Shown: one piece after another, positions 1-64,000 of the stretch
Numbering within the stretch: the first letter of the stretch is position 1
How the letters are laid out: the number at the start of each line of letters is the position of its first letter
Assembly: GCF_947568905.1 (NCBI RefSeq)
Contig: NC_079164.1
Span: forward strand, 108,934,001-108,998,000
Direction of reading: 5' to 3'
Source: Ostrea edulis
Lineage: Eukaryota
DNA: 64,000 bases
The notes under the pieces: model-generated
Databases searched by the model: none
What the model saw: the letters and a program-made list of their open reading frames with translations, nothing else
Told to the model about the DNA's origin: nothing
Translations under genes and position numbers: made by a program

Positions 1-60
1 ATCTTGAGCTTTCATTTCATACCATGATCTGCGACCTTGTATCACAGTTATGTCGTTACT

Positions 61-123
61 TTTGGGTGCTAGGTTGTTTTGAGGGCTAGGTTGTTTTTGG
101 GGCTAGGTTGTTTGGGGGCTAGG

Positions 124-155
<32 letters not shown>

Positions 156-190
156 CTAGGTTGTTTTTGAGGCTAAGTTGTTTTGGGGCT
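61..190. repeat. ~17-18-bp tandem repeat (GGGCTAGGTTGTTTTTG)
   Basis: Visible periodicity, interrupted by poly-T and poly-G. Confidence 0.7.
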
Positions 191-1228
191 AGGTTGAGAC
201 CACAATATGGTGAGGAAACATGTAAATACTTATGAAAATAAAAATACGTGTTCACACTATCAAGTCCTTTTTTGAGAATGCATGTATATGAAAGTTCAAA
301 GGGCATATGTAGGTACACGTGTAGGTAGACCGAAAACCCACGTGGAAATACACACCAATATTTTCACACCATTATCTCCCAAGGTTGTACTGTTCAGTTA
401 TAAAATCTTTGGATTTGAAAAGTTCGAATTTTTAGAAAAGCATTGATCGAATGAGCAAATCCTTCAAGTTGACACACATAATGTGAAAAATTATTCAAGA
501 AGAACCAAACTTCATATCTAGAAATAAAAATTTGGATAACAATTATGAGTCAGTAAATCAAAATGATTTTCGCACTAAATCTTTGATTGGCCACAAGCTG
601 TTGTTCACTCTGTGTCGGAAACTTCCGGACGCGACATGCATGTGAAATTCCGAAAAAGGGAGAGTCGGAATTACGATAGATCCTAAATTTGCCGTAGGCC
701 ACAATAAGGTGTTTAAATACATGAAGATTGGTGAAATATCGACGTCGGCGAGTTATCACAATATCTATATGATGCAATTTCAAAGTACTACATTTTGCGA
801 ATTTTCAGTCATTTCGTGGAGAAATTGACCTTTTACTAAATATGTTTGTCTTTTTCGCTTCAATGTACATCAGCACTGTTAGAGCTAGCCTGTCGTCCAT
901 ACGCTCCTTATAAATAAATTTTATCTTGCCGGCAGGAGTTGTGTAATTTGAAACATGTAGACATTCTTCGGCTTTCTGTATAGGTACGTAAGAGTTCCGC
1001 ATTAAAAATAAGATTATACGCTTTACGAATATCAAGATGTCGTATTTGTCAAAGAAGTACAACGCATGTCCAGGGGGGGGGGGGGGGGGGATGTTGCCTG
1101 TCATCACCAAACTGTGATTTTTTTGGTTAACTGTGCATAAACCTACGACCTAACTACATGTATATTACTATAAAAGTGTAGTTAAACAGATGTCTAAATA
1201 GTGAATTTATTATTATGATTATGTGTAG

Positions 1229-1230
<2 letters not shown>

Positions 1231-1270
<40 letters not shown>
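1231..1270. repeat. (GA)n microsatellite; others at ~1659-1692, 2903-2968, 3381-3436, 13250-13283, 52411-52472 (CA/TA) and 59949-59990
   Basis: Direct reading. Confidence 0.95.
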
Positions 1271-1272
<2 letters not shown>

Positions 1273-1594
1273 ATTATTTGATAATTCTTGTATTCTAAAA
1301 AGATTTAAAACTCTGTCGTATAATTACTTAAAAGCGATTATTCGGATCTAATTTGCGAAATGATAGATTAATTAAGAAAATTATAAGACATAATTAGGCT
1401 ATCATAATTTTTTTCTGGTCGACTTTTCGTGAGTAAAACCCATGATCAAAACTATAGTGAACACAAAACATAAAAACTTAATCATTTTGTAATTTGAATG
1501 TTTTACTTGCACGCACCGCTACGTATATATGTATAAGGCTACCCATTTACGGCTTTGTGCTGTAGAAGCCTTCTCTTGGGAGCATCTGCTAGTA

Positions 1595-1654
1595 ATGGAC
1601 ATATATCTCAGAGGTAAGAAAGTATATGTATTCATTAGTAAATCTTAGTATGCT

Positions 1655-1696
<42 letters not shown>

Positions 1697-2898
1697 AGAG
1701 TATCTTGAAATACGAATATCAACTAACATTTACATATCCCATGTTTTTGCCCTTTATATATTGATCTACAAATTGTAATTGGATCCATTTCCTCATCAAT
1801 GTGTTGCAGTTGTAAACAATACGCGGATGAATACCATAAAATGTATATCTGTTTTAACGATTAGGGATTCCGATTGAAGTAATATAAGGGGGGGGGGGAT
1901 CGTTATCCAAAACGAACGCGCTTCATGAAGAATATTCAAAAATGGAAATCGGCCGACCCTTGGAATAACATGTACTAGGACAAAATAATGCACAGGTGTT
2001 GTAGCATGAAATTTTTCGAATGGTAATTCGAATTTCCCTTTGGGGAAAACGCACCCATCTTCAACAGGAGCGAAAGAAAAGTCCCTATTTCGCATTTCTC
2101 CTACCAGTCAATATAACGTTCCTTCTATGGTAAAAAAAAAAAAAAAAAAACTACTGAGGGTTCTACTCCTTCCCTCCTTTCCGGATTTCATCAAGTTTGT
2201 GTTTCTGAAATAGTTTTGGTCTGTCGTGGAATCATTACTAAGTGTATGTTGTCAAACTTTTCTCGAACACCAAGAGATTTGGTGCCGAGCAAAGCGAGGG
2301 ACCAAATCGAGTGGCGAGAGAAAAGTTTAAGAACATACAATATCTGTTTCACACGAGAAATTAACACTCTTTGTGACCCCTATCTAATTTATTATAACCA
2401 TTCAATATCTTTTATCCTTTAATCAAGATCATCCACATTTATCTTGATTGGTGCAATTTTATTTTGGCTGGGTTTGATAAGTTATGCCCTCAAGGGGAGT
2501 TTACCTATATTCAACAGCCAGATGAGGGTGCACAGTGAGTAGTTTTCAAGTGATATTAGTTTGTTTTTTTTTGCACACATCCATATTTCAAAGAGTGTCT
2601 GCCATGTCTTTTCAAATGGATTTAAGTTAAGAATTTACTTAAACTATTATTTTCGACATTTTCGGACATGATAGAAAATACTTCCAAGCGTTGTCTAGAT
2701 ATCATTTCTGAAAATGATATTGAAAACAGACTATTTGGGTGACCAACAAAAACGGATCAGATATCCTGATAGAGTGATATAAAATTGTCCCTGTGTCTTT
2801 CAAATGATAGATTGGTAGATGTATAGCTTTGTGACCGAAGATGGTAAGTACACATCCTATATTATTTTCATAAAGTGTTAGTGATGGGGCATAACATA

Positions 2899-2970
<72 letters not shown>

Positions 2971-3378
2971 AATATATCTTAGATAGAACACGTCTAATCT
3001 CATGATTCTGTTGGTAAACCAAGTCACCCAAATTTTTGTGTTTTTGTTTAGATATTCAATATTCCATACCAATTCTATTAACTGACACACCGAATTCAGA
3101 AAGCGCGGTGCCCTTCCTTGATTGTTATTAATTATAAATACAATGGCATGGTTACCCAACCATGAAGCTTGGACTTGGTGTGTACCATGTTTTAAAAATC
3201 TTTTTGTTCGAGGTGTGAAATATGTACTAATGATGGACAGCTTGTGTGTTGTTGTGCGTCCCGTCGAGAATTTTCACCCAAAGACGTCACAATCACAGGT
3301 AATTGATGTTTGGACCCATACTTTCTTTGATTCACCCCTCCCCTTTTTGAATCTGCATTTTTTTGTATTTGCATTGGT

Positions 3379-3440
<62 letters not shown>

Positions 3441-5724
3441 GGGGTAAGATCATATCGTCATCGAAAGGGGGCGGGGTCTAGCGCTGCTAATATATCCGCA
3501 GGTCGCGAGTTCAACCCCGGGTTATTGCTTGCGGACTCTATGAGCATGTGACCAGCACGCTAAACCGTTCGACCATCTAGTATATAATCTCACCATGTTG
3601 TCCCACGGTCACCAGGGGCGTAGCTAGCACTGATTTGATGTGTAGACAATTCAGGTTTCACGGGGCGAGGTGGTGGAGCTGGTCCCTTCTTACCACTGAG
3701 GTTGGGAATGGCGAGAGATTTTAGAAAAATAAGAAATATTTTACTCTAATTTGCTCATCAAAATAATTAAGATAGGTATGAACTAAATATCGTGAATTTC
3801 CAGTTTCAATGGGGGAATTTATTTGTATGTGTTTCACAAATCAGGGAAGCATATTTGAACTAAAATGCAGACCAGCTGGACTCGACGCATTAATTGGCAT
3901 CTCGTCCAATCTAATTAAAATTAGATGTTGGATCCACTCGCATACTCGCTACACAAACGTTTGTGTAGCGAGTATGCAAGCGGATCTAACATCTAATTTC
4001 AATTAGATTGCATCTCGTCACAATGGTTTATATACAGGTATTAGTAGTGTGATAGTAAATAGAAAATGAAATGACAGGAGTTTGTAAATATCAAATGATA
4101 TAACTTACATCTATACTTTGAGACACACGCCCACTAACACCCCCTCCTCCTTTAGAATGATTCTGTTACTTTATGTCGATATCTAGATCGGAGAGATCGG
4201 TCGAGGTCTGGATGTTTGTCGAATGAATTATGGTATTTGGTGTTTATATCCTCCTCAATTTCATTTTTGAATAATTATTGTTATTCAATATTACATTTTT
4301 AATGATTAAATATCAATGATAGATAAAAATAGTTCAAATGATGAATTTTCATTTTCCTATTTTTTTCCTGTTAATTCTGAAACAAATACTTTTTCACATT
4401 TTAAGTTAGGTGATGTTCATACACACACGTATTATAACCTTGATGGAAATTCAAAGCTACAGTTTGTATTTCCAGCTAGATGGTTTCGTTGGGGGAATTT
4501 ACTTGAATGGCCATATATCTAGATCATAGAGATCGGTTTGTCGAATGAATTACATGTATAGTATTTAGTGTTTATACATGTATATCCTCCTTAATTTCAA
4601 TTTTTAGTAATTATTGTTATTCAATATTGCTCTTTTATAATTAAATATCAATAATAGACAGACAAGTAAAAATGGTTCAAGTGATGAATTTTCGCTGTCC
4701 TATTTTCTGTTTATTCTGAACCAAATACTTTTTCACATTTTTTTTAAAAGAAAAAATCTGTACTATAACCTTGATGGAAATTCAGATCTGTGACATTGGT
4801 GCTATTTTGATGTCAAAAATTGAACTTTTAATATTATCCGGAATCTTTCATTGAGACTCCACTGCGATCTGGATAGGGATTTTTGAATAGGCCTACACAT
4901 GACACTGTATATATAGATCTATGTTAACTTATCAATACACGCTGAAATGTTGGTCTTTTGTCAGTACACATGTACCATTTCCCTCCGATTAAAAAAAAAA
5001 TGGGATAAACGTTAGAGAGATATAAAAATTTTATCATGTGCATATTTTTGTACAAATATTTTATCCAAATTATGTGTGGGCACGTGTCTAACGAAGCTAC
5101 GTCCCTGGGCTCACTGAGAAAAGAAATGAAATGCATTTATTTTACGTTTTAAGAGGATCATTCACGATTAACACTGCAATTGATATATATCTTTTTATAA
5201 AGCACATAGATTGCAAATTTTATACAACTCTTAACCAAACAAAACTGTTCAAAGTGAAACAAAAATATGGAATACAAAACGCTGGGAAATATATCCGCGC
5301 AGGATAGGAAAATGGACCCCTTTCATTTTAATATTTCAATACTAGGAACTTTTCATTGTTTTAATTAATTCGTTTTCACTAATCCATCTTAAATCAGCCG
5401 CATGGCCATTTCCCCCCTCCATTTATCTTGGAGTAATCATAAGGCATTTGTGAACAAAACCCTTTTTTCACGCTGGCAATGCTTTCTTGCGTATTTTCAC
5501 AATATTTACAATACATGTCTTTTTTATATTTTCTAGCCGTGATTTTCTGCCTTGTCATAGGCGCAGTGTTTGTATTGACCGAGCAGGCGTACACCCGCCC
5601 CGGACGGTGTGGATGGATTCCCGGTGCCACTCCATGCTATGATACGGGCGATTGGCGGCGGCAGAAAAGTCAATATGCGGCGCAGGCTTTAGACGATCTT
5701 TTCAAAAGAATGGCATACCGATGA
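1595..5724 (+). CDS. Small secreted prepropeptide, 68 aa, 2 coding exons (1595-1613, 5537-5724): MDIYLRAVIFCLVIGAVFVLTEQAYTRPGRCGWIPGATPCYDTGDWRRQKSQYAAQALDDLFKRMAYR
   Basis: ATG GAC ATA TAT CTC AGA G|gtaaga donor (phase 1) joins in frame to ttttctag|CC GTG acceptor at 5537. The join gives a complete hydrophobic signal peptide, a C-x8-C pair, and RR and KR sites. TATA-like tatatatgtataag lies at ~1523-1536 and AATAAA at 5821. Pairing of the two exons is inferred. Confidence 0.7.
3907..4010. mobile_element. 104-bp foldback MITE (Mutator/MULE-like), 9-bp TSD CATCTCGTC
   Basis: Two 52-bp inverted arms CAATCTAATT...CAAAC|GTTTG...AATTAGATTG, with an identical 9-mer at 3898-3906 and 4011-4019. Confidence 0.85.
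4180..4790. repeat. Degenerate direct duplication (~4180-4465 and ~4515-4790) in the peptide gene intron
   Basis: Both copies run ATATCTAGATC...GTCGAATGAATTA...AACCTTGATGGAAATTCA. Confidence 0.65.
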
Positions 5725-5943
5725 TATCAACTTCTTGACTTACAAAAAGAGACACTCTTTGAATGAAAGTTGCGTAGATTATAGAACTTCAGTATAAACT
5801 TATTTAATTGCATCCATAGTAATAAAATATGCTTTCCAACCTGTTCTTCGTTACTTTTTTTCCGTTCTTAGTCTTTTATGGTTTCTATACAAGTTTAATT
5901 ATGTTATCGTCTCTACTTCGGTCATAACATCGCGGCTCTACTC

Positions 5944-6670
5944 GTGTTATCGCATTTCTGCTTGTGTCATCGCATTTCTGCTTGTGTCATCGTGTTTCTG
6001 CTTGTGTCATCGTGTTTCTGCTTGTGTCATCGTGTTTCTGCTTGTGTCATCGCATTTCTGCTTGTGTTATCGCGTTTCTGCTTGCGTTATCGCGTCTCTG
6101 AGTTATTACATCTCTATACTTGTGTTATTGCGTCTCTGCTTGTGTTATCGCGTTTCTGCTTGTGTTATTGTGTTTCTGCTTGTGTTATCGCGTTTCTGCT
6201 TGTGTTTCTGAGTTATTACATCTCTATACTTGTGTTATTGTGTTTCTGCTTGTGTTATCGCGTTTCTACTTGTGTTATTGTGTTTCTGCTTGTGTTATCG
6301 CGTTTCTGCTTGTGTTTCTGCTTGTGTTATCGCGTTTCTGCTTGTGTTTCTGAGTTATTACACCTCTATACCTGTGTTATTGTGTTTCTGAGTTATTACA
6401 TCTCTATACTTGTGTTATTGCGTCTCTGAGTTATTACATCTCTATAATTGTGTTATTGCGTCTCTGAGTTATTACATCTCTATACTTGTGTTATCGCGTC
6501 TCTGAGTTATTACATCTCTATACTTGTGTTATTGTGTTTCTGAGTTATTACATCTCTATAATTGTGTCTCTGAGTTATTACATCTCTATACTTGTGTTAT
6601 TGTGTCTCTGAGTTATTACATCTCTATACTTGTGTTATTGTGTTTCTGCTTGTGTTATCGCGTCTCTACT
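5944..6670. repeat. Composite minisatellite (20-bp TGTGTTATCGCGTTTCTGCT and TGAGTTATTACATCTCTATACT units)
   Basis: Direct reading. Explains the repetitive ORFs at 5944-6849. Confidence 0.9.
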
Positions 6671-6863
6671 GTTTGTTCTCATCTCTATACATTTACAATG
6701 TTTTTACCTTCGATATCTCTAATTCTGTAATTGTCTCTATATACTTATGTTATTGCGTCTCAATATGTTATCGTCTTCTGCTATTGTCATTGTTCCCGAC
6801 CCAGGCTATGAAACGTTGGCGAAATAAGATATCTCTAAATAAAAAATAGCTTTCAATGAGCAT

Positions 6864-7090
6864 GAAAAGTGAAGATAACGAACAGTGATCAATCTCATAA
6901 CACCTATAAGCAATACAAAATAGAGAGTTGGAAAAAAAACCGGACCCCTGGATATACTAGAGGTGGGATCAGGTGTCTAAGAGGAGTAAGCATCCCCTGT
7001 CGACCGGTCACACCCGCCGTGAGCCCTATATCTCAATCAGGTAAACGGAGTTGTCCGTCGTCAAAATCAGTGTGCCAAGAACGGCCTTAC
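6864..7090 (-). mobile_element. Penelope-like retroelement 3' terminus fragment
   Basis: AAGTGAAGATAACGAACAGTGATCAATCTCATAA...GAGGTGGGATCAGGTG is shared with the RT-bearing copies elsewhere in the window. Confidence 0.7.
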
Positions 7091-7819
7091 AATCACATCT
7101 CAGTCCAACTGTTCAGCATAATGCAGTTACAGATCTGCGGCAATCTCCAATTGGATTAGAAATCAGAGTGAGACTAATACCAGTACTATGAGCATCTTGT
7201 CCATACCCTGCTCTCAAATTTGGAGTGCAGGTAAACATAACCAATACTAATACATGTATTCACATATCAAAATACTGACATTGATCACTATGCAAAATTC
7301 ATATCGACGAAGAGCTCACTTGTTTTATGCAAATTCACAATACTACAGCCACTTATGAATATGAGGAGAGAATAAATCAATCATTGATCTAGACAAAAAC
7401 CAGCCACAGACATACTATTGTACTCTTAGTGTTTTATCACATAAAAAAGTTAATCAAAAAATTAAATTCACATAAATTCTCTTTTACTATCACAAAAATT
7501 TCTTATTGATTGCATAAGAAATTACAACTACATATGAATAAATGAGTTGTATCCACATATTTAACATATATAAATATGGTAATAAATAAAGAAAGCAACT
7601 TAAATTGGGGTGTTTAAAAATACTCTTTGAAAAATTTTCAGCAGTTTTCTACCTGAAGTTCAAATACTGGTATATTCCAAAAGAAGCCCCTGGTGCCCCT
7701 CTCCTGTAGTCAGGTATATTCTTTAAAATAAAGTTTCCAGCCATCACAACAATGGACAATGAAATTCAGTTATCATTGAAAAGTTTTGTCAGAAATAACA
7801 CTAAATTTAAAACTGTCTA

Positions 7820-9315
7820 TCAACAAAGAGACACTTGTTTTAAAACATCACTGCATTTGGCATCTATTTTCATATCAGCGAGTTTGTCTGCACGTGTAGG
7901 TCCAATACTTAAAATCAAGATAGGTTTCTTCATTTCGGAGGCTCGAAATACAAATCTATACCCAGAGTATACCTTTAAAAAAGAAAAACAGGTAAATTCA
8001 CTATCATGTAGTACTGCATACACTATACCTCAAAATTTATCTTATTTCATATATCTGTTTTCTTACAACACTAAAAAGCTTACTGTAAAATGGTATTGTA
8101 TATTTTGCTAGATATCTCAGTATGCCATTTTAGCACTTCTTTCCACCAGTAATTTATGATTAAATGAAAAGTTTATCAATGGTAAAACTTCTTTCTTTAT
8201 GCGTTGTCAGTGGTATATTGCTAAATTACCTCTAATGAAGACCCAACAACAAGAACCTGGTCACACTCTTGTACTTTTTGGAAAACAAAATTAACAGTGG
8301 TCTTTGGAACATTATCTCCAAAAAAGATTATCTCTGGTTTTAAGGGTCCTGAGCATTTAGGGCAAACTGGTGTCTGAAAAACAATGTACAACTCAACCTG
8401 TTCAATGGTGAATCATATTGAAGTCATATTAAGGATTTACTGGCATCAAAACAATACTAGATGTTGTTTTAATTATTCTAATTTAAACAGATGAACAATA
8501 GCAATCAACAAAATACTTTTTTAAAGTCAACATTATCATGTATCTGTAAAACATAATTTCTCAACAAATTCTCTAAGTAAAAAACTAGTATTTAGAATAT
8601 AAAATTGTGTACAGTATATGTAGAAATGATTTACACAAAACCCTTCTATTTCTTCTTGAGATAGTTGTATATCACCATCTGGTGCTAACACATCTGAGAA
8701 ACCTCTCCAAGTTGGATTAAGATTTTCAATCATTGCTTGTAAATCGTGTCTGGTTATTTTGAAATCACATCTCAGACAAGCCACTCGGTGAGTACTGCCA
8801 TGAAGCTCAGTCAGCTTGGTGCTTCCCACCTTTTGATGCAAGGCATCAACATTTTGAGTGACCAACCAGCAAACTTTACCCAAGTCTTCCAAATTCTTTA
8901 AAAATCTGTGGGAATCATTTGGTTGAACAGTGGAAAATGTAGGCCAGCCAATATAATTTCTTGCCCAGTATCTCTGTCGGATTTTTTCACTTTTCACAAA
9001 ATCCTGATATATGACAGGTCTGCTTTTGCTAGTAGCATACAGTCCTACTCCTCGTGATCTGTAATCTGGAATGCCACTTTCTGTTGAAATACCTGCTCCT
9101 GTCAAAACTAAAATGTTTCGTCCTTTGTCAACGAACTCGGAAAAATCTTGGATATCATACTGAGAGACACCTTTGGATTTAGGTACATATGCTTGAGTAA
9201 CAACCGAATATTTCCTGATCACTGGTAACTCGCGCAATCTGGTTGTTACGATTCTTCCCATGTACTGGACTGTGACCATGTTGAACAACTGAACTCTACC
9301 CCCAGCTGATACCAT
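7820..9315 (-). CDS. SIRT4: NAD-dependent protein deacylase sirtuin-4 (mitochondrial), ~325 aa; exons 9315-8635, 8373-8230, 7972-7820
   Basis: Motifs GAGISTESGIPDYRS, RQRYWARNYIGWP, TQNVDALH, ELHG, CxxC...CPKC, LKPEIIFFGDNVP, VVGSSLEVYSGYRF and IGPTRAD. All junctions are GT-AG and phase 0. Exact start Met is uncertain. Confidence 0.95.
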
Positions 9316-9399
9316 AGTAACTTATGTAAGTAAAGATGCTGGAAGTGTTGACATTGTCAGCTGTTATGTAACATAATACTTTAAATCCCGATCCCGTTC

Positions 9400-9690
9400 A
9401 CTAAAAATGATATTTTAGGAATATGGGATTTTTATAAATTTTAATTAGAATGAAATAAAACAGTTGGAAAATATTTTTTTTATTATCATGATATTATTTT
9501 TTGTGTCGAAAAAGTGAAATTATAAATACAGGCTTTATATATATACTATTAGAATCGAGATCGGTGTACATGTATATTGATTACATTAACTCTACTTTCT
9601 CTTTTGCACCGTGCATGCTCCTATGGTTTCCCTCAGAACTGCGTCTACTGTCAAGAGTATTTTGCGTCAACGATTTACAGTTAATACTTG
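9400..9690. promoter_or_regulatory. Probable bidirectional promoter region of SIRT4 (-) and NIF3L1 (+)
   Basis: The two genes diverge. A plus-strand donor gtaagt at 9690 and further UTR-like exons (~11568-11625, acceptor 12009) suggest NIF3L1 transcription starts close to the SIRT4 5' end. Inference only. Confidence 0.35.
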
Positions 9691-9829
9691 TAAGTGGAAA
9701 TAATACAGGCTAATGTTTTGACTGATTTCCATTTTCTTGATTTACTGCATAGACTTTTTAGATATACCATAGACATACATATATATACTGCATACTGTCT
9801 CTGAATATACTAACAGACTTTTAAAAAAC

Positions 9830-10269
9830 AGGTTGGGAACACTTCCCATATAGCGAGATCTTCTCTCTAAAACCGAGAAAGTAAACATTACCATAAACAG
9901 GTATTTTGGTGTCTATTGAAAATAATGGCAAATTCCGTGCAATGCTGATTAAGATGCGACACCACTCAACCTATTACGTGAATTGTCTCTATAAAATTGA
10001 CAACACAGTCAAGAAATTGCATGTCAAAGTTGCTGTGTGAGAGGAAAGCAGTCTGAAATCCAATGCACATCGTGAGTGTTTTTGTTTTGATCAGTCTATT
10101 TGCAGAAGTATCAGAAAATTTAGCACTTTTTCTTCTTTTCAAGTGAAACATGAAGAGATGTACTCCATGGGTGTATTTCTCGGTTGTATGGGATATATTT
10201 ACTTTTACTAGAGAGGGATAATCGCGTTTTTGCGAGAATATCTCCCTGTAGGGGAAGTGTTCCCAACCT
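9830..10269. mobile_element. ~440-bp non-autonomous DNA transposon (TIR AGGTTGGGAACACTTCCC), copy 1
   Basis: Terminal inverted repeats, plus a homologous full-length copy at 23795-24242. Confidence 0.75.
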
Positions 10270-10310
10270 ATTAAACAGTGATCAGTGTTAATACAATGGT
10301 AGGTGTTTTA

Positions 10311-10707
10311 TAGTATACTTGATTCTAACGATCCGGCATACTCGGGTTAACTGGCGATGATCGGCGACACACTTGATTGTGAGCCGGAAGAATTGCGCAC
10401 GCATCCCGCCGGGTAAGCCAAATGAGCTGGAAAATTTTGATAGGCGAAAGCGGCTTCAAGCTGGCATCCATGGAGACAGTATCGAGAGGTGCTTGTTCTA
10501 AGACATAATGTTTTTAATTTTTACACTGGTGAATAAAACATGATTTGTAAATATGTTGGAAACTATGCCGAATTATGTTTATACAGTAGAAGGTCAACAT
10601 TTTCATTACTGTACTGTAGCCGGGTCACTTAATTCTTATTGCGTTCTTGGGTTACTATACCCGGCTTAGTTCGATTCGACCGGAATTTATCAAAATCAAG
10701 TATGCTA
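10311..10707. mobile_element. ~400-bp TIR element with TAG...CTA ends (Academ-like non-autonomous element, tentative)
   Basis: TAGTATACTTGATT at the start and AATCAAGTATGCTA at the end are inverted. No clean TSD seen. Confidence 0.5.
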
Positions 10708-10930
10708 ATAAACAGATCCAGCACAATCTCTTTATTTAGCTATACAGCTTTATTAAGCTAGTTTAAATTTAATTAGATTGGATATCTTAAGTGTATTGGT
10801 ACAGCCAAAAAGTACGTTGCATAATAATTATACTTTGAACTAACCACAACACTATTCTAATTAGAGTAACAGTAATGCTTCGTTTTAAGAATTTTCAGGG
10901 AAAGTTGATATTAGTTATGTAGACACTTAT

Positions 10931-10966
<36 letters not shown>

Positions 10967-12065
10967 TATCCTATTTCCGTATTACCCCTCTAAGTGTCTA
11001 CGAATTTATCCTGTTGATGAGTTTACGTATTCATTAATCAAAGGCATTTTGACATTATTCATTATTACAACAATAATTAATGACTACAACCTATGTATTC
11101 TTGAGATACTCTATCAAAGATACAACAATGAAAAAGTGGCTGCAACATTTAAACCATCCACAACGGGATAAAAACAAGTTTTTAAAAAAACTGTAAATTC
11201 AGAAATGAATTCCTTTGTTTTTGTATACCTATGACATCATAATATGCGCTGACTCCAGTGACAGGGTATACTTATTCTCCTGATGTCATTAGAACACATA
11301 TGACATGTGGTCAGTAAACCACGTGGAGGGGGCATATTAAAAATATTAGGTTAGTAAGAGGCATAATATCATTTTATGTAGTATTGGTTTAAGCCAATTA
11401 AATTCCAAGATTTAATCATAGGCAGGATAATTTCTTTTGTGTTGTTAACTGTCCACTACCCTGTGTGCATTGAAACATAGATAAATAGGATGACTTTACA
11501 ATGTGTAACCTTATTGGCAGTCCATTATTCTTTTGATCCTCATTGACTTTTATTCTATTCTGAAGATTGGATAACTGTTGCTTAACTTGATAATCCTAAA
11601 CATTTGAATCAAAATTTTTCCAAAGGTATGTAGTTTAAGAAATATTTTTTGTTTACACTGTGTTGTACGGACTTCAAGGATGAAATCTGTTCACTCAGTG
11701 AAATTCAATTTTTATGCTTTTAGAAATTATTTTGATAAAAGATTTGAAATAGTGCAATAAAGTTATTTCAAATAGCTTTATTAAGCTATGTAACTAATAA
11801 AGTTATATAGCTAAATAAAGAGATTGTGCCGGACCTGATGAAGGGTATTTTGAATGAAAAAGATCTTTCTCAAATGATGAATTGTCTCATGAACATGAAA
11901 ATCAAACTTTTGAAATGTTTCTATGGTGAGATGTGTTTTAAGTCATGAATATTTTTAAAAATATATATGATTTAGATCTGTTTCCAAAGTTCTGTTTTCT
12001 CTTTTGTAGATGCTGCTGTTTCTTTCCATCAACTGAATACATTTTGTACAGTTGTTAGTTCTACA

Positions 12066-15000
12066 ATGGATTTGAAATCTGTAGTTAAAAAACTTCAACA
12101 ATTTGCAGACCCCAATTTAGCAGAATCTTGGGACAATGTTGGTCTGTTGGTCGAACCTACACCCCCTCACGAGGTAAACAAAACTACTGTAGTATAAAAT
12201 CGTTAATAAACATATTAGAAAGTCAAGCTATTGGTCTAAAATACATGTATATCTTGTGGACAACTGCAGGCTTATAGAAATTGTGTCTGGAAAAGGCTAG
12301 TTTGATAAAAGAATTCATAGAGAAGAGTAAAAAACCACTCGGAAAAGTAATCTTAAGTACATTGTTTCATTGTTTATGTAATATCAGTTTAAAATAGTCT
12401 GTCCCAAAATAGTTGTACAATAAATTGGTACAATGTATATTAAGCAATATGTTGAAAACTCCCTATCAAAATTACAAGAAATGTCTTTGTAGTGAACATG
12501 AGTAAAAACAAACCTTAAAGTTTGCTGTTTTACCAAGGAGTGAGATCTCTCACATAGACAGCCATCATTTACTAACAAGCTAAAGGGACTAGATATGATA
12601 TATTTACAGTAAACTTAAGGTGGCGACTAGAGCAAAGAAACATTAACAATGTGAAATTTAAATATGTATCAACAGCTGTATGTAGTCTACACAATATACA
12701 TGATTGTACATGTACAGTCATGAATTTATCAACAGAGCTTCCCTTTGATATGTAGTTTTTCTTAAATATTGACGTTTTTTTCTAATGCATTAAAATTTTA
12801 TCAAATAGTGGCAGGTGTATATTTTTTTTATTCACTGTAGTTAGGATATTTGTACACTATGTGATAACATTGCATGGAAGCAAACTCTTTAAGGAGGAAA
12901 TGCTACACCAGAGAAATTTAATATGGATGAAAAGTGGAGGATGTATACAAAAATATTTTGGAATTTAAAACGTCCAAACCTACTTTAGTTGTCCAAAAAT
13001 GCAGATTTAGTAGAAAGTAGTCTTTAGAAATTTTTTAAAAACCCTGCTGGACTCAAACCCTCAATCTACAGTTCGAACAGCAGTTGACACGCTAACCTAC
13101 TGAGCTAAACAATAAAATCTTAAAGGAATAGACAAATATTGCTGATATTTATATTTTCATTCATGTTTGAAAAGGAAGTCAGCCATTATGACAATGTAGT
13201 ATACATGTAACTCCTTCAAAAAGCCCCCCCCCCCCCCCCCCCCATACACAGAGAGAGAGAGAGAGAGAGACAGAGAGAGAGAGAACAATTGGATATAAAA
13301 ATTTTAGAACAGATAATTCAAAACTATTTGTATCATTTCAACAATAACAAACAGTTATTGATCTCTTGTATCAAAGTCATTTTGGAAAGGTCAAGGTCAC
13401 TCAGGACATATACTTTATATGAGGAAAAAGTTCCTTATTTCAAGTTTTTGAACAGGTATTGATCAAATATCACACAAATAAGTAATAGGCAAATGGCATT
13501 CAGACAAAGGTCACTCAAGGTCATTCTGTAAAGGTCAACATCACTCAGCATCTACCTTATATATTTAAAAAAATTTTTTTTAGCAACATTTCAACACTTA
13601 TTGATCATTGTGTGTCGAGTCATTTGTCATATGAAATAGTTCATTGGTTAGATGCAGTTTGTGACATTCTTCTCAATCAATACTACTCAGTAACTATTTA
13701 AAAAAAAAACCTCCCCTCCCTTCCTGATTCTAAGTGCCAGACATGTTCAATATCAATTGAATTCAACCATTGTTAAAAATCTGAGATAATTCTGATAATT
13801 AGTAAAAGAAAGAAAATCACAAATTGTAATGGAATGTCAAGCTTCAAGTAGCTTCAAATATTGCACATCATGTGTGATCAGAATATTATTATGATTAATA
13901 AAACATCTTCTAATCTGTGTGAAACTAAATTCATAATATTTCATGACTAAAGCATTTTGAAGAAAGTTTTCCAAAAATGTGTTATGTCTGTATGATCATT
14001 GCACATCTGTAATTCTTTCAGGTAAAAAAAATTATGTTGACTAATGATCTGACAGAGGCAGTTTATCAGGAGGCACGGGCGTGGAATGCGAACCTGATTA
14101 TTTCTTATCATCCTCCTATATTTGTGCCAATGAAGAAACTGGTGCAGAGAAACTGGAAGGACAGGATAATTACTGGTTGCATAGAGAACCGTATAGCTAT
14201 ATATTCCCCTCATACAAGCTACGATGCACTAGCCGGAGGAGTTAATGATTGGTTGATACAAGCTTTTGGTGGGTTTTGTATTTTTTTTGGAAAGCTTGAG
14301 AGTTTAGGAAATCTGATATACAGTAAAACATGGTTACAGAGAACATGCTTACATTGAATTCATGCTTACAGAGAACTAAATTTTTATTCCCTGTATATTT
14401 AAAACTTGCTATAAATTCATTATATATAACGAATTATGTGTATAACGAATCAAAATTGATCATCCCCAGCACCTCGCGATATGTGTGTTTTACTGTAACT
14501 TAATTGAAAGTCTAAAACTTTATCTAATCTGTCAATGTTTTTACACTGCAAAATTTCTTTTGTTCAAAAATGCTAAATTCTGTTTCATAGTGTACTGTGT
14601 TCATTAACTTAATTGTTGAAAGAAGTATATTAAGTACATGTATCCTCGCAGTGGAATATGAATGGTTTATTTCAGACACAAAGCGTGTAGGTCCAGTTAC
14701 TGCTTCCCTGATGTCGACAGGTCCCTATACCAAGAAACTACAGATAACAGTCCCAAGTTCTCTACAGGAAGCCATGTTTAAATCTGTCAGTGGGATTCAA
14801 AATACTCTGGCATCTGTTCAGGAAATGTAAGATTTTATGTATTTTATAAAATACTTTGAACTGGTCCAAAGATTCATCGTCTCCCTCCTAGATGTGGAGG
14901 GATATAATGACTTGTCCATTCATTCATATGTCTGTGTGTTTGTATGTCCATGTACCTATTGCTTCAGACTTTTGTACCAGATTAAAGCCACATCTATTGA

Positions 15001-18000
15001 ACTGACAGGAATGTTACTTTGTTAAAAACATCAAGTTTTCAAGATCAAATTTAATATTGAAGATCACGTGTCACTGCCTGGTAGGGAAGTTCCAAAATTT
15101 CTTGTGTTCAAGATTTAAGTTACCTTTCTTTAAAAATACTTGATAATTATGAATATACATGTATGTTCCTGTTTGTTTTCAAGGTCAAATGTAAAATATC
15201 AAGGTCACTAAAAGGGAAATTCTTGAATGGTTTGAGTGCAATATTTATCCAAAGGACTTGGTACGTTTGGGGCCAAATTTGGCCCCGTGTTCAAATTAAA
15301 AGATATACCTTAGAATAGATCACAAATTCTATTAATGGCATATAAATTTCACAAAATGGATGAAACATAGTTTTGCATCTGATAAATGAAGATTATCAAT
15401 TGAAAACCATAGTTAAAGTTTACAAAGTGTAAACTATATATACTTGAAGTTTTTAGCTGAGAAATTATTTTTGACAATGTAAACTGTCATTCACAATTCA
15501 AATAAATTAAATTTATCATTTGTGAATGCAGAGTAGAATTCTTTTGTTTATGAATGTAATTGTTCACTTGTAAATCACAATTGTGAATGCAGAATAGGAT
15601 TCTTTTGTTTATGAATGTAATTGTTCACTTGTAAATCACAATTGTGAATGCGGAATAGGATTTTTTTGTTTATGAATGTAATTGTTCACTTGTAAATCAC
15701 AATTGACATTCATTAACTATAGTTTAGGGTTATTAATCACATTTTTGTACAAATTTGATCAAATAAACTTTATCTTTTACTATTGTGATTTTAATTCATA
15801 AACTGGAGCTAAGCAATAGTTAACAGCTGTAGACTAGGGGTTATAGAGATTATCATTAATTAACATATGTAAATCATGATTCATTGCTACAGCTATGATG
15901 TACATTCACAAACTATAGTTTACAATTTAAGACAATGTCATAAAAAACAGTTTTGTTTTTTAATCATAGACATGCAGGTAAACCTTTGTTATTACACAGG
16001 AATCTCTGGTTTACACTGCAGAAACTATAGTTCACAATTAATAAACATAAAACTAAGTTTCATTCATTATGATCCTTACGTAGAATCAGAGAATTATTGC
16101 TTTGCACTGGTTAGTCGGTATGTTCAGTCTCCCACAGACTGTGCAATGGATAACCGGAGAGCACTTCAACTCACATACTCCATACACTGGTTAGTCGGTA
16201 TGTTCAGTCTCCCACAGACTGCAATGGATAACCGGAGAGCACTTCAACTCACATACTCCATACACTGGTTAGTCGGTATGTTCAGTCTCCCACAGACTGT
16301 GCAATGGATAACCGGAGAGCACTTCAACTCACATACTCCATACGTGTAAGGCTGATACACAAATGATCTCTATTGCTCAGTAAATCAGTATGCTCAAGGT
16401 CACTAAAAGGTCAGACAGATTTTATGTGTCCCCCACATCTTGTGCAATGGATAACTGGAGAATGATTTACCTTACAGACTTCATATTTTCTCCATGTATA
16501 TTTAATTCTTCAGTGTGTAATGCTGTACACAAACTCTTGTTGTGAAATTGATATGCCATATATGCTGGTTGTCAAGATCAAAATTACTTAAAAACAGATT
16601 CTGAAATTCCTTGTGAACAAGATGAGTACATTTCTTTAGCTGATTCATATCAGAATTTTAGGAATTTTACCTTTTCAAGGTCATTTGTAAAGGTCAAAGT
16701 CACTAGAAGGGAAATTTCTTGTTTTAGAATTTTTTTCTACATTTCTTATACATGTGTATCTAAATGAAAAATTTAATTTCAGGTATGTTGGTTTTCAAAT
16801 TCTAATGTAAAAGGCCACAGTCAATGGAAGGGAAATTTCTAAATTCACTGCATACTATTAGCGATTCTGCTACTCAGTTTCAGTTTCACTGGTAGGGATA
16901 CTGTCTTGTACAGTGGTTAGGGAACTTGTTAATATTTAAAATCAAACAAGTCTGTTACATATTAATTTGAGAGCACTTTTGGGAATGTTTCAAACTGTTG
17001 AAAGGAGAATGTCCCACTTTGCAGAACCCTTTTTTGTGAGCGGGATATATTCCATCATTATGAGCGGGATATATTCCATCATTATGAGTGGGATATATTC
17101 CATCATTATGAGCGGGATATATTCCATCATTATGAGTGGGATATATTCCATCATTGTGAGCGGAATATACTCATCGTTGTGAGTGGGATATATTCCATTG
17201 TTGTGAGCAGGATATATTCCATCTTTGTGAGCGGGATATATTCCATCGTTGTGAGCGGGATATATTCCATCGTTGATACACCTTGTTTACTTTGAGACTA
17301 AACAATACATTGTTTATTATTAGGAATATTTCTTAACCCTTGGAAACTATTCCTTGATGATGTTTTGAGACAATGCAAAAATAAAAAATATATCTGATCT
17401 TTTCATCACAGTAAATCACCCTCTACACAATTCTTACATATCAAAATGAGTAAAAAAAAAAAAAAAAAAAAAAAGAATGTGTAAAAGAATAATTTTTAAT
17501 TTAGTTCTCATCTTTAAACTATTTTCAGTACATATAATTTCTATTTCTTTACAGAAACCAAGACTTATCACAGATAACGCTTCTTTGTTCTAATGGTACA
17601 ATACCAGCAATACTTGAGTGTACACAAAGCTTCAGTGACAAAGTTCGAAGCACCGAGCTTTTAGACTTACAGAAAGTAAGAATTGCTGTTAACCTGTCAG
17701 GAAGTAAATCGTCATCTTAGATTTATCAGGCTACACAAATTTTGCTAGAAATAATTAGTTTTTATATGAGTAAATGCCAGAAATAATCTGAGAGAAATGT
17801 ATATTAGCAGCAGAATATATATTCTATGAATGACACCCAAAACCTTGTACAATGTACTACAATAGAAAACAAATGTTGATAGAATTATATTTCCAGAATC
17901 TTTTTGTCTTTTATGTACACACTACATATGTACATTATACAACAATCATTTTATGTTTGATGTAGGCACCCAAACCTGGTTATGGAATGGGCAGGATAGG

Positions 18001-19106
18001 AAAATTGACATCGCCAATTTCTGTCACTGAAGCAGTAGAGAGGGTGAAGAGACATATCGGAATAGGGCATGTCAGGCTTGCTAAAGGTAACAGTATGAAT
18101 TCCTCTTTCAATAAAGTTTCCATGTACTTATTCAATATTGTTCCCCGCTTGAATTAAGTCTACCTCTATTATATATAATGATATGTATATACATGTATAT
18201 ATATAGCACCCTAAAAGGTGTTTCAGATCAAAAGGTTAAGATCTCTGGTTCATAGGGTAAGATATCTCAAATTCTACAAGATGAAGGGTCTCTATCACAA
18301 GAATGACTTCAGTTACATTTTAGGTCTACACTCAAAATCTCACACAAGGTAACAAACTGTTGCTGGATTGTTATTTAGTACTGAAACTTTACAAGAAGAG
18401 TCTTGATAAAATGTATCCCCCTTCTCAAAAAGCACAAATTAGAGTGATATAACTTGAAGTGGTAACATAAATTCACAGAGTTTGTTTCGATATTTTAAAG
18501 TAGGAATCATCCACATTTGAATATTTAGGATAAGATTTTATGACATCATTGTTAACCACTGTATAATTGAAGTATATATAATGAAACAGTCACAAAGAAA
18601 ACAAATTATTGTTCAAGCATTGTTAGGAGCATGTTTCAGTAGAATTGTGCATAAAGAGACATTCCCTGTGATGCCTACACAGTATGGTGAATATATGGGG
18701 GATGATATTCTACAAAGAATATAACTGGTAAAGCTCAGGGTCATCATTAAGGTAAAATGATCAGCCACAACTAAACATGACCATGTTCGGGGGCATTATG
18801 TTTCACAAACATATCTTGTTTTATCTAGGAGTGGGTTGTGAGAGTATTTCTTCAGTGGCCGTCTGTGCTGGATCAGGTGGTAGTGTTTTAAAGAACCTGG
18901 ATGTATCACTCTATGTCACGGGAGAAATGAGTCACCATGAAGTTCTCCATGCAATGCAGTCTGGGATATCTGTCATATTGTGTGACCATAGCAACTCAGA
19001 GCGGGGATTTCTCAAGGTTCTACAGGAAAAACTGACTGGGCTTTTCCAAAGTAAAATTGAATTTCAGGTGTCAAAGTGTGACAGAGACCCATTAGACATT
19101 GTGTGA
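12066..19106 (+). CDS. NIF3L1: NIF3-like protein 1, 341 aa; exons 12066-12173, 14022-14268, 14676-14826, 17555-17675, 17966-18086, 18829-19106
   Basis: Motifs AESWDNVGLLVEP, LTNDLTEAV, SYHPPIF, YSPHTSYDA..GGVNDWL, GYGMGRIG, VAVCAGSGGSVL, YVTGEMSHHEVL and HSNSERGFL. Six exons with consistent phases and GT-AG sites. Confidence 0.95.
12893..13214 (-). mobile_element. TTAA-flanked MITE (Kolobok-like) carrying a tRNA-like segment, copy 1
   Basis: TTAA|GGAGG...CTCC|TTCA. Reverse-complement homolog of 28453-28766. Confidence 0.65.
15520..15710. repeat. 60-bp tandem repeat x3
   Basis: TGTGAATGC...TGTAAATCACAAT repeated at a 60-bp period. Confidence 0.85.
16105..16345. repeat. ~78-bp tandem repeat x3
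   Basis: CACTGGTTAGTCGGTATGTTCAG...CATACTCCATA occurs three times. Confidence 0.9.
17036..17275. repeat. 24-bp minisatellite x~10
   Basis: Unit GAGCGGGATATATTCCATCATTAT. Confidence 0.9.
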
Positions 19107-21668
19107 GCTGTGTATAGTCAATGTACCATTAAATACTTATATATACAGAACTTTTTTGTTGACTAATCCTTTGGAAGAGATTGATATTTAAAACTATGTC
19201 TTCCTTATATATATATCCAGTTTCTGACATTCCTGACTGGATGAAGAATTAAGTCAACCTCTTAATTGGAAATGAATGTATGACTTAAATGCCAACACTG
19301 TTTGGAGGACTTACTTAAATTACACATATTATATGTATCACTTTCAGTACACTGACATCTTTTTATCCCCTTACAATCGAGTTGTAGAGAATATAGTAAT
19401 GTGCAATGGTACCTCTCTGTGTGCACCAGTGATTTACTGCAGGTATAATGCGAATATAAAATGTATTGAGTTTAAAGTGGCAATTTGATATAAATTTGAC
19501 CAGTTGTGAGCTTTGTGGTGCTGTAGTTTCAGCATGGAACTCAAGCATACAAGTACACACTGGGTTATTTCTGGACAATGTTTACTTCAGTTGATAAGCT
19601 TCATTAGATAGAAACTGTGATGTAATTAGCGAGTGCCTGATATACCTACTTAGTCCGCAAATGGATCATAACAACTCCATGCTCAAAGTCTGTTATCAAA
19701 CACCCATTATTTACCTGGTACTGAAAAGTACGATTGCAGCCATCAATGATTTCTCAGGGTTGTCATTAGAGACTGAGGAAATATTTGTCTTATACTCCTA
19801 TTTTATGTAGTTCACATTTAAAAATCAAAAGAATAGTAGTAAAGAGATTTTATTTCATCTTGTAGTTCAGTCCTAACAAATATAAGTTCTTATCATTTCA
19901 TCAATGAAGAACTGGTGTACACAAGTACAGGCATCTTCAGTATCACTCCAAAGGATTCTAAACTCATAATTTGATGCAGTAATAAAACAATTTTAAAATA
20001 CATGTAGCAGTTTTATTAAAATTGCAGCTATAAAGTTTTATGGGCAAATTCAAAGCAGGTTAAGAGTATTTGTACTGTTGATCAGAAAACTGCTTTTCAG
20101 CTATTACAACATCTTATTCATTTTGCCATAACACCAACACAAATTAAAATATCCCATTCCTACAACATAGACTTGACCAGCTTTAAAGTGCAGCACACAC
20201 CGACACAAAACAATAAAACATACTGGCCATTACAATGGTGACTTCGGATTGAGAATACAGGGATAAATTTTATTCAAATGGACAGCATTCAGATCACATA
20301 ATTTTATTAACAAGAAAGCAGATGTGAACATTTTTTCAAGACTATTTTTGAAAGATTGGCACCATCAATTTATATGTGAGAAAAAAAAAATTTGTAGGCA
20401 GTTGATAAAGTACAACGTACAAAAACAATGGAAAATATTTCCAGGAATTAAAATTTTGTAGGTCATAAATTCACAAATCTATGTGAAAATAAAGTCAAAA
20501 GAAACAGGACTGGATATTCCCTATCTTTTTAATTTAGTACATTGTACATTCTAGTTGTAACAATTCACAACTACAAGAGGTACAGTTCTATAACAATTGT
20601 CACATAATTTATTTCCCCTATATCTGATGAGGCTTGATACTCTTTTTAATAATCCTAATTATAAAAGTCTGATCTAAATACTAACTTTTCTTTAACACAA
20701 AATACTAAGTCTATGGACTAGTTATATATACTAGCTAAGGGGATGTTTAAATTACTTTTGCCCAGTTTCACTTCTGTTTTTGGAATAGAAACATACAAAT
20801 CTGAATTTTACGACATGTATGCATAAAGTAAGTTTGAATTACAATTATTTTTTTCTACAAATCTAAATTTTTCAATAATATGCATCCAGAAGATAAGTAC
20901 TATATGGCGTTAAGTCGCACTTTAATTACAACATGTTTACTGTACAATGGACTTTCAAGTACTGTTGATGATGTATTGATATTCATTATAGGAATATTTG
21001 CTGTGATAGTAGATTGTTGGATTAAGTATAAATCAATCAGTAAATTTAATAATGACTAGTTTTAATTAAAAGTTTGGGCTCAGGTGAGCTGATAATTTAA
21101 AAAATCGTGCTGCAAAATGTAGTATATTTACAGTCCCATATCTCATTCTATAAAGCACCTCATCATAATTGTACGTGTTATAAAATATGAACTACTTGTA
21201 ACTCCATTTATGGTCTTTAGTTTTTCACTAAAGTGTGGCATCACAGACATTACTACAATGTCAAGAAAATAACATTTAAAGTTTCAAATAAACCACTATA
21301 CGAATCTGATGTGTCTTCACATTTTCAACAGAACATTTACCTGTAGAAGTAATAAATCTAAAAGATGTATGAAATAACATCTATTATACATAATTGGTAA
21401 GTGCACATTAGTTTTAAAATGAGTATTTTAGAAAAAAAAAGAAGATACACATACATATATATTTTTGCAAGCACATCGGCACTTATGAAACTATGCTGCT
21501 GTTATTAAAGCACCATTTTATGTGAAAAAAAAATTGTAAATAGTGAATGCATATATTGGGTATTGAAGCAGGAATACACATCTTTTTGAAGAAAGGGGGG
21601 GGGGGGTGTGATTTTCTGCTTTTATCTTGTTCTGGACTTCATTCATCGAGTGTCAAAATATTCTAAAA

Positions 21669-23516
21669 CTAAAGTGATGTATTCAACCAATCAAATCGAA
21701 ACACATGACAGCTAGAGCAGACATGGAATTCCTCATCTGACCACGTGATGGTCTTCAGCTTATGTTCTTCATCATGAATTCCCTCGGCAGACTGAGAACA
21801 ATGATAGCCCTCTCTATTCAAATCATAACTCAAACAACTCGGGAGTATGTCCATCACAACATTGGGTAATCCTTTGATACTGTCACTGGGAATATGAAGG
21901 TGATATTTGCCAAAGCAAGACTCAAATGACTTGTATGTTCGGAACTTTCTGTAGTATTGCTTATATACTTGTTTAGAAAACTGCAGATCCCTTGGGATGG
22001 GTTGATTTTTTGTGGTGGCAACCCTGACCACTGAGATGATTGCACCACTCTCTACCACCTGCTCTCTGGCAAGGTCTATCAACTTCTCTTTGACAGCACC
22101 ATAATCCTGAATTTTATCCCGAATGTTCTGTCGAACAACATATTCTGCAAATAGTGGGGGTGAATTTTTTAAGATATCAATCAATGGCGTAATCCCATAA
22201 AACATGGCCTCCTGTAGCACCGCTTCAGAGAGTGAAACTGGTGGCAGATCCCGTTCATTTCTCAGAAAATTTAATATGTAGTTGAAATGTGTGCCATCCC
22301 TATCAATGAAATGGTTCCCATCACTATCCTTATCAATGACGTGTCGTCCACTGAACATCACAGCTAGCATGGAGTCGGGGTACCTCAGTAATGTTGACAA
22401 TCGAGTGGCAAACACTTTTCCTCCAACATTCAAACTAATGACAGATGGAAACTGTAAGGAAAAGAAGAAAAGCCAAATTAATTTTTTTCCCTGTTAGTCT
22501 CCCCATATGAGGATATAAATTATAAACAAATTCAATGAATTTTCCATCACTTTAGGATTTTTTAAACGCCTGTCTTTAGACGGGACGTATTATGATGTCT
22601 ATACAGACATCTGTCCATTTGGGGGTTTTCTGTTTCTATTTTCATTTCTCTGTCACATATTCATCTGAAACTTGTTGTGTACCTTCTTTTTGGGTCACTA
22701 GATCATGGAGCAATTTTGATCTATTTTTGACCTCTCTTGTAGGTTTGCCCTTTTATTTGAAATTTGATGTTAAATAGAAGGTACATGATTGGTTTGGTCA
22801 AGTCCTCCAACAGTTTTCAAGTGAGGAACTTCTTATTTTTCAGAATATCTGTATGGGCATTGAAGATGTGTATGTGGCAAGAATTTTGATTTTCTTCGAT
22901 TTTTGAGAAAATTCATGATTAAACTTAGTCAGTTTTGGAAAAATGTTACATACAAATTATATAGATTTGTCCATCACTCCTCCCACAATTTTTGATTGAT
23001 AACCTTCTTACTTTACAGGGTGTTTGTATGGGTATTGAAGATGTGCATGTGGTAAACATTTTTACTTTCTTCAATTTCTGAGAAAATTACAAGTTGTTAA
23101 ACTTAGTTTATACTTGCCACAGATTTCAGCCATGGGTTCAGTCTCATAAATTACAAAACTCTTTTTGAGGAAATATGTTTGAAAAACTTTGTTGAACTTA
23201 GTAAATTTTGAGGAAATATTTTACACACAGAGCTTTTGGTTTGTTTTTTATCTGCTGTTTTTGTGCCTAAGCTAATTCCGACATTTTATCCATGTGATGC
23301 AAAAGAAAGTATGTATGTTGCAGTTTGCTGATACTACCCAAGTACAGATCTACAATTCATGGCTAGTGTATTAAGTATTAAGGTTAAGTATCAATTAGCA
23401 TGTTTTTGATACTTTTGTTGACTAACTGTACTGTATGTGTGTTACGCCATATATGCATCCATAATGAAGGCAACATATTTTCAATTGTTCGCGGACACCA
23501 ATCGATCTACTGCTAT

Positions 23517-23554
<38 letters not shown>

Positions 23555-24464
23555 TAGTTCAATTTAGATATCAGGATACATTTTATTCACGTTCTTATTT
23601 TTTCGATTTAAGGCCCAATTAAATTTGCACAGGTCAACTTACTCCCAACACAACTGAATCGGGGGTGGGGGGGGTTTACTGCACATTGAAGTGGACGTCG
23701 ATCATGTGTTTTTTCTTTCGCAACTTTTTGTTGTACAGTTGATCGACTGGTGCCGATGTGTTGGTGAAAAGTAGCCAGATTATTTTCTAAATAACAGGTT
23801 CGGAACACTTCCCCATTAGCAAGATCTTCTCGCTAAAACGCGATTATCTCTCTTTAGCAAGAAAGTAAACATTACCAAAAACAGGTGTTTTGGTGTCTTT
23901 TTTTAAAATGATGACAAACTCCATGCAATGCTGAATGACACAGATTGTCTCTCTAAAATTGACGACAAAGTCAAGAAATTTCATATCAAAATTGCTGCGT
24001 AAGAGGGATGGAGTCTGAAATCCAATGCATATCATGAGTGTTTTTGTTTTGATTTATATATTTGCAGAAGTATCAAACATTTTAGCACTTTTTCTTCTTT
24101 TGACGTGAAACACAAAGAGATGTGCTCCACGGGTGGTTTTTCTCGGTTGTACGGGATATATTTACTCTCGCTATACGCGCTAGAGAGGGATAATCGCGTT
24201 TTTGCGAGAATATCTCTCTGTAGGGGAAGTGTTCCCAACCTGAATAATTTAAGTTAATCACCAAAATATATGCAACTGGTTTAGTCTGAATAAAATGTAT
24301 ACTGATATATAAATCGAGCTATTGTAAAATATAATAATAACTTGAAAATGCTACATAGCTTTTGAAAGCTGTATAGCTACTAAATATTAAAAAAAAAAAA
24401 TAAAAAAAAATGCCTGATCACACTGACATAGAAATATACCCACCGAATTGTTGTTGTCAGTCAT
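21669..24464 (-). CDS. BTB/POZ (T1-type) domain KCTD-family protein, ~267 aa; main exon 22451-21669, probable first micro-exon 24464-24444 (MTDNNNS)
   Basis: ISLNVGGKVFATRLSTLLRYPDSMLAVMFSG, FIDRDGTHFNYILNFLR and EAMFYGI are diagnostic of the KCTD BTB domain. Acceptor ccttacag at 22452. The upstream ATG...TCG|gtgggt is phase-compatible, but this micro-exon is inferred. Confidence 0.9.
22560..23260. mobile_element. Pearl/HINE-like (Helentron-associated) element with ~170-bp degenerate core repeats
   Basis: Head ACGCCTGTCTTTAGACGGGACGTATTATG, then repeated GGGYATTGAAGATGTG...AACTTAGT units. Family name comes from recalled bivalve repeat architecture. Confidence 0.45.
23795..24242. mobile_element. 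~450-bp non-autonomous DNA transposon, copy 2 (in KCTD intron)
   Basis: TIRs CAGGTTCGGAACACTTCCCC / GGGGAAGTGTTCCCAACCTG. Internal sequence is collinear with 9830-10269. Flanked by AATAA on both sides. Confidence 0.75.
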
Positions 24465-25499
24465 GCGATATGGATCCATGCTTTATGGCTTATAATATCT
24501 TCTTCGATATTTACTACTACATTATTTCTTTGTTGCCTTACAAAATAAGAGCGCAAACTGGTTAAAAACTCTGTAAAAGATGTTCAGCTGGCGCAGGAGA
24601 AATCCTCCATTGTTGTTGTTTGGATTTTGTGATACAGAATGTCGAACTCGACTAAATTTAAAATAAGTTTTCCAATGAGCCAAAAGTTATGAAAGCGTGG
24701 AAATTTTAAACTTAATTAACAATTGTTAGATCCTAATTATGGTGTAAAATAGGCGGATCCAGGAATTGTGAAGGGGGGGGGGGTCTTTTAGGTACTTTTC
24801 ACAACCTCCACCCCTACCCTATTTACACCCTTTCCTTAATCTTGAGGCGAGGTAGATTTTATACATGAAAATGTTTAGTTTCTTTACTACTTGTTTTCAA
24901 AGTCCTAGTCATTCTAATTGCCATACTCAGATCTGATTTCGCATTGAAATAATAATAATAATAATTGATTCAAGGTTACTCACAAGAGCTCTGGGGTAAA
25001 TGGTGCAAAAGCCCCCAGGCACCTGAAGTGTGGATTGGCTAGCTTATATAATGTACAGTGTACAGTGCATTTTCTTGCAAAATACTATTTTAAAAAGGTA
25101 TTGATTGTCTTAACTATAAAGATCAATTTTCCATAGACAGTTTTAATGGTTTGAATGAGGAGATTTCGTGTTCCAATCTAATTCTGTTATTTTCAAATTC
25201 TTTGTAATTGGTGGAAGATTCATATTGATATTAATTGCCGTTTCATAAGGGTTTGTGTCTAAAAGTGATGGTAATTTTTATTTATTACTGCAAAGTTCAT
25301 TCAGTGAAGAATATGGGGAAAAAGTAAGAAAATTAAGGCAAGCTCAAACGCCAGACTCAATACAAGTGAAACAAAAATCGTAAGTACTGCAAGTGAAAAT
25401 GTCGCTGATGATCATAATAAATCCATCCTAAGTAACTTATCAGCAGCAGCTAATAATGTGTTGTACGGTTCGCCGAACCGTAAGGAGGATGAGGACCTA

Positions 25500-26232
25500 T
25501 AACTTCTGACTCCAAAATAGCCGTCCACCGGATCCATTAATTCTACGAGCAGCCAAAGTTTTAAAACGATAATGGGAACAGTAGCAGAGACTAACCGTAT
25601 ATTGGACTCCGTATTAGGAAAACTCGACAAATTAGACAAATTTCAAAGTGTTCTTGGAAACTTGGTGTCAAAAGTTAACAATTTAGAATCAAAGGTCAAG
25701 ATATTGGAAGTGTCCTCGGAAGAATTTGAACGAGCAATAAATTCTGTATCAAATAAAGTGGACGAGTTAGAACATTTTTGTAGAGGCGGTGAGGTTCTGA
25801 GGAAATCACGTGAGGGCATTGAAGACAAATTAACTGATCTGAGGTGGAGGTGAATAAAAAACAATATCGTTTTTACTGGGGAACGAAAGCAAGGATGAGG
25901 ATGCAGAAGATAAACTAATACAGTTCCTCAGTATGGAGTCAAAGATCGACAAGCACATCGAATATCGAAATGTTCACCGTTTCGGGAAACCCGGGAAAGA
26001 CGGGAAGAGGCCAATCGTTGCCAAATTCCGTTACAACAAGGAAGTGACATGGTTAAAAATCGGGGTTGCATGCTGCACAACACCCCCTATGGTATCCAGG
26101 ATCAGTTACCCCCAGACATGAACCAAAGAAGAAAGCAGTTACTACCTGTTATGCAGCGGTTGCTAGACGAAGGAAACTGTGCTAAACTTGTGAGAGATAA
26201 ACTCCTTGTAAATGGCAAGCTGTATGTACACT

Positions 26233-26255
<23 letters not shown>
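25500..26255 (+). pseudogene. Disrupted LINE ORF1-like (coiled-coil + RRM/CTD) remnant
   Basis: A heptad coiled coil is followed by DLRWR*IKNNIVFTG, VHRFGK...RPIVAKF and QRRKQLLP...KLVRDKLLVNGKLY in three frames. One in-frame stop and at least two frameshifts. Confidence 0.7.
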
Positions 26256-26275
<20 letters not shown>

Positions 26276-26298
26276 CCGATTTAACGATAGAATGCGTC

Positions 26299-51254: not shown

Positions 51255-51800
51255 TATGTCCAGGGGTCCGTGTTGGTTTTACTCTTAATTTTGTATTCTT
51301 TCTAGGAGTTATGAGATTTATCACTGCTAGCTATCTTTCCCTTTTCACTTAGTCAATTTCAAGGAAATATTACAAAGGGAGTACATAGTTTGTACTGATA
51401 ACCCCTCTCATAGTTTTGAAGCTAGGTCCTTTGTAAACAATTTGAAGATGTACATATTGCAAGAATTTTGATTCTCAACAATATTCTAATTCGTTTTATG
51501 TTTGAATGAAAGGTGAAGATAACGAATAGTGATCAATCTCATAACTCCTACAAGCAATACAAAATAGATAGTTGGGCAAACACGGACCCCTGGACATACC
51601 AGAGGTGGGACCAGGTGCTTAGGAGGAGTAAGCATCCCCTGTCGACCAGTCACACCCGCCGTGAGCCCTATATCCTGATCAGGTAAACGGAGTTATTCGC
51701 AGTCAAAAATCAGTGTTCCAAGAACGGCTTAACAATCGGTATGATACACGTCAGAAAGCATTTGACCCAATGATAGGTTGTATTGACGAACTAGATAAAA
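51255..51800. mobile_element. Second tail-to-tail arrangement of Penelope-like ends (51255-51345 +, 51507-51800 -) around a satellite-like spacer
   Basis: CCAGGGGTCCGTGTT...GGAGTTATGAGAT followed by the reverse-complement terminus. Confidence 0.6.
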
Positions 51801-51940
51801 TATAAGTTGTTGAACGTATACAATACTGGGGAAATATTTTACACACAGAACATTCTTGGTTTGTCTATTCACTTCCTGTCAGTTTTTTTAAAAGCTAGAC
51901 CCTTTTATTTATACGATGCGAAATAAAGTATGTCACGGCT

Positions 51941-52034
51941 CAATCTAATTAAAATTAAATCTTTGATCCGCTCATGCAATCGCTTTGTGTAGCGATTGCA
52001 TGAGCAGATCAAAGATCTAATTCTAATTAGATTG
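51941..52034. mobile_element. 94-bp foldback MITE of the CAATCT family (diverged subfamily), 9-bp TSD GTCACGGCT
   Basis: Near-perfect palindrome CAATCTAATT...AATTAGATTG. TSD at 51932-51940 and 52035-52043. Confidence 0.8.
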
Positions 52035-52407
52035 GTCACGGCTTGACGATGGTTCTATGAATATATGTAATTTGTATCGTCATTCTCCTTGTTTACTATC
52101 ATTATACTATTGTATTTACATCTGCTAGATATCTTTGTAAGAATTGGCCGTTTATTTTCAGCTTTGTAATTATTATCCATGTTCAATTTTGGTATAATGC
52201 TATAAGATTTATGTCTTTCGCAATTAAATAAGTAAAGGCCGTTTACTGTACACTTGGTTATATTGTCGCTAGGAGCGGAGTGAGGGGCTGATTTAATCAG
52301 ATTGGACAAAACAACGTCTACATTTCCAAGGAATAGAAGGATTTTCCTCTGTGCTGTCAAACGATAATAATACAGACGCTAAGAAGTGTAGAGGGGAATC
52401 AGAAGGA

Positions 52408-52477
<70 letters not shown>

Positions 52478-53209
52478 ATTGTTAAAATGGCGGCTTATAT
52501 CTTCCTCGTCCGTTTTGACGTTGCTTAGTAGAAAATGAATTATACTAAATATTAAATAACAATGAATCAACCGATTTTGATATTGTTACAAATCAAACAT
52601 TGATGACGAAAATTGCTACTTACTGACTCGTTTGAACCTTCCATATCGCCGTTTGTCTAACTGTGTTTGTTTATCGTCTGAGTAACATACCGCCATTTAA
52701 CCTGATAGTAAAATGCAATATTTAAATTTAGCTACGGGTATTTCCAGTCTAATTCACATATCATTACACACAGTTCAGTTTAAACAGTATGATGAAAACT
52801 TCAGTTTTTTAAAGCTCCGATGAGATTATACAACCTCGCTGGGGTCGATCACGAGCGCAATGAATATATCAGATAAGATAACTTGATGTCGGCATACATT
52901 AACAGTTAATGCACATTGATAAGAAAACTAAACACATATTAGATAATGCACACTAACACAAAGGTATACAAAATCCAAAACTACTGCAGTTATATAAATA
53001 TTCATACACATGTATAGTCAAATGTTCATTGTAAACTCTCTTTGCTTATATCAAAGCAGGATTTTAAGAAACAACAAATCGTTCTTGCAGTTGTAATATT
53101 TGTAGGATTAACAATTTATCTTATTGGATTCACTGCTATCTGCATTGCTTATATTACAAAACAGTAAAAAAAAAAATGATTTTCATAACAATTCACATGA
53201 ACAACATAG

Positions 53210-53860
53210 ATGTTTTTGTTTAGGAATAGGGGGTGGATGGGTGTTAGAATATTTACATGGTTCAATATATATTACAATGGGGGTATAGAATATTTACATG
53301 TTTTAATAAACAATGGGGGGTTTAGAATATCTACATGTTTCAATATACAATGGGGGGTGGGTGTTAGAGTATCTACATGTTTCAATATACAATGGGGGGG
53401 GGGGGGTATTAGAGTATCTACATGTTTTAATAAACAATGGGGGGGTTAGAATATCTACATGTTTCCATATACAATGGGGGGTGGGGGGGTGGGGGGGGTA
53501 GAGTATCTACATGTTTTAATATACAATGGGGGGTTTAGAATATCTACATGTTTCCATATACAATGGGGGGTGGGGGGGGGTAGAGTATCTACATGTTTCA
53601 ATATACAATGGGGGGGGGGGGTAGAGTATCTACATGTTTTAATAAACAATGGGGGGTTTAGAATATCTACATGTTTCCATATACAATGGGGGGTGGGGGG
53701 GGGGTAGAGTATCTACATGTTTTAATAAACAATGGGGGGTTTAGAATATCTACATGTTTCAATATACAATGGGGGGTGGGGGTGGGTGGGGGGGTAGAGT
53801 ATCTACATGTTTCAATATACAATGGGGGGGTATTAGAGTATCTACATGTTTCAATATACA
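53210..53860. repeat. ~35-45-bp minisatellite with variable G-tract (TAGAGTATCTACATGTTTCAATATACAATGGGG)
   Basis: Direct reading. Confidence 0.9.
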
Positions 53861-53959
53861 ATGGATGGACACTGATTCGTATTGTTTTAACACAGGCCTA
53901 TCACAGTTTTTAAAGGTAGTTTTAAATAATGTTGCAGTTTCTATTCATTTTGATTAAAA

Positions 53960-54540
53960 CGTTTGCTATAAGAAGCTAATATTCCAGATTGTATTCATTT
54001 TGATTTACAATTTTGCTATATGAAGCCAATGTTCCAGATTGTATTCATTTACAATTTTGCTATAAGAAGCTAATGTTCCAGATTGTATTCATTTTGATTT
54101 ACAATTTTGCTATAAGAAGCTAATATTCCAGATTGTTTTCATTTTGATTTGCAATTTTTGCTATAAGAAACTAATGTTCCAGATTGTATTCATTTTGATT
54201 TACAATTTTGCTATAAGAAGCTAATGTTCCAGATTGTATTCATTTTGATTTACAATTTTGCTATATGAATCCAATGTTCCAGATTGTATTCATTTTGATT
54301 TACAATTTTGCTATAAGAAGCTAATATTCCAGATTGTATTCATTTTGATTTACAATTTTGCTATAAGAAGCTAACGTTCCAGATTGTATTCATTTTGATT
54401 TACAATTTTGCTATAAGAAGCTAATGTTCCATATTGTATTCATTTTGATTTACAATTTTGCTATAAGAAGCTAACGTTCCAGATTGTATTCATTTTGATT
54501 TACAATTTTGCTATAAGAAGCTAATGTTCCAGATTCTGAT
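53960..54540. repeat. 50-bp tandem repeat x~11
   Basis: Unit CTATAAGAAGCTAATGTTCCAGATTGTATTCATTTTGATTTACAATTTTG. Confidence 0.9.
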
Positions 54541-54889
54541 TTACATATATTTTAGTTGTCTGTGTTTCTTGACTTGATGTTACGCTTGTGATTTGATTTT
54601 CAGGGTTATATGAGAAACATCCAAAGAAGTGAATTTCAGTTTTTGTAGCAATGAAGAGTTTTCTTTGCCAGTATACTCTAAATACTGCATTGTGTACACA
54701 ATATTGTAATTTCAGAGACACATTCATATAACACATTATAAATGTCTCTGGTAATTTTAATGGTTTCATAGTTCTAACGAGAAACCCCTTACAGAACACC
54801 CGTGTGAATATCCCTACACTATCTTGCGAGGGAAGGTCTAACTCTACGGAGCCTCTGTTGCATTTGTTTTGTGTCCAAGGCTTAAAGAA

Positions 54890-55170
54890 GACGCTACGAG
54901 GAACAACACTGTCGGCAACCTACAGTTCACTACTGCGAGGAACAACACTGTCGGCAACCTACGGTTCACTACTGCGAGGAACAGCACTGTCGGCAACCTA
55001 CAGTTCACTACTACGAGGAACAGCACTGTCGGCAACCTACGGTTCACTACTGCGAGGAACAACACTGTCGGCAACCTACAGTTCACTACTGCGAGGAACA
55101 GCACTGTCGGCAGCCTACGGTTCACTACTGCGAGGAACAGCACTGTCGGCAACCTACGGTTCACTACGCA
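54890..55170. repeat. 39-bp tandem repeat x~7
   Basis: Unit GAACAGCACTGTCGGCAACCTACGGTTCACTACTGCGAG. Confidence 0.9.
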
Positions 55171-55813
55171 ACCTTTGTTGATTGATCACAAATAGCTTCA
55201 TCAAAATCTACAAGGCGTCTCTGATGATGGAGGAACAAGAAAAGGCGTTTGTATCATTGTATTATTGTTAGCGATCTTGTCCGTTACGAAAGAAATATTC
55301 ACGGTGAAGGGATTGTTGAGAAAGGTAACGATGATATTTTCAGTCATGTAACACGCACCTGCCTTGTTTAAAACAGTGATGATCCGACCTTATATTACAC
55401 CAAACACTTTCACCTTTGCGTGAAATCTACTGATATGAACCGAGATCTTGTCGATTCGTCATACATCCGTGATATGCAGATCTTGCACATTACAAAAAAA
55501 AAACTTGTCCAGGTATTGTATCATCATCTGTTAACATGGTCTGTGTAGCCATTGAACATGTCATTACCCACTGAAAACCGGAAGAGACAGTGGAAGTGCA
55601 CTAGTATATAATGAGCGACATGTAAAGAGAACAGTACCGTGCAGAATTTCGTGGATTCTTTGTCCTAGGTCGCAAAGCAGAAAGCGAGTGAGTAGTAAAA
55701 GAAGAAATATTCAATATATGATTTTTGGATGACAAATTACTTTTATATGTTCTTAATAGAATTTGAAGTTCTGTGAATTTATTAATAACAGTATTTTTAC
55801 TTTTTAGTTGACC

Positions 55814-57089
55814 ATGTCTGTGTTTGGTATATTTGCCTTTCTGTGCTTTGCTGGAGCCAATGGGTTTGGATTACGTAAGTTTATCATACAATCTTTGCCA
55901 ATCAATGGTTGTTCTCTTTACTAATGAAATAATTAGCAGAGTAATCAAAAGTATGTATAAGAAGAATACGTAATTTTTATTGCCTTTTAAAATCTTATAG
56001 AAAATACTGCTTTTAACTGCCGAATTACTCAAGAACGATAAAAATTCTTTTAAAATGCGAACAAAGTCGGGTATATTTGAACAATCGCTTTCTCATTTCA
56101 TACTTTAATTGAATTTTCAGGTCCAATCGGTCAACAGAGCCCAACAACTGAAGTTAAATCTCTAAACGGGGACACTGTCATGAAATCTGGACCTCCGATC
56201 AGCAATCCTCACCAATCTGGTCAGAATCAAAATCAGTTCGTGGCGGATCCAACCATATTTAATCCTCAAAAATCCAGACCCAATTCAATGATGAATACAA
56301 TGATTGCCATGATGAACAATGTGAATAAAATGGGACAACAAGCGTCTGTAGCCGATATTCCAAATATGGTAATGATGGTGAACATGATGAATAATTTGCC
56401 TAATATGGCGAATGCAAAGGGAGATAAAACAGCCTTTGTGGATATGATGAACGCGTTGTCATCGGCGACAGAGATAATGGCGAAAATGCAGGGCAATGCG
56501 AAAATGAATAAAGCCCAAAAATCTAATGTACAATCACCAAGTGAAATGATGGATCCACCTCCATCAATGATGGAGATGATGACTAATATGCCTGCTATGA
56601 CCAATAAGATGACTGATATACCTACCGTGAGAAATATGAGGAATAATATTCCATCCATGGGAGATTCTTGGACGCCGACTGCTGCTAATGCGATGATGCA
56701 AACGGAGCCAATGTCTGGATACTGGAGAAATCCAGGACCTTCAGCGATGAATATGATGGATACCAGTCGACAGCGACGTAGTAAGTCAATTAATTATCTA
56801 ACATTTGTACTTTTCAACATGTTCGTTATATGAAAATGTTTAGATTTGTGCTGATTAATTTGTACAGAAATTACATATACAAAATTCATCCGTAAAGTGT
56901 AGCTATGTAAAATTTGAGTGATCCACACGCGAATAACAAAACTGATGATAGTGAACATTTGAATATAAGACAAACATTATACGCTCATAGAAATGACAAC
57001 TCTTTTTGACGGGTTAGTTTTTTTATTTCCTACATATGTCTCGATACAAATTAACGAATACCAATATTTGTTTTGTTTCAGGATATTAA
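55814..57089 (+). CDS. Secreted Met/Asn/Pro-rich low-complexity protein, ~242 aa (candidate shell-matrix or mucus protein); exons 55814-55874, 56121-56780, 57082-57089
   Basis: Signal-peptide exon MSVFGIFAFLCFAGANGFGL C|gtaagt joins ttttcag|GT CCA in frame with ORF 56180-56833. Donor A|gtaagt at 56781 joins ttttgtttcag|GA TAT TAA, so the protein ends RQRRRY. A possible 5' UTR donor gtgagt lies at ~55689. Confidence 0.8.
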
Positions 57090-58529
57090 GACGCTAGAAA
57101 TTTTGTACGTAAAGGTAATATTTAGCAATTGGAAAATAATCTGGGTTTTAAATCAAAGAAATAAAATATTATCTTTAGTGTCTGTTTTCTCTTTTATAAA
57201 TATAAATTCGATACAAGGTCCGGTCAGCCTAGTCTCGTATATTCCGTTACGCTACTCATCGAGCCATTTATTTTTTCCTTCCTTCGGTGTCCAATTATTT
57301 TTAAATTTACTAGATGAAACCTTGCGCTTGCGGGAAATCACAATTAAATAATATTGCAGAGGAAGGACTTTTTAATGCGTGTTTCATTTGTTGCGCACAT
57401 TAATTTAATGAACGATATCTTTAATTCAAATGAATTTAAGAGAAATATTTTAAAAAATTGCGTGCATTAGTTATGTTATATTTATTGATATCATATACAG
57501 TAAAGAAAACTTAATTATTAGGAAGTCACTTGGAGCTCCAAATTTTAAATGTTCTTTGTGTAATATAAATGATCTCTCTCCGTATTGAAAATTAGATACC
57601 GATTTTACGAATGCAATCGTAATCCGTCAAGCCGAATAGTTGACCAAAGACAATATGAACAGCTGTTCATGATATCAATATTTGAAACTCAGTATTGCGA
57701 CTGCGTTTATAATGGTAGTTTTTGTCCAGTACGGCAATTTAAGGGCAAAGTTATGAATAAACGTCATTTCTTCTCATCAAACGCCATAATCGAAAACGTA
57801 ATGTACTATATGAATGACAAACAAAAAATGCTATATTGCAAACAGTGGCCTGATTTCTTGGACATTGTCAGGAAGTAAACAACCTAATTTCGGTAAAATG
57901 TTTTAAGGAGTTTTAAGGCGCAAACTTCCCAGAACAGTCCCGCACCATTCGATATCTGATATATTGGATAGTTTTCGACTTATTACTTACTTTCAAGAAC
58001 AGTGTCATTACAAAACATGTTCAACTAAAATTAAAAAAAAAACAAAAACTTTTGTGTTTGTACATATCAGTAACTGTTAACAAACTATTACAAAAAGTCG
58101 TAACAATGACTTCTATAATCACGGGAAAAAATAAGAACATTGAAAATATCAGATGAATATCGTATTTAAAAATTCATCGATGTGTCAGATCGTTGGTCTC
58201 GGGAGAGGGTATTCTTCGATGAATGAGATATAAGTAAAATAATTATAAAATGATAAATATGGGTTAAGTCAAAACTATTATAACTATAATTAAACACCTA
58301 CTTTCTCGACTTACCGGATAGGCCCGAGAATGTGCGATTGGTATGACGTTGCCTCGCTTCGTTCTGGAAATTAGACTGAAATCACAGATGGAAGAAATGA
58401 ACAGGCATATTTTATTTATTCAACAATTATCAAAACTTGTTTTTTTCTGTAAGAATAAAATCAAACATCGATAAACAATGAATTCATTTCATATCGTATT
58501 ACAGACCCTGAAGCGTACTACTACACCAC

Positions 58530-58750
58530 TTGCACGGAACGAAACGAAACGATTCTTGCACGGAACGCTGAACGCTCTGCACGGAACGAAACGATTCTTG
58601 CACGGAACGGTGAACGGTTTGCACGGAACGATTTGCACGAAACGCTTCCCATTTCCTGAACGGTCTGTACGATTTGCACGAAACGGTAGGCGTGGCTAGC
58701 AAGCTTTGTAAATGATTGTGAATGGTTTACATGAAACGGTAGGCGTGGCC
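58530..58750. repeat. Degenerate GCACGGAACG repeat array
   Basis: Recurrent TGCACGGAACG / GAAACG units. Confidence 0.7.
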
Positions 58751-59947
58751 TGCACGCTTTAATTATGACTAAACAGTTGATAATAATGACTAATAAAATT
58801 AAGCACTAAAATTTTACATTTATTAGGTTTTGGTCATTTTTGGGAGGAAGTGAAAATGATTTTTTTAATTCGTATACAATAATTGACGGAAGTATGCGTG
58901 AAAAAAACCCCAAAAACATACAAACAAACAAAATATGTGATTTATCGAACTCCAGTAAATGTGCTTTGTATCAACATTTTATTGATAATATTGATGTTCG
59001 ATTATTGATTGACAAAACAGATATTAATCATGTATATACGTGAGCAAAGAATAAAAATTTTATCACCTAAACAAATAAAAATTAAAAATATCTTTACTTT
59101 TAAACAACCCTTTAGAAAACTCCGAACTTTCATTAAGAAAATAATAAAATAAAATGTGCTCCTCTACATAGAATGCCCATACTTCTTATTAATAATAACA
59201 CGATTTTTTCTAACTTGATAAATACTTTATTACACGCATGTATTATATATATAACAGCTTTTTGTCTTTATATTTTGTATACCATTGCATAATGGTGATG
59301 AGATCCAATAAATTGAATTGAGTACATGTACTCTTGAAATATCACAAAGTATACAGTTGACAACGATTGAAATAAAAATGCAGACGTTTTCTTCTTTATT
59401 CAGTGACTCACGAACTTGCTCGTCTTCTGAATGAAAGTTGTAAAACAAACGTACTAGGTTTTGGTCAATTATAACATAATACGGGGATAAAATTCATCTC
59501 ATATCCGCTAGCAATGGGTTTTGAGTCAACTGTGCCTTCGTGGACGAGTAATCTTGGCAAGCGAAGATGGAAAAAAAATGCCTAGATAGTCCGCTTGCAT
59601 AAACATGTATTATGAAGGTTAAATCGAAAAATTATCCAGTAAATTCAATGATGTTGTAGTATATATAGCTTGTATTTATTTTATTTTTGACTGAGAGGGA
59701 GATAGACAGCTAAGCACGTAACATCGTTTTAGAAAGGGGGGGGGGGGCTCATTCATTAGTCCTAACCCGTGCCAGCGGAAAAATTTAATGTGTAAAGAAA
59801 ACAATATGGGAAATTAAAAAAAATATCACAATGAAAGGGGATGGATAATTAATCAGAAAGAAATTGTACTTTCAAGATTTATACTGAAAGTATTAAACTT
59901 CCAGTATCTGCATACATTCATGAATATTATAATCAATGATTACCAAT

Positions 59948-59995
<48 letters not shown>

Positions 59996-61429
59996 TCTAA
60001 TGCATCTAAATTTTAAATGCTTTCATATAGCAATTAAAGATTTTGATAATCGATAGCGTATATGAATAAAAGCAAATAATCGTTAAGTCATTTATGTTTA
60101 TATTGGTATTAGTCTTTTTTCATGAACTAGTTGCATTTGACACCGAGGTTTTACATCCTTAAATATTGATTACAGGCACGTAGAATCGGAGAGGGTGTAA
60201 TGTGAAAGCTAGGGATTTAGTCTTGTAGCAACCTACCCACTGCGCGATTTAAGAAATTGAAATCGGAAGGGGAAATTGAGACAGTTTCAGACTACTACCC
60301 CCCCCCCCCCCCCCCTCCCCAACACACACACATGAACAGGTTTTCGTAATCGGACAATTTAAGCACCATTTTGTGTTGTTATCTTAATATTTCTTGTCAA
60401 GAATTTTACCCAACTTAACCGGCAACATACCCCTTCTGGTACAATGAAAAATATAAGTAATGTTAGCACGGGGCTCTATAAAGTTCAATCTGCAGTTTGG
60501 TCATACTTCGTCATTCAATAACTTATTTTAAAAAAATAAAAAAAATGTTTGTCGGGTTAGCGGTACTAGTAGTAGTTAACCCATATAATATTGTTGGTTA
60601 TGTGCAGTTGTACCATAGTTTGGCGTGCTTTCTTTTGTTAAAAGTGTGGGTTATCTGTACATAACCCACACTTTTCTTCAAACCCCGCCCACATTCTCGA
60701 GAGAAAAAATCACTGTCCACAGTATGAAGTTCCTCCAGATCAAAATTGCACATAACTGACTCAGACTAAGTTCTCCAAATACATTATAGATATTCGCACT
60801 GAATCTCACTTAAACCTTGATACAAGATAATATCGTCAATGGTTTCGTCCCAAAGACTTTCTATTTCCATATTCTCCTCAAGTCGAGAAACACGTGTACG
60901 TAGAAATACGGGTATCATTTATAAAGAGTTTTATAAAAGACCCAGTCACGTGATAAGAACGCGTTTAATTAATTTTATGATATTTACTAATAAAATAAGA
61001 TTCTATTATAGCTTACGGAGTTCACCTCACATATGAAACACTATCAAAGGTGCAAACAGTAACTCTGGAGAAAGCGTTTCGGATTTTATTGGCAAAAATT
61101 GTTAATTTATAAATATAGATTATTTTTGAAATTTTCAACAATATTGAAAGATGATTCATTCTCAGACTCTTTTTCGAAAATAAAAATAATAATCATAAAA
61201 TATTCCCGCAGACGCATCCTAAATTCCCATGTTTACTATGATAAATACGACTGAAGAAGACCGGTAACACGGTCGAAATATTTCAAGANNNNNNNNNNNN
61301 NNNNNNNNNNNNNNNNNNNNNNNNNNNNNNNNNNNNNNNNNNNNNNNNNNNNNNNNNNNNNNNNNNNNNNNNNNNNNNNNNNNNNNNNNNNNNNNNNNNN
61401 NNNNNNNNNNNNNNNNNNNNNNCGAATTT

Positions 61430-61880
61430 TGATTTGTATGCGATGAATCTTGATTTATATTCAATAATCTTGTTATCGAATATAAATCAAAATTCATCTA
61501 ATATATTTAAATAACAAGATTATCGAATATATAACAAATTTTATTGCATAGATATAAGTATCAAGATTATCGAATATACATAAAAATATTCATATATAAA
61601 TATCAACAACAACAGCCAAAAAATCTCAAAATTATGGAATATACATAAAAAAAATTCACATATATGAATATAAAAATTATCGAATATATAAATAATATAA
61701 ATCAAGATTTTTGCATATAAAAAGCAAGAGTATGGAATAGTAATCAAGATTTTCGCATATAGTTAGCAAGATTATCTAATATAAATTCAGATTTCCCATA
61801 TAAATAGCAGGATTATCGAATATATATCAAGATTTTCGCATGTAGACAGCAGGATTTTCGCATAGAAATCAAGATTTGTT
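61430..61880. repeat. Degenerate CAAGATTATCGAATATA repeat array beside a gap
   Basis: Recurrent motif. Confidence 0.65.
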
Positions 61881-62384
61881 CATTAATGTACCGTGTATCC
61901 CCATACAAAGTTAACGTTGGCGATATCAACATTTTAATGTCTATAGATTTTGAATTTGGAAGGTCTTCGGGATCCCTTTAAGGTGAATTTCTTACGTTTA
62001 TTGTCTATAAAGTAATGATTTCCGAACTGACAATGATTCACCAGGATTAGTGAGGTGAGTTTCACGTAGTAAGTTCTCAACATATTTGAATTTAGCCTAA
62101 AACATCAGACAGTTCCGGGAACCAGCCGCAGACGCTACGTCGTTTTTAACATAACACGACAGCAATCGACTTTTTGAAAGTGCAAAATGACTGCAGAAAT
62201 AAAAGAGACATACTCTAAATCGTGGTAGGTGCTCGATGGATATTTGGACTAGCATCTCTTTCGAATTTCAGACCACTATCACACAAATCTTGCCTGAACT
62301 TCCGCCACTTGTGGAGATAAAAATGGGTTAAACTGAATTTTTCGCGCGCTTCAATTTTTTGCCTTAGATATCCTATTATGATTT

Positions 62385-62645
62385 GATTGAATGATTTTAT
62401 ATTGTTTAAGGTCCCGATCGAAAAATTTTCACGCCTATGGAGACGTCACCATTGCCGGTGAAGGGCTGCAAAGACGGGCATATGATTGGCACTTACGGCC
62501 TTTGAGCAAGGAGGGATCTTTATCGTGCCACACCTGTTATGACATGGGGCTTCAGTTTTTGAGGTCTCATCGAAGGACTATCCCATTTAGTCACCTCTTA
62601 CGACAAGCAAGGGGTACTGAGGACCTAATCTAACTCGGATCCCTA
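62385..62645 (-). mobile_element. Truncated SINE, same family as 29179-29453
   Basis: Collinear similarity to the 29.2-kb copy. Confidence 0.7.
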
Positions 62646-62649
62646 TCAC

Positions 62650-63365
62650 TATGAAAGGCAAAGATATCTCATAATTCCTATCAGCAATACAAAACGGAGA
62701 GTTGGGTAAACACGGATCACTGGATATACCAGAGGTGGGATCAGGTGCCTAGAAGGATTAATCATCCCTATCGACCAGTCACGCCTGCCGTAAGCTCTAT
62801 ATCTTGATGAGGTAAACGGAGTTATCCGTAGGCAAAATCGGTGTGCCAAGAACGGCCTAACAATCGGTATGAAACACGTCAGACAGCATTTGACCCAATG
62901 ATCGGTCGTATAGGCAAACTAGATCGTATTAACGACCATAGAATTTGCGAAATGCTGACTTTCAACGAAACTGTTGAAACCCCTGTACCATCAACTTGTT
63001 TGTCATTAGCCTGCCTCAATTAAAAAAGAATGACCATACGCAGAACAAGCTCTTGCATATAGAATCAGTTGAGATATATAAACACCATATGCAGGTGATA
63101 ATGGAATATTGCTGCATAAATATGGGAAGTTAACGATGGAGAAGCTGAAATCATCCCGTTTGTCATACAGTTGAGTTGTCAGTTTGCCGTTAATGTCTAC
63201 TTTCAATAAAATATCTAAGTATGAAGCAGAAGTTGACGACTGAGGTGTCTTTTATTTCGAGTTCACAGGGATATATCGAATCGACATATGAATGAAAATT
63301 ATCATTGTTAATAGATGATACGTTGTCGATATACTTAAATGTCGAATTGAAGGTCACAGCAAGAT
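62650..63365 (-). mobile_element. Penelope-like RT 3' fragment (longest copy)
   Basis: ORFs 63006-63206 (YDKRDDFSFSIVNFPYLCSNIP) and 63190-63408 (FKYIDNVSSINNDNFHSYVDSIYP, a degenerate RYIDD). Confidence 0.8.
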
Positions 63366-63389
63366 ATTTTTTCTTGCATTTTGTACCTC

Positions 63390-63960
63390 TACATACTGTA
63401 AATCTCACAGTAAATCAAGTTGGTATCAACCTATCTTGGAACCATCACATTGATAGTGTTTGTAAGAAAGCAAACAACACCACTGCCTTCTTATGGAGAA
63501 ATATGTCATCTTGTCCAACCAACATCATATGGACAAATGTTACAAGACGTTGGTCAGACCCCAGATGGAATATACATCCACTGTTTGGGACCCTGACACT
63601 AAGAAGAATATCAAGAAGCGGCGCGTGACAAACAACTACAACACCACCTGCTGTGTCACAGCGTTGGTTGACAGGCTAAAGTGGAGAGCTTACACCAACG
63701 AAGTGTCCGAGCAAAGATCATCATGATGTACCTGGTTGTTCATTCCCTAATTGGTATGACATTGACTCCCCAACTCATTCAAACAGGAGCAGCCACATGG
63801 GGACATTAACACGGATACAGGATCCCATTCTGCTGTACCACCATCTTCAAGGAATCACTCTTTCCTATTACCATCAGGATATGGAACCAGCTGCCACAAG
63901 ATACAGTCATGGCCACAACCCTGGAGTCCTTTAAGACCAGGATCCAGGGATTTGTAACAC
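63390..63960 (+). mobile_element. 3' end of a CR1/L2-group or RTEX LINE RT
   Basis: LSWNHHIDSVCKKAN...TLVRPQMEYTSTVWDP across frameshifts. Confidence 0.7.
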
Positions 63961-64000
63961 CATAGTAAAGAAGCAGTGCATGATTTTATCAGCTTTTAAA

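What the first reader, a model, noticed from the sequence alone, without database searches (positions are those of the whole stretch)
1595..5724. Unannotated-looking 68-aa prepropeptide with a single-disulfide mature peptide
Seen in sequence: a 19-nt first coding exon (strong GTAAGA donor, TATA-like box ~60 bp upstream) joins in phase across a 3.9-kb intron to exon 2. The product is signal peptide + YTRPGRCGWIPGATPCYDTGDW + RR + QKSQYAAQALDDLF + KR + MAYR, with AATAAA at 5821. This is classic prohormone-convertase precursor architecture. The C-x8-C spacing equals that of elevenin (established), but the loop GWIPGATP lacks the elevenin-like residues I recall. I cannot match it to any known molluscan neuropeptide or antimicrobial peptide family. 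Inference: a novel neuropeptide, hormone or defence peptide.
Basis: partly seen in the sequence, partly recalled or inferred. Interest (0 to 1): 0.75.

Follow-up and report, generated by a model that had tools for sequence, protein, structure and literature searches.

The report
Orphan oyster secreted-peptide gene, splice unproven
A small, single-copy, transcribed flat-oyster gene appears to encode a secreted hormone-like peptide with one disulfide loop; it belongs to no described peptide family and has no detectable relatives, and its first exon, its processing and its function are all untested.

Summary
Exon 2 (5537-5724) is real. It encodes a hydrophobic leader, a 22-residue C-x8-C peptide, RR, a 14-mer, KR and MAYR, followed by AATAAA at 5821. 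It is the GC-richest 150 bp of the 64-kb window, and the GC step falls at the proposed acceptor. Contigs from two small RNA libraries of one study cover only 5557-5770 and none of the 4.1 kb upstream, so the exon is transcribed. A third library of that study also holds part of it.

The 1613^5537 junction was not seen. The 19-nt exon 1 is one of about four strong in-phase candidates, so it is plausible but unproven.

The gene is single-copy. I found no relatives in 5.8 billion clustered proteins, 1.84 billion representatives, Pfam, PDB, the ESM Atlas, JGI metagenomes or neuropeptide papers.

It is not elevenin. Gly16 and Arg15 are absent and the gene structure differs. The canonical elevenin gene lies on another contig. 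It is not an EP/GGNamide peptide either, because it has no GGN motif and no amidation signal.

Best reading: a lineage-restricted prohormone-like secreted peptide gene. Secretion, cleavage, tissue and function are inferred. Interest is moderate.

The parts
1524..1538 (+). TATA-like element (TATATATGTATAAGG), about 57-71 bp upstream of ATG 1595. Candidate core promoter of the spliced model.
   Evidence: Read in sequence. Function is inferred. It lies in unique DNA (depth 3-5x in DNA runs).
1595..1613 (+). Candidate coding exon 1 (MDIYLR plus the first base of an Ala codon). Kozak-like context G at -3 and G at +4, followed by GAG|GTAAGA donor at 1614-1619. UNVERIFIED.
   Evidence: The donor matches 7/9 of the consensus. 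It is one of 4 in-phase candidates with at least 7/9 among 121. No RNA coverage was seen in X1 or X2.
1614..5536 (+). Candidate phase-1 intron of 3.9 kb. Positions 1702-4117 are mostly high-copy repeats and microsatellites. It ends in a strong polypyrimidine tract plus AG (5517-5536).
   Evidence: Repeat depth is 100-4000x in DNA runs X4 and X7, against 3-5x in unique parts. Microsatellites. RNA runs X1 and X2 give zero coverage here. A +T allele at 5519 in one DNA contig would frameshift an ORF started at 5515 (weak).
5479..5536 (+). In-frame open extension upstream of the acceptor, with ATGs at 5479 and 5515. These are the alternative start codons of an unspliced 81- or 69-aa ORF.
   Evidence: GC here is about 24%, against about 50% just after 5537 (my count from the sequence; windowed profile). 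ATG 5515 has a weak Kozak context (T at -3, T at +4).
5537..5724 (+). Exon 2 coding part: hydrophobic leader, propeptide and stop (5722-5724).
   Evidence: Translation. GC-richest 150-bp window of the 64 kb, 0.587 at 5536-5685. Single copy in the genome. RNA contigs cover 5557-5770 and 5604-5770.
5539..5589 (+). Leader h- and c-region, VIFCLVIGAVFVL-TEQA. The predicted signal-peptide cleavage is after A (TEQA|Y) or after T (VLT|EQ).
   Evidence: Kyte-Doolittle 11-mer means are about 3.0-3.2 across the core and fall to below 0 by YTRP. The cleavage site is inferred, because no SignalP was available.
5590..5655 (+). Predicted peptide 1, YTRPGRCGWIPGATPCYDTGDW (22 aa). Cys codons at 5608-5610 and 5635-5637 give C-x8-C. 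An internal RPGR is a possible extra cleavage site.
   Evidence: about 2.47 kDa, pI about 6, net charge about 0. The disulfide and the cleavage are inferred.
5656..5661 (+). RR dibasic site
   Evidence: cleavage inferred.
5662..5703 (+). Predicted peptide 2, QKSQYAAQALDDLF (14 aa, acidic). The N-terminal Gln could cyclise.
   Evidence: inferred.
5704..5721 (+). KR dibasic site (5704-5709) followed by the C-terminal MAYR (5710-5721).
5725..5845 (+). 3' UTR with the AATAAA poly(A) signal at 5821-5826. A 5-bp indel polymorphism sits at about 5769-5775.
   Evidence: The indel is seen in DNA run X7 and as the loose end of the RNA contig in X2. The 3' end itself was not observed.

Best explanation
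A real, single-copy, transcribed small gene of the flat oyster. Its last exon (5537-5724 plus about 120 nt of 3' UTR) encodes most of a ~68-aa secreted prepropeptide.

Proposed mechanism:
1. A short 5' exon supplies the ATG and the charged n-region of a signal peptide.
2. This exon is spliced in phase 1 to exon 2.
3. The leader is removed on entry into the ER, and Cys 5608 and Cys 5635 form a 10-membered-residue disulfide loop.
4. Prohormone-convertase-type cleavage at RR and KR, followed by carboxypeptidase trimming, releases three products. They are a non-amidated, roughly neutral 22-mer (or a 16-mer starting at Cys if RPGR is also cut), an acidic 14-mer, and MAYR.

It works like a single-disulfide neuropeptide or peptide-hormone precursor such as elevenin or EP/GGNamide, but it is a member of neither. 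On present data it is lineage-restricted.

Shown: the ORF, its composition, its single-copy status, transcription of exon 2, failure of the family motifs, and absence of detectable relatives.
Inferred: exon 1, secretion, the disulfide, cleavage, and a signalling role.
For: - The ORF and motifs are exactly as read.
- Exon 2 is the GC maximum of the 64-kb window, and the 150-bp peak window starts at the proposed acceptor (profile; the 24% to 50% step is my count). This favours an exon boundary at 5537.
- Three small RNA libraries of one study hold the exon. The contigs of the two I laid lie at 5557-5770 and 5604-5770, and none falls on 1400-5556.
- AATAAA lies about 100 nt after the stop on the + strand.
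- The feature combination occurs once in the window and about 0.03 times per shuffled window.
- Under the spliced model the leader h-region is 14 residues, a typical signal-peptide length.
- Exon 1 has a TATA-like box, a Kozak G at -3 and G at +4, a 7/9 donor, and lies in unique DNA.
- The gene is single copy.
- There is no coding polymorphism in ten population contigs or two further DNA runs, while the flanks vary. This is not significant, and part of the sample was selected for an identical protein.
- The 10 kb upstream holds only a decayed retroelement, so no host gene is nearby to donate exons.
Against: - No read or contig spans the junction.
- In-frame ATGs at 5479 and 5515 allow an unspliced CDS.
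- Other in-phase first-exon candidates exist, for example 2522-2534 (MRVH|T) and 2819-2843.
- The RNA evidence comes from one study, consists of contigs only, and gives no strand or tissue information.
- No homologue was found in any database, so there is no evidence of purifying selection or conservation of the Cys pair or the dibasic sites.
- Position -3 of the favoured signal cleavage site is Glu, which is atypical.
- There is no amidation signal and no peptide evidence.
- Genome-wide, the feature filter would still give some hundreds of chance hits.
Confidence: 0.48

Rival explanations
1. Same gene, but with an unspliced or differently started CDS. Translation begins at ATG 5515 (69 aa) or ATG 5479 (81 aa) inside the reader's 'intron'. 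The hydrophobic stretch then grows to about 19 residues (FLYFLAVIFCLVIGAVFVL). That could act as a signal anchor, giving a small membrane-tethered microprotein, or it could still be a cleaved signal peptide.
For: - The frame is open from 5443, with ATGs at 5479 and 5515.
- Gene callers on public contigs call the 81-aa ORF (P0001).
- No junction was observed.
- Exon 1 is not statistically unique.
Against: - GC drops to about 24% in 5479-5536 and steps up at 5537 (my count).
- A strong polypyrimidine-AG acceptor sits at 5517-5536.
- The Kozak context at 5515 is weak, and there is no TATA-like element within about 100 bp upstream.
- No RNA contig covers 5479-5556.
- A +T allele at 5519 would frameshift this ORF (single low-depth contig).
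Confidence: 0.2
2. The exon is transcribed, but the ORF is not a functional coding sequence. It would be the terminal exon of a non-coding or very young (de novo) transcript, and its prohormone-like look would be coincidence.
For: - No relatives were found in 5.8 billion clusters or 1.84 billion representatives.
- Pfam, PDB and the Atlas are blank.
- Open frames of this length occur by chance, and the feature filter was designed after the fact.
- There is no translation evidence.
Against: - The sharp GC island coincides with the ORF.
- The combination of leader, Cys pair and two dibasic sites is rare in shuffles.
- No coding variants were seen while the flanks vary (weak).
Confidence: 0.2
3. 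A highly divergent paralogue of elevenin, or of EP/GGNamide, that has lost the C-terminal family motif.
For: - The C-x8-C spacing equals that of both families.
- There is a basic residue before Cys1.
- Pro9 and Ala11 of the loop coincide with oyster elevenin, C-ETYPFARR-C.
- Both are small precursors with a single disulfide-loop peptide bounded by basic cleavage sites.
Against: - The invariant Gly16 and the usual Arg15 are absent, replaced by Asp and Tyr.
- There is no GGN motif and no amidation signal.
- Elevenin genes have two phase-2 introns, one inside the loop, both in the cone snail and at this oyster's own elevenin locus. This gene has none there.
- Two of eight loop identities is within chance.
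- phmmer found no link.
Confidence: 0.07
4. Exon 2 is the terminal exon (transmembrane helix plus cytoplasmic tail) of a larger upstream gene whose extracellular-domain exons are in phase 1.
For: A phase-1 acceptor followed by a hydrophobic stretch is typical of TM-encoding last exons (established knowledge). An upstream coding exon is required in any case.
Against: - The hydrophobic stretch after the acceptor is only about 14 residues and is followed by Thr-Glu-Gln rather than basic residues.
- There are no convincing coding ORFs on the + strand in 1-5536.
- There is only a decayed retroelement in the 10 kb further upstream.
Confidence: 0.05

Closest known systems
Elevenin (Aplysia L11 peptide family; protostome neuropeptide acting on elevenin GPCRs)
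   Same: - One disulfide with eight residues between the cysteines (Cys5/Cys14).
- A small precursor in which basic sites bound a single disulfide-loop peptide.
- Ala11 is present.
- Pro9 is shared with oyster elevenin.
- Not amidated.
   Different: - It lacks the invariant Gly16 and the Arg15 (or Leu/Ile15 in oysters) after Cys14.
- Aromatic residues at positions 8 and 10 are missing.
- The predicted length is 22 (or 16) residues, not 17-19.
- There is no phase-2 intron inside the loop.
- The genome has its own canonical elevenin gene on contig C6 (..TYPFARRCLGVAA-KR).
Excitatory peptide / GGNG / GGNamide / CCHamide family
   Same: - Lophotrochozoan members have C-x8-C.
- In the Aplysia precursor a dibasic site follows the single predicted peptide.
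- There is a Gly-x-Trp-like element in the loop.
- An aromatic residue follows Cys2.
   Different: - There is no GGN (or GGH/GAH) C-terminal motif.
- There is no Gly-basic amidation signal.
- The loop residues (KGPWANHM in C. gigas) are not shared.
Lineage-restricted oyster neuropeptide-like precursors (e.g. Cragi-CCCGS, reported only from C. gigas, PMC8398477)
   Same: A small secreted Cys-containing peptide precursor with no relatives outside a narrow lineage and unknown function.
   Different: - No sequence similarity.
- Those precursors were supported by ganglion transcriptomes and often by MS. This one has only low-depth RNA contigs, and the tissue is unknown.

Membership tests
Elevenin | Two conserved Cys at positions 5 and 14 (C-x8-C) | tested here: met
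   The peptide reads C-GWIPGATP-C. The definition comes from PMC9963005.
Elevenin | Conserved Gly at position 16 (two residues after Cys14); Arg15 in 93% of members | tested here: not met
   Here Cys14 is followed by Tyr-Asp. The oyster canonical form is C-L/I-G.
Elevenin | Ala11 (85%), Pro12 (81%), Ala19 (83%) | tested here: inconclusive
   Ala11 is present. Position 12 is Thr, with Pro at 13. Position 19 is Asp.
Elevenin | Mature length of 17-19 residues | tested here: not met
   The predicted length is 22 residues between the signal cleavage site and RR, or 16 if RPGR is cut. These are predictions only.
Elevenin | [quoted passage not shown] | tested here: not met
   The cone-snail structure is cited in PMC9963005. 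This genome's own elevenin exon is flanked by phase-2 introns, one of them inside the loop. The finding has at most one phase-1 intron, in the leader.
Elevenin | Is the species' elevenin orthologue | tested here: not met
   A canonical elevenin exon was found at G000:C6:64195040, and it matches the second half of Cg-elevenin exactly.
Elevenin | Activates an elevenin GPCR | not testable with these tools
   This needs a receptor assay.
EP / GGNG / CCHamide | Two Cys with eight residues between them (lophotrochozoan members) | tested here: met
   against PMC12969411 and the C. gigas peptide SKCKGPWANHMCFGGNamide.
EP / GGNG / CCHamide | C-terminal GGNamide (GGH/GAHamide in arthropods) | tested here: not met
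   The sequence after Cys2 is YDTGDW-RR.
EP / GGNG / CCHamide | C-terminal amidation signal (Gly before the basic site) | tested here: not met
   Trp precedes RR and Phe precedes KR.
Convertase-processed secreted prepropeptide (generic class) | N-terminal cleavable signal peptide | tested here: inconclusive
   The hydrophobic core has Kyte-Doolittle means of about 3.1, followed by a polar c-region. No SignalP was available. The N-terminus depends on the unverified exon 1, and -3 Glu is atypical.
Convertase-processed secreted prepropeptide (generic class) | Dibasic cleavage sites that delimit peptides | tested here: met
   RR is at 5656-5661 and KR at 5704-5709. Cleavage itself was not tested.
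Convertase-processed secreted prepropeptide (generic class) | Spliced, polyadenylated mRNA carrying the full ORF | tested here: inconclusive
   Exon 2 is present in RNA-library contigs, but the junction, the strand and the transcript ends were not observed.
Convertase-processed secreted prepropeptide (generic class) | Conservation of the bioactive core in related species | tested here: inconclusive
   No relative was found. However, no other oyster genome could be searched directly, and a ~20-residue core would be below the detection limit.

The most novel reading that the evidence does not exclude
A new, Ostrea-restricted family of secreted signalling (or defence) peptide. It would be a non-amidated 16-22-residue peptide with a Pro/Gly-rich C-x8-C loop (CGWIPGATPC) and a co-released acidic 14-mer. 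It would be unrelated by descent to elevenin and EP/GGNamide, and would act on an unknown receptor or target.
Probability: 0.3. Interest if true: 0.6.

Novelty: new variant of a known kind. Interest (0 to 1): 0.4.

Why it matters
If the peptide is made, it adds an undescribed single-disulfide peptide to the bivalve signalling repertoire, in a species of conservation and aquaculture interest. It would also be an example of a lineage-restricted peptide-hormone-like gene, which bears on how new neuropeptide genes arise. It gives concrete targets for testing: peptide masses and an in-situ probe. Without proof of the junction, conservation or peptide evidence, it remains a candidate rather than a discovery.

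Tried and rejected
- Pfam gave only sub-threshold noise, DUF4630 and CD20 at E about 0.09.
- The word-index protein search returned only the window's own 81-aa ORF, P0001. It sits on 13 Logan contigs; the ten returned are collinear with the genome, so they are DNA rather than cDNA.
- phmmer against 1.84 billion representatives gave two hits below 1e-3. Both (P0002, P0003) are translated tandem repeats and were rejected as spurious.
- ESM Atlas features scored at most 0.79, against bacterial hypothetical proteins. This is not a lead.
- PDB sequence search found nothing.
- The JGI metagenome scan found nothing.
- An exact look-up of the 5'-truncated product expected from the RNA contig was not on record.
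- A literature search for five peptide words found 0 papers.
- Motif searches in the supplements of the C. gigas ganglion and the pan-mollusc neuropeptide papers gave no relevant hit.
- A 21-aa Pinctada elevenin query against the own genome found nothing, because the query is too short. A degenerate DNA pattern then found the elevenin gene.
- A pattern for MCFGGNG hit a chance site, so the canonical EP/GGN gene was not located.
- A resemblance of GRC..IP...C.D to Bowman-Birk/SFTI-type inhibitor loops came from memory only. The loop length and the P1'/P3' residues differ, so I did not pursue it.
All searches used exon 2 or the contiguous ORF by reference.
Full report
**What is in the sequence.**
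- The + strand carries ATG at 1595 and 19 coding bases (MDIYLR plus G), followed by a GAG|GTAAGA donor at 1614.
- A TATA-like TATATATGTATAAGG lies at 1524-1538.
- At 5517-5536 there is a long pyrimidine tract ending in AG.
- From 5537 the frame reads (A)VIFCLVIGAVFVLTEQA-YTRPGRCGWIPGATPCYDTGDW-RR-QKSQYAAQALDDLF-KR-MAYR-stop. The stop is at 5722-5724 and AATAAA at 5821-5826.

- The frame stays open upstream of 5537 and contains in-frame ATGs at 5479 and 5515. A contiguous 81- or 69-aa ORF exists without any splicing.
- I enumerated every ATG-to-GT combination in 1-5536 that is stop-free and would join 5537 in phase. There are 121 candidates, and four have a donor match of at least 7/9. These include 2522-2534 (MRVH|T) and 2819-2843, both inside repeats.
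It lies in unique DNA, has a TATA-like box at a sensible distance, a Kozak G at -3 and G at +4, and a short basic n-region. It is not statistically singular.

**Is it a gene?**
- Composition. Exon 2 is the GC-richest 150-bp stretch of the whole 64-kb window, at 0.587 for 5536-5685 against a window mean of 0.354. Only 0.02% of 150-bp windows reach 0.58 (profile). By my count from the sequence, GC rises from about 24% in 5479-5536 to about 50% in 5537-5594. This favours a true exon boundary at 5537 over an unspliced start.
- Feature filter. A filter written after the fact asks for a hydrophobic leader, a 30-120-aa tail with at least two dibasic sites, and exactly two Cys 3-12 apart. It picks only this ORF among 225 open frames in the window, and 0.03 per block-shuffled window. 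That would still allow hundreds of chance hits genome-wide.
- Expression.
  - Three small RNA libraries of one study hold words of exon 2.
  - I laid two of them on 1400-5925. Their only contigs lie at 5557-5770 and 5604-5770, and nothing falls on the 4.1 kb upstream.
  - The shared 3' break at 5770 coincides with a 5-bp indel polymorphism that is also seen in a DNA run.
  - Runs X4 and X7 are collinear with the intron and show repeat pile-ups, so they are DNA.
  - Transcription of exon 2 is therefore supported, but by one study, and from contigs that show no strand, no ends and no junction.
- The spliced junction 1613^5537 was not observed. My single calls to the run-finding and read-laying tools were used.

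**Context.**
- The locus is single copy in the 895-Mb assembly.
- The supposed intron is mostly high-copy repeats and microsatellites.
- The 10 kb upstream of the window contains only a decayed reverse-transcriptase-like element. A larger host gene that donates exons is unlikely.
- Ten population DNA contigs and two further DNA runs show variants in the flanks and UTR but none in the 188 coding bases. This is not significant, and the ten contigs had been selected for an identical protein.
- One low-depth DNA contig carries an extra T at 5519. That would frameshift an ORF started at 5515 and would be harmless in an intron (weak evidence).

**Relatives.**
- Pfam is blank.
- The word-index search of 5.8 billion clusters returned only the window's own ORF.
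- phmmer over 1.84 billion representatives returned itself plus two spurious satellite-repeat translations.
- The ESM Atlas, PDB and JGI metagenomes gave nothing.
- Peptide words occur in no paper of the library, nor in the supplements of the main oyster and mollusc neuropeptidome papers.
- Limits of these searches:
  - No other oyster genome could be searched directly.
  - A precursor in which only about 20 residues are conserved would fall below the detection threshold.
  - "No relatives" therefore means "none detectable here".
Every search used exon 2 or the contiguous ORF by reference.

**Comparison with known families: elevenin.**
- Elevenins are 17-19 residues long, with Cys5, Cys14 and Gly16 conserved, Arg15 in 93%, Ala11 in 85% and Pro12 in 81% (PMC9963005).
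- Aligned on the cysteines, the oyster peptide reads C5-G-W-I-P9-G-A11-T-P-C14-Y15-D16. The spacing and Ala11 fit. Gly16 and Arg15 do not.
- The cone-snail elevenin gene has three exons with two phase-2 introns.
- With a degenerate pattern I found this genome's own elevenin exon on contig C6. It reads ..TYPFARRCLGVAA-KR.. and is identical to the second half of Cg-elevenin in PMC4200219. It is flanked by phase-2 introns, one of them inside the loop.
- The finding is therefore neither the elevenin orthologue nor built like an elevenin gene.

**Comparison with known families: EP/GGNamide/CCHamide.**
- Lophotrochozoan EP/GGNamide peptides also have C-x8-C, but they are defined by a C-terminal GGN-amide (PMC12969411). 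The C. gigas peptide is SKCKGPWANHMCFGGNamide.
- Here the tail is YDTGDW-RR, with no amidation signal.
- The finding resembles both families in layout and belongs to neither.

**Most likely mechanism (inferred).**
1. A short 5' exon provides Met and the n-region. The 14-residue h-region and the TEQA c-region direct ER entry and cleavage.
2. The two cysteines close a Pro/Gly-rich loop.
3. Convertase cleavage at RR and KR, with carboxypeptidase trimming, yields three products:
   - a near-neutral 22-mer of about 2.47 kDa and pI about 6, or a 16-mer if RPGR is also used;
   - an acidic 14-mer with N-terminal Gln;
   - MAYR.
4. The lack of net positive charge argues against a classical cationic antimicrobial peptide and mildly favours a signalling role.

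If translation instead starts at 5515, the hydrophobic segment is about 19 residues, and a membrane-anchored microprotein becomes possible.

**Verdict.**
Exon 2, its motifs and its transcription are confirmed. Exon 1 and the junction are not.
The precursor-like architecture and the absence of any family match hold. Conservation, secretion, processing and function are untested.
- Novelty: a new variant of a known kind, namely an orphan prohormone-like precursor.
- Interest is moderate, at 0.4.

Noticed in passing
G000:C6:64195033-64195145 (L013 1494-1606): The canonical flat-oyster elevenin exon, (E)TYPFARRCLGVAA-KR-DVSANMNTENSREQRLFELKNM. It is bounded by two phase-2 introns, one of which splits the disulfide loop, the same layout as reported for a cone-snail elevenin gene. 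The upstream exon with RRRFC was not within the 1.5 kb fetched.
   Followed up: partly
window 5929-6670: A complex minisatellite (20-, 38-, 110- and 182-bp periods; T-rich, strong AT skew) lies about 100 bp beyond the gene's poly(A) signal. It generates long spurious ORFs, for example 5944-6429.
   Followed up: no
window 1702-4117: Blocks of high-copy repeats fill most of the proposed intron, together with (TC)n and (AG)n microsatellites at 1659-1693, 2903-2968 and 3381-3437. DNA-run contig depth here is 100-4000x, against 3-5x in the unique parts.
   Followed up: no
window 8536-9315 (-): A long ORF with a sirtuin-like motif (GAGISTESGIPDYRS...), probably a SIRT4-type exon. It would serve as a synteny anchor for finding the orthologous locus in other oysters.
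   Followed up: no
L012 5516-7241 (G000:C1:108929516-108931241): A run of frameshifted + strand ORFs that look by eye like a decayed reverse-transcriptase-type retroelement, upstream of the window. Not checked with a family scan.
   Followed up: no
window 5769-5775 and 5519: Two segregating indels. One is a 5-bp deletion in the 3' UTR, seen in a DNA run and at the end of an RNA contig. The other is a +T in the polypyrimidine tract, seen in one low-depth DNA contig.
   Followed up: partly
G000:C9:61992648-61992667 (L014): The only genome match to a back-translated MCFGGNG pattern reads ..LIICTKMCFGGNGSE.. with no C-x8-C loop and no basic site. It is probably chance, so the canonical EP/GGNamide gene of this genome was not located.
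   Followed up: partly
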